Assembly: GCA_041641295.1 (NCBI GenBank)
Contig: JBEPYO010000001.1
Span: 1,472,001-1,536,000, forward strand
Direction: 5' to 3'
Length of the DNA: 64,000 nt
DNA from: Nitrososphaerota archaeon
GTDB lineage: Archaea > Thermoproteota > Nitrososphaeria_A > Caldarchaeales > Calditenuaceae
Shown: in pieces, positions 1 to 64,000 of the stretch
Position numbering within the stretch: position 1 is the first letter of the stretch
How the letters are laid out: each line of letters starts with the position of its first letter
Notes under the pieces: model-generated
Databases searched by the model: none
Seen by the model: only the letters and a program-made list of their open reading frames with translations
What the model was told of the DNA's origin: nothing
Translations under genes and position numbers: made by a program

Positions 1-73
1 CGAGGCTAAAATAAGCGCTGCTCAGGCAGAAGGGCTGAAGCTGCTGCCGCGGTGGGGAGCAATAGTAGAATAA
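1..73 (+). CDS. 3' end of an upstream gene (truncated by window edge; possibly part of the sugar ABC locus)
   Basis: Open frame EAKISAAQAEGLKLLPRWGAIVE* ending TAA at 71-73, followed by T-rich tracts. Confidence 0.45.
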   Translation, partial: EAKISAAQAEGLKLLPRWGAIVE

Positions 74-146
74 ATCTTTATCCATAATTTTTTATTTACG
101 TGAAATATTTTTTAATTGCGTTTACATTATTTATGTTGATTGGGGA

Positions 147-1706
147 ATGGGCTCCTCCCAAGAGATACTTGTAGAAGCAAAGAACATCACTAAAACATTC
201 GACACAGTAGTCAGAGCTCTGGATGGCGTTAGTATAGAAGTGAGAAAGAGGGAGATCCTTAGTGTAGTAGGGGAGAATGGTGCTGGAAAATCCACGCTAA
301 TGAAAATTCTTGTCGGTATACATCCACCAGATAGCGGAGAGTTATACTACATGGGCGAGCGTATTCCATTTCCTAAAAACCCGCTAGACGCCCTGAAAAG
401 GGGTATCTCAATAGTTTACCAAGAGAGAGGTGTCATCCCCCACCTCAAGGTCTACCAATTTCTATTCCTAGGCCTCGAAGACAAGTTCACAAAGCTCGGG
501 CGGCTACAGCTAGAAAAAATCATAGGTACGGCCAAGTCCGTTTTTGATGAACTGGGAATCAAATGTGATCTGGGAAGCTATCTATACGAGTTACCTCTAT
601 CCACTCAGAAGATGGTTGAAATAGCGAGGGCAATTCTGAGTATCAGACTGGCTACAGGTGAGGGCAGGGAGGGCGAGGTCACCCCTCTGATAATACTTGA
701 TGAGCCAACCGCCCCACTATCAATAGAAGAGAGAGACGAGTTATTCGAGTATCTGCTAAACCTAAAAAAGGAGAACTCATTCATATTTGTGTCACATATC
801 ATCCCCGAAGTAATGAAATTTAGCGATCGCATATACGTTCTACGGGATGGAAAGGTCGTGGCACATCACGACGTGGCTGCGGAGAAGGTCACCGAAGAAG
901 AGTTGTTCAGAGAAATAGTCGGCCGAGAATCCTACTACGATCTTTTAGAAAGATACGGTTATGGACAAGAGCAGCTTCAAGAGAGGCCCACAATCCTGTC
1001 TGTTAGAAATCTCACCAAGAAAGGATACTACACAGATATTTCCTTCGATATTCGCGAGGGAGAATGTGTTGGGCTTTTTGGACCTGCTGGCTGCGGTAAG
1101 AGTGAGATCGCCAAAACTCTCTACGGTGTCCTTACATTCGATAAGGGCAAGATAATCATGGATGGTCATGAATTGAGGGCGAAGGGTGGACCATACTCTA
1201 GAATACGGAGGGGCCTGGGGTATTTCTCGGGTGAGACGGGTAAAGAGCTCTTCCTCTACTGGTCGATAAGAAAGAATGTCTCGATAATTAATTTTGAAAA
1301 GGTTGTTAGAAAACACCTCGGAGTTGTTCCAGTAATAAGCCTGAGGCTGGAGAAGAGCCTAGCTGAAAAAATAGTGAAGAAGCTACGGATTAGGGCCCCG
1401 AGTGTCGATACCGAGTGCTACTCTCTTAGTGGTGGCAATAAGCAGAAGGTCTCAGTCGGTAAATGGCTTGAGAAGAGTCCGAAAGTATTGATTCTGGAAG
1501 ACCCCACTATTGGCATTGATGTGGGCGCGAGGGAAGACATATACGAAGTCCTACTAGAAATGAAGAAGAACGGGGTCTCAATGCTGCTTGTAAGCGACGA
1601 CCCCAAGGAATATGCGATTCTCTGTGACAAAATACTAATGCTAAAGGATGGGGTGGTTCAGCGGGTTTGCTCAAATAAGGAATTCAGGAGTTTGATGGGT
1701 CTATGA
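147..1706 (+). CDS. Monosaccharide (CUT2, RbsA/MglA-type) ABC transporter ATP-binding protein with two NBDs
   Basis: GENGAGKST Walker A, ILDEPT, second NBD with LSGGNKQK signature and EDPTIGIDVG. Confidence 0.93.
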   Translation: MGSSQEILVEAKNITKTFDTVVRALDGVSIEVRKREILSVVGENGAGKSTLMKILVGIHPPDSGELYYMGERIPFPKNPLDALKRGISIVYQERGVIPHLKVYQFLFLGLEDKFTKLGRLQLEKIIGTAKSVFDELGIKCDLGSYLYELPLSTQKMVEIARAILSIRLATGEGREGEVTPLIILDEPTAPLSIEERDELFEYLLNLKKENSFIFVSHIIPEVMKFSDRIYVLRDGKVVAHHDVAAEKVTEEELFREIVGRESYYDLLERYGYGQEQLQERPTILSVRNLTKKGYYTDISFDIREGECVGLFGPAGCGKSEIAKTLYGVLTFDKGKIIMDGHELRAKGGPYSRIRRGLGYFSGETGKELFLYWSIRKNVSIINFEKVVRKHLGVVPVISLRLEKSLAEKIVKKLRIRAPSVDTECYSLSGGNKQKVSVGKWLEKSPKVLILEDPTIGIDVGAREDIYEVLLEMKKNGVSMLLVSDDPKEYAILCDKILMLKDGVVQRVCSNKEFRSLMGL

Positions 1707-2692
1707 AGGGAGAATTTGAGAAGTCAACTGTGGTAACAACCGTTGCGCTGGCTTGGAGGCTGATTAGGATAAATCCCGCATTGTGGACCATTTTCAGTCT
1801 AATAGTCCTCTTCTCTGTAATAGTTCCAGAAAAGTTTCTCTCGGCCAGCAATCTGGTGGCTATTCTGAAGAGTTTTGCTGTAACCGCGATGCTGTCCGTG
1901 GGGCCGACCTTCGTAATATTGATGGGCTCTATCGATGTCTCTTATATGGGTGTGTGGATGTTTGGTGGCGCCCTTGTATGGCTGCTCTACCCATATCTTG
2001 GCCTTGCGTCAATACTGGTTTATCCTGTATTCGGCCTGCTTGTCGGACTAGTAAATGGCTATATCCATGTCAAGGCTAAGATACCATCATTCATACTCAC
2101 AATCGCGGTGACCGCTGTATTTGCGTTCCTAACCACATATGTTAGAAACGTCTCAGGGGTATTGACGCTCACTGTTCCAGCATATAATTTCCTGAGGGAG
2201 TCGCCCATACCCTACCTTCCATCACCATTCCTACTGGCACTGCCGACTATTGCTTTGGCGATATTCTTTATGTTCTTCACTAAAGTGGGGACCTATCTCT
2301 GCGCTATAGGGTCTAATGAGGAGGGTGCCAGCCTAGCTGGAATCAATGTCAGAAAATATAAAATACTTGCTTTCATGATTAGCGGGTTCTTAACAGGGCT
2401 AGGCTCTATCGCTATTTTTGTCCACCTCGGAAACCAGACAAGGGTGGACTTTGACCCCAGCGAGTTGATTAGAGGTTTAGCTGCAATAGTCCTTGGGGGG
2501 ACACCTTTGGCCGGTGGGATGGGTGGCCCGCATAGGACTCTGATGGGTGCACTAGTTTATGTTTTGATATTCAATGGGCTGTTCCTACTGCCTGGTGTAG
2601 ATCCGAACCACCTCAAACTCTATATAGGTACGCTTTTGCTGGCGGCTGTTGTCGTCGCGTCGAAAGCTCTTAAAGGTGCCTTAATCGCCTAG
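1703..2692 (+). CDS. Monosaccharide ABC transporter permease (RbsC family)
   Basis: Hydrophobic; GSIDVS, IPSFILT, AIGSNEEGASLAGINV, AAIVLGGT motifs; ATGA overlap with ATPase. Confidence 0.92.
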   Translation: MKGEFEKSTVVTTVALAWRLIRINPALWTIFSLIVLFSVIVPEKFLSASNLVAILKSFAVTAMLSVGPTFVILMGSIDVSYMGVWMFGGALVWLLYPYLGLASILVYPVFGLLVGLVNGYIHVKAKIPSFILTIAVTAVFAFLTTYVRNVSGVLTLTVPAYNFLRESPIPYLPSPFLLALPTIALAIFFMFFTKVGTYLCAIGSNEEGASLAGINVRKYKILAFMISGFLTGLGSIAIFVHLGNQTRVDFDPSELIRGLAAIVLGGTPLAGGMGGPHRTLMGALVYVLIFNGLFLLPGVDPNHLKLYIGTLLLAAVVVASKALKGALIA

Positions 2693-2706
2693 CGAGTGGT
2701 GCAAAC

Positions 2707-3669
2707 ATGGGTCAAACAATCGTTTATAGGGAGTGGCTGCATAGAAATCTTAACACTATAGTGCCGATCTCCGGGCTTTTATTGTTAATTACTCTTTTAC
2801 GGATTGCCAACCCATTCTTCCTAGCGAGCTGGGACAGTGCAATCACTCTGATCTACGGTATGTCATTTTTCCTAATAGCGGCTTGCGGGCTTACGCTAGT
2901 CATTCTTATGGGCTCGTTTGATTTTTCCGTTCCCAGTGTTCTAAAGCTTTCTGCCATGATATTCGCTGTCCTATATCCTTCCATCGGCTTTCTATCAATA
3001 CCCTCGGCCCTAGGTGTAGCCCTAGTTTTCGGATACGTGAATGGCTTGTTACTGGCGAAGTTTGGAATCCCCTCTTTTATGGCCACTCTAGCCACATCTA
3101 TGGTGGCTGAGGGGCTAGCCCAAATAATCTCTGGTGGATATACGCGGATGATAACTGACCCGGCATTCAGGGCTATCTCGACGACCATGATATTTGGTTT
3201 GCCGGCGATATTTTATTGGAGCGTGGTTTTGTGGCTTGTCGCCGTGCTTATTACGATGGTTACACCCTTCGGTAGGGCTATCTACGCTATTGGCGGAAAT
3301 CTGGTAGGGGCGAATCTCGCTGGGATAAATGTCTCAAGGGTTAGGATTCTAGTCTTCATGATCTGCGCACTGTTCGCGGGTCTCGCGGGTATTTTCTATG
3401 CTTCTCAGATTCAGGGGGCGCATATGCAGGTTGGTGTCTTGGACACGATACCTCTCTTTGCGAGCGTGGTTGTGGGTGGGACGGCGTTGACTGGGGGTGT
3501 CGGTGGTGTGCATAGGACTCTGCTGGGGGTGTTGATTATCAGGTGGCTGGATTCTGGTCTAAGCATGCTGGCAATAGATCTGAACATTAGGATGATAATC
3601 TTCGGAGTTATCGCGATTGTGATGGCGATATTGACGATAGATAGGCGGAGGATTAAGATAATGAAGTAG
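2707..3669 (+). CDS. Second monosaccharide ABC transporter permease (RbsC family)
   Basis: GSFDFSV, IPSFMATL, YAIGGN...AGINV, VVVGGTALTGGVG. Confidence 0.92.
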   Translation: MGQTIVYREWLHRNLNTIVPISGLLLLITLLRIANPFFLASWDSAITLIYGMSFFLIAACGLTLVILMGSFDFSVPSVLKLSAMIFAVLYPSIGFLSIPSALGVALVFGYVNGLLLAKFGIPSFMATLATSMVAEGLAQIISGGYTRMITDPAFRAISTTMIFGLPAIFYWSVVLWLVAVLITMVTPFGRAIYAIGGNLVGANLAGINVSRVRILVFMICALFAGLAGIFYASQIQGAHMQVGVLDTIPLFASVVVGGTALTGGVGGVHRTLLGVLIIRWLDSGLSMLAIDLNIRMIIFGVIAIVMAILTIDRRRIKIMK

Positions 3670-3672
3670 GTT

Positions 3673-4752
3673 TTAGCTGAGGTTCCAGTGGACTGGTATA
3701 AATCTGCTCTTCTTAGATTCTTTAGCTGGAGGCCTCCCCACAATCGCTATCTTGTAGCCGCATTTCGGGCACGTGTTCTGGGGTGTTAGACGCCACTCTA
3801 TTATGTCGAATCCAAACCTCTCCACAACCATGTATCCACATCCTGGGCAGTAGGTGTGCTCGTACGGATGGCCTGGTACGTTTCCTATGTAGGCGTAGTT
3901 CATTCCCTCTTCTTTCGCTATTCTCCAGTGGGCTTCGAGCGTCTCTATCGGCGTCCATGGTAGGTGCATTAGCTTGTAGTCTGGGTGGAATCTTAGGAAG
4001 TGTATGGGCGTGTCTGGGCCGAGGTTGTCGTGAACCCATCTCACAAGCTTTCGAGCCGCGTTTAGGTCGTCGCCGATTTGGGGGACTACTAGGTCGGTTA
4101 TCTCGATGTGTATCCGCGTCTTCTCCTTCATCTCGAGGAGTGTCTGGAAGATTGGCTCCGCGTCGGGTATCCCGATGTAGCGTCTCACAAACCCCTTCTC
4201 CCCATTACCCTTAAAGTCTACTGTTGCTGCGTCGAGGAATGTGGATGCCATGGCCACTGACTCTGGTGTCCAGTATCCGTTGGTGACGAAGATGTTGAAT
4301 AGGCCGAGCCTCTTGGCCTCTAGGCCCACATCCCGCGCAAACTCCATGAAGATTGTCGGCTCGTTGTAGGTGTAGGCTATTCCGTGTGAGCCGTACCGCG
4401 CAGCATGCTCCGCCACCTGTCTCGGAGTAACCTCGATTCCTTCAACCTTCCTACGCTGGCTGATGTCGAAGTTTTGGCAGTATTGGCAGAGCCAGTTGCA
4501 GCCAGTAGTGGCTATGCTGAATATCTTTGTACCGGGCATATAGTGTGTTACTGGCTTCTTCTCTATTGGGTCGATATGGCTTGCGATTACCCTGCCATAG
4601 ACGTAGAGGTAGAGTTTTCCGTCGTGGGCTCCCCTAACCCCACATAGACCCACTTGGTTGTCGGAGAGGCGGCAATATCTGGCACAAGCTGTGCATTTAA
4701 TCTTCCCTCCCTCTATAGTCCATAGCTCCGCCTCTTTTCCGGGAATTTGCAT
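3673..4752 (-). CDS. amrS: AmmeMemoRadiSam system radical SAM enzyme (PflX-like)
   Basis: N-terminal CTACARYC...C, DPIEKKP, radical SAM CNWLCQYC, YTYNEP, RFHPDYK, YIGNVPG, C-terminal CPGC/CPKC. Confidence 0.88.
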   Translation of the reverse strand: MQIPGKEAELWTIEGGKIKCTACARYCRLSDNQVGLCGVRGAHDGKLYLYVYGRVIASHIDPIEKKPVTHYMPGTKIFSIATTGCNWLCQYCQNFDISQRRKVEGIEVTPRQVAEHAARYGSHGIAYTYNEPTIFMEFARDVGLEAKRLGLFNIFVTNGYWTPESVAMASTFLDAATVDFKGNGEKGFVRRYIGIPDAEPIFQTLLEMKEKTRIHIEITDLVVPQIGDDLNAARKLVRWVHDNLGPDTPIHFLRFHPDYKLMHLPWTPIETLEAHWRIAKEEGMNYAYIGNVPGHPYEHTYCPGCGYMVVERFGFDIIEWRLTPQNTCPKCGYKIAIVGRPPAKESKKSRFIPVHWNLS

Positions 4753-4810
4753 AATGCTCTTACTCTAGCTGTAATGGTCGGCCGCCGCTCTTAAACTTTC
4801 ACCTACTACG

Positions 4811-5404
4811 TCATTGTTTAGCAATTCTGATGTAGTTCTTTAGTATCTTCTCTCCTGTTCTGCCCGACTTTTCCGGGTGGAACTGTGTCCCGAACAGGGC
4901 CCCTTCCCCGATTATTGAGGGGAAGTCAGTCTCGTAGCTAGTGGTGGCTATGACTATGCGCTCGTCTATAGGCTGTGGGGCGTAAGAGTGCATGAAGTAG
5001 ACGTATTCGCCCGCCTGGATATCTTCTGTCAGGGGTGAGGGCCTGATAGGGATTATCCTGTTCCAGCCCATGTGGGGGAGCTTTGACGCCCTTAGTCGTG
5101 CGACCCGTCCCCTGAATACTCCCAGCCCCGTCCCAGGCCCCTCATCGCTCGAGTCGAATAGTATCTGCATTCCGAGACAGATTCCGAGGAATGGTCTGCC
5201 TGAACGTATATAGTCCAACACCTCTTCACGTATTCCTTCAATTCTGCGCGCCGCCTCCGTGAAGTTTCCGACCCCGGGGAAGATGAAAGCATCTATAGTG
5301 TCGTCTGGCTTCTCGAGTATGACGACCTCAGCCCCAAGCCTCTTTACCGCAGAAGTTATGCTGAAGAGGTTGCTGAGTCCTATGCTCAGTATACCCACCC
5401 GCAA
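4811..5404 (-). CDS. hisH: Imidazole glycerol phosphate synthase, glutamine amidotransferase subunit
   Basis: PGVG, GICLGMQ, PHMGWN, YFMHSY, QFHPEKS. Confidence 0.96.
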   Translation of the reverse strand: MRVGILSIGLSNLFSITSAVKRLGAEVVILEKPDDTIDAFIFPGVGNFTEAARRIEGIREEVLDYIRSGRPFLGICLGMQILFDSSDEGPGTGLGVFRGRVARLRASKLPHMGWNRIIPIRPSPLTEDIQAGEYVYFMHSYAPQPIDERIVIATTSYETDFPSIIGEGALFGTQFHPEKSGRTGEKILKNYIRIAKQ

Positions 5405-5406
5405 AG

Positions 5407-5991
5407 CTATATCACACCCTTACTGCTTGGCGGCCCTCTTCTCCTCTGCTCTCTCTGCCAAGCATTCCTGAGGGCCACGGCCAGGGCTTTTACCGCCGCC
5501 TCAACCTTGTGGTGGTCGTTTAACCCATACCTCACATTGATATGTATCACTGCTGGGATGGAGTGGGCGAGTGACTGGAAAAAGTGGACTATGTCTTCAG
5601 CCGCCATATCTTCAATTGACGTGTTCGATATGCCGATGTCGACCTTCGCGTGTGGCCTCTTCACCAAGTCTACTGAAGCCTCGGCTAGGGCCTCATCCAT
5701 GGGTATGAGTGCGTATCCGAACCTTGCTATGCCTGAGCGGTCTCCAAGCGCCTCGCCAAGGGCCTGTCCAAGCGTTATACCCACGTCCTCGACGCCGTGG
5801 TGCTTAAGGTCCCACTCCGCCTCCACTGATAGGTCCATGAGGCTGTGATAGGCGAGAAGTGTGAGGATGTGGTCGAAGAATCTTATCCGCGTGGAGCCGC
5901 TGAATCTCCCCTCCCCCTCTAGGAGGAGTTTTACGTCAACCTTTGTCTCACCTGTCTTGCGTGTGACAGAGCTCTCGCGCCTCTCCATCAA
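5407..5991 (-). CDS. hisB: Imidazoleglycerol-phosphate dehydratase (monofunctional)
   Basis: RKTGET, FFDHIL, HHGVEDVGI, PMDEAL, NDHHKVEA. Confidence 0.96.
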   Translation of the reverse strand: MMERRESSVTRKTGETKVDVKLLLEGEGRFSGSTRIRFFDHILTLLAYHSLMDLSVEAEWDLKHHGVEDVGITLGQALGEALGDRSGIARFGYALIPMDEALAEASVDLVKRPHAKVDIGISNTSIEDMAAEDIVHFFQSLAHSIPAVIHINVRYGLNDHHKVEAAVKALAVALRNAWQREQRRRGPPSSKGVI

Positions 5992-7160
5992 ACCGCCCCC
6001 AACACCTTGGCTATGTCGTCTGGGCTCGACATTATGGCGTCGCTGCCGAGGGATGCAAAGAACTCGGCAGACTGTGAGGGATTGGGTGCTAGGCCCACTA
6101 CTGCGGCGAAGAGGGTCCTGTAGCCGTACTTTTCGACGCTCCGCGCCATGAAGAAGTCTTCAGCCGAGTTCCCCAAGTAAATCGGGGATGCGGCCCCACC
6201 CATCCGTGTTACTGCCTTAACAATGCCGTATGGGCTCGGCTTCTTAACCACCTCACCCACCTGCCGGTACTCGTCCGCGAGGAAGACGCAGGCATCTCTA
6301 TTGAAGTATCTCATCAGTTCGCCCAGAACGATCTCTGTGGAGAACCTGTCCCTGCCGCTCACGATGCCCATATTCTCGACCCCAAACCTTCCGGCAAGCC
6401 ACTCCAAAGTCTCCTCCCTCACATTAACCCGCTCCTTCAAATACATCCCGGGCCCCAGGTCGAAGTAATTCCCTTTTCCATAGATTAGGCGGACGTTCTC
6501 TGGACCATAGTAGATGTCGCAGAAGAGGGTTTCGAGTAGCCCCTCCCCGTAACTCCCGGGCCTGCCTATTATGCGTCTGAAAGTCTCGAAGAGCTCGAGC
6601 TGCCCCCTCTTCACTGCAAACTCTCTTAGGGTCTGTTCGAGATCCGAGACGGAGAGGACTTGATCACCCACACGCCGCATGGTCTCTGATATAATCTGCT
6701 CGAGTGGTGGGGGTGTAGACTTGTACTCGTGCTGCATGTGCCCCGTCCTCAGGTCCACGGTCTGAGAAACGGTTTCTAGGAGGGTTTGAGGGTTTTCAGC
6801 ATCCTCTACCGCTGAGTCAAGCCCGTGTATTACCTCGGCCCTATCCCTTGGAAGCCCTGTGAATAGCCAGAGAGATAGAATGTATGCTGTGTCTGTGTCG
6901 TTGTTAAATCCCCCCGTCGACCTTAGGAGATAGATGTGGCTGCTGTTGACGGTGTGGGCGATAAGCTCTAGGTTTAGTATCTTCTCGAAAAGTATACTGA
7001 CCGTCTTCACTATAGCCATGTCGTAGCTCTCCCGCGTGTCTATTAGTACTCCGTCGCAGTCGAAGAGTATGGAGTCTACTATTCTGAGCATTTTAGCCGA
7101 CTCCTTATAGATGTAGGTCGGGGTCTCGCTTGAAATCTTGAAATATTTTGCCAGGGTCAA
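5988..7160 (-). CDS. HAD-superfamily hydrolase in his operon, candidate histidinol-phosphate phosphatase
   Basis: FDCDGVLID motif I, VSGR, KP, GNSAED; 4-nt overlaps with hisD and hisB. Confidence 0.75.
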   Translation of the reverse strand: MTLAKYFKISSETPTYIYKESAKMLRIVDSILFDCDGVLIDTRESYDMAIVKTVSILFEKILNLELIAHTVNSSHIYLLRSTGGFNNDTDTAYILSLWLFTGLPRDRAEVIHGLDSAVEDAENPQTLLETVSQTVDLRTGHMQHEYKSTPPPLEQIISETMRRVGDQVLSVSDLEQTLREFAVKRGQLELFETFRRIIGRPGSYGEGLLETLFCDIYYGPENVRLIYGKGNYFDLGPGMYLKERVNVREETLEWLAGRFGVENMGIVSGRDRFSTEIVLGELMRYFNRDACVFLADEYRQVGEVVKKPSPYGIVKAVTRMGGAASPIYLGNSAEDFFMARSVEKYGYRTLFAAVVGLAPNPSQSAEFFASLGSDAIMSSPDDIAKVLGAV

Positions 7161-8452
7161 AGCCTCGCAGCCTCCTCTAATGCCCTAAGGTGTAGGGGCA
7201 GCCTCTCAGCCGAAATTAGATCCCGCATCTCTCGATAAGCGCGTCTAATGTCTGTTTTCGAAGATCTGACTGTGGGGAGCAGCTTCACATAGTCTAGAAC
7301 AGTTAACCCTCCTCTTATGGATGCCCATCCATCCGTCGGCAAGACATGGCTGGGCCCAGCATAGTAGTCTAGAAAGACTCCTGAGGAATGTCGGCCATAG
7401 CTCACGACTCCGGCACTCCTTACATCCCTAAGCCTCTTTCTCCCTATATCGGCGTAGATTAGCAGGTGCTCTGGTGCAAAAGCCTCTATGAAGCGGGTTG
7501 CAGCATCCCAGCTGTCGGCAGTGCATACAAATCCGCGGGTACTCAGGGACTTTGAGGCGGGCGATTCTGGGGGCAGCTCCTTCAACAGGTCTGAGAGGCT
7601 CTCGATGATCTTGGACTCCGATTCGGGGTCAAGCGCCAGAGCCCCAACCAATGTGTCTGGACTGTGCTCGGCCTGCGCAGCCATCTCTAGTGCGACCTGT
7701 CTGAAGGGTGTAGTCGAGTCAACTACAACGAGCAGCTCTGTAGGCCCCGCTGCGAAGTCTACTGCAACATCCCTCGAGACAAATCTCTTAGCCTCGAGGA
7801 CATACATGTTCCCCGGCCCCACTATCTTCTTCACACTCCTGACCGTCGCCGTGCCATATGCAAGGGCCGCTATGGCTTGAGCGCCACCAGACCATAGTAC
7901 CTCGCTGAAGCCGGCTATGTACGATGCGGCTAGGACAATTCTCCTATCCTCCTCGCTTTTACGAGGTGGCGTGGCTAGGACGAGTCTTTTGACACCCGCA
8001 ACTGTTCCCGGGACACCCATCATCAAGACGGTGGACGGATAGGATGCAGACCCCCCGGGTGCGTAGCATCCCACAGACTCGAGGGGGACTGGTCTAATCT
8101 CAACCCTAGTACCGCCAATAGTAATGTTTAGGGTCAGCCGCTTGTAGAGCCTCCTCTCGAGGGCCGATAATCTCTTTCTAAGACGCTTCATGGCTGAGAC
8201 TATTTTAGAGGGGGCTGCCTCGTATGCCTCCCTCGCCTCCTCCCTAGATGATACGAGTTCCTCTCTGTTTAGATGGATACCGTCAAACTGCTCCGACATC
8301 CTGATCAAGGCCTCGTCACCCTCCCTCCGTACCGCCCAGACGATCTCTTTAACAGCCTCTATAACCTCGGGTGGTGGGCTGGCCTGCGCTCGGATAAGAC
8401 GGGCTGCTTCAGCCGCGTTCTCTCTCGATATCCTTACCACTCTCACGTCCAA
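7157..8452 (-). CDS. hisD: Histidinol dehydrogenase
   Basis: YAPGG..YPSTVLM, GGAQAIAALAYGT, IVGPGNMYV, AGPTE, QAEH, APEHL, DY.AGPSHVLPT. Confidence 0.95.
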   Translation of the reverse strand: MDVRVVRISRENAAEAARLIRAQASPPPEVIEAVKEIVWAVRREGDEALIRMSEQFDGIHLNREELVSSREEAREAYEAAPSKIVSAMKRLRKRLSALERRLYKRLTLNITIGGTRVEIRPVPLESVGCYAPGGSASYPSTVLMMGVPGTVAGVKRLVLATPPRKSEEDRRIVLAASYIAGFSEVLWSGGAQAIAALAYGTATVRSVKKIVGPGNMYVLEAKRFVSRDVAVDFAAGPTELLVVVDSTTPFRQVALEMAAQAEHSPDTLVGALALDPESESKIIESLSDLLKELPPESPASKSLSTRGFVCTADSWDAATRFIEAFAPEHLLIYADIGRKRLRDVRSAGVVSYGRHSSGVFLDYYAGPSHVLPTDGWASIRGGLTVLDYVKLLPTVRSSKTDIRRAYREMRDLISAERLPLHLRALEEAARL

Positions 8453-9404
8453 TCTCCTCTAGAGGGAGTATGAGTTCAGGCTTGTGGGCTACTAGGCCCT
8501 GAGCCAGCCTCCTAAGCTTGGGGAGTATCTTGTGGAGTTCCGACTTATCAATGACGGTGTTCACGGCATACCAGCCCTCCATGGACAGCTTGTTGATGGT
8601 GGGGGACTTTAGAGCAGGGAGGGTCGAGAGCAGTTCCTCGAGGTTCTCCTCCCTGACGTTTAGGAAGATATGAAGCTTCTTCTCCGACTCTAATACGCCA
8701 GTGAACATGGTTAAGATGTCGTAGATCTTTTCACGCTTCCACCCATCCTCAAGCGACTTCTTATTAGCTATCAGCAGGGCGGAACTCTCCATCAGCTCCT
8801 CCACCACAGCCAAGTTATTCTGCTCGAGTGTCCGGCCAGTCTCTGTGTTGTCGACGACAGCATCCGCAGCGAGGGGAGGCTTAGCCTCCGTAGCTCCAAA
8901 GGACAGGAGTATTGAGACTTGGGGATTGTCGCCATACCGATACCAGGGTGTGATTATCATGGGCCTCTTGGACCCAAACCTTGAGGCGTAGGCCTCAGTC
9001 GCAACTACTCTATTCATCGTTATGTTGAGGTATTCGGTTGCTATTCTCACGGGCCGGCCGTTGGAGAGGTTCTCCTCCAAGAAATGGTCTAGGCTCTCGT
9101 ATCTACTGCTAGCCGGAGCCGCGAAGACGAGCTTAACCCTCCCAAACTCGAGATCCCGAAGTATCTTAACATCCGCCCCCGTCTCCTCAACCCAATCACG
9201 ACCCGTGATACCCACGTCGAAAAGACCCTCCGCAATATAGACAGGTATCTCCTGCGGCCTAAGAATTCGCAGCTCGATCTCCCTATCACTGATTAGCGGG
9301 CTGTAGCTCCTCTCATAGCCCTCCACTCTATAGAAGGCCTTCTCTAGCAGCTCGATAGCCCCCTTCTCTAAGGACCCCTTAGGGATTACCATTCTTAAAC
9401 GCAT
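8409..9404 (-). CDS. hisG: ATP phosphoribosyltransferase (long form with C-terminal regulatory domain)
   Basis: PKGSL, RPQEIP, DVGITGRD, IATEY, GATE, ETGRTL..N; C-terminal LPALKSPTI. Confidence 0.95.
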   Translation of the reverse strand: MRLRMVIPKGSLEKGAIELLEKAFYRVEGYERSYSPLISDREIELRILRPQEIPVYIAEGLFDVGITGRDWVEETGADVKILRDLEFGRVKLVFAAPASSRYESLDHFLEENLSNGRPVRIATEYLNITMNRVVATEAYASRFGSKRPMIITPWYRYGDNPQVSILLSFGATEAKPPLAADAVVDNTETGRTLEQNNLAVVEELMESSALLIANKKSLEDGWKREKIYDILTMFTGVLESEKKLHIFLNVREENLEELLSTLPALKSPTINKLSMEGWYAVNTVIDKSELHKILPKLRRLAQGLVAHKPELILPLEEIGRESGKDIERERG

Positions 9405-9497
9405 GACCTGTCTGGGCTCACTACCTCTGCCTCAGCTAATAAAACTATGGCCTCTAACACGGGCTTTGGCGGTGAACTGGCGTCCTGTTAGTCGGTT

Positions 9498-9641
9498 CTA
9501 CTCGCTCCAGAGCTCCCTCTTGAGTAGGTCTCTCACCGCTGCCCTCAGAATGGCTGAGCGGCTGGGATAGATCTTCTTCTTTACAAGCTCGTCCATACCC
9601 TCTATCAAAGCCTCTGGAAGCTTAACACTTATCAGCTTCAT
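9498..9641 (-). CDS. 47-aa ribbon-helix-helix transcription factor (CopG/Arc fold; aCcr1/CdrS-like), absent from the ORF track
   Basis: Manual translation MKLISVKLPEALIEGMDELVKKKIYPSRSAILRAAVRDLLKRELWSE*; beta-strand ISVKL plus YPSRS..LR.A.RD.L helix pattern. Confidence 0.85.
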   Translation of the reverse strand: MKLISVKLPEALIEGMDELVKKKIYPSRSAILRAAVRDLLKRELWSE

Positions 9642-9810
9642 CGCGGTAGGTGAGAAGTTATCCGCTGGTAGATAAACTCAATACCCTAAACCATTGAACA
9701 TAATACTCAAAAAATTTTATGGGAATATATCTGAGGCGTTTATGGCGCCGCCTTGTCCACGGAAAGGGTATATAAGTAGGACACATACAACTCAATACCG
9801 GTGATTAATT

Positions 9811-11478
9811 ATGGCGACAGCTCCAGGTAGCGTGGGTACTGTCCCAATATTAATTCTGAAGGAAGGCACCCAGAGGACGAGGGGCAGAGAAGCCCAGTCT
9901 GCCGCCATCATGGTGGCTAAGGTTATCGCGGAGACGATGAGGACCTCCCTCGGACCACGCGGAATGGACAAGATGCTTGTAGACAGCTTCGGCGACATCG
10001 TGATTACCAATGACGGAGCCACGATCCTCAAGGAGATGGATGTTGAGCACCCAGTTGCTAAGATGCTTGTAGAGGTTGCGAAGGCTCAGGACGAGGAGGT
10101 GGGGGATGGGACAACGACCGCCGTAGTCCTGGCGGGCGAGCTTCTCGCCAGGGCGGAGGAACTCATAGAGAAGGAGGTTCACCCCTCAATAATTATAGAC
10201 GGGTTCAGGAAGGCGGCGAAGGAGGCAATCAATATACTAGACAGTATAGCAGTTCCTGTAGATCCGAAGAATAAGCAGGAGCTGGCTAAGATTGCTAAAA
10301 GCGCCCTCGTCAGCAAGCTCGTCTCTGAGTACGCCGACTTCATAGCAGGCTTGGCGGTGGACGCGGTCCTCAGGGTTGCGGAGCAGGTCAACGGGCAGTG
10401 GAGGGTAGACCTCGACGATATTAAGCTGGAGAAGAAGGAGTATGGGTCAATCATGGATACGAGGCTGGTCGAAGGCGTGGTCCTCGACAAGGAGATTGTA
10501 CACCCTGACATGCCTAAGCTCGTTAGAAACCCGAAGATAGCTCTGCTCGACGCCAGCCTCGAGATAGAGAAGACGGAGTTTGACGCTAAGCTGAATATTG
10601 AGAGCCCGGAGCAGATGAGGGCCTTCATGGAGGAGGAAGAGAGGATGCTGAGGGATATGGTCGAGAAGATTGCCGCCACAGGCGCAAACGTAGTCCTCTG
10701 CCAGAAGGGTATAGATGACCTCGCCCAGCACTTCCTCGCTAGGAAGGGTATCGTCGCGGTGAGGAGGATTAAGAAGAGCGACATGGACAAGCTCGCCAAG
10801 GCTACAGGTGGCAGAATCGTGTCGAGGGTGGATGACCTAACGCCAGCAGACCTAGGCACCGCGGAGCTGCTGGAGGAGAGGCGGGTTGGCGAGGATAAGA
10901 TGGTGTTTATTGAAGGCTGCAAGAACCCCAAGTCGGTAACAATACTCATCCACGGAGGAACACAGAGGATAGTTGACGAGACTGAGAGGTCCTTCAAAGA
11001 CGCCATAAACGTTGTCAAGGACATTCTCTTGGAGCCGAAGATAGTTGCTGGAGGCGGTGCGCCGGAGATAGAGGTCGCATCAAGGCTAAGGGACTTCGCT
11101 AAGACACTGCCGGGTAAGGAGCAGCTAGCCGTTGAGAAGTTCGCCGACGCCATCGAGAGGGTGCCGATGCAGCTGGCGGAGAACGCCGGCCTCGACCCCA
11201 TCGAGAGCATAGTCGCCCTAAGGTCAAGCCACAAGGAGGGTAAGAAGTGGGAGGGAGTCAACGTCCTCGAGAACAAGCTAGGCGACATGTGGGCTGCAGG
11301 AGTCCTTGAGCCCGTAGTAGTGAAGAAGCAGGTAGTCAAGTCAGCCGTCGAGGCGGCCTGCATGATACTTAAGATCGACGACATCATAGCAGCCTCCAAG
11401 CTCTCCGAGACAGGATCGAAGAAGGAGAAGAAGGAGGAAGAGGAGGGGGAGTCAAGCACCTCCTCTAGCTTCGACTAG
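9811..11478 (+). CDS. ths: Thermosome (group II chaperonin) subunit
   Basis: [30 protein letters not shown], acidic C-terminus; TATA-like TATATAAG at ~9770. Confidence 0.98.
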
Positions 11479-11485
11479 AGTGCTC

Positions 11486-11731
11486 ATGACTCTTCAGAAG
11501 CGGCTAACAAAGTACGAGATCACCAAGATTATTGGTGGCAGGGCCCTCCAGCTCTCCCTAGGCGCCTTCCCACTGGTCGAGCCTCAACCCAACGATACAG
11601 CCTTCACCATAGCACGCCGCGAACTAGCCCTAGGAGTCCTACCGATCATAGTTAGGCGTCACCTACCAGACGGCACTTATATTGACATACCGCTAAAAGA
11701 GGCCCTCGAGGAAGAGAAGATCACGATATAA
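11486..11731 (+). CDS. rpoK: DNA-directed RNA polymerase subunit Rpo6 (K)
   Basis: LTKYEITKIIGGRALQLSLGA...IARREL..GVLPIIVRR.LPDG; GTG 11480 is an alternative start. Confidence 0.95.
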   Translation: MTLQKRLTKYEITKIIGGRALQLSLGAFPLVEPQPNDTAFTIARRELALGVLPIIVRRHLPDGTYIDIPLKEALEEEKITI

Positions 11732-11833
11732 AGAGGAGGCACCCTCCTCATACACAATTTTTACTCTGGAATTCCTCAAAAATTTCTAGGGTAGTCATTT
11801 TATAACCATCACCTATGGCCAATCAATGCTTGG

Positions 11834-12943
11834 ATGTTTAGGGTCGGCGCTATCGACTTAGGGTCAGGGCCTGCCACCTTTAGCCGCACAGCATATTTAG
11901 AGGTCTCCTCCACCCTGCCGGCCATCGTCGACTCCTTCATAGGGTATTTCGGCTCCTCAGAGTTTCTTGAACTTTTATCCAACCCTTGGACATTCAGGCT
12001 TCTCTGCCGCTCAGTAAACCTCAACAACGACGACGCAGGGAGCATAGCTTTGATGGTCTCGGCTCTGATGAATAACGCTAAAAGGGATTGGGAGATAAGC
12101 GTGGCTGGCGGCCTGTACGCGAAGAGGTTCACGGTCCCCGAGACTGTTGAGAAGGTTGCCTCTGAGATGGGTCTCTCTGAGAAGCAGGTAGACTGGCTGA
12201 AGTACTCGAGCAGGATGACGGCGAAGGTGGATGACGTTGCCGTCCAGGACGGATTCCGCCTCTGGCTCCACGTTATAGTCTTCAACACTCAGGCGGAGTG
12301 GGCTGTCATACAGGTGGCCTCTAAGGCAGGCCTCAACAGGCTGTACCAGTGGCACTCTGGGCGCATCTCCTACTCTCGATTCACGGTCGAGCCACATACA
12401 GGAGTTTCTTCTGCGATGAGGAGTTTCTACTCGCTTGACTTCACGCTGAAAAAGAACCTCGAGCTCCAGAAGGGATGTCTCGAGATACTCAGCTACCCGG
12501 TCTCCCGCCTCAGGTCGGTCAAGATAGGCCTCAGCGGTAATCAGACAAGGCTAAGCGACTTCACCCAGGAGGGCGTTGCGGGAGATGTAAACCCCCTCAC
12601 GGCCCCGGTTAGGGTAAACTGGACGGCCATAGCAAATATCGCGGGCTCTCCGCCGCGCAGTTTCGAGGACCTCCTAGCTGTGAGAGGTATTGGAGCGGAG
12701 ACATTGAGATTCCTAGCAATCTGCTGCCATAGGATGCTAGGTATAACACCCTACCTTGAGGACATCGCGATCCTGTTCAGCGAATTGCAGGAGAAGGGGC
12801 CGCCGGGCGGGAGGACCTACCAGATCATGTGGGACCTCATCGAGGCTGTTAGGTATTCGCTCTTATCCAGCGATAAGAGCAGGTCCATCGCCACGAGGCT
12901 TGAACTGATCGTAGAAGGAAAAAGCGATAATAATGGGGGCTAG
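11834..12943 (+). CDS. DUF763-family protein (divergent), with HhH-like motif
   Basis: EFLELLSNPWTF, AGG, SRMTAKVDDVAVQDGF.L..H, LYQWHS, VEPH.GV, LLAVRGIGAETLR. Confidence 0.75.
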   Translation: MFRVGAIDLGSGPATFSRTAYLEVSSTLPAIVDSFIGYFGSSEFLELLSNPWTFRLLCRSVNLNNDDAGSIALMVSALMNNAKRDWEISVAGGLYAKRFTVPETVEKVASEMGLSEKQVDWLKYSSRMTAKVDDVAVQDGFRLWLHVIVFNTQAEWAVIQVASKAGLNRLYQWHSGRISYSRFTVEPHTGVSSAMRSFYSLDFTLKKNLELQKGCLEILSYPVSRLRSVKIGLSGNQTRLSDFTQEGVAGDVNPLTAPVRVNWTAIANIAGSPPRSFEDLLAVRGIGAETLRFLAICCHRMLGITPYLEDIAILFSELQEKGPPGGRTYQIMWDLIEAVRYSLLSSDKSRSIATRLELIVEGKSDNNGG

Positions 12944-13251
12944 AGCATCCCCAGCATCTCTTTTGCCTCATCAGTCATCCTTTCTGGCGTCCAGGGCGGG
13001 TCGAATACGAGGTCAACATCGACACGTGTCACGCTTGGGCACATGGTCTTAACAGCCTCCTTAACCTGCTCCACGATGAAGAAGCCGACGGGGCAGCCGG
13101 GTGCTGTGAGTGTCATCTTGATGTAGACAGAGTTGTCATCCCTGATCTGGAGGTCGTATATTAGCCCGAGGTCCACTATATTCACAGGTATCTCGGGGTC
13201 GTAGCACATTCTCAGGGCCTGGAGTATCTTCTCCTCACTAGGCTTCTCCAA
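12940..13251 (-). CDS. DUF59/SufT (MIP18-like) Fe-S cluster assembly protein
   Basis: DPEIPVNIVDLGLIY, MTLTAPGCP, FDPPWTPERM. Confidence 0.93.
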   Translation of the reverse strand: MEKPSEEKILQALRMCYDPEIPVNIVDLGLIYDLQIRDDNSVYIKMTLTAPGCPVGFFIVEQVKEAVKTMCPSVTRVDVDLVFDPPWTPERMTDEAKEMLGML

Positions 13252-13325
13252 GGCTTACACCGTCTTATCTTGCGGCTCGGTGACTTTTAAATCTCCCCTC
13301 ACAACAAGGCTGTTGAGTAGGTGGA

Positions 13326-14495
13326 ATGATCCTAGACCACCTCAGGATAGCCGCCCTTTATTCTTTGGCAGTCCTTATGTTTTTGACACAGCTGGCGTGG
13401 ATATGGATTATTCACAAACGGACAGTCTCGCTCCACAGGCTTGAGAAGCTGGAGAAGTCTTGTCGGGAGACCGGTCTACGCATCTCAGCCATCATTCCGG
13501 GGCGGAACGTGGCAGGGTGGGTTGAGAGGTGCCTGTCCACCCTCCTATCGCAGAGAGGGGTGAGGGTAGAGGTCATTTTCGTCGATGATGAGTCGGAGGA
13601 TGATACGGGTGTTCTGGTACTCGAGAGATTCTTGAAGAGAGGTGTTAGGTATGTGAGGGTTGGGGGCCCTCCGTCGGGTTGGCTGGGGAAGAACTGGGCG
13701 TGTTGGAGGGGGTTCCAGCACGCTTCGGGTGAGTGGCTCCTATTCTTGGATGCCGACACGGAGTTCTTCGATGAATGTGTTCTGGCCGATGCCGTTAGGA
13801 GGTGCGGGGAAGGGTTGGACGCCCTCTCCCTTATCCCCCGCCTTGACCCGGCTGCCCCCTCATCCAAGATAATGCTGCCCCTTCTACAGAACATCCTACT
13901 GTCCCTCTTCTCGCCCGCCCGCAGCAACGACCCCCAAGACCCCAGAGCAATCCTCTTCGGAGCCTTCATACTCGTACGCAGAGAAGTCTACCTCGAGATT
14001 GGCGGACACCAAGCAGTCCGGGATCGCATACTGGAGGACAGGGCCTTGGCAAGCCTCCTCAAGGGCAGAGGATATAGGATCAGACTGCTGGATGGTACTG
14101 AGAGGTTTGGAGCAGAGTACGCTGGGAGCCTAGGCGGCTACATGGCCGCCATCAAACGGCTTATCGCAGACTACTCAGTCACACACAGTCTAGCTAAAAT
14201 GAAATACTATATTGCAGGAGCCGCCATACTCTTTCTTCTACCCCAAGTTGTCTTAGTTGCCGCCAGCCTATACGGCAATGCTCCATTAGCAGTCTTAGCC
14301 GCAGCGTCTGTAGCAACTAATATGGCTGCCAACTACTTGGAGCTTAGGAGGGTGCGCGTAAAATACGCCCCCCTCTATGCGCCTCTCACCGTTTTGGCCA
14401 ACTGGGTCTTGGTTACAGCCCTAATCGAGGCCTACCTCTCATTCAGGTCTGGGCGTTTGGGGCTGACTTGGCGTGGGAGGAGGATCGAGGCTTAA
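13326..14495 (+). CDS. Membrane-anchored GT2 glycosyltransferase (HpnB/CrtQ-like)
   Basis: IIPGRN, VDDESEDDT, GWLGKNWAC, FLDAD, GGHQAV...LEDRAL, C-terminal TMs and WRGR. Confidence 0.85.
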   Translation: MILDHLRIAALYSLAVLMFLTQLAWIWIIHKRTVSLHRLEKLEKSCRETGLRISAIIPGRNVAGWVERCLSTLLSQRGVRVEVIFVDDESEDDTGVLVLERFLKRGVRYVRVGGPPSGWLGKNWACWRGFQHASGEWLLFLDADTEFFDECVLADAVRRCGEGLDALSLIPRLDPAAPSSKIMLPLLQNILLSLFSPARSNDPQDPRAILFGAFILVRREVYLEIGGHQAVRDRILEDRALASLLKGRGYRIRLLDGTERFGAEYAGSLGGYMAAIKRLIADYSVTHSLAKMKYYIAGAAILFLLPQVVLVAASLYGNAPLAVLAAASVATNMAANYLELRRVRVKYAPLYAPLTVLANWVLVTALIEAYLSFRSGRLGLTWRGRRIEA

Positions 14496-14498
14496 AGT

Positions 14499-15647
14499 CT
14501 ATTTAGCGAGATATACTATGCTCTCCCGGGCTGCACCTATTCTGTGAACCCTACCACTGGTTGCAACCCTCTTACCGACTACGCGTATCTTCTCGACCCT
14601 AAACCCCACCCTCTCAGCCAGATCTGCTAAAATGTAGTCAGACTCCACCACCCTGTCAGGATACACGCCACCCGCAACCACGACAGCAGCCTTCCCACCA
14701 CTCTTCAACACCCTCCACATCTCCCCCAGAGAATCAAACATATCCGAGAAGTATAGCTTGGCGGAGTCGGGCAGGTCCTCGAGCCCGGGTATAGTCCTCG
14801 GCACCTCTCTACCCACAAGACCGATATACGACCTCACTAGGTCATGCACTCTCTTCCCGAAGAATACCTCCAGCTCAACCTCATACACCTTAGTGTATTC
14901 TATCTTGTTGAGGTATGGTGGTGAGGTTATAATGGCGTCCACAGACTCGTCCTCTATTTCTTCGAGCCTCCTAGCGTCGCCTTGCAGTATTATGGCCGGC
15001 CCACTCTTGAACCTCACCCTCTTCACATCCTCAATCATCGACTGGGCAACCTTCCGAAATACGGGCCTGAGCGGCGGGGCAGGCCGCTTAACAAACCTCA
15101 AGACCGACCCATCCCTATAGATGTAGGAGGCCTTTACCGCCGCATTCATTAAAGCGAGCATTAGAAAGACTTTCGCGTCCCCCGAGCAGACCTCCTCTAT
15201 CACCTCCTTCAGGCTGAAGAGTTCCTCAAGCGTTCTCTTAGGGAACGCCTTCCTGACTGTGGGGCTCAGGCCATCTGGGAGGGGTGATTGGCGGGGAGCT
15301 GCTGAGAGGCATCTGTCGAGCGCGTCCCTCAACTCTACTGGGTCGTAGATCCGCGTCTTCGCTAGGGAGACGAAGACGGCCAGCGGTGAGGCATCAACAC
15401 CTACTCCCATAAAACCCTTCTCCATGCATGTTAGAGGCGTGGTCCCAGAACCAGTGAACGGGTCAAGGACAACAGCACCCTCCGGAACCCCCATCTCCTC
15501 TAGCAGCATCAGTACTAGGTCGCGGGAGAACCCCTCCTTGAAATAGAACCACCTGTGAATGGGTATATTCTTATTCGGCTTAAAAGTTGCTAGGCTCCAG
15601 AGATCGTATCTCTCCTCGACGGTATAGCTGCCCTCAAACACTCCCAA
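14499..15647 (-). CDS. Stand-alone amino-DNA methyltransferase (N4-C/N6-A)
   Basis: HRWFYFKEGFS, motif I DPFTGSGTT, GDAR, motif IV TSPPY; no endonuclease adjacent. Confidence 0.85.
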   Translation of the reverse strand: MGVFEGSYTVEERYDLWSLATFKPNKNIPIHRWFYFKEGFSRDLVLMLLEEMGVPEGAVVLDPFTGSGTTPLTCMEKGFMGVGVDASPLAVFVSLAKTRIYDPVELRDALDRCLSAAPRQSPLPDGLSPTVRKAFPKRTLEELFSLKEVIEEVCSGDAKVFLMLALMNAAVKASYIYRDGSVLRFVKRPAPPLRPVFRKVAQSMIEDVKRVRFKSGPAIILQGDARRLEEIEDESVDAIITSPPYLNKIEYTKVYEVELEVFFGKRVHDLVRSYIGLVGREVPRTIPGLEDLPDSAKLYFSDMFDSLGEMWRVLKSGGKAAVVVAGGVYPDRVVESDYILADLAERVGFRVEKIRVVGKRVATSGRVHRIGAARESIVYLAK

Positions 15648-15781
15648 CCAACATCCCGATAACCAGTCTAATAAACGCTTGGGCCCAGCTCCTGTCTCCT
15701 CAACCCCTCAACCCGTTCTGCATATGCGTTATGCGGCTGGATACTTAAATAATGGCAGACCAAATATTGAATACGATTTAG

Positions 15782-17779
15782 ATGGGTAAGAACGGTAACA
15801 AGAAGAAATTTACCCTCAGTTGGATGATTGGTGGGGCTCAAGGCTCGGGTGTGGACTCTTCTGCAAACCTCTTTGCATACTCCATCGCCTCTGCCGGCTA
15901 CTACGTCTTCGGAAAGAGGGAATACTACTCAAACATCAAGGGAGAGCACTCATACTTCAACGTAGTAGCGTCTGACTCGCCTGTAAGGAGCACCGTCGAC
16001 CACGTGCATATTCTCGCGAGCTTCGACGCCGAGACGGTGTTCAGGCACGCTTGGGAGGTTGAGGAGGGTGGAGGGATTATCTATGACGTTGCCCTTGAGA
16101 ACGAGAGTCTCAGGAATATTCCAACCATCGAGGAGCGGCTGAAATCAGAGATTGCGGAGAGGCTCAAGAACGAGAACCTGGGTGAGACTCTTCGCGACGT
16201 TCTGACCGCGGCTAAGAGGAGGGGGGTGAGAATCTATCCGATACCATATATGGATCTTATCAAGAAAACGGGTGAGATAATTGGCGAGAAGCAGCTCACA
16301 CTCTTGCTGAGGATGGTTAACACGATGGCCGTCGCCGCGTCCTTCGCGATTCTCAAGGCAGACATTAACCGCCTCCACCGGGGTCTGTCCTATGCGTTTA
16401 GGGCTAAGAAAGCCGTTGTAGACATGAACTTCACAGCCTGCAAGGTGGTCTACGACTATGTCCATAACAACTTCGCCGACGACTTCCCCCTAACCCTCCC
16501 AAACAGGAAGAACGGCGAAGACCTTATACTAGTCAATGGGACGACAATCGTTGGCATAGCCAAGATCGTGGCCGGGTGCAGGTTCCAGTCATACTACCCC
16601 ATCACACCGGCCGCTGATGAAAGCGTATACCTTGAAGACAAGCAGGTCTTCAACCTGAACTCTGTATCCGATGGAGACGAGTACGAGTATCCGCACCTAG
16701 CAGAGAGCAGGCAGCTGTCCGATAAGGGGCACATCCTTGTATTCCAGTCGGAGGACGAGCTGGCGGCTATAGACATGGCCATCGGCGCTAGCCTTGCCGG
16801 CGTTAGGGCCGCGACATCCACCTCTGGGCCCGGTTTCTCCCTCATGGCCGAGGGGCTGGGGTTCGCCGGGATGAACGAAATCCCAGTAGTAGTGACTGTA
16901 TTCCAGAGAGCTGGGCCGAGCACCGGCCTACCAACCCGCCACGAGCAGGGAGACCTACTCTTCACAATCTTCGCAGGGCATGGAGAGTTTCCGCGAATAG
17001 TAATGGCTTCGGGAGACATGACAGAGGCCTTCTACGACACAATCAAAGCCTTCAACTATGCCGAGAAGTTCCAGATCCCAGTGATCCACCTTCTCGACAA
17101 ATCCCTAGCCAACTCGACACAAACCATACCGATCCCGACGGTTAACGAGGTGCTCTTGGACCGCGGCCTATTCATTAACGAACACTTGGACGGAAAGACC
17201 TACAAGCGTTTCCAGTTTACTGAAGGCGGAATCTCCCCCAGAGTTCCACTCGGTACGCGCGGTGCGATATTCTGGAATACGGGCGACGAGCACGATGAGC
17301 TGGGCCATATCAGTGAGGACCCAATTATAAGAACTCGCATGATGGATAAGCGTATGGGCAAGCTAGAGCTCATAAAAGAGTCCATCCCAGCGAGCGACAA
17401 GATCGCCACTTACGGCGACCCCGACGCAAAGGACTGGATAATCAGCTGGGGCTCGACTAAGGGCCCGATACTTGACGCGCTTGAGATGCTCGAGGAGGAG
17501 GGCGTCGGCCCCATCGGCTTCCTACAGGTCAAGATTCTCCACCCATTCCCCGCCGAGCTCTGCTTGGAGACCCTCCAGTCCGCTAAAAGGATAATCGATA
17601 TCGAGCAGAACTATAGCGGGCAGATGGGCAGGCTAATGGCTATGGAGACCGGTCTGCGGCCCACGAACCTGATCGTGAAGTATAACGGAAGACCATTCAC
17701 ATCGACTGAGGTTAGGGACGCGGTCAAAGAGGTGTTGGCGAGAAACACTAAAAGAATAGTGATGAATAGAGGTGGGTAG
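15782..17779 (+). CDS. 2-oxoacid:ferredoxin oxidoreductase alpha subunit (gamma-alpha fusion)
   Basis: GGAQGSGV, YYSNIKGEHS, YPITPA, QSEDE, TSGPGFSLM, RAGPSTGLPT. Confidence 0.95.
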   Translation: MGKNGNKKKFTLSWMIGGAQGSGVDSSANLFAYSIASAGYYVFGKREYYSNIKGEHSYFNVVASDSPVRSTVDHVHILASFDAETVFRHAWEVEEGGGIIYDVALENESLRNIPTIEERLKSEIAERLKNENLGETLRDVLTAAKRRGVRIYPIPYMDLIKKTGEIIGEKQLTLLLRMVNTMAVAASFAILKADINRLHRGLSYAFRAKKAVVDMNFTACKVVYDYVHNNFADDFPLTLPNRKNGEDLILVNGTTIVGIAKIVAGCRFQSYYPITPAADESVYLEDKQVFNLNSVSDGDEYEYPHLAESRQLSDKGHILVFQSEDELAAIDMAIGASLAGVRAATSTSGPGFSLMAEGLGFAGMNEIPVVVTVFQRAGPSTGLPTRHEQGDLLFTIFAGHGEFPRIVMASGDMTEAFYDTIKAFNYAEKFQIPVIHLLDKSLANSTQTIPIPTVNEVLLDRGLFINEHLDGKTYKRFQFTEGGISPRVPLGTRGAIFWNTGDEHDELGHISEDPIIRTRMMDKRMGKLELIKESIPASDKIATYGDPDAKDWIISWGSTKGPILDALEMLEEEGVGPIGFLQVKILHPFPAELCLETLQSAKRIIDIEQNYSGQMGRLMAMETGLRPTNLIVKYNGRPFTSTEVRDAVKEVLARNTKRIVMNRGG

Positions 17780-19458
<1,679 letters not shown>

Positions 19459-19483
19459 GGGTGAAGTATGTCTCTGGCTATAT

Positions 19484-20932
19484 TTATCCGCTCACCCCTG
19501 AACCCTTTCGGATTCTCGAGGCGAGGCGCGGGCTCATAGCCGGCTCTAGGCTAAGGGCCAGTAGTATGAAGGTGATCGAGGTTAGAGCGATTAGGAGGCC
19601 CGGGGGGACTACCCACCACCAATAGCCCACGAAGATTGCACCCGTCCTAAAGGCCTGCTCGAGTATACCTCCCCAACTGGGGATCTGCGGGTCTCCCAGG
19701 CCTAGGAAGCTCAGCCCAGCCTCTGCAAGGATCGCCGAGGGGATGCTGAGTATCATCTGCCCTAAGACATAGGGGGCCACATTAGGCGCTATGTGTTTTG
19801 CTATGATCCTTAAGTTTCCTGCCCCTATTGACTTGGCTGCCTCTGTGAGTGGTGAGTTCCTGAGCTGAATGACCATCGACCTGACTAGGATTGCCAGGCC
19901 TGGCCAGCTAAACAGGGTCAGGAGGAGTATGATGAATAGGAGCCCCGGCCTGAAGGTGTAGGCTAGCAGGATGAGGATGGGTAGGAGGGGGATGTTGGCT
20001 ACAACGTCCGCCGCCCTCTGGATTAGGTGGTCCGCCCTACCCCCTAGATAACCGCTCAGGAGGCCTAGCGAGGTGCCTATGAAGGTTGTAACGCCGGCTG
20101 CAAGCAGGCCTATGGAGAGCGAGACGGGGAACCCGAAGAGGAGGCCCTGAGCTAAGTCCCGTCCCAAGGTGTCTGTACCCATTAAACCATAGACAGTCCC
20201 CGCCAGAACAACCGCGGCCTCGTCCACGCTGTCTGTTGCGTCATGGCGATACAGCAGGAGCCTAAACACATACTCTCCCCAGAGGGGCTCAGTGCGGCCG
20301 TCGCCAGTGGGTCTTGAAAAGATATAGTCCTCAAGCCTCTGGGATACGTCCTCCTCTCTAATCTCCACTCCATAAGCCTCTGACAGCTTCTGGGCAACGG
20401 TTGTCTGAACACTCCTTGAGGATGCGGGGAAAATCCTCAACGGCTGATCAGCATACCTTGTGTAGGGTGGGGTTTCACCAGGCCTCGGGCCACTCGGGCT
20501 AAGTGTTGCAAGACTAATCTCTACCGCGTCCGGCCGTATGACAACCACCTCAACCACGGGTGGAGCGGACTGAAACCTTATCCCACTAATCCTCACTGCT
20601 ATCCCACTGGGATGCTCCGGCGAGTCATACCGAAGCCTAGCCTCGTAGATGGCGAACGTCTCATCCGAGTAGACCAGTCTGTCGAGTCTGAGTATTGTGT
20701 GGGGGAAGCTAGTGCCTGAGGAAGCCCACTCTGGTGGTACTGCCTTGGGGTACTCGGCCCAGTAGGAGGGATTGTTCCAGATTTTGGGGCCGTAGTCCAG
20801 TGGATAGCTGGAGATGGTGTAGAGAGAGATGGCCGCCATAATTGAGAGGATTATTATTGATAGGCGGCCCTGCCAAGACTCTACAACGACCCTGAGGGGC
20901 GTGGGCATGTGGAGCCAACCAACCTCAAACAC
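19484..20932 (-). CDS. Peptide/nickel ABC transporter permease (DppC/OppC family) with large extracytoplasmic loop
   Basis: LMGTDTLGRDL, EAAKSIGA EAA loop, HIAPN, AEAGLSFLGLG, SWG, WWW..PPG. Confidence 0.88.
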   Translation of the reverse strand: MFEVGWLHMPTPLRVVVESWQGRLSIIILSIMAAISLYTISSYPLDYGPKIWNNPSYWAEYPKAVPPEWASSGTSFPHTILRLDRLVYSDETFAIYEARLRYDSPEHPSGIAVRISGIRFQSAPPVVEVVVIRPDAVEISLATLSPSGPRPGETPPYTRYADQPLRIFPASSRSVQTTVAQKLSEAYGVEIREEDVSQRLEDYIFSRPTGDGRTEPLWGEYVFRLLLYRHDATDSVDEAAVVLAGTVYGLMGTDTLGRDLAQGLLFGFPVSLSIGLLAAGVTTFIGTSLGLLSGYLGGRADHLIQRAADVVANIPLLPILILLAYTFRPGLLFIILLLTLFSWPGLAILVRSMVIQLRNSPLTEAAKSIGAGNLRIIAKHIAPNVAPYVLGQMILSIPSAILAEAGLSFLGLGDPQIPSWGGILEQAFRTGAIFVGYWWWVVPPGLLIALTSITFILLALSLEPAMSPRLASRIRKGSGVSG

Positions 20933-20943
20933 GTAGCCAAATA

Positions 20944-22524
20944 TTACTTCTTAGCAGGTGCCTCGACTCGCGAAGGGCCCACACTCCGAGCCCTACCGCC
21001 CCTGTACCACCTCCAGAAGTATATTCCAAAGATTGATAGCTGTATGAGAAATACAGTAATCAAGGCGAGCGTCTCGGCCGTATACCCTCTGATAACCAAG
21101 ACAACACGCCCTACATCCCTGACATCCACGGTTGAGTAAACCCTACCGAATGGCGTCTCGGCCGAGAAGTTGTAAACCCCACCAGGTATCCTTAGGCTTA
21201 ACCTGCCGCCGACCCCTCTAAATGAGCCGTTAACATAGATCTGTGAATCTTGTATGATGAATCCTGCCGCGTGCCTCACCTCGACCTCAACAAGCCTCCC
21301 ATCCACGTAAATTGTCGCCGGCTTCCCCACCTCAAGTGTAAGGGGGCCGACAGACTCGCTCACATCAACCGAGTAAACCTTGAGAGAGGGTCTGACAGTT
21401 ATGATAGGGGGGTATCCTCCCTCGATTATCGAGACAGTCTTCGGAATGATAACCGATTCAGACCCATTCCTCAGGGTGAGGTATCCAGGTAGGCTTATGG
21501 AATAGTCCTCAACCCAGAGTCCGAGGTATCTGTCATAAACCCTGACTCTATAGTCTGGAATGCGGATCACCAGCCGCTCGAATCTCCCCGTGGTGAGATT
21601 TGCGGTTACCACCTCCAAGCCGTTGCGTATAAGATCGTTGAGGCCTATGGTTGTAGACGAGCTAACTGGCGGCGGCTCCTCAACCATGGGAGACACCGTC
21701 ACCTCGAGACTCTGTTCAAACCTCCCACCCCCACGCCCAGTGTAAACGACGCTAACCACCAGTGTACCGTATCTAAGAGGTACAAGTCCATTCTCACCCA
21801 CCTCTCCCAGCGGTGGGATATACACTTCAATGAGGCGCATTGGTATGCCCGAGCCGGGGCCCTCGAACGTGTACTCCGCTACTACTGGCTCAGCCTTATA
21901 CAGTATGTGTAGTTGCCCGGTATACCCGCTCAACTCTATTGATTCGTAGTGCCGGAGCGTTATCTTCACACCCAGCGCGTTGGGTGGGATTTGGAGATGT
22001 AGGGTGGAGTTTGGCCTGACGAATATTTTCTTGGTCTCATTTCTTTCCTCCTTTATCGCGAATCCTGAGAGGGTTGACCCAACTATCCTCGCCTCCAAGA
22101 CTTCTTGAGTGTTGGAGTCTGTCGGGATTGACCCAGCCGGCTGGAAATCTATCCACCCGAGGGCAGACTCCTCTAGGCTGAGCACTTCGATAGTAGCTCT
22201 CCCCCGGCCTATAACATTCAAGGCTGCGGTACCGACATCCTCGTCTCTAAATCTCCAGATCTCCACAGCCTCTCCCGCCCTTATGCGGAAGGCGTGCTCC
22301 TCCCCTCTGCTTGTCGTCAATATCACGGAGACATCCAGCCCTATAGCCTTCAACACCAGCCTCTCCCCCACCACAAACCTGTATCTAGCGCCGTCCAAGA
22401 AGGGTAGGAACTTCGCGCCTCCATAGCCGATTAGCAGAAACCCCTCCTCTTGAGGCTGGACTGTGGGTGGAAGCACCACAAGTATCGTCATCGCTAGCAC
22501 TATAGCGGCTACGCTCTTCCCCAT
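20944..22524 (-). CDS. Large secreted/surface protein with C-terminal membrane anchor
   Basis: Likely start ATG 22524 (MGKSVAAIVLAMTILVVL.. signal peptide); beta-rich; PEGA-like IYVNG..GVYN; C-terminal TM plus basic tail. Confidence 0.65.
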   Translation of the reverse strand: MGKSVAAIVLAMTILVVLPPTVQPQEEGFLLIGYGGAKFLPFLDGARYRFVVGERLVLKAIGLDVSVILTTSRGEEHAFRIRAGEAVEIWRFRDEDVGTAALNVIGRGRATIEVLSLEESALGWIDFQPAGSIPTDSNTQEVLEARIVGSTLSGFAIKEERNETKKIFVRPNSTLHLQIPPNALGVKITLRHYESIELSGYTGQLHILYKAEPVVAEYTFEGPGSGIPMRLIEVYIPPLGEVGENGLVPLRYGTLVVSVVYTGRGGGRFEQSLEVTVSPMVEEPPPVSSSTTIGLNDLIRNGLEVVTANLTTGRFERLVIRIPDYRVRVYDRYLGLWVEDYSISLPGYLTLRNGSESVIIPKTVSIIEGGYPPIITVRPSLKVYSVDVSESVGPLTLEVGKPATIYVDGRLVEVEVRHAAGFIIQDSQIYVNGSFRGVGGRLSLRIPGGVYNFSAETPFGRVYSTVDVRDVGRVVLVIRGYTAETLALITVFLIQLSIFGIYFWRWYRGGRARSVGPSRVEAPAKK

Positions 22525-23234
22525 CCCCTCTTCACACCAGCCCTCAGCGTGGCGGCTATGGTCAGCGTCGCTGCAACAATTAGACCCAAGGCAACGGAGT
22601 CTGTGAATACTAGTGAGTAGAGGACTGTGAGGGCTACGGCTAGGCTGGCCGCTGTGGCTGAGTAGATGAAGACCTCCCCTTGCTCGCGAACCAGTGTGGA
22701 GCCATAGACCCTCCAAGAGTAGATGACTAGGGCGATGGATGATAGCGCGGCGAGGGCTGCGAAATACTGGGGTGGCTGAACCCTTTCCCACGCCTGCCTG
22801 TCAACGAACATGTTTACTAGGGCGAGGAACAGGTGGCTGCCCTCCCCCCTTGCCTGAGCAGCTACTGCCCAGATGAAGTAGGTGCTTGTCAGACTTGTGA
22901 CGTAGCTTAGCACAGAGGCTCTTGGGCTTGTGCTCTTGACAATGCCTATCATTGCTATGAATGGTATGCTTATCAAGTATCCCCCTGCTAGGTCTATGAG
23001 AAAGTACGGCCTCCTCTCAAGAACCAGAATCACTAAGCTTGTGATTGCTGGCAGATATATCAGTGGAATCACAATGTTTTGATACCTAGCCGGGAGATAG
23101 GTTGATAGGAGCGAGATGCAGCCCAGAATTACGAAGGGTGTCAGCATGATCTTGGCCAGATAGTCTATGCTCATTAGTAGGGGTGTTAGTAGGACAGCTG
23201 CCAGCAAGACCCTGTCAACTAGCCGAGACCCCAT
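22509..23234 (-). CDS. Polytopic membrane protein of unknown function (MoxR operon)
   Basis: About 8 hydrophobic segments; overlaps both neighbours. Confidence 0.7.
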   Translation of the reverse strand: MGSRLVDRVLLAAVLLTPLLMSIDYLAKIMLTPFVILGCISLLSTYLPARYQNIVIPLIYLPAITSLVILVLERRPYFLIDLAGGYLISIPFIAMIGIVKSTSPRASVLSYVTSLTSTYFIWAVAAQARGEGSHLFLALVNMFVDRQAWERVQPPQYFAALAALSSIALVIYSWRVYGSTLVREQGEVFIYSATAASLAVALTVLYSLVFTDSVALGLIVAATLTIAATLRAGVKRGWGRA

Positions 23235-24535
23235 TCAACACCCCTCCGCATCGCCTCTTTAACCACGTCTATTGCATACCCTTTACCAATCTCGATGACT
23301 GAGCCCGGCTCGGAGAACCTCGACAACCAATCATCCTTAAACTGTCTGTCAAGCTGAAGCAACCGGCTAACCTCGCCTTCAAGTCTCGAAACGTAACTGG
23401 CTACATCTGGGACGCATATAATGTATCTCGCACCAACCATCCTGCACGCGTTTATCATCGCTTCAACTATGCCTGTGTTTTGTGATGGCGGGTTGACCAC
23501 AAAGACAACCATGCTTGAACCAGTGAGTGTTCTTGAGAACTCCTCAACAACCTGTTCCTCCTCACGCCCCTGTGAGGGGAAAACCCTAGCTATGTACTGC
23601 TCTATCGCTATTCTGGAAAAAACGCGTCTGGGGGAGATCTTCTCGTCGAGGCTAAGCGACGGGTTTAACAGCCAGAACTGTACCGGGTTCCCCTCCTCCT
23701 CGGCTGTCTGGCAGAGCCGTCGTATCAGGATGGAGATATCGGTCAGGAGGGCTGCATTTTCTCCAGTGTTGATGGAGGAGGAGCAGTCAACGACTATGTG
23801 GAGGGTTACCTCCCCCTTCTTGACATACTTCTTGGCGACTAGCTCCTCCTCATCGACCTGCTGGGCGTACCTAATCCAGTGAATATCCCTTACTCTGTCT
23901 CCCAGCTCGTAGGGCTTGATGCCTGAGAACTCGTCGTCATAGCCCACTAGCCCCCGGTAGCCGAGACCCATCGGCGGCCTAATCCAAGGTGCGGGTAGCT
24001 TGGTGTATGCGGCTCCAACCAGTTGCTCGCCGACCGGGACAATAATGTCAGATGCCACCTCTAGCTCCCTAGCGTCATAGCAGAGTTTCAGCGGGTCGTG
24101 TATCAGCAAAATCACTTTTCTAAACCTTGCAAGACTGATAGATGGATCAACCTCGAGCGTGTATGATGATTCGAGACTTTCGCCCGCACCTATGATGCCT
24201 TCTGGGTTTGACGGTCGCTCCACAATTCGTGTACCGAATGGGGGTTTATCCACCACCCGCACGAATAAGCGTTGCTCGCTGTCAAACCACACGTGCAGCC
24301 TGACCTTCAAGAGTGTCTTATCGCCTACTCTCTGGGGCTCGACCGTCCGCTCTACTTTGAGGCCCTCGACGTCTAGGCTTCTGAGCCTTCTACTCGCCAG
24401 TAGGATGTATGTGGCGAAGAATGTCTGCAGAAAAAAGGAGGCTAGGAATAGGAAGGGCTGGTAGAGTAGTATTGAGACGAATAGTGTCCATCCGGAGAGG
24501 CTTATTAGCAGTAGCGCCGCCTCTCTTGTGAGCAT
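23219..24535 (-). CDS. DUF58 (vWA-like) protein, MoxR partner
   Basis: N-terminal TMs; EFSGIKPYELGDRVRDIHW, VAKKY, MIDAS-like VDCSSS. Confidence 0.88.
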   Translation of the reverse strand: MLTREAALLLISLSGWTLFVSILLYQPFLFLASFFLQTFFATYILLASRRLRSLDVEGLKVERTVEPQRVGDKTLLKVRLHVWFDSEQRLFVRVVDKPPFGTRIVERPSNPEGIIGAGESLESSYTLEVDPSISLARFRKVILLIHDPLKLCYDARELEVASDIIVPVGEQLVGAAYTKLPAPWIRPPMGLGYRGLVGYDDEFSGIKPYELGDRVRDIHWIRYAQQVDEEELVAKKYVKKGEVTLHIVVDCSSSINTGENAALLTDISILIRRLCQTAEEEGNPVQFWLLNPSLSLDEKISPRRVFSRIAIEQYIARVFPSQGREEEQVVEEFSRTLTGSSMVVFVVNPPSQNTGIVEAMINACRMVGARYIICVPDVASYVSRLEGEVSRLLQLDRQFKDDWLSRFSEPGSVIEIGKGYAIDVVKEAMRRGVEWGLG

Positions 24536-25488
24536 TACTTTGGTGCCTCCACCCTCTCAAGCACCTTCCTCGTAACCAGCATAGTTTCCTGCTCTCCCCT
24601 GCCCAGAGACGATGTCCTCCTCCTCAGAAGGATTCTGTGATTTAGTATGAGTGGAGCCACGTACTTAACATCGTCAGGTATAACATAGTCTCTCCCCTTT
24701 ATCGCTGCGTATGCCTTAGACCCGTAGAGTAGAGCTGTCTCAGCCCGCGTGCTCGCGCCCATAACCACATCAGGCATACTCCTCGACTCCCTAACAATAT
24801 CCACGATGTATCCGAGTATGTCGTCGTCTATGTAGACATTCTTTACGGCCTGAATAGCCTCGAGAACTTTTTCAGAATCGGCCACAGGGCTGACGTTTAG
24901 ATCCTCGCCATGCCTATTCTTAAGCCTGAGTATCTCGATCTCCTCGTCGCGCGTTGGATAGTTTACGAGGACGCGTATTAGGAATCTGTCAAGCTCTGCC
25001 TCAGGCAGCGGGTAGGTGCCCTCCAGCTCGATCGGGTTCTGCGTCGCTATAACCATGAATGGTCTTGGGAGGGGGTATGTCTTCCCCTCGACAGTGACTT
25101 GGAACTCCTGCATAGCCTCAAGCAGTGCCGACTGGGTCCTCGGTGCTCCACGGTTGATCTCATCTGCGAGAACTATGTTTGCGAAGATGGGGCCGGGCCT
25201 AAATAGGAATTCTCCTGTGCGCCGGTCGAATATCATTCCACCGACTATGTCGCTTGGTAGTAGGTCGTTGGTGAACTGGATTCTCTTGAATGAGAGTGTT
25301 AGGGTGTTGGCGAAGGCCTTCGCTAGATAGGTCTTTGCGAGTCCCGGCACACCCTCGATTAAGACATGCCCCTGCACTAGGAGGGAGATAAGCAGGGAGT
25401 CAATGGCGACATCCATCCCAACTATCGACTTGTGTATCTCTTCCCTCACCCTTTCAGCCAAGTCCTTGATCCAAGAGAGCTTCGACAA
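24535..25488 (-). CDS. moxR: MoxR-family AAA+ ATPase
   Basis: HVLIEGVPGLAKT, RIQFT.DLLPSD, LADEINR, QSALLEAM, ATQNPIELEGTYPLPEA.LDRF. Confidence 0.95.
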   Translation of the reverse strand: MSKLSWIKDLAERVREEIHKSIVGMDVAIDSLLISLLVQGHVLIEGVPGLAKTYLAKAFANTLTLSFKRIQFTNDLLPSDIVGGMIFDRRTGEFLFRPGPIFANIVLADEINRGAPRTQSALLEAMQEFQVTVEGKTYPLPRPFMVIATQNPIELEGTYPLPEAELDRFLIRVLVNYPTRDEEIEILRLKNRHGEDLNVSPVADSEKVLEAIQAVKNVYIDDDILGYIVDIVRESRSMPDVVMGASTRAETALLYGSKAYAAIKGRDYVIPDDVKYVAPLILNHRILLRRRTSSLGRGEQETMLVTRKVLERVEAPK

Positions 25489-25503
25489 TCTCGTCTCACC
25501 ACC

Positions 25504-25839
25504 CTACGAGCTTATCAAACGACTCAGTATCCACCTGTATATGCTGGCTGGGATGAGCCTAGATAGCGGCCCTGTCAGGAGACTTCTCCAGACCTTGGCG
25601 CGAAAGCCTCCAATTAGCCTCAGGGCGATATACGCCTCCAACAGGGTTTCGGCAGCCTCTAAGGGCTTATCTCTCTTGACGCCTCTCAGGAAATCCCGCA
25701 GCTCTTCAATATAGTTCCTCGGGACGGCCTCAGACTCCTCCCTCTCCCTCCTGAGCAGGATGGCTGGGAGAATCAGGGATGCGAGCATGATGATTAGGAT
25801 TAGAAAGGGGTCTATAACCGATGTAATAAGAGTGGCCAT
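25504..25839 (-). CDS. Small membrane protein leading the MoxR operon
   Basis: N-terminal TM, helical remainder; TATA-like TTTTATA ~30 nt upstream. Confidence 0.6.
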   Translation of the reverse strand: MATLITSVIDPFLILIIMLASLILPAILLRREREESEAVPRNYIEELRDFLRGVKRDKPLEAAETLLEAYIALRLIGGFRAKVWRSLLTGPLSRLIPASIYRWILSRLISS

Positions 25840-25896
25840 GAGTCTGATTACTTGGTGTAGGCGATTCCTATAAAAGTTTAACCGATCATGACAGGG

Positions 25897-26613
25897 TTAG
25901 GTTTTCATAAGCCTCCTAAGTAGAGGTATCTCATCAATCTTCCTCTCACTAAGTAGATGCCAGATGATACCCTTCGGCCTAGCAATTTTAGTATTGGTTG
26001 CAAGTACGCCATCCTCAGTTACTATATAGTCCACCGGGACGTCAAACTCCTCTACTGGAATCTCGCTGACGACTTGTAGGGGATGAACCGTCGTTGTAAT
26101 TGGCGTATCCTCTGAGACCCTGCCCAGCATCCTCAAGAGGGCGTACTCTATCTCAGAGTAGCCCTCACCCTTTCCCACGCGAGCACCACTCCGCGAGACA
26201 GCCACAGAGCCAACCACTATAAAGTCGATTTTGTCGAGGCTCTCCGGCTCCACCTTCTCGCCAAAAGTGAACCCTCCCCTAATCGTGGATGCCTGCCTGT
26301 AGTTGCGCTCGGAGATTTTAGATGGCTCGAGAAGGAGGAATCCCTCGCGGAGACGTGGAGTAGGCATGACCAGCCTCTTCCCCAATCTCATGCATAGCTC
26401 TCTAACAGGGCGTTGGGGCGAGTCGGGGCTCACCTTCACGGTCCGCGCGGATCTGAACGAGTCGAGTTGGAGCAGCCTCTTGGCTGCCGCCTCAGCTCCT
26501 AGGAAATTTGGAATACGCCCATGGATGGGGAATGGTGGCAGCGCTACCTTCTCTCTGACGAGCAGGTCCCAGACGTGTTCGCGTATCTTCTGCTTCTGCT
26601 CGCTTAGGCTCAA
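25897..26613 (-). CDS. 5-formyltetrahydrofolate cyclo-ligase paralog (MTHFSD/COG0212-like)
   Basis: GRIPNF.GA, KVSPDSPQ, PTPRL, GSVAV...GARVGKGEGY, TTVH..Q, DVPVD.I.T. Confidence 0.87.
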   Translation of the reverse strand: MSLSEQKQKIREHVWDLLVREKVALPPFPIHGRIPNFLGAEAAAKRLLQLDSFRSARTVKVSPDSPQRPVRELCMRLGKRLVMPTPRLREGFLLLEPSKISERNYRQASTIRGGFTFGEKVEPESLDKIDFIVVGSVAVSRSGARVGKGEGYSEIEYALLRMLGRVSEDTPITTTVHPLQVVSEIPVEEFDVPVDYIVTEDGVLATNTKIARPKGIIWHLLSERKIDEIPLLRRLMKT

Positions 26614-28616
26614 CTCTTTTCAGCCGGTTTGAGGAGCTCCGAGATGTCCTTGACGCTTATACGGTCCTCCACACCTAAGACCCTCCTAGCGTCCTCGAGC
26701 ATGGCTAGGCAGAAGGGGCACTCGGTAACCACTGTAGTCGCACCCGTCTCCAGCAGCTCCTCAAGTCTGTGCAGGTTTTCACGCTTAGCCCGCTTTATGT
26801 CGAGCCAGTAGTTACCGCCACCCGCTCCGCAACACATGGTCTGTCTGCCGCTCCTCCTCGGCTCCCTCAACTCAGAGCCACTAAGTGCCTCCCTCGGTTC
26901 AGCTACGAACCCATGCATCCTCGAGAAGATGCATGAGTCGTGTATGGTGAGGGGCCCTACCGCGGCCAGCTTAAATTTCCCCTCCTTCACAAGTCTGTGT
27001 AGCAGCTGTATGTGGCTCACTACTCTAAACTCCGCTCCTAAATCCCTGTACTGTCGAGAGAATATGTCGAAGCAGTGTGGGCAGTGGGTGATAACCTCCT
27101 TAACCCCCTTGGACTTCAGCAGGCTTATCACCTCCTCGGCCAGTTCTTGGTACCTCCCCTCCTCCCCCAACCTCCTCGCGGGATCACCATTACACACCTC
27201 CTCGCTAGTCATCACTGCAAACCTAACACCCGCCGAGACCATCAGCGACGCTATCTGCTTAACAACCTGCCTAGCCCTAGGGTCGTAAGCCCCCATGCAT
27301 CCAACCCAGTAGACCGTCTCAACCGACTCCTCATCCTCAACCCTCCTAACTCCCATCTGGGCAAGCTCCTCTAGGAGCTTCACCCTCTCACCCTGACCAA
27401 GCCCAAACGGGTTCCTAGCCCTAGCAAGGTTCGAAAGCGTCTCAACCCCCTTCCTAGTGACGCTCCCACGCAGAGCAAGCGCCCTCCTCAGCTCAACTAT
27501 AAGCTCCATAGGGCTTATGAGGACCGGGCAGGCATACTCACACGCCCCGCACGTGGTGCAGGCATAGACCTCGTCTAGTGTGAAGGTGTTGGAGTCGAAG
27601 AGGTCTTCACCCCTCCTCTTCCACCAAGCCCTCCTTAATTTCTGGACAATAATTCGAGGGGAGAGAGGTGTGCCTGCGATGAGGGCTGGGCAAACCTCGT
27701 CACAGCGTCCACAGTCTGTGCAGGCGTCGAGCTGTAGTATCTGGCGTGGCTTAAGGTCACTGATGCTGCTTATGCCTACGGGGGGTAGACTCGCCTCCAA
27801 GTCGAGCTTGCTCAGTATGAAGGGTGTCTCTAACAGGCCTGGGGCCTTGGCATGCTGTTTATTCACTGCCACGTTAAGCGAGGCCGCAAGTATGTGTAGC
27901 AGGTTGGTGAATGGCAGGGCTGCCACGCCTGCGAAGGAAGCCACCGCGTGTGTCCACCAGAGAGCTCTATACACCGTCACCAAGGCATCGCCTCCAACGT
28001 TCAGGCCGCCAATATAGGCCGCCAGCAACGCCCCTACTGGAGAGTAGATGCTCCAAGGCGGGCTCCGTAGATATATTCTGATTCCCTCAAGGATGAAGCC
28101 TGTCACGCCTATGAAGAGTAGTAGCCAGAGTATTGCCAGATACTCCCTCCTATAGCTGAGTCGGCTTGGCTTTGTGACTGTCCTCCTGAGTAGGGCGTAC
28201 ACCAGACTCAGTATTAGGAGCAGGCCGAAGGCATCCAGTAGGACCTCGAAGACTAGGTAGAAGTCCCCTACTAGGAGACGCGTCTTGAGCGGCCGCAAAA
28301 TATCGTAGTCAACAAATACTAGGGTGGTGCCTATGAAGAGTGCCAAGATGCCGTAGGATATTAGAAAATGCATCACACCAGGCCTAATGTCGCGGAGGAT
28401 ACGTCTCTGAGCCCACGCAAACTCTATAATCGACTTTATGAACCCGCTTGGGCTGCTCTTGAAGGCGCTCCAGATAAGCCTCAAATCATAGCTTCCCAGC
28501 CTCAAGTAGATGCCGTAGAGGAACACCGCGGCGAATGGTGCGAGGACAATATACATGATAATATCAGTCCCCTCAGGCATCAGGATGAGATTCTCTCTGG
28601 CGGGCACACTACTCAT
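26610..28616 (-). CDS. Membrane Fe-S oxidoreductase (NarI-like TM domain + 2x[4Fe-4S] + two CCG domains; HdrD/FadF-like)
   Basis: TM His residues (MHFLI, WWTHA, LLHIL), CTDCGRC..VCP, CTTCGAC..ACP, GC..., CNG, CPHC, HDSC, CCGAGGG, CPFC. Confidence 0.88.
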   Translation of the reverse strand: MSSVPARENLILMPEGTDIIMYIVLAPFAAVFLYGIYLRLGSYDLRLIWSAFKSSPSGFIKSIIEFAWAQRRILRDIRPGVMHFLISYGILALFIGTTLVFVDYDILRPLKTRLLVGDFYLVFEVLLDAFGLLLILSLVYALLRRTVTKPSRLSYRREYLAILWLLLFIGVTGFILEGIRIYLRSPPWSIYSPVGALLAAYIGGLNVGGDALVTVYRALWWTHAVASFAGVAALPFTNLLHILAASLNVAVNKQHAKAPGLLETPFILSKLDLEASLPPVGISSISDLKPRQILQLDACTDCGRCDEVCPALIAGTPLSPRIIVQKLRRAWWKRRGEDLFDSNTFTLDEVYACTTCGACEYACPVLISPMELIVELRRALALRGSVTRKGVETLSNLARARNPFGLGQGERVKLLEELAQMGVRRVEDEESVETVYWVGCMGAYDPRARQVVKQIASLMVSAGVRFAVMTSEEVCNGDPARRLGEEGRYQELAEEVISLLKSKGVKEVITHCPHCFDIFSRQYRDLGAEFRVVSHIQLLHRLVKEGKFKLAAVGPLTIHDSCIFSRMHGFVAEPREALSGSELREPRRSGRQTMCCGAGGGNYWLDIKRAKRENLHRLEELLETGATTVVTECPFCLAMLEDARRVLGVEDRISVKDISELLKPAEKS

Positions 28617-28678
28617 AACTTACACCAAAGCTAGATTCCATAAGCACTAGTTATTAATTAGTTATCCACTCCACATCT

Positions 28679-28900
28679 GTGGCGATGGTGAGGTATCTGG
28701 TCGTCGTTTGTGCGAAGTGTGGCAGCTACAGGGTTGTAAGCGGTGTGCAGAAAACTTTCAGATGCTTTAGCTGCGGAACCGTGTCTGGTCTAAGGCAGGA
28801 GCTTGTAGTGGCCTATGCCAACACGGCCGAGGAGGCGAGGCAGAAGATCGCGCACCTGAAAATTTCTAGGGCGGCGAGGAGGGAGGAATCAAAGCCATGA
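28679..28900 (+). CDS. Small zinc-ribbon protein (DUF1922-like)
   Basis: YLVVVCAKCG...KTFRCFSCG...AEEAR. Confidence 0.7.
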   Translation: MAMVRYLVVVCAKCGSYRVVSGVQKTFRCFSCGTVSGLRQELVVAYANTAEEARQKIAHLKISRAARREESKP

Positions 28901-30016
28901 ATGCAGCTCTATGACTTCCTCAGGCTCGCCGGCATAGTTTTTGAACCTAGCTGGGGTGAAAGTTTCGACTGAGACTGGCGCCTTTCCACTGGCTATATAC
29001 TCTACTAGGTCTTGGCTCAGCGCTGGACCCCGCATTATCCCGTAGCCATCAAGCCCGTCGATGATGAACAGGTTTGGATTGCTCGGAACCTGCCCCACTA
29101 GGGGGCGGCCATCTGGTGTGGAGCTGCATACACCAGTCCAACCTCCCGTCAGCCGGTAGTCCTCGGGGCGCTTCAGCCTATCCAGCAACTTCTGCCCAAG
29201 CTCATCGATGAACTCCCTCGCAGGATGTGGGGGACAATCTGAGGGTGACTTGAGCTTTACGGCAAACCCGTTACCCACTAGGAGCGAACTCAGCCCGAAC
29301 CGCCTCATATAGACGTGGTTCTCCTCAATAAACACGGGAACATCGCATACATTCCCCGCCACATTAAATGACAGTACTTGGCATGCGTAGACAAGCGTTG
29401 GCACCCGCCAGATCCCACTCTTAGCGAGGAGATCCCTATTCCACGCGCCAGCGGCTAGGACAGCTTGATCGAAAGAGAGCCCATCCCCTCTCAAGTGAAT
29501 GATTCTCTGATCCGCGTCTAGTCCTGTGATCTCCGTCCACTCGTAGATCTTGACACCAAGGCCGTCCAGCCTCTCTCTCAGGGAAGAGAAGAGGCCAGAC
29601 ATCTCAACCACAATGTCATCGGGGGTATAGAGACCAACCTCATAGTCTTTAACCCTCATCCAGCCAACCCAGTCGGCCAGCTCTCCATTACTTAAGACCC
29701 TATACCTGACACCGGCACCATCCAATAGCTCCCTCGAGTATCTCGACATCCAGTAAGGCTCTATTGAGAGAAACCCTGTCCTCAGAACAGAGTCTGAAGC
29801 GACACTCCTGTAAATCTCTTGACTCCTCTTAGACAGCTGTATGTCGATGGGAAGTACTAGTTGTGTAGTGTGTATCCCCGCGCATTTTCCACTAGACCCG
29901 CTTCCCAGATGCCCAGCCTCAACGAGTGCAACCTTGAACCCCTTCTCGGCGGCAAAGTAGGCCGTGAAGGAGCCTACTACGCCGCCACCCACCACGACCA
30001 GTTCATAGTGCCTCAT
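28889..30016 (-). CDS. FAD-dependent oxidoreductase, DAO/sarcosine oxidase-beta family
   Basis: VVGGGVVG, GSGSSG..AG, VLAAGAW, TPDGRPLVG, GYGIM.GP. Confidence 0.88.
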   Translation of the reverse strand: MRHYELVVVGGGVVGSFTAYFAAEKGFKVALVEAGHLGSGSSGKCAGIHTTQLVLPIDIQLSKRSQEIYRSVASDSVLRTGFLSIEPYWMSRYSRELLDGAGVRYRVLSNGELADWVGWMRVKDYEVGLYTPDDIVVEMSGLFSSLRERLDGLGVKIYEWTEITGLDADQRIIHLRGDGLSFDQAVLAAGAWNRDLLAKSGIWRVPTLVYACQVLSFNVAGNVCDVPVFIEENHVYMRRFGLSSLLVGNGFAVKLKSPSDCPPHPAREFIDELGQKLLDRLKRPEDYRLTGGWTGVCSSTPDGRPLVGQVPSNPNLFIIDGLDGYGIMRGPALSQDLVEYIASGKAPVSVETFTPARFKNYAGEPEEVIELHSWL

Positions 30017-30276
30017 GCTGGTTCTATAGTATTAGCCTCGACATTATAAACTTCTCAACTTATAAAGGATATTATATTTCGCAGCCCCAGATTAGTATTT
30101 AAGGGCAGTTTATTATCAATTATTTGGTGATATAAACGTGTGTACTATATTTTTGATTTTGAGTTGCATAATTATAATTCTTTTCGTCTATTTGACCTCG
30201 TATTATTAGTCCAAGTTGTATCCGCCTGTGATTGGGTTAAATAGTGATTGTTGTTATTGTTGTATAGTAGCCGTTT

Positions 30277-31665
30277 TTAAGATTTTCTACCACTTTTCTC
30301 GAGGTATTTCTGGAGTATGCGGAGGAATTTTTCCGCCACTTCGACGCTGTTCCTGCCGGTTATTGTTATCATAGGCTCCTTCCCCCAGTCTCCCCGGTGA
30401 AATATTATGTCGGTCACTTTGCCGGCCGACTCGTAGGCTCTTGCAACCCCCCATCTAATGGTCATACCCTCGACATATTTGATCTCAGGCGGCTCTTGGC
30501 TTCTGTCGTATGAGCTGATGGAGAATCCGAGGTCGCGGGCGACTGCGAGGATCTCCTCAGAGTATTTGATGTTCATGGCGGCCCTCTTTGATGGGTCGTA
30601 CTGGGCTATCGTCAGGACTGTGTCGGCAACATGTCTGGAGCCACCCATCCAGGGATGCGAGGCGGCCTTCAGTCTGTTGAAAATCCGCGTAATCCTTCCT
30701 GGGACAGCCACCACCTCATCTCGGCTGGTAGCGCCTAGTGGGGCCTCTGCTATGTTTATTCCGGACTCGGGCGCCAGCTCTCCAGCCCCTTCAGCATCCT
30801 CGATTATCCTTACAGCCTCGCGAACATTTGTCAACGCATCTAGAAGACTAGCTCGCTTAGCCACATATGACATGGGGTTAACCGGCCCGGCACCCTGACC
30901 TATTAGGAACCCTCCCTTAATCGCCTCATACACAAAGCTCTGAGCCTTCTTAACTGCCTCCGGTATTGTGGAGCCCTTCGCCAGCTCTGTGGCCACTGCA
31001 GACGCAAATACACAACCCGTACCATGCGTTGCTCTAGTGTCGAGTCTCGGAACCTCAAATCTATAGTATGAGCCCTCATAGTATAGTATATCAATGACTC
31101 TCTCGCCATGTAGGTGGCCGCCCTTCACAACGACAGCCGGTATCCCAAAATTATCCGCAAGCGTCTTAGCCACTAACTTCTGGTCCTCCTCCGTCATGAT
31201 TCTAATGCCGCTTAGGACTGTTGCCTCACTGGCGTTAGGTGTTATTACTGTGGAGATTGGGAGTAGGCTCTTCTTCAGCTCGTCCACGGCAGCGGATTGG
31301 AGGAGCTGGGCCCCACTCTTAGCAACCATCACTGGGTCAACGACCTTTGGCACGTCAAGCCCGCGCAGCTCCCGGCTTACCGCCCTAATTATCTCCGAGG
31401 TATGGAGCATCCCTGTCTTAACCGCGTCCACACCAATATCGCTTACACACACTCTTATCTGCTCGGCTATGAAATCGGGGTCGAGGTCAACTATCTTTGT
31501 GACCTCTTTAGTGTTTTGGGCAGTCAGGGATGTTATGGCTGACATTCCATGCCCTCCCAGAGCCGCTATGGTCTTGAGGTCTGCCTGAATCCCGGCCCCG
31601 CCCCCGGAATCGGAGCCAGCAACTGTGAGAACTCTGGGAACCCGCGAGACCATACTGTGTAACAT
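30277..31665 (-). CDS. thiDN: Bifunctional HMP/HMP-P kinase + thiamine-phosphate synthase ThiN
   Basis: AGSDSGGGAGIQADLKT, KTGML, DPVM, TPN, KGGH, HGTGC; C-terminal PE..INI, GRI, GGSRHVA, AAMNIKY, GDWGKEPMI. Confidence 0.95.
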   Translation of the reverse strand: MLHSMVSRVPRVLTVAGSDSGGGAGIQADLKTIAALGGHGMSAITSLTAQNTKEVTKIVDLDPDFIAEQIRVCVSDIGVDAVKTGMLHTSEIIRAVSRELRGLDVPKVVDPVMVAKSGAQLLQSAAVDELKKSLLPISTVITPNASEATVLSGIRIMTEEDQKLVAKTLADNFGIPAVVVKGGHLHGERVIDILYYEGSYYRFEVPRLDTRATHGTGCVFASAVATELAKGSTIPEAVKKAQSFVYEAIKGGFLIGQGAGPVNPMSYVAKRASLLDALTNVREAVRIIEDAEGAGELAPESGINIAEAPLGATSRDEVVAVPGRITRIFNRLKAASHPWMGGSRHVADTVLTIAQYDPSKRAAMNIKYSEEILAVARDLGFSISSYDRSQEPPEIKYVEGMTIRWGVARAYESAGKVTDIIFHRGDWGKEPMITITGRNSVEVAEKFLRILQKYLEKSGRKS

Positions 31666-31668
31666 ACT

Positions 31669-32220
31669 CTACCCCATTCTTATAACTATGTCAGATACCT
31701 GCAGCAGCTGTTCGACAAAACTCTTCTCCCTCACAGATATGCCAGTGCCCTTATCATCTGCGAGCCTAGAGCCGTAGTAGGCTGTGACCAGCCACGCCCT
31801 CGCGAGGGACATGGCAGAGAATAGCTGCGCCGGCTCTCCTGCGTGAATGTAGATGGTTACATCGTTTATAGCTAGGATAGGTGTGGGGTTCTTGCTGTAC
31901 TCCTCTAGGAGTGGCCTTATCGACTCTTCGTTTGCCTTAGCCAGCCTACTCACGTCCTCCGCGTCTCTTCCAATGAGCCTCGGGGGCCTTATCTCCCAGC
32001 TGGTCAGATACTTTACTCCGTCCGGCAGCTCACCGACCTCCACCAGCTTCCCCCCAACACCCCAGGAGAGGCCCGGCGCCATGTCGAGAACTGTCACCTC
32101 ACCGCCTAAGCCGGCGTCTGAAAGCATCCACAAAAGCCTGTAGAGTAGTCTTGTCTTTCCAGTCCTAACCTCGCCGAAAATGGTGGTGTGGCTCTCAGCC
32201 AGTGTCTCGGGGGTAAGCAT
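31669..32220 (-). CDS. Small P-loop NTPase of unknown function
   Basis: Walker A GEVRTGKT, VTVLD, Walker B-like ILAIND; lies between thiW and thiDN. Confidence 0.75.
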   Translation of the reverse strand: MLTPETLAESHTTIFGEVRTGKTRLLYRLLWMLSDAGLGGEVTVLDMAPGLSWGVGGKLVEVGELPDGVKYLTSWEIRPPRLIGRDAEDVSRLAKANEESIRPLLEEYSKNPTPILAINDVTIYIHAGEPAQLFSAMSLARAWLVTAYYGSRLADDKGTGISVREKSFVEQLLQVSDIVIRMG

Positions 32221-32240
32221 CTCCTCGGAGCATGCCTTTC

Positions 32241-32798
32241 CTACTCAAATAGTTGGGGCATGACCTTGTTGAGAGCTAGTAGGACTAGGTAGCCTGCGAT
32301 GGAGCCGGGTATTGAGCTGGCAGCCCATCCGGACCAGAAGATTAGGAGGGCTAACAGGTATTCGTTGCGGGCAAGTAGCGTTGTGATTCCTGGAGAGAGG
32401 GGGAAGAACTGTGGGAGGAAGGGTGAGAGCAGCAGCAGCGATACAGTGCCGCCTATCAGGACTGTCCCTATGGGCTCGGCGAAGGCGCAGAGAAACCTGG
32501 CCTTGGGGCTTGCAAATCGCCTTGTCAGCTTGTAGAAGAGGCCGACTAGTACGACGCCGGGGAGCCCTCCCGGATATGCAAAGAGTGTGCCCACACCCAG
32601 GCCTATCCTCAGCGAGCCTACAATCAGGGGGACGGCCAGGCCCCAGAGTGGCCCAACCATCACGCCGGCTAGAACATTCCCGAAATGCTGCATGGGCGCG
32701 GCCCGCGTCCCAAAGAATGGGAACCATATGTAGAGTGAAGATATTAGGGTGATGGCAGAGATTGCGACGACATAGGAGATTCTACGGGTTGTCTTCAA
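32241..32798 (-). CDS. thiW: ECF transporter S component, thiazole-specific (ThiW)
   Basis: PMQHFGNVLAGV..GP, LR..LG.GTLFAYPG, EPIGT..IG, SSIPGS..G; GGAGGTG RBS. Confidence 0.9.
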   Translation of the reverse strand: MKTTRRISYVVAISAITLISSLYIWFPFFGTRAAPMQHFGNVLAGVMVGPLWGLAVPLIVGSLRIGLGVGTLFAYPGGLPGVVLVGLFYKLTRRFASPKARFLCAFAEPIGTVLIGGTVSLLLLSPFLPQFFPLSPGITTLLARNEYLLALLIFWSGWAASSIPGSIAGYLVLLALNKVMPQLFE

Positions 32799-32819
32799 GA
32801 CAGCCCAAACACCTCCGCG

Positions 32820-33212
32820 CTACTTTAAGCCCCAGCTAATCTTCTTTACAGGCTTCACCCTTATCAGGGCCACCTCTCCCTCATCCCACGGATCACGTCT
32901 CGCCCAGGCGAATTTCTTGAAGAAGGCTTCCGAAATCTGTTTAAACTCTTCGCCATGCGTAATTATCTCCGCCTCGCCGCGGATGAGGACGGCCTTGTTG
33001 GGCTGGTACTGGTCGACTAGGACTGCAACCCTCTTGTCATTCTTAATGTTTCTAACCTTAGCCGTGTCCAAGTCTGAGACAATGTAGAAGAACCCGTCCC
33101 TGAAAATGTAGCACACTGGCACTAGATGCGGTGATCCGTCCCTATCCAGTGTGGCTAGGCGGCATAGCTCATTCCTCTCGAGAAATCGAACCTCACTATC
33201 CCTAAACCTCAA
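32820..33212 (-). CDS. Pyridoxamine 5'-phosphate oxidase-like (PPOX/F420-FMN split barrel) protein
   Basis: RLAT...DGSPHLVPV, KVRNI..DKRVAVLVD, V.IRG.A. Confidence 0.85.
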   Translation of the reverse strand: MRFRDSEVRFLERNELCRLATLDRDGSPHLVPVCYIFRDGFFYIVSDLDTAKVRNIKNDKRVAVLVDQYQPNKAVLIRGEAEIITHGEEFKQISEAFFKKFAWARRDPWDEGEVALIRVKPVKKISWGLK

Positions 33213-33317
33213 GGCACGTCCCTACCATGTCTCACAGGTGGATATAACCGTTAGCCGGTTTGGAGAGCAATGGCAGACTTATATCACTCTGGCTATATTT
33301 GCTTCATAGTTCGGGAG

Positions 33318-34556
33318 ATGGAAGCAGCATCTAGATCGCCTTACAGGATTAGGGAAGACTTCCCCATTTTCTCCAAAATCAGGGGCCCCAGACCCCTAGT
33401 CTATCTGGATAACGCTGCCACAACCCAGAAGCCTAGGCGAGTGTTAAACGCCATGGTGCTATACTATGCCAATACTAACGCGAATGTCCATAGGGGCGTC
33501 TACGGCATCTCGATAGAAGCTACCGAGCTCTATGAGAGTGTGAGGAGGAAGATAGCAAACTTCGTGGATGCGAACAGCTGGCGCGAGGTCGTCTTTACCA
33601 GAAACACTACTGAGGCGATAAACCTGGTCGCCTACTCCTACGCACTACACAAGATCAAGAGAGGAGGCAAGATAGTCATCACTGAGATGGAGCATCACAG
33701 CAATATAGTCCCGTGGCAGCTCATCGCGAGAATAAAAGACCTCAGAATTGAGGCGATACCGATCACGATGGACGGCTACCTTGACCTAAGCTCCCTCGAC
33801 AAATTCCTGAAGGATGCAGACATGCTTGCCATAGTCCACGCATCAAACGTCCTCGGAACAATCAACCCCGTCAAAGAGATTACAAAGGCTGCAAAGGAGT
33901 ACGGTGCAACAGTGCTAATTGACGCGGCCCAGAGCGTCCCCCACATGCCTGTCAGCTTCAGGGAGATTGGATGCGACTTCCTAGCCTTCTCAGGCCACAA
34001 GATGTTGGGGCCTATGGGAGTAGGCTGCCTAATAGCGCGTGAAGAAATGCTCGAGTCCATGGAGCCCTTCATGGGTGGTGGCGAGATGATCCGCGAAGTA
34101 ACTCTGAGCGGCTCGAGCTGGAATGAGGTTCCTTGGAAATTCGAGGCAGGCACTCCTAGCGTAGGTGACGTAGTGGGTCTAGGGGCGGCCGTCGAATATC
34201 TTCAGGAGATAGGACTCGAGTGGGTGAGGAAGCATGAGGAGGAGCTGACGGAGACAGCCCTCCAAGAGTTCTCCGAGATTCCACGGCTCAGAATCGTTGG
34301 GCCGGAGTCAGTGAAGGACCGCTGCGGCCTCGTCTCCTTCCTACTAAGCGATATCCACCCCCATGACCTGGCAGAGTACCTGGACAGGGAGTTCAATATA
34401 GCCGTCAGGGCAGGGCACCACTGCGCCATGCCACTCCACACAAAGCTAGGCCTAACAGCAACCACGCGGGCCAGCTTCTACATCTACAACACGAAAGAGG
34501 AGGTCCAGCTCCTAGCAGAGGGCCTAAAGCAGGCCCTGAAACACTTCAAAGCCTAA
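33318..34556 (+). CDS. sufS: Cysteine desulfurase, SufS type
   Basis: IREDFP, YLDNAATTQKP, NVHRG, EHHSN..PW, DAAQS, SGHKMLGP, FEAGTP, VRAGHHCA; ATG 33318 preferred over 33270. Confidence 0.95.
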   Translation: MEAASRSPYRIREDFPIFSKIRGPRPLVYLDNAATTQKPRRVLNAMVLYYANTNANVHRGVYGISIEATELYESVRRKIANFVDANSWREVVFTRNTTEAINLVAYSYALHKIKRGGKIVITEMEHHSNIVPWQLIARIKDLRIEAIPITMDGYLDLSSLDKFLKDADMLAIVHASNVLGTINPVKEITKAAKEYGATVLIDAAQSVPHMPVSFREIGCDFLAFSGHKMLGPMGVGCLIAREEMLESMEPFMGGGEMIREVTLSGSSWNEVPWKFEAGTPSVGDVVGLGAAVEYLQEIGLEWVRKHEEELTETALQEFSEIPRLRIVGPESVKDRCGLVSFLLSDIHPHDLAEYLDREFNIAVRAGHHCAMPLHTKLGLTATTRASFYIYNTKEEVQLLAEGLKQALKHFKA

Positions 34557-35056
34557 ATGTCTACAGTAAACATGGTCGTCGTGGAGTTCATGTTTATCTC
34601 CGTGAGAAGCCACAGCTTCCTGAAATAAGAGTTGAAGAAATCGCTTCGAGCATCCTCACTCACACCCACAATCACATCATATATGCCAAATATCTCGTAC
34701 GCCTCAGTAACATACTCGATTCCCTGCAGAAACCTGTCCCAGAGCCTCGGAGCCGCCGGCCTCCTAATCTTAATGAAAGTGTAGGCGCACTTCTTCTTAG
34801 GCTTGTCAAGCTGCCTCTCAAAGTTGAGCCCCGCCTCGTTAACGATTAGCGTATTCGTGTCGACTATGCCGTTCTGGTAAAGGGTGTCGAGAACCGAGTT
34901 TATCTGCTCCAGATTATTTACCCTCACCTTAGCGATGATGTCGGCCGTCCCGAATATGAGGTAGGCCTCTTCAACGAACTGGGCCCTCCTCGTAGCCTGG
35001 AGACACTCAATAAGCTCACTCCTCTTACCGACAGACCCCAGGATGAAAGCTTTCAC
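34553..35056 (-). CDS. Tandem Lrp/AsnC ligand-binding (RAM) domain protein without HTH
   Basis: Two repeats: KAFIL...VEEAYLIFGTADIIAKV...TNTLIV and AYTFIK...VTEAYEIFGIYDVIV...TTTMF. Confidence 0.8.
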   Translation of the reverse strand: MKAFILGSVGKRSELIECLQATRRAQFVEEAYLIFGTADIIAKVRVNNLEQINSVLDTLYQNGIVDTNTLIVNEAGLNFERQLDKPKKKCAYTFIKIRRPAAPRLWDRFLQGIEYVTEAYEIFGIYDVIVGVSEDARSDFFNSYFRKLWLLTEINMNSTTTMFTVDI

Positions 35057-35092
35057 GTTCTATAGAGGCGGCCGCGGATGCTTTTAAGCGTT

Positions 35093-35464
35093 TCAATCAC
35101 AGATATGGCAGGAATTAACGTCCAGCACGGGTTCAAGGGTTTTATGGGCGAGGCAGAGGACACGCTCCCTCCTAAGCCTCTCAAGCCCCTTCTGGATAAG
35201 CTCCCTAACAACCATATCGTCTTCACCACGAAGGATCGCACCGGCAATCTCCCCGGCCACCTCCTGCATAACCCCGTTCTCCAAAAGCTCCCGCATCTTA
35301 CCCCGCGCCATCCGCAAATAATTGCTAACAGCGGGCTGGGTTATCCCCAAGGCCTGGGCCACCCGCCTCTGCTGAAAGCCATGATCCCTAACAAGCAGTG
35401 TAACTACAGCGGCCCTCAGCAGGGGGAGCATCACCCTCGCCTCTATCTCGGATGGGAGCAGCAT
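35093..35464 (-). CDS. XRE-type HTH transcriptional regulator (COG2522-like) with C-terminal Cys/His motif
   Basis: PSEIE...LP.LRA, Q..VAQALGITQPAVSNYL, C..H...C..C (CLAH...CHIC). Confidence 0.85.
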   Translation of the reverse strand: MLLPSEIEARVMLPLLRAAVVTLLVRDHGFQQRRVAQALGITQPAVSNYLRMARGKMRELLENGVMQEVAGEIAGAILRGEDDMVVRELIQKGLERLRRERVLCLAHKTLEPVLDVNSCHICD

Positions 35465-35527
35465 ATTCCCCAGACCCCTTTTTTTATACCCTGAAATCTT
35501 ATCTTTAACGCCTGTATTTATGATTTG

Positions 35528-35546
35528 TCAAACTAAACTAGTTTGA
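35528..35546. promoter_or_regulatory. Perfect inverted repeat TCAAACTA-aac-TAGTTTGA in the divergent regulator/tes intergenic region; candidate operator
   Basis: 8-bp arms and 3-nt spacer read directly; lies between the two presumed TATA boxes (~35483 and ~35590). Confidence 0.5.
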
Positions 35547-35626
35547 GCACAATTCTACCTTTGTTACAGTGAATTTGGTCGGATAAGTCTTAAATAGGCC
35601 AGACATGCGAAGCGAGTTGAAGATAC

Positions 35627-37318
35627 ATGGCGACAATAATACAGGAGAAAACAAAAGAGGAGTCAAAGCCGGTAGAAAAGCTGGTCACCCGGACAAGAAG
35701 CATCTGCCCAGAGTGCTACCAGGTCCTCCCCGCAGACGTCCTAGAGATCAACGGCAAGATATACATCAAGAAGACCTGCCCCAAGCACGGGGAATTCGAC
35801 GAGCTATACTTCGGCGACGCCGAGATGTATTACAAGTTCGCGAGGTGGCTAAAGGACGGAAAAGGTACTGGAAACCCGGACGTAGAGGCGGCCCGCAGCG
35901 TCTGCCCCTACAACTGCGGCCTATGCAGCTCACACCTAAGCCACACAGGCCTAGCCAACCTAGTCATAACCAATAGATGCGACCTACACTGCTGGTACTG
36001 CTTCTTCTACGCCGAAAAGGCAGGCTACATCTACGAGCCCACACTCGACCAGATTAGAGAGATGGCCCTAAACCTCAGGGCCGAGAGACCAGTCCCCGGC
36101 AACAGCATCCAGATAACAGGCGGCGAGCCAACACTCAGAGACGACCTCCCCGAAATCATAAGAATCCTCAAAGAAGTAGGCGTAGACCACATCCAGCTCA
36201 ACACAAACGGAATAAGACTCTCGCGCGACTTCGAGTACTTCAAGAAGATAAAAGAAGCCGGGGTCAGCAACCTCTACATGAGCTTCGACGGCGTCACGCC
36301 TAGGACAAACCCGAAGAACCACTGGGAAGTCCCAGGCGTCCTAGAAAACGCCAGAAAACTCGGCGTCGGAATAGTCCTAGTCCCAACAGTCATCAAGAGC
36401 GTAAACGACCACGAACTCGGCGACATCATCAGATTCGGATTCAAAAACATCGACGTCGTAAGAGCAGTCAACTTCCAGCCAGTCTCACTCACAGGCAGAA
36501 TGCCCAAGAAAGAGAGAGAAAAATACCGCATCACAATACCAGACTGCATCATCAGGATCGAGGAACAGACAAATGGTGAAATCCCGCGAGACGCATGGTT
36601 CCCAGTACCAGCCTGCACACCCCTAACAAACTTCATAGAAGCCCTAACACGCACACCAAAATACGAGCTAAGCATACACTTCGCATGCGGAGCCGGAACC
36701 TACGTATTCAAAGACGGAGACAAAATGAAACCAATAACAGAATTCGTAGACGTAGAAGGTCTCATCAAATACCTACAGGAAAAAGCAGAAGAAATAGAAA
36801 TGGGCAGAAGCAGAGTCTGGGTAGGAATGAAAGTACTAGCAAACATATCAAAATACATCAGGAAAGAAAAAGAACCCGCGGGAATGAACCTCTCCAGAAT
36901 GCTATTCAACATCATAGTACGACACGACTACTCAAGCGTCGGAGAATGGCACAAAAAATCACTCTTCCTAGGAATGATGCACTTCATGGACCCCTATAAT
37001 CATGATGAAGAGAGGTTGAGGCGTTGTGACATCCACTATCTGACGCCGGATATGAGGATTGTGCCGTTCTGCTCCTTTAACGTTGTGCCCGCGTGGTACA
37101 GGGACAGGATCCAGGCGGTCTACGGCATCTCGATCGAGGAATGGGAGAAGCGGACTGGGAGAAAGCTGGCAGATGACTTTTACAAGCGTAAGCTCCCGGC
37201 AAAGCAGGCGGCGGTGCCCACGGCCTCGACTAAGACCGCTGGCTTCGGAGGCCTAGAATCGGTTCCGGTTATCCAGGGCTGCTCAGGGAAAGAGGATAAC
37301 TGCTGCTGCGGCCAGTAG
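35627..37318 (+). CDS. tes: Tetraether lipid synthase (GDGT-MAS, MJ0619-type radical SAM)
   Basis: TRSICPEC...KTCPKHG, CPYNCGLC..H, radical SAM CDLHCWYC, TGGEP, NTNG, NFQP, HFACG, RCDIHY...PFC. Confidence 0.88.
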   Translation: MATIIQEKTKEESKPVEKLVTRTRSICPECYQVLPADVLEINGKIYIKKTCPKHGEFDELYFGDAEMYYKFARWLKDGKGTGNPDVEAARSVCPYNCGLCSSHLSHTGLANLVITNRCDLHCWYCFFYAEKAGYIYEPTLDQIREMALNLRAERPVPGNSIQITGGEPTLRDDLPEIIRILKEVGVDHIQLNTNGIRLSRDFEYFKKIKEAGVSNLYMSFDGVTPRTNPKNHWEVPGVLENARKLGVGIVLVPTVIKSVNDHELGDIIRFGFKNIDVVRAVNFQPVSLTGRMPKKEREKYRITIPDCIIRIEEQTNGEIPRDAWFPVPACTPLTNFIEALTRTPKYELSIHFACGAGTYVFKDGDKMKPITEFVDVEGLIKYLQEKAEEIEMGRSRVWVGMKVLANISKYIRKEKEPAGMNLSRMLFNIIVRHDYSSVGEWHKKSLFLGMMHFMDPYNHDEERLRRCDIHYLTPDMRIVPFCSFNVVPAWYRDRIQAVYGISIEEWEKRTGRKLADDFYKRKLPAKQAAVPTASTKTAGFGGLESVPVIQGCSGKEDNCCCGQ

Positions 37319-37472
37319 ACTGTACTTTTTCAAAATTTTTAGACTAGGTTAAGCAATTATGTATTTGACCGCATTTTTATTGCTATCACTCTATTATCTT
37401 TACGAACAAGGTGGTTAAAAGCTCCCAAGCCGAGAAGATTTAAATAATTTAGGCAACTACATCTGCTAACTA

Positions 37473-38264
37473 GTGGATATGCCAGAGGATAGGGATGATG
37501 ATAGGATTCTTAGAGTTTTGAAGAAACTGGAAGAAGCTAGGAGGTTGGGCTTGATAGATGAGGAGTTTTATAGGGAGAGGAGGAGAGCTCTGCTATCGAA
37601 GTATTTAGAACTCGCTGAGGAGGAGTTAGGTGGAGATGTGCAGAGGAGCCAGGAACATGGACGGGCTGGCGGGAATAGGAAATGGCTCATCGTATCTATA
37701 ATTGCAGGTCTATTCGCCGTTGGTATTGTGTCCGCATTGTTTGTTCCTACTTTAATAAGACCCCAAACCCACACTACCACGATTTTCGTACAGGAAGTAT
37801 TCACCAAGACAGTAACTAACACACTGATTTATCCTCAGCCATATCAATATACTCAACCTTACCAGTACCTACCAGCAGAAGGTGCAATAGAGAATATAAT
37901 CTATTCCGGATCAGTACATATTGATAGGCAGTGCCGAGTACACCAATTTCCAATAAATGCCAAGAAGGGTGATGTTATAAGGGTCTACTGGGAATCAAAT
38001 GATGATGCCACATATATCGCGATCGGGACTGATGCGGACTATGAGAAAAATGTTCGCGGCTCTTACTGTGAAACTATAATTTCTCTATGGATGTGGAGTT
38101 GGCCTGCAGCAAGCTATGGCTATTCAGGATCGTTAGAATTTACAGTTCCCTCCTCGGGATCTTGGTATGTCTATGTCGCTAACGGGAACTGGGGTTGCAT
38201 ATTATCCAGCTGTCCAATAACTGTTACAAAACTTGAGATCAGACATGTACAGCGAGGAGTATAA
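37473..38264 (+). CDS. Membrane protein: N-terminal SHOCT-like helix pair, single TM, Thr/Pro/Gln/Tyr linker, exported beta-domain
   Basis: LKKLEEARRLGLIDEEFYRERRRALL, TM WLIVSIIAGLFAVGIVSALFV, QPYQYTQPYQY, FTVPSSGSWYVYVAN. Confidence 0.7.
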   Translation: MDMPEDRDDDRILRVLKKLEEARRLGLIDEEFYRERRRALLSKYLELAEEELGGDVQRSQEHGRAGGNRKWLIVSIIAGLFAVGIVSALFVPTLIRPQTHTTTIFVQEVFTKTVTNTLIYPQPYQYTQPYQYLPAEGAIENIIYSGSVHIDRQCRVHQFPINAKKGDVIRVYWESNDDATYIAIGTDADYEKNVRGSYCETIISLWMWSWPAASYGYSGSLEFTVPSSGSWYVYVANGNWGCILSSCPITVTKLEIRHVQRGV

Positions 38265-38680
38265 ACACAATGTATTTCATCGCCTCAAGGAAGGCTAGCT
38301 GAAATAATGAAAACGTGAGTACACGCATATAGTCTTCATAATTGTTCACAAATCTTGCATTTTCCTTTTATCGGTAATCTATCTTTAAGTCTCTTAATTA
38401 TATGTGTATCCAATTCTACAAGTAGGTGATTTTCTTTTTGGGTAGTGTTTGATGCTGAGAATCAAATTCTTTAGGTGTAGAATTAAGCTCTTTGGAATTA
38501 TCAAATTAGTTATGTATTCTTTTGCAGACTTCATTTTATCTATTCTGCCCAATTAGTAGGAAACTTGTCGATAGGAATGTCACATTCCTTGGACAAGGAG
38601 GCAGGTAAAACTATACAGAAGAGCCTCACATCTTCGACTAGCGGAGTTATACTTGTTTCTAATAAAGGGGAAGTTAATTG

Positions 38681-41600
38681 CTAAGTCGTTAATAAGTTAT
38701 TGATTGATTTTTCGATACTATCAAACCAGTATTCCTTACGAAACCTTTCAGGGAGCTTATATACATCGTCTGTGTAAAGATTTAAGTGAACTCTAATATT
38801 AAATCCGTACTCCTGAAACGTCTTAATAGAACCATCCTCATTTCTGAAAATTTTCTCATAACCATCAATTTTATAGCCGAATTCCGTGTGGGATGTTCCT
38901 TTCGGGTCTATGAAGAGTATGTAATAGTCCTCGCCTTTGCATAACCAAAATATGAAGTCTGGCTTAAATTTGCGAAGTGAATTCTGAGAACTGTCGTAAT
39001 ATGGGATATATATCTCATCTAAGTATCCATCTATTTTGCTGAACATCCACCAATCAAATTCTTTTAATAAGTTACTCTCTTTCTTTGAGTAATCAATCAA
39101 ATCTTTAATGAATTTGTGTTCGCTAGGTGTATTAATTATATGGGTTATCCACTCTATCTTTTCCTCTGTCGACAGAAGGGGTAGATAATAGTGTTCGGCT
39201 ATGTAGTATATTCCCAATTTTTTCCCGTCTATAGTAAGAATTTCTTGTTCTGCGTATTTTTTCTCTAATTCATATTTCCTTCTATCATACTCTGTTTGAC
39301 TTATTTTACCATAAAGATTACTCAGCTCCTGTTCTACCACTTTCTTTTCTGGATATTTCCTCACTTTTTCCAATTTTTCTTTAAGTGCATTAAGTCTCAC
39401 CTCATCCAAATACACTCCAATCCTCTTGAAATGAACTATTTCTTCCTCAAGTATTTTAAATCTTTCCAAATCCTCTACACTGACGTTAATATGAGATATC
39501 AGACGAGTAAGGAGTACTGAGGGGGGCAACAACTCACTATTCTCGACGAAATTAAATTTCTCATCATTCCAAATAAATTCTTTAAATCTTATGAGATCAT
39601 CAAAATTTAGACCAGGTTCTGAAAAGTGAAGCATAAGTAAAACTCTGTCATCACCGATCATTTCGATGTATCTTCTAAGCTGCATTAATGATTCTCTATT
39701 TACACTGAATTTTGGGATTTTTTCTGTTGGTACTTTCCTTCTCCCACTGTAATATGGGATCAGCAAGATTACTTCTCCTGTTTTCGGGTTTTTATCCAAC
39801 GAGATTATTTCTCCCAGTCTCATTTTTTCCTCTTTTACTGATGTCATTATTTCTTGGATAATGTTCTTTTTCGTAGCGAAAATAAAAAGAGTTTCCAGAG
39901 GGATAAAGGTTTCTGGGCTGACATTATTGACCAACTCTTTAGCCTCTGGGTCCATCGAAATGCGTAAATAGTTTATCCTCTTTCTCTTGTTTTTCATAGG
40001 CTCTATTCGCGCGCCTCTTCCTATTGATTGTGTGATGAATTTTTTAGCGTCAGTCCCGACTCCTATGTTAATAAAAGTGATTACATTAGGTCTATTCGAG
40101 TCCCACCCTTCATAGAAAGCTCTAGACCCCATCAATATGTTTATGTCGGAGTCGTCTTTGTTTATACTTCTGAAGAAGCTCTCATTTTCCCATCTTTCTA
40201 TTATCTCATATCCTGAGAGAGTCGTTTTTAGCCAATTAGTTATGTCTCCTATTTTGACACTCGCAAAAGGTCTGTCGGATGTTTTTAACTTAAATGCTAA
40301 TTCCTGCCGATTTGATGGCAGTACCAAAACTTCTATGTTTCCGGGAGTTTGTGCGTTGAAAACTTCATATAAAACATCAGTATATGAAATTGTTTTTAAT
40401 TTCTCGGTATTAACTAATAGTCTTTCTGATCCATACACGTAGGGATTCTGTTTTTCAAACTCTTGGATAAGCTCTTCTTTTGCTTTCTCAAATGTCTCAT
40501 ATTTTATCTTTCCCTCAGCTATTTTTTCAAGTTCTTTGAAGAACATTTCTAAGTCGGGCTCTTTACTTGGATCTTTATGGTTGACCGTATGTGTAAGTGT
40601 TAGCATCATTGGTATGTGATAAACATTCTTACCTGTTTTTGCTCTTATATCTTTGTATATTTTTTTAAGATATGTCAAGAGGATTAATGTTTTTAAGACG
40701 ATTTTCTGTTTCTCAGTGCTCGGGTAATCTTCCTTATCTCTGAATGCTTCAAATTCTTGTTCTGATATGTATATATTCTTTCCATAACCCTTTCCTACAT
40801 ATTGCGCAAGGTTAATGTTATATACAGTCGTGTATATGTCTATCTCGTCTGTAAACGTCGCTGAAAAGTTGAAAAGGAAGCCGTTTCTCGACATAATCGA
40901 GTAGAATGCTTGTCTCTTAGATTCTTCTTTGCCGCCTTTATGTGCTTCATCAAGTAAGATATACCATCTTCCAATATTCTCATAATTTCTAAAGTCTATA
41001 TATTTCTCTGTCTCTTCGTCCCATATTAAATCTGACCTGTAGATGAAGACATCTATGGTATTCTCTCCCCTTGGCAAGATCCCACCGTACTTTACTTTAC
41101 TAAAATCTTTCAAGTTCCAAAGCCTGATCTTCAAGTTATTGTATTCATTGTATTCATCTATGTATTCCTTCATTTTCTCAACTAGATCTTCTCGACATGT
41201 CAAAACTAAGATATCGCAAGGAGGAATTTCTCTTCTTTTCATTAAATAATACAGAATCTCAATCAGTTTTACGATGACTAAGGTCTTTCCAGATCCAGTT
41301 GCCATCCAAAAGGACATTCTGTTGATGAGATTTCGATAAGATATTTGCTCTCCTTCGCTTTCAAAATATTCGGATAAGAGCTTGTAAATCGTTTTTTGTT
41401 TTGACTTTCTAATGGCTAAGTGGTGTGATTCTAGTCCTCGCCTTTCATATTCTGCGAAAAGTAATGTTTTTCTCTTTTCGTTAGTTTCTAAGGGCTCCCC
41501 CTCTTTATAGTCTTCCGCGCTTTGATAATAGAAGTAGAGAATCTTGATAGCGTTTTTTAATGCCTCCTCTTGGTAGTCGTAGAGATTCTTGGTCTTGGAG

Positions 41601-41719
41601 AATGAGGTGAAGTTGTTAAATGTTGACCATGAAGGTGGAAGAGAATTGAAATCAATACTATCAGCAATATTTTGGAGTATTACTTTGACTGGCGTGTATC
41701 CCGACATTCTCACCACCAT
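38681..41719 (-). CDS. res: Type III restriction-modification Res subunit (SF2 helicase + PD-(D/E)XK nuclease)
   Basis: YQEEAL, MATGSGKT, LDEAHK, FSAT, EGWD, QSIGRGAR, C-terminal PDF...IDPKG; overlaps mod stop. Confidence 0.9.
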   Translation of the reverse strand: MVVRMSGYTPVKVILQNIADSIDFNSLPPSWSTFNNFTSFSKTKNLYDYQEEALKNAIKILYFYYQSAEDYKEGEPLETNEKRKTLLFAEYERRGLESHHLAIRKSKQKTIYKLLSEYFESEGEQISYRNLINRMSFWMATGSGKTLVIVKLIEILYYLMKRREIPPCDILVLTCREDLVEKMKEYIDEYNEYNNLKIRLWNLKDFSKVKYGGILPRGENTIDVFIYRSDLIWDEETEKYIDFRNYENIGRWYILLDEAHKGGKEESKRQAFYSIMSRNGFLFNFSATFTDEIDIYTTVYNINLAQYVGKGYGKNIYISEQEFEAFRDKEDYPSTEKQKIVLKTLILLTYLKKIYKDIRAKTGKNVYHIPMMLTLTHTVNHKDPSKEPDLEMFFKELEKIAEGKIKYETFEKAKEELIQEFEKQNPYVYGSERLLVNTEKLKTISYTDVLYEVFNAQTPGNIEVLVLPSNRQELAFKLKTSDRPFASVKIGDITNWLKTTLSGYEIIERWENESFFRSINKDDSDINILMGSRAFYEGWDSNRPNVITFINIGVGTDAKKFITQSIGRGARIEPMKNKRKRINYLRISMDPEAKELVNNVSPETFIPLETLFIFATKKNIIQEIMTSVKEEKMRLGEIISLDKNPKTGEVILLIPYYSGRRKVPTEKIPKFSVNRESLMQLRRYIEMIGDDRVLLMLHFSEPGLNFDDLIRFKEFIWNDEKFNFVENSELLPPSVLLTRLISHINVSVEDLERFKILEEEIVHFKRIGVYLDEVRLNALKEKLEKVRKYPEKKVVEQELSNLYGKISQTEYDRRKYELEKKYAEQEILTIDGKKLGIYYIAEHYYLPLLSTEEKIEWITHIINTPSEHKFIKDLIDYSKKESNLLKEFDWWMFSKIDGYLDEIYIPYYDSSQNSLRKFKPDFIFWLCKGEDYYILFIDPKGTSHTEFGYKIDGYEKIFRNEDGSIKTFQEYGFNIRVHLNLYTDDVYKLPERFRKEYWFDSIEKSINNLLTT

Positions 41720-44206
41720 ATTAGGGGTTTAATCAATTTCCAGTCTAAATTCCCTAGGTCTATAACTTCCCCATCCTCAAACTCTACCTCTTTTCTTGTC
41801 AACCTTTTTATCCATTTCCCTTTTAGGTTTGATATGGTTTCAGCAATATCTATGTTTGGATAAAGTTTCGAGAGGTCAACTTTAACGGTTTTATTGTTGT
41901 AATCTATCTCTAATGCGCGTAGCATTTTTTCATCTTTTAGGAAAACATAGTGGGAATAAATTTCGCTAGAGGTCCAGTCAACGAAGGGGTGAGTATCCTT
42001 ATAGACTGCTCTATCTAGCGTTTGCTCATATTGCTCCAATTCATAATACTTAAAGAAACCGCTACCCTCCCAATTGATATTTCTACTTATTCCTGACTTC
42101 TCTCCTGCCAGAACCTTCTTCATACGCGGTAGGACGATTGTCCAGAAATGTTCACCCATTTCGACACCAATCCATTTTCTCCTTAACTTATGGGCAACTG
42201 CTGTCGCAGTACCAGAACCTAAAAAGAAGTCCATAACTAAATCACCTTCTTTAGATGTAGCCTCAAACACACGTTGAATAAGTTGCTCAGCATTTCTTGT
42301 TGGAAAGTCTGGGTCTTGTGAGTAACTTTGTATATTCGTCCAATTAGAATCAACCTTTTTAGGTGGATTTTTTATTTCGGGAACAAAATCATTTTCTCCA
42401 CACTTAGGACATTTGTCCCACAAACCTTCATAATGCTCATATCCGCAGATTTTGCATCTAAACCTTATGAGCTTTTTAGATATATATTTATCTATTAAAT
42501 CTTGTTTAATCCCCCAATGTCTTCCTAATGGAGGATATAACTTTATACCGAAAACCTCTCTCCAGTTCCTATCCTGATTCCTAACTCCTGGATAATGGAC
42601 AAAAGGTTGCCAATCAGTTTCTCTCTCTTCATATAATTCGTAAAACAAACACTGTTCCTTATTTTTGGCATAGAAAAATAGGCTCTCTGTAGCGTCAAGA
42701 AATTTGCGCTTTGCTTCTTTTTGAATTCCAGACGTCTTTATCACTATTTCATTTTGGAAATTTTCTTCCCCAAAAATTTCGTTCATTAAAAGTCTAACGT
42801 ACATGTTACCGTTATCATCGCATCTCACAAAAATGCTTCCTGTATCTTTTAAAATGTGCCTTGCTAGCTGCAATCTATTCTCAAGCATTGTTATCCATGT
42901 AGAATCCTTATATTTCACATGGTAGTAGTAGTCAGCGTCCTGCTCCTTATTAAATGGTGGATCTATGTAAATTGTCTGAACTTTTCCTCTGAATTTTGGT
43001 AAAATTGTATTTAATGCTTGCCAGTTTTCACTTTTAATCAACCAGCCATCTAAAACCTTATCAAGCTCGTTATTCTCAGAAATTTTTTCTATTAACTTCC
43101 ATTTAAATTCATGATCAAAGTATTTAGTATCTATGGGTAGTTTTTTTCCACTCCTTTCCTTGAAGGCTATTTGTTTCGATAAGGTCTGAAATACCCCTAA
43201 TCTCAACTCCCAACAACTCTCTCCATTCTCGTAGCTGCTCTTCATTAGCTAAAACTTTAGGAATAACGTAGTTTTCCAAAAAATCTTCTCCACACAGTTC
43301 CTTTATTCTATCTAGTGTTATTACATATTCGCTATTTAGGACAAATTTGGGTTTCTCCCATATTTTTCGCAGTTCATCTTCAAACTGGGAAATGAAATCT
43401 ATGATTTTAAACGCTATCGTCTTAAGCGCCTTCAACTCTTTCAATCTTTTCTCACTAAACTCGCTCTCTTCGTCCATTATGTAATGTCTAAGCCAAATCT
43501 CAAACTGCTCTTTTAAGAAAGCATTTGCATCTTTATTAATGAAGTAATCCACCTCGCTCTGTCTCTCAAATATTTTAAATGCCTTTTCAAGAACCTCTTC
43601 TGTGATTCTTCGGTCCTTTAATCTCCTTAAAATCTCTTCGATTTTGGTCTCCCTCCCTCTCTCAGAATAAATTACTTGGAAATGAATTGTCCCATCATCA
43701 CTTACGTCCTTCAATTCGTAGATTATTTTTCTCTTTTCATAAGCCTTTCTATGCTCCACCTCAGAAGCATCAAAGAAGAACTTAAAAGCATCGACTTCCA
43801 CACTCATACTCTTATAAATACGGTCAGTCTTAACATAGTAAAGGTCTCGAGTCTTCCAGAATAAAGCGACATCCTTATCTGTATAAACTCTAGCCCAAAC
43901 ATTCTCCTGGAGAGGTGTGAAGACAAAATGAATTGAGCCACTCTCACTAAAGTATCGCTTAAAGAAATTATAGAGTTTATCAAAAAGCTCTTCCCTGAAC
44001 TCAGGAAATTCTTCAAGGGTTTCCTCAACCACTTTTCTGAGAATTGACAAGAAAGACCTAAAATACGAAGATTTAATCCTCATCAAGTTTATGAAGCCAG
44101 ATTTCCCTTCTATGTTTGCACCGATAAAAATATTCTCCAAAATATTAAAGAACATTCTCTCTTTTTCACCCATCCCTCCAGAAGCGATCTCATCAACTTT
44201 ACTCAT
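41710..44206 (-). pseudogene. mod: Type III R-M Mod (N6-adenine methyltransferase), split by a frameshift at an A7 tract (43141-43147)
   Basis: ORFs 43124-44221 and 41710-43245 fuse to ...EWKKLPIDTKYF... if one A is removed; C-half has DPPF and FFLGSGTA in beta-class order. Confidence 0.85.
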
Positions 44207-44526
44207 TACCCACACCTCCAACTCTAATTCCGTTAAAATAGATTCCTAATTGCGCCACTCTTTCAGAAATACCTCGCTTTACATAATTTGGGAGAATTAT
44301 TACCTTAATTATAAGGCTCTTTATCAGCCTGCCTTTCCTTAATAACCTTGGCATACCATGTATTTGACCCTTCCCATTTGTCATGTTTATTACTAGTATG
44401 CGCCTTTTGGGTTATATATTTTTGCTTTGGCAGAGGGATTTAGTTGCGAGAGGATGGTTTGAATGGTTGAGTTGCATGAAATGTTGTTTGGAGCTACTGT
44501 TTTCGGTGGATTATTGACGGCTAAGA

Positions 44527-44760
44527 TTGGGCTATTTCAATATAGGCGCTCAATTACCTATAGAAAGGCTTGGTGGCTCAACTCTCTATCACGACTTCTA
44601 TGTGAAGCTCCACTTGATGAACATCAGAGAGCAAACGGGCTCTGAAGAGGTGACGAGCATGATTGAACGGATAATTCAGAAGGAAGTAAGAGGAGAAATG
44701 CTGACTGACGAAGAATATAGGCTTCTTACGGAATTTACAGACTATCTAAATTTCTTCTAG
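44527..44760 (+). CDS. Short hypothetical ORF or gene remnant
   Basis: Plausible helical C-terminus (IIQKEVRGEMLTDEEYRLL); weak TTG start; in-frame TGA at 44515. Confidence 0.3.
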   Translation: MGYFNIGAQLPIERLGGSTLYHDFYVKLHLMNIREQTGSEEVTSMIERIIQKEVRGEMLTDEEYRLLTEFTDYLNFF

Positions 44761-45140
44761 TTGATAAAATATTTGTATACGGTGCGTTGAAGATGAGGGA
44801 TATCCTTTCAAGGTTGGTGGCCGGCAAGGAGGCAAGGTATGTTGGGAGTGGTAGGGTCCGGGGGAAACTATATAATTTGGGTGAGTATCCTGGGGCCGTT
44901 GAGGACGATGTGGGCTTCGTATACGGTGACGTATATGAGATCTCAAACATGGATGAAGTTCTGCCGCGGTTAGATGAGTATGAAGGTTTTAATCGGGACA
45001 AGCGCGAAGAAAGTCTATTCATAAGGAAGGTTATAGAAGTATTCATGGATGACGGAAGCACCTTAAAGGCATCCGTCTACATATACAATGGTAGGGTTAG
45101 AGAAGAGGACCTGATACCAGATGGCGTTTGGAAAGTGTGA
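44760..45140 (+). CDS. Gamma-glutamylcyclotransferase (AIG2-like) family protein; start codon unclear
   Basis: IFVYGALK (upstream of TTG 44787), GKLYNLGEYPG, VYGDVY, LDEYEG, YIYN...I.DG.W. Confidence 0.8.
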   Translation, partial: VDKIFVYGALKMRDILSRLVAGKEARYVGSGRVRGKLYNLGEYPGAVEDDVGFVYGDVYEISNMDEVLPRLDEYEGFNRDKREESLFIRKVIEVFMDDGSTLKASVYIYNGRVREEDLIPDGVWKV

Positions 45141-45274
45141 AGGTTCAGTTTAATCCCCTATTCCTTATATGCAGCGTATCAATAGGTAGTGGAAGGAGAT
45201 GGGTAGATAACCGAGATACTAGTTTTTCATGCATCCGAAACGCTTTTAAGCCATAATCGCTTAGCTCATCTGAG

Positions 45275-46329
45275 ATGATAAAATCTGAGATAAAGAGCTC
45301 TTTGTTGGAATTTGCGAGGCGGCTGCTTGACTCGCCTCAGTTTAGAGAGGAAGTTGAAAAAGATAGGAGGGTCTTGAGAGAGTTTATTGAGCGTTTCCCC
45401 TTCAGGAAGAATCCCTCACTTATAGACGAGTTAACTCCTGAAAAGTTGTATAATCCGGGAAAATCGCGCGAGTGGTTCTTCTATTTCTTTGAATTCTATT
45501 TGAGACGCGTTGGAACTATAGCCATACATGGTGATAAACCGTGGCGCGAGGCGTGTAGTAAAATAGACATATTTAAACAACTGTTAAAACTAGTTGTTGA
45601 CGACTCTAAATCTATTCATGAAAGGATTGATGATGAGCGGTGGAGCCAGCTCAAAGGCTGGGGAGGTGACAAACATTGTGTCAAAAAAAGCTATTCGTCT
45701 ATTATCCAGAAAAACTGCTACCCACTTTTAAGACCGAACTGTTAGAAAACCAACTTAATGGCCTTGGGCTGAGAGATAAAGCCGAAATTGAGGCGCAGAG
45801 AAGATTTAATGAGAAACTTGAAAACCTCACGGTGGGCAAAAAATTCGAGATATATAATGAAATATTGATCGACTCTGTCCAGAGTGTATTGACGCGCGAC
45901 TATGAATGGGATACTTGTGCTATTGCGAGGCTTCTGGGCGAGTTCATTCCATCACCTAGGCCGATAATAAGTCGTAAGTCGGTTGAAAGCCCCTCACCTT
46001 TATCTAAAGTTCCCATGCTTTATGAGCCCGTCAATGAGCTCGGTGTAGTTCTCCTATTTGGCATGTATCACAGAGAGCTAGGATTTCCATACATAATTAA
46101 GGTTCAGCAGTCTTTTCCAGATATGATTGCCCTTGACGAAGAGGGTGACTATTGCCGAATAGAGTTTGAGTATAAATCATCATCCTTCATACAGCACGGA
46201 CACGACCCCGACGGTTGCGACTACATTGTCTGCTGGATAGACGACCTAGACGACCAATCACCCCTAAAAGAGAAGACAATATCCTTACGAGAGGAGATAT
46301 TTGAAGGTCAAGAAAACGAGCCAGAGTAA
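45275..46329 (+). pseudogene. Putative PD-(D/E)XK endonuclease with N-terminal helical recognition domain, split by a frameshift at an A7 tract (45683-45689)
   Basis: ORFs 45275-45745 and 45676-46329 fuse if one A is added; C-terminus YEPVNELGVV.LF...FPD...RIEFEYKS..F..HGHD...CD.IVCW. Confidence 0.72.
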
Positions 46330-46392
46330 TCATTCGTGGAATTATGAAGAGTAGGATGTCTGGATTGGTGGGTTCAAATTCCACCTCTGGCG
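46320..46392 (+). pseudogene. Degenerate tRNA / tRNA-like element
   Basis: GCCAGAG (46320-26) pairs 7/7 with CTCTGGC (46385-91); U8-A9; T arm GTGGG-TTCAAAT-TCCAC at canonical positions 49-65; G73; D and anticodon arms do not pair. Confidence 0.6.
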
Positions 46393-46534
46393 TGCAATTT
46401 AGAAATCCAAAAATATTATAGTCCTTTGACGAACTTCTACAAAAAAATATAGGTAAGACTTACACAGTTTGGCTTACTTTCATAGGTGAGGAAGAAATAG
46501 GGGCTGTGCAGCTTACTTGAACGAATTATTACCT

Positions 46535-47005
46535 TCAGCTTTTCCGGATAAATGTTCCCTCTAGTATATATTCCACGTTATCGTTGAGCGTAGCTACCAA
46601 TTTAATAAAAACTTCTTTGTCACTTATCCATTTGATATCGATATTTTCTCTGAACTTTTTTCCTTCACGCTCGCTCTCATGAATAAGTTGTATGTGATTC
46701 TCCTCTACTAACTCTGCTATGTGATCATGTGTGGTGCCAAGATTATCTACTGAGAACCAGTGAAGCTTTCCGTCGAAGGGATCGTATCCTATGATGTTCC
46801 CTCCATCAAGTCTCATAACGCCCGGAATTTCTGCATTTTCCTCCATGTAAAGACCATTACCGTCAGCTATTTTCCGGAAATTCATAAAATACTTAAAATT
46901 ATAAGATTTGTCACCCATCTGCATGTGTGCTTTAGCTTCCCATTTACCTTCAAGCGTAAGAACTTTGTTTAGGATTTCAGGCAATATATCCATTGTTTCC
47001 CCCAT
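46535..47005 (-). CDS. Beta-barrel protein, DUF1579-like
   Basis: LEGKW near N-terminus, GYDP...LHWFSVDNLG; likely start ATG 47005 or 46993 rather than 47128. Confidence 0.6.
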   Translation of the reverse strand: MGETMDILPEILNKVLTLEGKWEAKAHMQMGDKSYNFKYFMNFRKIADGNGLYMEENAEIPGVMRLDGGNIIGYDPFDGKLHWFSVDNLGTTHDHIAELVEENHIQLIHESEREGKKFRENIDIKWISDKEVFIKLVATLNDNVEYILEGTFIRKS

Positions 47006-47212
47006 TAGTTTACTCTGTGGAATATAAGTTTGTTCTAGGGACGCTGATGGTGAGGGGGAGCCAGCCCTCATGCTATATAAAATACTCGCATTATTTAAAT
47101 ATGGACTGAAATAATGGCATCGACGCAAATTCGCAGAGTTCTAAAGGAGGGTTTTTTGATATCTGTTGTGTAGCCCATAAACGATTATTTACCGCTGCTT
47201 CACACAGAAGAT

Positions 47213-47974
47213 ATGCATCGGTATTTACAGGTTTCGCGCGAGGGTTTAGTGACTTGGGTTGTCTTCAACAGGCCTGAGAAGCTTAATGCCTTAAACGGGG
47301 AGATGTGGAAAGAGCTTCATGAGGTCGTGTCGAGTTTAAGCTTGGACGGCTCAAGGGCTGTGGCGTTCACCGGTGTTGGGAGGGCTTTCTCAGCGGGTGA
47401 TGACGTATACGAAATGGCGTCTCTGGGGGACTTGGAGAGGTCTGTAGAGTTTTTTAGCAGGATTCAAAAGACATTGGAAGCCCTGCTGGAGTTGGAGAAG
47501 CCCGTCATAGCCGGTGTCAACGGCCTGGCTTACGGTGGTGGATGCGAGCTGTTGCTTTTGGCAGACGTGGTTGTTGCCTCCGAAGACGCCGTGTTTGCGC
47601 TGCCCGAGGCTAGGCTTGGGCTAATACCTCCCATAGCTCTCGCAGTAGGCGGGTATGTTCTCGGCTTGCGAAGAATCTCGAGGCTTGTCTTTACAGGTGA
47701 AGCCATAGATGCGCGTGAAGCCCTTTCGATAGGGCTGGTCGACTACGTGGTTCCCAAAGAGGCTGTGAGGGACAAGGTCGTCGAAGTAGCTGGAAAGATA
47801 TCCCTCAACGGGCCTGGGGCTGTAAAATTCATGCGGAGGTGGCTTGCTAGGAGTAGGTCTCAGAACATCCGAGAAGCCTTGAGAGAGCTCTCCTCTATGG
47901 CCGTGTCCGACGAGGCCGTTGAAGGTATGAGGGCGTTTGTGGAGAAAAGAAAGCCTTCATGGGCATTGCAATAA
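47213..47974 (+). CDS. Enoyl-CoA hydratase/isomerase family protein
   Basis: NRPEKLNAL, AFSAGDD, KPVIAGVNG.AYGGGCEL, F.LPEA.LG, EGMRAF.EKRKP. Confidence 0.93.
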   Translation: MHRYLQVSREGLVTWVVFNRPEKLNALNGEMWKELHEVVSSLSLDGSRAVAFTGVGRAFSAGDDVYEMASLGDLERSVEFFSRIQKTLEALLELEKPVIAGVNGLAYGGGCELLLLADVVVASEDAVFALPEARLGLIPPIALAVGGYVLGLRRISRLVFTGEAIDAREALSIGLVDYVVPKEAVRDKVVEVAGKISLNGPGAVKFMRRWLARSRSQNIREALRELSSMAVSDEAVEGMRAFVEKRKPSWALQ

Positions 47975-48196
47975 TAAGCATGCCTGTTATGATGGTTGAG
48001 TTGTCGATTATTGCGAATTTGTGGAGTAATAAGTATTAGTTTTTGTCAAGCTTCATATCGACGCTGGCCTCCCATGTGCCTTTGATACTCTGATTGCATA
48101 ACCTAATGATAACCTTGAAGATTTTAGAAACTTATTGCTATCGTCTCAGTAATAGAATAGGTAAATGTGTTTGAAAAATGTTTTCAAATATAGGGG

Positions 48197-48550
48197 TTAT
48201 CTCTTCACGGGGCTGCCTATCTCTATTACATTGCCTTCAGGGTCGGTGCAGTGTGCTGTACGCCAACCGTAGGGCTGGTCTACAGGTTTGTCTGTGAACT
48301 TTACACCTTTTGCTTTCAACTGCTCATACTCTCTGTCTATATCATCGACGCTGAAGAACAGCTCGAAGCGATGATGCGGCTTTGCACCGCCTTCCCTAGC
48401 GGGATGCAACGCTAGAGTTGTACCTCCTGTCTCAAAAGAGCACCAGTCAAGGCCGTGATCCTCCTTGACCGGTAATCCAAGCTTATCTCGATAGAACTCT
48501 CGAGACTTGGCCATATCTTCTACCATGAGTGTTATATAGTCGAGCTTCAT
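48197..48550 (-). CDS. VOC/glyoxalase family protein (single domain)
   Basis: ITLMVEDM.KS.EFYRDKLGL, F.VDDID, P.DQPYG.R....DPEGN.IEI; GGAGGTG RBS favours ATG 48550. Confidence 0.88.
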   Translation of the reverse strand: MKLDYITLMVEDMAKSREFYRDKLGLPVKEDHGLDWCSFETGGTTLALHPAREGGAKPHHRFELFFSVDDIDREYEQLKAKGVKFTDKPVDQPYGWRTAHCTDPEGNVIEIGSPVKR

Positions 48551-48663
48551 GAACAACAAACACCTCCTCGCTACTGACTACCGGCTGTTTATAAGAGTTA
48601 TGTCACAACAACCAGCGATTGCATGTCGCCATTATTTTATACAGCTTCACACACATTGTCGCG

Positions 48664-49149
48664 ATGAATGAGGCCGGTCAAATGGCCCGGCAGAGCACAG
48701 CCTTCAAGATTGGCTGGGTGCTTATGTTCGTAGCCTCGTTGGCAGCGATAGGTCTGGGGATCGTCATAGCTATTCCGACTCTAGACCCTGGTGCAGAACC
48801 CTTCATGCAAGCTTCCCTGCAAAACGTAAGGATGCAAAATCCTAAAGTGGCTGATTGGGTCTGGCACGAGAATAAGGAGTCGATAATAGGTTTCATCCTG
48901 TTGGGTGTAGCTAGCGCCTCCATGACGTGGAACGCTGTGAGGAGGGGTGAGAGGTGGGCTTGGGCCACCGTGCTTCTCATAGCCGTCGGCTACGGCATAC
49001 TCTACATGGTTATACATATATCGATAGCATACCTCACTTACATACCTGCTGCAATAACGCTCACCGTACTGATCATCATCGGAGGAGCAATGACAGCCAA
49101 GACCGTCTTCAGACGGGAGCAGGAGAAGCAACTGCCAAAACCCTCATGA
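48664..49149 (+). CDS. Four-TM membrane protein of unknown function
   Basis: Four hydrophobic helices, RRGERWAW loop motif. Confidence 0.7.
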   Translation: MNEAGQMARQSTAFKIGWVLMFVASLAAIGLGIVIAIPTLDPGAEPFMQASLQNVRMQNPKVADWVWHENKESIIGFILLGVASASMTWNAVRRGERWAWATVLLIAVGYGILYMVIHISIAYLTYIPAAITLTVLIIIGGAMTAKTVFRREQEKQLPKPS

Positions 49150-49251
49150 CACTAGAGGAGACGGGCTCAACGGACCGATTGGTATGCCGGTACTCATCTT
49201 CGTCGTGATGGTTCGTCAACTTTTTATACATGGTGAAGCGTTGTCTCTTGG

Positions 49252-50157
49252 TTGTCTACTTCTAGGGCCGGTGATAAGGCAGTTATTCAGTGGGTTTTTA
49301 TAACCGTGTCAGACATCGGCAAGTCCCTGCAATTTTATACTAGGGTCTTGGGGCTCTCTGTTCTTTCATGGCTGGGTGAGAGGGCTGTGCTGGGGGTCAC
49401 AGGTGGTCCGCCGCTCCTGATACTAAGGGAGAAGAGGGGCGCTCTGCCTAAGCCAGAGGACAGGCGTGGACTCTACCACTTCGCTATCCGCATGCCCTCT
49501 AGGCTGGAGCTTGCTAGAGTGTTTTTGAGGCTTGCAGAGTATTGGGAGATTGATGGCGCCTCAGACCATCTGGTGAGTGAGGCACTCTACCTCCGGGACC
49601 CCGACGGCCATGGTATTGAGGTCTATGCCGATAGGCCCTCCACAGGTTGGGGACGGGGGCATGGCGGGTTCATACGCATGGCTACGCTACCGCTCAACAT
49701 AGACTCGCTGCTAGGCGAGTTGAGGGGTGAGGGCAGGAAGGTAGCCCTTTCAGAGGACTGGAAGGCTCCACCAGGCACCAAAGTGGGTCACATACACTTA
49801 CACGTCTCGCGGCTTGAGAGGGCTGAGAAGTTTTACCATAGACTACTGGGCTTTGACATAACGTTTAGGCTGGGCGGCACAGCCATCTTCATGTCATACG
49901 GAGGCTATCATCACCACATAGGTGCCAACACCTGGGCAGGCGTGGACGCGCCGCCACCCTCGGAAGAGCATGTAAAGCTGGAGAGCTTTGCCATAAACCT
50001 TGGCAGCTCTGACCGGCTCCGCGAAGTGAGGGCTCGGCTGGTGGAGAATGGTGTCGCCGTTAATGATGGGTTGGTGAACAGCCTAGAGGGCTTCGTCGGC
50101 TACACTGTGAGGGACTCTGACGACAATCTGGTGGAGCTGGTAGTACCACGAATATAG
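49252..50157 (+). CDS. Two-domain VOC protein, CatE (catechol 2,3-dioxygenase-like) family
   Basis: GLYHFAI..P, GASDHLVSEALYL.DPDG.GIEVY.DR, GHIHLHV, GGYHHHIGAN.W. Confidence 0.88.
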   Translation: MSTSRAGDKAVIQWVFITVSDIGKSLQFYTRVLGLSVLSWLGERAVLGVTGGPPLLILREKRGALPKPEDRRGLYHFAIRMPSRLELARVFLRLAEYWEIDGASDHLVSEALYLRDPDGHGIEVYADRPSTGWGRGHGGFIRMATLPLNIDSLLGELRGEGRKVALSEDWKAPPGTKVGHIHLHVSRLERAEKFYHRLLGFDITFRLGGTAIFMSYGGYHHHIGANTWAGVDAPPPSEEHVKLESFAINLGSSDRLREVRARLVENGVAVNDGLVNSLEGFVGYTVRDSDDNLVELVVPRI

Positions 50158-50232
50158 ATTTGTTCCGGGCGAAGACTCATGGGAAAAGTGTATGCGACTA
50201 AATCAGAGGATCCACTAGACGACGATTAGGGA

Positions 50233-50676
50233 TCACGATCTCTTACGTATTCCTGGTAGTTTTAGTGGTATGAATTTGAGTCCTAGACTCTTGGCGAGGC
50301 TCTGTATTGCATAGTCGTCAGTGACGACGTATACTTCTTCGAAGTTTTTTGCTAGGTCTAGGGCTGTTGCGAGTATCGACTCGTCTGTTTCTGATATTTC
50401 GTAGCCTTTCTTTCGGGCTATTTCCTTTGCGGCTGTTAGGGCTTCGGTGGAGGGTTGTATTGTTTTGATGATGCCTGCGGCCAGCATGGCTTCCAGCCGG
50501 GCTACCTGTATCTCTCCGTAAACCACCTCCTTGATGGCTAGGTCTGTGGTGTAGAGGTTTGCTCCTCCTCTGAAGCCCAGTATGAGGGCTGCAGTGTCTA
50601 GGACGTAGGCTCTCTTAGAGTCCGAGCCTCCTCCTGATCCTCTTTTCAAGGAGTGAGACCCCTGACGTCCTGACAA
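50233..50676 (-). CDS. Nob1-like PIN-domain ribonuclease (no C-terminal Zn ribbon)
   Basis: YVLDTAALI, YTT....EV, ISETD..ILA.A, VTDDYAIQ.LA..LGL; overlaps NAD kinase end, start uncertain (50676 or 50649). Confidence 0.78.
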   Translation of the reverse strand: MSGRQGSHSLKRGSGGGSDSKRAYVLDTAALILGFRGGANLYTTDLAIKEVVYGEIQVARLEAMLAAGIIKTIQPSTEALTAAKEIARKKGYEISETDESILATALDLAKNFEEVYVVTDDYAIQSLAKSLGLKFIPLKLPGIRKRS

Positions 50677-51409
50677 GTACGGTGCTGTAGCGGGACTTTG
50701 TAACCGTTATCTCGCCGCTTTCAAACTCGCGCCTGATTAGTCCGTCAATCACCACACAGAAGGGGCCTCTCTTCCCCCTCATGAATATCATCCTGTGGGC
50801 TGAGAAGACCATTGGCCTGATGTTGGTGATTGGGGCGACGGGTGTGGCGATTATTAGTTCCAGCTCTTCGTCTACGAGCGGTCCTCCTAGGGATGTGTTG
50901 TAGCCTGTGGATCCTACGGGTGTTGAGAAGACCATGCCGTCCGCGACTATGTTTTGGAGTCTGAGCCTCTCAACCTCTAGGTCAAACTCAACCACCTTGC
51001 CGGGCGAGGAGTTTGAGATGTATGCCTCGTTTACCACGTCTGATACGAGTTCGCCATCGATTGATATGTCAAGTCTCATGAACCTATCCAGCTTGTAGTT
51101 TCCCACGAGCAGGGACTTCACGGCGTGATCGGCCTCTGCCGGCGTGACGTCGGCGAGATAGCCCCCCCTCCCATAGGATATTGCGAGCACGGGGGTCTCG
51201 GGATCCTCAAGCGAGTGGATCGAGGAGAGTATAGTGCCGTCTCCCCCGAGTACTATTAGGAAGTCGCAGCTCAGGGGCCCCACCCCCTTCATACCCTCCG
51301 CCTCGTAGAGATCATATTCGCAGCCATGTTCTTGGAGTATTTTTCTTAGCTCGGCCGCCTTGCTCTCAGCCCCCACCTTGTCTCTTCTATACACTACTAT
51401 AACATACAA
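50615..51409 (-). CDS. nadK: NAD(+) kinase
   Basis: LGGDGTIL, VNE, ADGMVFSTPVGSTGY..S.GGP, IDG. Confidence 0.93.
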   Translation of the reverse strand: MYVIVVYRRDKVGAESKAAELRKILQEHGCEYDLYEAEGMKGVGPLSCDFLIVLGGDGTILSSIHSLEDPETPVLAISYGRGGYLADVTPAEADHAVKSLLVGNYKLDRFMRLDISIDGELVSDVVNEAYISNSSPGKVVEFDLEVERLRLQNIVADGMVFSTPVGSTGYNTSLGGPLVDEELELIIATPVAPITNIRPMVFSAHRMIFMRGKRGPFCVVIDGLIRREFESGEITVTKSRYSTVLVRTSGVSLLEKRIRRRLGL

Positions 51410-51481
51410 CTCCTCCCCGCTATTGTTCTGCCGTCTGATAAAGCCATCGCCACCTTTTTCTCGGCACTAACCTGCGCTCAT

Positions 51482-52636
51482 TTAGGGTTCTCCAGCCATG
51501 CCGGTCTTTTTGAGGAGTGTGTATGCGCCTGCGGGTGTTAGGGGGGCGTGGTGTAGTATGGTGTATCTCTCTGGGCGGAGGTTTTTGCACTCAAGCAGGG
51601 CTTTGACTGCAGCCTCTTCAGAGACCTCTATGTCTGCGATGCTTGTTGGTGCTCCTGCCCGCCTGAGGTATCCCCTCAGATCTTGGAACGTCAGCTCGAA
51701 TCCCTGTTGTGGTGGATAGTCGAAGTCCTCATACCTCGCAGCCATCAATATTGCGCCTATCCCCACCTGTTCGCCATGCAGTCCGACCCCCTCTCCCACC
51801 ATGTCGAGATAGTGGGAGAAGAGATGCTCCGCCCCTGAGCACGGCCTGGAAGACTCCGCGAGGGCCATAGCGAGCCCACACTTCACTGCCGCGGATGCGA
51901 GGGGTAGAACGTCTCTGCAACCCTCGTCGATGAATCTCCTAATGTCGAGAAGGGCGGATACGGTGAGGTTGAATGTTGTCTTGCAGAAGTATTCATCTTT
52001 GACGAGGTGGCCGAGAAGCCAGTCCCTCAGGGAGGTTGTCTTTGCGAGGATGTCGGCGCAGCCTGAGGAGATGAGTCTTTTGGGGGAGAGCTTAATCAAA
52101 GGCTCTGTTATCACCACCGTCTGAGGAGGCGTGGCCATTAGGCTGGTCCTCCTGGAGCCGAGCAGGATCGATGCAACTGGCGAAGCGATACCATCGTGAG
52201 AGATGGTTGTGGGTATGGAGATGAATGGTATGCCCAGCCTGTGGGCCGCATATTTGCAGACATCTATGACCGTGCCACCTCCGACAGCTACAGCCAGAGA
52301 ACAGTTGGAGGCAGCCCTCTCGAGCTCCGAGACCGTCCCAATATCCGCCCTCTCCGCCTCAAACACTATCGAGTCATGGCCATGCTTGGTGAAATGTGCT
52401 TTAACGAGCTCGCCCGCAATTGTGCGCGTCCTCGGTCCAGTCACCACAACCGTTGGACCCCGCTGATCAAAACCTCCAGTAACTAGGTCTAGAAGCTCGC
52501 CAAGTGAGTCGCCAAAAAAGACTTGGCGCGTTGCGACCCTGTGTACTCTGCCGCAGCTACAGTCAAATTCCTCTCCGAGCCTAATCTCCGGGATAGTCAG
52601 CAAGGAGGATGGCATGTAGGAGCTAAAGCTTCTCAT
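51482..52636 (-). CDS. egsA: sn-glycerol-1-phosphate dehydrogenase
   Basis: GGGTVIDVCKY, PTTISHDGIASP, D.LAK.T...DW, SSRPCSGAEHLFSH, HGEQVG, RPERYTIL. Confidence 0.92.
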   Translation of the reverse strand: MRSFSSYMPSSLLTIPEIRLGEEFDCSCGRVHRVATRQVFFGDSLGELLDLVTGGFDQRGPTVVVTGPRTRTIAGELVKAHFTKHGHDSIVFEAERADIGTVSELERAASNCSLAVAVGGGTVIDVCKYAAHRLGIPFISIPTTISHDGIASPVASILLGSRRTSLMATPPQTVVITEPLIKLSPKRLISSGCADILAKTTSLRDWLLGHLVKDEYFCKTTFNLTVSALLDIRRFIDEGCRDVLPLASAAVKCGLAMALAESSRPCSGAEHLFSHYLDMVGEGVGLHGEQVGIGAILMAARYEDFDYPPQQGFELTFQDLRGYLRRAGAPTSIADIEVSEEAAVKALLECKNLRPERYTILHHAPLTPAGAYTLLKKTGMAGEP

Positions 52637-52734
52637 CTACGCGGCTTAAAAATCATAACTCTCGGCCTAACCCAACATGAGGGTTTGTATCACGACATGT
52701 TAATCATTTATATCCGCTCCGACACTCTAAACAT

Positions 52735-53700
52735 ATGTCCAGAAACACGGGTGAAGCTAAGCGTTTTTATCCGGCAGACTCCCTCAAATCTCCCCGCTTC
52801 ACCGGCCCCTACACCTTTGCGAGACTACCACACACAAGGGATCTGGATGGGGTCGACACACTGTTTATAGGAGTCCCCTTTGACGGGGGTGTTGTTTTTA
52901 GGCCTGGTGCTAGGTTTGGTCCGGCGGCAGTTAGGCAGGCCTCGCTACTTCTACGCCTCTACAATCCATACCTCAGGGTTAAGCCCTTTGACGTCCTTAA
53001 CGTGGCAGATTATGGGGACATAAACATCGTGCCCAGCAGTGTAGAGTCTACGTATCAAGCCATCTCGCATGAGCTAGAAGCCGTCCACAGGAGGAGGATA
53101 ACGCCTGTAGTATGCGGCGGAGACCACTCGATCACCCTACCGCTGCTTAGGGAGGCGTCAAAGGCCTATGGGAAGCTGGCCCTCATCCACATTGACGCCC
53201 ATCTAGACATGGTTGATCAACACTTCTCCCAGAAATACACCCATGGGACCGTCTTCAGAAGGGCATATGAAGAGGGCCTCATAGACCCGCACAGCTCGGT
53301 TCACGTGGGGATTAGGGGCAGCCTCTTCTCCGAGGACGAGATAAGCGAGACAGAGTCTCTCGGCTTCCAAGTCATAACCATGAGGTCAATCGAGGAGATG
53401 GGCATAGAGGCTGTCTGCGACCAGATTAGGCGGAGGGTTGGCGGTGGAGTCGCGTACCTGTCATTCGACATAGACGCCTGCGACCCCTCATGCGCGCCCG
53501 GGACAGGCACACCAGAAATAGGCGGCCTCTCTTCTAGGGAGGCGCTAAGGCTCTTACACGGCCTCGCAGGCCTAGAGTTCGTGGGCTTCGACTTGGTTGA
53601 GGTATCCCCTCTATACGATCACGGAGAGATAACCGCATTCCTAGCCGCCAACATAATCTACGAGTTCCTATCCCTCAAAGCCTTAACAAAGAGTGGATAA
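52735..53700 (+). CDS. speB: Agmatinase / ureohydrolase
   Basis: PRF.G..TF.RLP, RPGARFGP, GGDHS, DAHLD, HGT, SFDIDACDP..APGTGTPE.GG. Confidence 0.85.
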   Translation: MSRNTGEAKRFYPADSLKSPRFTGPYTFARLPHTRDLDGVDTLFIGVPFDGGVVFRPGARFGPAAVRQASLLLRLYNPYLRVKPFDVLNVADYGDINIVPSSVESTYQAISHELEAVHRRRITPVVCGGDHSITLPLLREASKAYGKLALIHIDAHLDMVDQHFSQKYTHGTVFRRAYEEGLIDPHSSVHVGIRGSLFSEDEISETESLGFQVITMRSIEEMGIEAVCDQIRRRVGGGVAYLSFDIDACDPSCAPGTGTPEIGGLSSREALRLLHGLAGLEFVGFDLVEVSPLYDHGEITAFLAANIIYEFLSLKALTKSG

Positions 53701-53720
53701 AAAATTGTGGTGAGTGGGTG

Positions 53721-55208
53721 CTAATAGCTCAGTTTCAGGATGCTCTTCCACTCCTTCGTTAGCTCGGTTGTCGCAGTCACCTCGTCAACATTCCCCGCGA
53801 CATACTCTGTAATCCACTTGGCGATCGAATCCTCCAGCATCGGGTTCTCAGGCACATAGTTTCTGAACCCTGCCTTGAGCAGCGATTCTAGGAATACCTC
53901 CTTGAATATTCCAGGATACTTCGGGGCCAGGGACTCTATCACACTCTTCCTCCCAGGGAAGGAGGAGGCAACATTCCACTGCTTCACAGCAGACTCTGGC
54001 AGAACCAGGAACTGGGTGAACAGCCATGCTTCCCGTGGATTCTTCGAGTACCTGCTTACACCTATCTGCCAAGTACCGTCGATCGGGACTCCAGGCGCTG
54101 GGGAAACCCATATCTTACCCGCAGTCTCAGGATAGTTCTGAGCCCCCTTCTCGATGAAGTCTATGAAGGTAGAGGCCCATGAGCCAGCCCACATAGCTGC
54201 TTTTCCCCTACCCAAGAGCTCCATACACTCAGACCACTCAGTCTGCGTGGCGTTCGGGACATAGTTGCAGAGCTCCTTGAACAGCCTAGTGATCTTGATT
54301 CCCATATCGGTTATCTCTGGGTCGAAGGCTATCCTGCCATCCTGTGTGAAGAGGTCACCCCACGGCTCAACCGGCTGACCAAGCTTAGCAATACCCTCAG
54401 GCGACCTCCTCCACTGGGCAAAGAGCCAGGCGTACTCCCAATGGATCGTGTGTGTCCTCATGGCCATAAATGCGTTTCCAGCTTCGACCGGTGAATCAGG
54501 GTTGTATCGCTTCGTGAAGAAACGTCCTATTGCTAATACGTCTTCAAGGGTCTTGGGGACGACTAGGCTTGTTGGAATCTTCTTGGGGTCGAGCCCTAGG
54601 TCCGGGGCCATTGACTGTAGGTCTGAGAGGTTCCTGTCAATCCACTTGCTGTACATGTCCTTTATCTTGGAGTCTTCCCACAGGTCTCTCCTGTAAAACA
54701 TTGCCATCACGTTGGCCGTGATGACATATCCAATCCTCTTTCCTTCCCAATGCATATATCGCCGGTCGATGGTCTCTAGGAAGTCAGCATAATCCTCACT
54801 CTTTAATATCTCCGCATCAGGGTAACGGGACCTGAGTTCTTCGATTGGGTAGAGGTGCGGGCCGAAAGCACCTGTGTAGATGCAGTCCCACATGTAGACA
54901 TCGTACTCGCCCGCCCTAGTTGCGAAGTCGTGTAGCTGTCTATCCCTGCCCGTCTCCCAGTCAAAGAGGAGGAGCTCGACCTCAATATTCGGGTACTTTA
55001 TCTTAAAGTCCTCCTCTGCGACGGCCTTCATTCCGGGGGCTGAGTGTGCAATAGCGACGACTCTAATCTTCTTTTGAGTCGGCTGGAGTGAGCTCCATGC
55101 ATAAAGGCCCGCGCCTGCAGCCACAGCAGCGATCGCGACGCCTATCCCAACCTTCGCCGCGGTGGAGATGGCTTCACGCCTGCTGATAAGCTCTTTTAGG
55201 TCGGCCAT
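53721..55208 (-). CDS. Carbohydrate (CUT1) ABC transporter substrate-binding protein with twin-arginine signal/anchor
   Basis: SRREAISTAAK plus hydrophobic helix; YDV...D, FYRRDL, PKT, GKAAMW, VSRYSKNP..AW.F. Confidence 0.85.
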   Translation of the reverse strand: MADLKELISRREAISTAAKVGIGVAIAAVAAGAGLYAWSSLQPTQKKIRVVAIAHSAPGMKAVAEEDFKIKYPNIEVELLLFDWETGRDRQLHDFATRAGEYDVYMWDCIYTGAFGPHLYPIEELRSRYPDAEILKSEDYADFLETIDRRYMHWEGKRIGYVITANVMAMFYRRDLWEDSKIKDMYSKWIDRNLSDLQSMAPDLGLDPKKIPTSLVVPKTLEDVLAIGRFFTKRYNPDSPVEAGNAFMAMRTHTIHWEYAWLFAQWRRSPEGIAKLGQPVEPWGDLFTQDGRIAFDPEITDMGIKITRLFKELCNYVPNATQTEWSECMELLGRGKAAMWAGSWASTFIDFIEKGAQNYPETAGKIWVSPAPGVPIDGTWQIGVSRYSKNPREAWLFTQFLVLPESAVKQWNVASSFPGRKSVIESLAPKYPGIFKEVFLESLLKAGFRNYVPENPMLEDSIAKWITEYVAGNVDEVTATTELTKEWKSILKLSY

Positions 55209-55316
55209 GGTTTTTCGGATGTAGTGGACTCTTATTGTGATATAAGCTTTTCCACAAGTCTTTTATGTGTAGTGGAGTTGACTTTTATATTCCACGCCAA
55301 GTTTTAAGTTGCTGAG

Positions 55317-56216
55317 TTGGGGAGCAGGGGTTCTGGTCTCCTATTCATAGCTCCGGCGACTGTTTACTTGGTGGCTTTAGTCATTTATCCGACAGTGTAT
55401 CTCTACTACATGATCTTCCACTCCCTCAATCCTCTTTTCGACGTTACGCCGAGGTTTGTGGGTCTTCAAAACATCTTCACGTTACTGCAGGACCCCGATG
55501 CATCATACGCCATACTAGCTATGCTGCTGTTGACGGGGATCACGGTCCCTGTTCAACTTGCTCTCGGATCACTTTTAGCATTGCTATTCACCTCCCCACA
55601 CCTGAGGGGTAGGCTGCTCCTCCGATCCATAATGCTAATACCGCTGAGCATACCAGCTGTGATAGTTGGTCTAAACTGGAAGATGATCTTCTTCACATAC
55701 GGGCCGCTGAACACCTTCCTCAGCTCAGTCGGGCTCGAGCCGCAGCCATGGCTTAGCGCGCCATTTGGCCACCCGTTCAACACATTCTTCGTCCTAGCAG
55801 TTCTAGACGTATGGCAATGGACCCCCTTTGTTGCCTTAGCTGTTGCTGCTGGCATAGAGAGTATACCACCCTACATACAGGAAGCTGCAGCGCTTGATGG
55901 TGCAACGCGTCTCCAAATGATCAGGCATATAGTTTTTCCACTTAGCAAAACTGTAATAATCATCGTGTTGTTGTTTAGGCTCATCGATTCTTTAAAGATC
56001 TTCGACATAATCTACATGCTGACATTCGGCGGGCCTGGAAACATAACAACCACTCTGCCGTTCTACATCTATAAGGTTGGCTTCACTTTGACTGCAGCTA
56101 AGGCTGATATCGGATATGCCTCCCTTCTCGCAGTAATTCTTCTCCTGATAGCGACTTTCCTCGTCATGTTTGTTTTGACGCGGGTTCTGAACGTTAGACG
56201 GGTGGTGTGGGAGTGA
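55317..56216 (+). CDS. Carbohydrate ABC transporter permease (MalF-like)
   Basis: FVGLQN, DVWQWTPF, EAAALDGA, FD.IY.LT.GGPG..T, GYAS. Confidence 0.92.
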   Translation: MGSRGSGLLFIAPATVYLVALVIYPTVYLYYMIFHSLNPLFDVTPRFVGLQNIFTLLQDPDASYAILAMLLLTGITVPVQLALGSLLALLFTSPHLRGRLLLRSIMLIPLSIPAVIVGLNWKMIFFTYGPLNTFLSSVGLEPQPWLSAPFGHPFNTFFVLAVLDVWQWTPFVALAVAAGIESIPPYIQEAAALDGATRLQMIRHIVFPLSKTVIIIVLLFRLIDSLKIFDIIYMLTFGGPGNITTTLPFYIYKVGFTLTAAKADIGYASLLAVILLLIATFLVMFVLTRVLNVRRVVWE

Positions 56217-56219
56217 GGG

Positions 56220-57074
56220 GTGTTGGGATTGGATAGGAGGGTTTTAGGACTCGTCATCACGCTTGGCGCATGGAGCCTCGGAGCCATATACCTGCTCCCC
56301 TTCATATGGATGATAGGCACTTCTTTCAAGCCTATAGGCGAGTGGGGGCTGCCCACACTCCTACCCGAAAACCCCACAGGCCAGAACTACCTAGAGATCC
56401 TAGTCACTGGCGGTGTATATGGCGTTAGAGGACACTTCCCTCCGATATTGAGATATCTCCTAAACAGTGTCGTGGTCTCTGTAACTGTTGCAATCTTGAC
56501 AAGCCTCTTAGGCGCATTTACCGCCTATGGCATTCTCAGATACCGCGCGGGCGGCACATTCTTCGCCAACTGGATCCTAAGCCTCCGAATGATACCACCA
56601 GTCGTAATACTCTATCCCCTAGTCGTCCTAACGAAAACTATAGGGCTCTATAACACCCTTGGGGGACTAATATTCGTCTACCCGGTGATAACTCTGCCCA
56701 TAGTCACTTGGTTCATGATTGGTGCCTTCAAGAGTGTGCCGAGGGAGACTGAGGAGGCTGCGATGCTTGATGGCTGCACTCCATTCCAAGTCTTCATGAA
56801 GATCGCGCTTCCACAGGCCTCTATAGGGCTCGCTACCTCGGCGATATTCGCCTTCCTCTTCAGCTGGTCCGAGTTTCTGATTCCGCTCCTCCTAGCGCCC
56901 AGCGAGAGCGCCATGCCACTCACAGCATTCGCCGGCTACTTCTCAAACCAGTACGGAATCTTGTGGGGGCCGCTCTCAGCCGCAGCCGTGATAATCTCGC
57001 TACCCGTAATAGTGATAGCGATAATGATCCAGAAGTATCTGATCAGGGGACTTACGCTCGGCTTCATACGCTAA
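56220..57074 (+). CDS. Carbohydrate ABC transporter permease (MalG-like)
   Basis: TSFKP, NS..VS, RMIPP, EEAAMLDG, F.FSWSEF, QKYLIRGL. Confidence 0.92.
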   Translation: MLGLDRRVLGLVITLGAWSLGAIYLLPFIWMIGTSFKPIGEWGLPTLLPENPTGQNYLEILVTGGVYGVRGHFPPILRYLLNSVVVSVTVAILTSLLGAFTAYGILRYRAGGTFFANWILSLRMIPPVVILYPLVVLTKTIGLYNTLGGLIFVYPVITLPIVTWFMIGAFKSVPRETEEAAMLDGCTPFQVFMKIALPQASIGLATSAIFAFLFSWSEFLIPLLLAPSESAMPLTAFAGYFSNQYGILWGPLSAAAVIISLPVIVIAIMIQKYLIRGLTLGFIR

Positions 57075-57114
57075 CCGATAAAGGTTAATAGCTGCATCCA
57101 CCACTGTCTAATAT

Positions 57115-57555
57115 ATGACAGATACAAATATCCCCAGCGACGGCTTAACAGATGATGAAGTCAAGGAGATTCTCGTGAAGTCTAAGAGGATCGCCGTCGT
57201 GGGGATGTCGCGTGATCCCCAGAAGGCCGCCAACTTTGTTCCGAGATACCTGATCTCGAAGGGGTATATTGTTTTTCCAGTGAACCCGTCGGCCACTGAG
57301 ATTCTGGGGCTGAAGTCCTACAGGAGCCTTTTAGAGCTTGATACGGTTGTTGATGTGGTTGATGTTTTTAGGCCGTCTGAGGAGGTGTTGGGTGTGGCGG
57401 AGCAGGCGCTCAAAATCAGGCCGAAGGTCTTCTGGATGCAGGAGGGAATCTACAACGAGGCGGCTGCCAAGCTCCTAGCGTCTAACGGGATAAAAGTTGT
57501 GTGGAACAGGTGCATGATGCGGGAGCACATGAGGCTCCTCGGCTCTGGGAGGTAG
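57115..57555 (+). CDS. CoA-binding domain protein (YccU-like)
   Basis: IAVVG.S..P, PVNP, VDVVDVFRP, WMQEG, NRC. Confidence 0.92.
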   Translation: MTDTNIPSDGLTDDEVKEILVKSKRIAVVGMSRDPQKAANFVPRYLISKGYIVFPVNPSATEILGLKSYRSLLELDTVVDVVDVFRPSEEVLGVAEQALKIRPKVFWMQEGIYNEAAAKLLASNGIKVVWNRCMMREHMRLLGSGR

Positions 57556-57568
57556 GCGCTGACTCTCA

Positions 57569-59149
57569 CTATTTTTCCTTCACAACCGTCCGGGCCTGCT
57601 CTCTAAGGAAGTTTAGCAGATAGTGCGGCCCTCCGACGCCTCTACCTGTCGCGCCACTTGCCTTCCACCCTACAAACGTCTGGGCTCCTGGCCACGCGCC
57701 CGTTGTTGCGCCGCCGCGCCTGTTGGCATAGCAGACACCGAACTGGATCTCGTCAAAGAAGTACTTGACCTCCTCAGGGTCCTCTGAGAAGATGCCGGCT
57801 GTCAAGCCGTACTCCGTGTCGTTAGCCATCCTGAGCGCCTCTTGGAGTGTCTTGAAGGGTGAGACCAGGAGTATTGGGAGGAAGAGTTCGTCCCTCCATA
57901 GGTGATGCCCTGCGGGCAGGTCGGCGATTATTGTGGGCTGTACATAGTAGCCGCGGTCGAATATTCCGCCGGACAGAACTTCGCCGCCAAACAATATCCT
58001 ACCAGCCCTCCGAGCCTCCTCGACATATTTCTTGAAGTTCTCGACGGCCCGCTTATTGATTACAGGGCCCATGAACGTATCTTTCTCGCGGGGGTCTCCC
58101 ACCTTCAGCCTGCTCGTCTCAGCGACAAGCCTATCGAGGAACTTATCGATTATGGACTCTTGGATGTAGAGTCTAGACGTCGCTGAACACTTCTGGCCGC
58201 CATAGCCGAACGCGGCCCTGATAACTCCTGTGACCGCCTTCTCTATATCCGCTTTCTCAGTTACGATTGTGGGGTTCTTACTCCCCATCTCCAGTACGAT
58301 TGGCTTTGGATATGGCTGGCTCGTGAGGAACTTTCTATAAAGCCTCATACCCACGTCCCTCGACCCCGTGAATGCTATGCCCGCCACCCTAGTGTTTGTC
58401 GTGACCTCCTCCTCAAACACGTCGCCCGGCCCTGTAACATAGTTGATGACGCCGGGCGGGACCCCAGCATCCCTGAAGACCTGATATAGGAGCAGACCCG
58501 CGAAAGGCGCCTCACTAGTGGGCTTGAAGACTACCGTGTTACCTGTTATTAGTGCACCCAAGATCATGCCGTTGGCGAGCATGAATGGGAAGTTGAAGGG
58601 AGAGATCACAACCCACGCACCGTACGGCTTAGCAACCATTCTACACTCCTCGCCCGGAGCCCCGGGCCCCATCTCCCTCTCATATCCGTTATTCTTCTCC
58701 ATTATGTCTGCGTAGTAGCGTAGAGCGTCTATCGCCTCCCAGCATTCGGCAAGCGCCTCAAACCTATTCTTGCCGACCTCTAGGCATATGACGGCCGCTA
58801 TCTCGAACTTTCTCTCATCAATTATCTCAGCCGCCCTCCGTATAATAGCCACGCGCTCACGCCAGCTCCTCCTAGACCACTCGGCAAAAGCCTTGTCAGC
58901 GGCCTCAATCGCCCTAGCAACATGCTTCCGCTCGGCTTTCTGGAACTTTCCGATAAGAATTGAGGCGTCTATAGGGGACCTGTCCTCGAACTCGCCCGCC
59001 TCCGACCAGACCTCCTCTTCCCCGATATACATTGGGTGGCTCTTGCCAAGCATCTTATCTGTGACTTCCTTGAGAGCCTTCTCGAAGGCTGGGTGTATGC
59101 TAGGGTCGCTCATCAGTGTTACATATGTTATCTTGGCTCCGCTAGACAT
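57569..59149 (-). CDS. Aldehyde dehydrogenase, P5C-dehydrogenase (RocA/PutA)-like
   Basis: ISPFNFP, FKP, FTGS, LEMGSKN, GQKCSA, ELFLP, YGLT, N.R..TTGA..G.Q.F.GWK.SG. Confidence 0.88.
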   Translation of the reverse strand: MSSGAKITYVTLMSDPSIHPAFEKALKEVTDKMLGKSHPMYIGEEEVWSEAGEFEDRSPIDASILIGKFQKAERKHVARAIEAADKAFAEWSRRSWRERVAIIRRAAEIIDERKFEIAAVICLEVGKNRFEALAECWEAIDALRYYADIMEKNNGYEREMGPGAPGEECRMVAKPYGAWVVISPFNFPFMLANGMILGALITGNTVVFKPTSEAPFAGLLLYQVFRDAGVPPGVINYVTGPGDVFEEEVTTNTRVAGIAFTGSRDVGMRLYRKFLTSQPYPKPIVLEMGSKNPTIVTEKADIEKAVTGVIRAAFGYGGQKCSATSRLYIQESIIDKFLDRLVAETSRLKVGDPREKDTFMGPVINKRAVENFKKYVEEARRAGRILFGGEVLSGGIFDRGYYVQPTIIADLPAGHHLWRDELFLPILLVSPFKTLQEALRMANDTEYGLTAGIFSEDPEEVKYFFDEIQFGVCYANRRGGATTGAWPGAQTFVGWKASGATGRGVGGPHYLLNFLREQARTVVKEK

Positions 59150-59249
59150 CGGAATACAGTGGAGTGGAGTCTCGTAAAAGGGTTACGGGTGCCCCTAAGA
59201 CCACACGCGGCGCTCTATCCTTATTAACCTGAAAGCTTCCTAAAACTCG

Positions 59250-60638
59250 ATGGCTCCTATCAAGCTTGCAGTCATAGGTGCTGGGAGCGCCGTCTGGTCT
59301 ATCCGACTGATAGGCGATCTGTGCGTTACAAGGGATCTTTGGGGCTCTACAATAGTTTTGATGGATATTGACAAGAGGAGGCTCAGTGTAGTCTACGAGC
59401 TAGCTAAGAGGTATGCGCGGGAGACAGGTGCAGACTACAAGTTCATACATACAGACAACAGAGAGGAAGCGCTTAAGGATGCCGATTTCGTGATTAACGC
59501 AGCCCTTGCTGGAGGCCACCACAACTACGAGGTCCAGAGAAAAGTCGCTGAAGAACACGGTTACTACAGGGGCATCGATGCAGTAGACCATAACATGGTC
59601 TCGGACTACCACGTCTTCGGCGGCTATAACCAGTTCAAACTCTTCACAGACATTCTACTCGACATGGAGCGGCTCTGCCCAGACGCATGGCTCATCAACA
59701 TAGCCAACCCACTATTAGAGCTCTGCACCCTCGGCACTAGAGTATCCAAGATAAAGATAGTGGGACTCTGCCACGGGCACCTGGGGTACAGGGAGCTGGC
59801 CTCGGTCTTGGGCCTTGACTATAGGCGCGTAACATTCGAGGCACCCGGCCTCAACCACTGCATCTGGCTGACAGACTTCAGGTATGAGGGGGAGAACGCA
59901 TACCCCTTGATTGACGAGTGGATAGAGAAGTACTCGGCCGAGTATTGGCGTAGCTGGCAGCCGGAGTTCTGGGAGACACAGATGTCTCCTGCAGCCGTTG
60001 ACATGTACCGGAGATACGGGCTATTCCCTATAGGCGACACTACACGGAGCGGGGGATGGAAGTACCACTACAACCTCGAGACCAAGAAGAAATGGTATGG
60101 ACATCTGGGGGGTTTTGACTCCGAACTGGGGTGGGAGGCCTACCTATCATACCTCCGCAAACGGCTTGAGAGGCTTGAGGAGATCGCCTCAGACCCCTCC
60201 AAATCTATCACAGAGGAAGTCCCACCAGTCCTCAGCGACGAGTCCGTAGTCCCAGTGATAAACTCGATACACAACGACAAAGAGGCGATTTACCAAGTGA
60301 ATGTCCCTAACAATGGTGTAATACCAGGAATCCCCCATAACGTTGTAGTCGAGGTTCCAGCGGCCGTCTCTGCTAAGGGCGCTAGGCCGGTTCAGGTCAC
60401 ACCTCTGCCTAAGAGGGTGATGGAGATGGTGATCAAGCTGAGGATATTCAGGATGGAGCTCGGGCTTGAGGCCTTCCTAACCGGTGACAGGGACGTGCTA
60501 ATCGAGGAGCTGCTCAGCGACCCGCGGACGAAAAGCCTAGAGCAGGCCGAGAGGGTGCTGGACGCAATAATGAGTCTTGAATTTAACAGGGAGATGGCTG
60601 AGCACTACAGGAAGAGGGGAAAGGAGCTCGCACTTTAG
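59250..60638 (+). CDS. Family 4 glycoside hydrolase (NAD+/Mn2+-dependent alpha-glucosidase/galactosidase)
   Basis: IGAGSA, LMDID, ADFVIN, CPDAW..N.ANP, GLCHGH, GLNH..W, PIGDT, VVEVP. Confidence 0.93.
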   Translation: MAPIKLAVIGAGSAVWSIRLIGDLCVTRDLWGSTIVLMDIDKRRLSVVYELAKRYARETGADYKFIHTDNREEALKDADFVINAALAGGHHNYEVQRKVAEEHGYYRGIDAVDHNMVSDYHVFGGYNQFKLFTDILLDMERLCPDAWLINIANPLLELCTLGTRVSKIKIVGLCHGHLGYRELASVLGLDYRRVTFEAPGLNHCIWLTDFRYEGENAYPLIDEWIEKYSAEYWRSWQPEFWETQMSPAAVDMYRRYGLFPIGDTTRSGGWKYHYNLETKKKWYGHLGGFDSELGWEAYLSYLRKRLERLEEIASDPSKSITEEVPPVLSDESVVPVINSIHNDKEAIYQVNVPNNGVIPGIPHNVVVEVPAAVSAKGARPVQVTPLPKRVMEMVIKLRIFRMELGLEAFLTGDRDVLIEELLSDPRTKSLEQAERVLDAIMSLEFNREMAEHYRKRGKELAL

Positions 60639-60642
60639 ACTG

Positions 60643-61206
60643 CTACCACTCCATCGGCCTCCTTGAGAGTATCTCAGCACCGATGTGAGCTTTGTCTATG
60701 TGTTTGGATAGCTCGTGCGGAGTTCTGAACCTGGCGCCGCAGTAGGGGCATGAGACAACATCCTTCTCGACCTCCGGCAGAATGGATGTCCTAGTTGTCA
60801 GCCCTCCCACAAGGGCCATCAGGGTCAATACTCCCAAGATCTTTTTACCCTCTACAACCACCAGCCTCCTAACCTGTCTAGAAGCCATCAGGGCAATCGC
60901 CTCACTCAGCTTAGCCTTCGGGCTAATCGTTATGAGTGGTGATGACATGATCTCCCTTATCTTGGTGTTGTTTGGGTCGCGCCCCTCAGCCACAACCCTG
61001 TAGAGGATATCCCGCTCAGTAACTATGCCTACAGGATAACCCTCGCGTGAGATCAAGACACTTGTATGTCCACGTGCCCTCATCTCAACAGCAACTTCTC
61101 TAACACTGGCCTCCTCACCCACCACGATAAAGTCTGTAGTCATGTACTTCTCGACTTGCTCGTTTAAAGCCTCCCAGTCGCGCACATGAGTCAATCCGAA
61201 ATCCAT
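60643..61206 (-). CDS. CBS-pair protein with C-terminal C2H2 zinc finger
   Basis: GIVTERDIL, IMSSPLITI, VRRLVVV; CPYC...F.....L..H....H. Confidence 0.88.
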   Translation of the reverse strand: MDFGLTHVRDWEALNEQVEKYMTTDFIVVGEEASVREVAVEMRARGHTSVLISREGYPVGIVTERDILYRVVAEGRDPNNTKIREIMSSPLITISPKAKLSEAIALMASRQVRRLVVVEGKKILGVLTLMALVGGLTTRTSILPEVEKDVVSCPYCGARFRTPHELSKHIDKAHIGAEILSRRPMEW

Positions 61207-61238
61207 TAATAAATATCTACATCATCCTCGGGGCGGTC

Positions 61239-61907
61239 GTGAAGAGAAGGGTGGCCCTAAGCTGGAGTGGCGGAAAAGACTCTGCGATGGCATTTTATAC
61301 TCTGGCAAATCAGGCAAACCTACACGTAGACACGCTTCTAACCACCTATAACGAGTCGAATAACAGGGCTAGTATGCATGGCGTTAGGCTTGAACTCATA
61401 GAAAGGCAGGCCGAGAGGATGGGGGCTAGGCTCTTGAAGGTGCCCCTACCCCCGAATTGCAGCAATGAGATTTATTCGGAGAGGATGATGGAGGCCATCA
61501 GGGTCCTTGAAGCAGAGGGGATAAGGGAGATTGTCTTCGGCGACATCTTCCTAGAGGATGTGCGCCGATTCAGGGAAGAGAATCTTGCCAGAGTAAATTT
61601 CCGCGGCATCTTCCCGCTCTGGGGCAGAGATACTCGGGAGCTGGCGAGAGAGTTCCTTAGACTTGGATTTAAGGCAATCATATGTTGTGTTGACACCCAG
61701 CAAGCCCCCGCCGAGCTAATTGGCCTCGAGTATAGCTGGGAGCTATTAGAAAATATGCCCAGCGGAGTGGACCCCTGCGGCGAGAGGGGGGAGTTCCACA
61801 CATTTGTATATGACGGGCCAATCTTCCGGGAGCCGATACGGGTTGAGAGGGGAGAGACGGTCCTGCGGGATAACAGGTTTCTTTTTCTTGACCTACTCCC
61901 CTACTAG
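61239..61907 (+). CDS. PP-loop ATPase, Dph6/MJ0570-related
   Basis: SWSGGKDS, MHG, FGDI, PLW, DPCGE.GEFHTFV.DGP.F. Confidence 0.85.
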   Translation: MKRRVALSWSGGKDSAMAFYTLANQANLHVDTLLTTYNESNNRASMHGVRLELIERQAERMGARLLKVPLPPNCSNEIYSERMMEAIRVLEAEGIREIVFGDIFLEDVRRFREENLARVNFRGIFPLWGRDTRELAREFLRLGFKAIICCVDTQQAPAELIGLEYSWELLENMPSGVDPCGERGEFHTFVYDGPIFREPIRVERGETVLRDNRFLFLDLLPY

Positions 61908-62477
61908 TTGGGATGGGTTTTGGACGTTGAGAGAATAAACTCGGTTCTGAAGGAGATAGAGCGCCGCGCCAGCAGTGGAAGATACTTCTTCCCAATAATA
62001 GGGCCTGTGAAGGGAGAGCTCCTATACGCCTTCACACTCCTGGCACAGCCTCTACGAGTCCTAGAACTCGGAACAGGTATCGGATACTCGGCGCTACAGA
62101 TTGCGCGGGCGCTGAAGCCGGGGGCAAAGATCGTGACAGTCGATGCAGACGAGGAAAACGCGGATGAAGCACTGGACAACCTCAGGAGGGCGGGGGTAGA
62201 GGATTTGGTGACCGTTATTGTGGATGAGGCGGGGAGATACCTTCAGAATGACAAGTCTATCTACGACATGATCTTCATGGATATTGAGAAGTCGCGCTAC
62301 CTTGACTTGCTTGAAGACTGTATCTCGAGGCTCAGGCCAAATGGCATACTCGTCGCAGACAACGTGCTATGGCCGGAGCTACGGAGATTCCGTCAGGCCA
62401 TTATGACACATCCACAACTAGCCTCCGCAATAATTCACATTGAGGATGGCGTCTCACTGAGCGTAAAGAAGCTCTAA
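61908..62477 (+). CDS. SAM-dependent O-methyltransferase (YrrM/COMT-like)
   Basis: VLELGTGIGYSAL, YDMIFMD..K..Y, LRPNG.LVADNV. Confidence 0.88.
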   Translation: MGWVLDVERINSVLKEIERRASSGRYFFPIIGPVKGELLYAFTLLAQPLRVLELGTGIGYSALQIARALKPGAKIVTVDADEENADEALDNLRRAGVEDLVTVIVDEAGRYLQNDKSIYDMIFMDIEKSRYLDLLEDCISRLRPNGILVADNVLWPELRRFRQAIMTHPQLASAIIHIEDGVSLSVKKL

Positions 62478-63356
62478 AACAGACTCGATCATGACCACTA
62501 GGAATAGTATGGCTAGGTAGGGGCTGGTGAACTTGAATAGAGTCCAAGCGTTTCTTTGGCTTGGTCTTCGAAGAACCTTGAGCGAGAGTGCTAGTAGTGC
62601 GGTTCCCATTATTACTGCTGTGGCTAAGTAAGGCCCCTTCAAGAATCTACCGTCTAACACTGGCAACAAGATGGAGAAAGATACCAAAAGTATAACAGTC
62701 CCTGCTATACATCTAACGGCAACCCTCTCAGGCACGACTGTGGGGAGCATTGGTATCCCGGCCCGCATGTAGTCCTCTCTATACTTTAGGGCGAGGCTCC
62801 AGACATGGCTTGGAATCCAAAAGACCACAAGTAGGCCGAGGATTAACGCGGAGATGTCTATGAAACCGCTTGCGCTTGCATATCCGACTAAGACTGGTGC
62901 GGCGCCAGCGGGGCTTCCGAGCACAATGTTCCAAGCTGTCCTCCTCTTCGTCAGGACCACGTAGACCAAGACGTAGTCAAGTATTCCTAGTAGCATGGCT
63001 AGGAGGGCTGTGAGGTTGAGTAGGCTGGCTGATATCACTAGGGAAGCTGCTATAAGCGCGAGGCCGAATACCAGCGCCTTTTCAGGCGGCTGAATCAAGC
63101 CCCTCGGCAGGGGCCGCCTCCTAGTCCTCTCCATAACCGCGTCAATATCCCTCTCAAGATAGTTTGCCACACTCTCAGCTCCCGCAGACCCGCACACTAG
63201 AGCCAGGATAGAAGCAAGCAGTGTCACGGAGTTTGCAGATCCTCTCAAACCAGCCAGATACCCTGCTAGCCCTACGAAGACCAGGAGCCACCATACATTA
63301 GGCTTCGTGAGGCTAAAGTATGTATGGATTGTCTCTGTAATCGTCGTTGTCCTCAA
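62454..63356 (-). CDS. cyoE: Protoheme IX farnesyltransferase (heme O synthase)
   Basis: LTKP, N..ERDID..M.RT..RPLP.G, KRRT..N, FW.P.H.W.LA....EDY..AG.PMLP. Confidence 0.93.
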   Translation of the reverse strand: MRTTTITETIHTYFSLTKPNVWWLLVFVGLAGYLAGLRGSANSVTLLASILALVCGSAGAESVANYLERDIDAVMERTRRRPLPRGLIQPPEKALVFGLALIAASLVISASLLNLTALLAMLLGILDYVLVYVVLTKRRTAWNIVLGSPAGAAPVLVGYASASGFIDISALILGLLVVFWIPSHVWSLALKYREDYMRAGIPMLPTVVPERVAVRCIAGTVILLVSFSILLPVLDGRFLKGPYLATAVIMGTALLALSLKVLRRPSQRNAWTLFKFTSPYLAILFLVVMIESVLELLYAQ

Positions 63357-63444
63357 TGTTCGGGCACCATAGCAATCCAGTGCCGAGCCACTATTTATCT
63401 CGTCTCAAGAAACATTGAGTGTGGCTCGTCATAATCAAAGTTAA

Positions 63445-64000
63445 ATGCTACAGTGGGCGGCAGTTGTTTCGGAAGTGCGTCCTAGTCAGGTCTTGGCTGG
63501 TCAGACAGGGAGGCTCTGGGCATCCTTCCTCTGCTATACGATATCGACCTCCATGACAGGCCCCCTTATAGGGCTCTACGCCTATAGGCTCGGAGCCTCA
63601 CCAGGCGAGATAGGAGTGATATATGGGATAGCGGCGCTCACAACCTTCCTCACCAGACTACCCTTAGCCTCTCTACAGAGTAGGCTGGGTTCAAAATTTC
63701 TAATCAGGGCCGGAGTGATCACCAACTCCACCTCCCTTCTGCTCTATGCACTCTCGCCCTCTATTCCATTCATGTTTGTCGCTAGTGGGCTACGCGGTAT
63801 AGGCTTTGCGAGTTTTCACCCTCCGGCCCTGTCAGAGGCCGTTAGGCTGTCGGGTAATAACCAGCGGCTTGGATGGGTTATGACTGCCCCGCCACTAGGT
63901 ATGACACTAGGCCCGCTCTTGTCCTCAACGCTACTGGCATTTCTTAGGGTTAGGCTTGAACCTAGCTTAGCCTATAGCGCCACGTTCATGGCTGGAGCGG
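63445..64000 (+). CDS. MFS transporter, 5' part (truncated by window edge; not in ORF track)
   Basis: Manual translation ..LWASFLCYTISTSMTGPLIGLYAYRLGASPGEIGVIYGIAALTTFLTRLPLASLQSRLGSK..; start ATG 63445 or GTG 63475. Confidence 0.8.
   Translation, partial: MLQWAAVVSEVRPSQVLAGQTGRLWASFLCYTISTSMTGPLIGLYAYRLGASPGEIGVIYGIAALTTFLTRLPLASLQSRLGSKFLIRAGVITNSTSLLLYALSPSIPFMFVASGLRGIGFASFHPPALSEAVRLSGNNQRLGWVMTAPPLGMTLGPLLSSTLLAFLRVRLEPSLAYSATFMAGA

Follow-up and report, generated by a model that had tools for sequence, protein, structure and literature searches.

The locus lies in a window of 64 kb (the whole stretch of DNA that was analysed) of an archaeal genome of 1.56 Mb and 52.5% GC, whose closest public relatives are metagenome-assembled genomes of Thermoproteota/Nitrososphaerota from hot springs, including Candidatus Terraquivivens. 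Between about 37 and 47 kb of the window, the GC content falls to 0.34-0.46, against about 0.53 in the surrounding DNA, and a comparison with five genomes of the same genus places the left end of homology near 37300 and its restart on the right at 47174. The resulting variable island of about 10 kb carries a Type III restriction-modification system, a gene for a GGACT-family protein, a probable nuclease gene and a DUF1579 gene. A 73-nt tRNA-like element overlaps the stop codon of the probable nuclease gene. The features are listed below in window coordinates.

37300..47170, no strand: low-GC variable island, delimited by composition, homology ends and gene content
38681..41719, minus strand: Type III restriction subunit, res (Pfam ResIII, 2.3e-15; PADLOC REase_III, 1e-23)
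41710..44221, minus strand: Type III methyltransferase, mod (PADLOC PDLC03638), split at a 7-base homopolymer near 43141
44787-45140: GGACT-family protein gene
45275..46329, plus strand: probable PD-(D/E)xK nuclease gene, split
46320..46392, plus strand: 73-nt composite tRNA-like element, defined by its sequence and as the sole non-tRNA match of a strict top-half scan
46320..46335, plus strand: 5' acceptor strand GCCAGAG, stop TAA and TCATTC, identified as nuclease coding tail and 3' UTR by the 83%-identical cassette in genomes G004/G007
46336..46361, plus strand: middle segment with no detectable tRNA ancestry, starting at the homology breakpoint
46336..46343, plus strand: GTGGAATT, left arm of an 8-bp inverted repeat predicted to compete with the T stem (MFE and base-pair probabilities)
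46362..46392, plus strand: 3' fragment assigned to a tRNA by alignment, with the end of the variable region, a T arm with T61, the 3' strand of the acceptor and a discriminator G
46377..46384, plus strand: AATTCCAC, right arm of the same inverted repeat, made of the end of the T loop and the 3' strand of the T stem (MFE and base-pair probabilities)
46535-47128, minus strand: DUF1579 gene

The element is inside the island, about 780 nt from its right end, and not at the very edge, the DUF1579 gene being placed between the tRNA fragment and the conserved flank. The DUF1579 gene is itself sporadic and occurs in 3 of the 76 genomes of the class, this one included. A Pfam scan, which covered the 21 ORFs between 33270 and 52636, revealed no recombinase or integrase family among them. 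Likewise, the 64-kb window contains neither a complete tRNA nor a direct repeat that could be the partner of the fragment, and the closest host tRNA whose T arm resembles that of the fragment is located outside the window, at a distance of about 59 kb. The features that usually betray an integration scar (partner tRNA, direct repeat and integrase) are missing in the window, and this speaks against a textbook scar.

We also noticed that the mod gene is split at a run of seven A (window 43135-43141), with positions 3-331 of the PADLOC PDLC03638 profile matching 43124-44221 and positions 353-816 matching 41710-43245. At 43141, contigs assembled from two runs of one study have one base fewer while a third run agrees with the window, and the mod frame is open for 836 codons once one base is taken out. 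This difference would be an ON/OFF length polymorphism like those that underlie phase variation in bacterial Type III mod genes, unless one of the data sets contains an assembly error. As for the tRNA genes of the host, many of them have introns (for example C1:28571-28701, 820577-820684 and 1458920-1459027). ARAGORN lists 35 of them without intron search and 48 with it, tRNA-Gln being absent from both lists.

The gene overlapped by the element lacks one nucleotide next to an A7 run (45684-45690), as seen against the homologous loci L017, L018 and L019, and this deletion splits it into the ORFs 45275-45745 and 45676-46329. The public runs listed as matching 45200-46700 were three DNA sets belonging to two studies, and no RNA set. 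Their contigs contain no indel at this frameshift and do not differ from the window in the element, bearing in mind that the three runs are not independent since all of them may be source samples. The frameshift site reads GTC AAA AAA AGC, where the frame would be regained by a -1 slip or by one extra A added in transcription. Homologues with an unbroken gene have about 345 aa, and 139 proteins were found at E<=0.001. The original prediction had called the gene a nuclease. No sequence match to it was found in Pfam, PADLOC or the PDB, and its C-terminal domain is common to proteins with HNH_repeat or EVE domains. The AlphaFold model of the C-terminal ORF (pLDDT 87) displays an alpha-beta-beta-beta-alpha-beta core (residues 121-188), and its best structural matches are all PD-(D/E)xK nucleases, namely NucS (2vld, Z 6.2, rmsd 3.2 and 86 aligned residues) followed by VRR_NUC (4qbn) and AF1548 (1y88) at Z 5.1, all below the caution level of the tool (Z 8) and with Foldseek E-values of 0.1 or worse. 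In addition, D149, E163 and F164 are invariant in 25 sequences. The name is thus in line with the predicted fold but goes further than the modest scores and the missing Pfam family allow, and because of these modest structural scores we consider the overlapped gene as a probable PD-(D/E)xK nuclease.

The nuclease gene is patchily distributed, with 4 of the 19 genomes of the family carrying it, this one included. Its nearest homologues adjoin tRNA genes: L017 and L018 are 243 nt from a tRNA-Leu-like gene and L020 is 193 nt from a tRNA-Lys gene. A nuclease adjoining tRNA genes would fit the cargo of tRNA-targeted islands. When L017/L018 are counted as one, a tRNA gene or fragment adjoins three of the four nearest nuclease loci (this window, L017/L018 and L020), the exception being L019, which has no tRNA within its 4.6-kb contig.

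The original prediction described the element as tRNA-like with an intact top half, and everything that it said about the sequence holds. The stretch 46320-46392 comprises 73 nt with a G at position 73; GCCAGAG (46320-26) pairs with CTCTGGC (46385-91) in a perfect 7-bp acceptor; the T arm GTGGG-TTCAAAT-TCCAC sits at positions 49-65; TAA (46327-29) falls at positions 8-10 and is the stop of ORF 45676-46329; and the D and anticodon stems (positions 10-13/22-25 and 27-31/39-43) are unpaired. The element thereby has a 7-bp acceptor stem and a T loop TTCRANN at canonical spacing. We scanned the whole genome on both strands with strict rules for such a top half (an acceptor of 7 Watson-Crick pairs, a T stem of 5 bp in which a single G-T pair was tolerated, a TTCRANN loop and a length of 68-96 nt) and obtained 35 matches, that is 34 real tRNAs, all of them (34/34) also in the RF00005 list for the genome, plus this element. 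As a pattern, it is more than chance. To call the top half "intact" is nevertheless an overstatement, as the pair 53-61 is G-T; in addition, the T stem has a predicted probability of 0.057. The G53-C61 pair is near-invariant in tRNA; position 61 is C in 34/34 host tRNAs and in 53/53 relatives from outside the host, and T in the element.

The tRNA detectors did not report the element as a tRNA. ARAGORN found no gene in the 64-kb window with default settings and nothing in its mitochondrial modes. Rfam searches of 1.1 kb and of 101 nt containing the element gave no tRNA match at E<=10, and at the gathering score Rfam returned nothing in the whole window. When RF00005 (gathering score 29 bits) was run on the whole genome, its list at E<=10 comprised 47 matches, of which 44 exceeded the cut-off and the weakest scored 14.6 bits; the element is absent from it. 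The T arm gave the sole related Rfam match, a local one to tmRNA with 3.7 bits. Only when its threshold was lowered to 80% did ARAGORN call the element, with a 6-nt loop and a 2-nt "anticodon"; since the same threshold produces 924 "tRNAs" on the main contig, this call is meaningless. The covariance-model check suggested in the original prediction was thus negative, neither Rfam nor RF00005 giving a tRNA signal at the element. Matches to the archaeal C/D-box sRNAs sR20, sR30 and sR23 reached 7-10 bits against cut-offs of 38-45 and were discarded as noise. We also rejected a split-tRNA half or a missing host tRNA, as the GC-poor acceptor and T61 are unlike all host tRNAs and no tRNA model gives a score. 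The element is a composite, not a tRNA.

We then considered the predicted folding. In isolation, the acceptor helix is predicted with a probability of at least 0.95, and the weakly predicted T stem is opposed by a competing helix between GUGGAAUU (46336-43) and AAUUCCAC (46377-84) with a probability of 0.91. The T at 46380 (position 61) lengthens the complementarity of GTGGAATT and AATTCCAC. A structure restricted to the top half reaches -14.8 kcal/mol versus -24.1 kcal/mol for the MFE structure, the latter having a z-score of -2.45 and being equalled in stability by 3 of 200 shuffled sequences. In a context of 211 nt, the T stem is predicted at 0.57 and the acceptor falls to 0.44, in a prediction that ignores tertiary contacts.

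The history of the 5' part could be followed through two genomes of the same genus, G004 and G007 (loci L017 and L018), that have the nuclease gene at another chromosomal place. Window positions 45226-46335 match them with 83% identity, and the match stops exactly at 46335. There, the tail of the gene reads GAG CTT GAG TAA TCATTC, so that GCTTGAG-TAA-TCATTC corresponds to the segment beginning with GCCAGAG in the element, and it is followed by unrelated DNA with nothing tRNA-like behind. Among distant homologues, L020 ends in ...TCAGAGTAA (GAA TCA GAG TAA) and L019 in ...CCTGAACCTTAA (GAA CCT GAA CCT TAA). At the protein level, the tails have the form E-x-E-P/S/L-E, and the distant ones keep Glu-x-Glu with synonymous changes. 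These alignments show that the first 16 nt of the element descend from nuclease sequence. GCCAGAG therefore represents an inherited, weakly conserved acidic tail that did not arise for pairing. What the window and L017/L018 have in common (83%) is the nuclease gene alone, with 49 nt upstream and 6 nt downstream; a single gene common to different chromosomal contexts suggests that it may move as a one-gene cassette.

If the whole structure served the gene, it might be expected beside other nucleases, as the original prediction had pointed out. Within -60 to +200 nt of the stop codon, none of 45 homologous nuclease loci combines a 7-bp acceptor with a T arm, and the sister genomes G004 and G007 lack the element. 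Under relaxed rules, 10 of the 45 loci gave AT-rich noise, none with 7 Watson-Crick acceptor pairs.

The 3' part has a different history. About 25-31 nt at the 3' end of the element are tRNA-derived, 24 of 25 positions matching bacterial or phage tRNA-Leu/Thr genes; in other words, the last 25 nt differ from these outside tRNAs at one position, plus the discriminator. The 21-mer GGTTCAAATYCCACCTCTGGC was found at 53 loci, 2 viral and 51 from metagenomes (a single scan with a T-arm/acceptor pattern), with C at Y in all of them. Full tRNAs starting with GCCAG[AGT]G account for 49 of the 53, and represent 32 distinct sequences, mostly tRNA-Leu and tRNA-Thr. Since three loci (L083, L088 and L108) are 3'-only fragments of the same GGTTCAAATYCCACCTCTGGC tRNA end, such 3' scars do exist. 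Together, these matches show, by sequence similarity, that the 3' part is of tRNA origin. Allowing one mismatch at most, the 21-mer is absent from the 75 other genomes of the class. The comparison with the tRNAs of the host, also foreseen in the original prediction, gave a mixed answer: the T arm agrees at 17 of 18 positions with six host tRNA-Pro/Leu genes, but no host tRNA has the acceptor of the element. A foreign origin would cost one substitution (C61 to T), against five for the 3' end of a host tRNA-Leu, of which 20 of 25 positions would be kept. The fragment would accordingly have a foreign source or else descend, with more decay, from the 3' end of a host tRNA-Leu/Pro.

Between these two parts, positions 10-48 (39 nt) were compared with the middles of the 32 distinct tRNAs that have the same top half, and 248 of 300 shuffled sequences scored as well. 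On this comparison, the 39-nt middle is not tRNA-like. No viral contig contained the 22-mer made of fragment plus trailer or the 26-mer of the middle. When 46300-46540 was compared with 401 genomes of the phylum (own included), the matches were almost all T arms of real tRNAs. One other match joins 46336-46364 to L120:1501-1529 with 27 of 29 nt identical. It falls within the gene for a membrane protein in G041, a genome from a different family within the same order, and encodes there, on the minus strand, the peptide PDILLFIIP. Neither of the two mismatches changes the protein sequence of that gene, there is no synteny, and the membrane protein has no homologue in the host genome. Other non-tRNA matches of like strength are present in the same comparison, and the match to G041 is probably due to chance. 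The same L120 contains at 2220-2999 an ORF of LAGLIDADG type, a label given by reading of its translation alone, whose C-terminal part runs over a T-arm-like GGGTTCAAAT at 2301-2310; it may be a homing endonuclease associated with a tRNA gene. Regarding the junction itself, an insertion of the nuclease cassette into a tRNA gene was rejected, as no tRNA 5' piece lies beside the left junction near 45226. Among the mechanisms considered (e.g. microhomology capture or cassette insertion into a tRNA), none was found that fits both the shared TCATTC and the non-tRNA middle.

Taking all our observations together, we favour, with a probability of roughly 70%, a chance composite in which a tRNA 3' fragment became attached to the tail of a mobile nuclease gene that is itself broken, the acceptor pairing being fortuitous and the element as such serving no function. 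We would probably be dealing with an ordinary scar rather than a new RNA device. The first piece (46320-46335) is the inherited end of a mobile and patchy nuclease cassette, comprising the final Glu-Pro-Glu codons, TAA and 6 nt of 3' UTR. The second (about 46362-46392) is a tRNA 3' end, which would have been left at the island border by an integrating mobile element or by captured foreign DNA. A rearrangement with its breakpoint at 46335/46336 would have joined both pieces, so that by luck the coding tail GCCAGAG came to complement CTCTGGC at a tRNA-like distance. We infer that an integration or recombination event left the fragment behind as a scar, and that chance brought about its pairing with the coding tail. 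Of the two readings offered in the original prediction, the decayed att/tRNA scar thereby survives for the 3' part, which is tRNA-derived and near the edge of the low-GC island, but not for the 5' strand, which is inherited nuclease coding sequence.

The chance of such fortuitous pairing is about 0.1-0.3% per fragment: GCCAGAG has a frequency of 9.4e-5 per position, and the expectation is about 1e-4 at the exact spacing of 73 nt and 2.5e-3 over 27 tRNA-like spacings. Such pairing is improbable for a single fragment, and this counts against chance. However, such a value becomes unremarkable when very many windows are scanned, because attention then goes to whichever coincidence looks most like a tRNA; the reading as chance thus depends on the size of the scan that brought up the element. 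T8-A9 are likewise shared with genuine tRNA-Thr genes of this 3' end, but any TAA (or TAG) stop at this place would bring these two bases along.

Other explanations were weighed against this chance composite. The acceptor helix together with GTGGAATT/AATTCCAC could form a hairpin that stabilises the 3' end of the mRNA, or that is the footprint of a fold-back or template switch by which the junction at 46336 was made. The low MFE, with few shuffles as stable, argues for such a hairpin, as does the left arm of the 8-bp repeat, which starts exactly at the breakpoint 46336. The z-score is modest, though, and nothing of the structure is conserved elsewhere; moreover, archaeal termination is generally known to rely on T-runs and not on hairpins. 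We regard this explanation as unlikely. Slightly less credible is a whole foreign tRNA gene that decayed in its D and anticodon arms after the nuclease ORF had come to end in its 5' end. It would account for the total of 73 nt, for the T at position 33 and for the fact that tRNA-Thr genes with this 3' end begin with GCCAGAGTA, identical to positions 1-9. Yet in G004/G007 the nuclease gene ends in a stretch that is homologous to positions 1-16 and has no tRNA behind it, the Glu-x-Glu tail is kept at the protein level in distant homologues, the middle has no residual tRNA similarity, and neutral decay that erased 39 nt would not have spared 31 of the 32 bases of the top half.

The reading that would matter most is a functional t-element, the retained element or "safety catch" of the original prediction. 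RNase P, tRNase Z and the CCA enzyme would recognise the minihelix, and processing would set the 3' end of the nuclease mRNA, remove its stop codon or release a decoy RNA. A perfect 7-bp acceptor at the exact length of a tRNA, unlikely by chance, and the firmly predicted acceptor helix speak for it, and there are precedents in plant mitochondria (PMC1920247) and Haloferax (PMC6546412). Nevertheless, no tRNA model gives a score, G53-C61 is replaced by G-T with the T stem losing to the competing helix, the element is missing from all 45 homologous loci, and its 5' strand is an older coding sequence that was not built for pairing. Furthermore, all three assemblies have the frameshift that disrupts the nuclease ORF farther upstream, and because of it a brake would have nothing to act on here. 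We consider a t-element very improbable, the safety catch having found no backing in the covariance models, the homologous loci or the state of the gene. Its more specific form, in which the captured tRNA 3' fragment and the tail of the defence nuclease would make up a processed minihelix, with the mRNA losing its stop or gaining a defined 3' end, we hold to be more improbable still.

If the t-element reading were true, an archaeon would here provide the first natural case of a tRNA-like processing signal that overlaps the stop codon of a defence gene. It would be an archaeal counterpart of the plant mitochondrial t-elements, acting on a defence gene, and as such of real interest to the study of RNA processing and of how toxic nucleases are controlled. 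Plant mitochondrial t-elements shape mRNA ends (PMC1920247), and in Haloferax, t-elements that resemble tRNAs serve as substrates of RNase P and RNase Z (PMC6546412). Like the plant mitochondrial and the engineered Haloferax ones, the element presents an acceptor/T-arm shape by a coding region and would in principle be a substrate of RNase P and tRNase Z. Unlike those t-elements, which are processed and whose ends are mapped, it is known from sequence alone, is unconserved, has a mutated G53-C61 pair and is predicted to form a competing helix.

Another parallel is offered by archaeal integrases of the SSV type, in which, as reported in PMC7253208, the att site, a tRNA fragment, lies inside the coding sequence of the integrase itself. 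In both cases, a tRNA-gene-like sequence overlaps the coding frame of a mobile-element gene. Unlike in PMC7253208, the overlapped gene is PD-(D/E)xK-like and not a tyrosine recombinase, and the overlap is just 10 nt and not tRNA-derived.

The closest comparison is with the partial tRNA genes, or att-type scars, of archaea and bacteria that derive from the integration of elements or from the capture of foreign DNA; in archaea, partial genes composed of a T arm and one acceptor strand are documented (PMC9897764). Our element differs from what is described there in that the 64-kb window yielded neither a partner tRNA of full length nor a direct repeat or an integrase, in that the fragment matches no tRNA of the host class, and in the fortuitous upstream complement that gives it the look of a full-length tRNA. 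Like the partial tRNA genes of PMC9897764, it has a T arm and one acceptor strand while the rest of the tRNA gene is absent, it lies at the border of acquired and compositionally deviant DNA, and it mimics a tRNA to the eye and to lenient predictors. The case is also a warning that a tRNA 3' fragment with a fortuitous upstream partner can pass for a whole tRNA-like element. The feature is of a known and ordinary kind, namely a partial tRNA gene at the border of an island.
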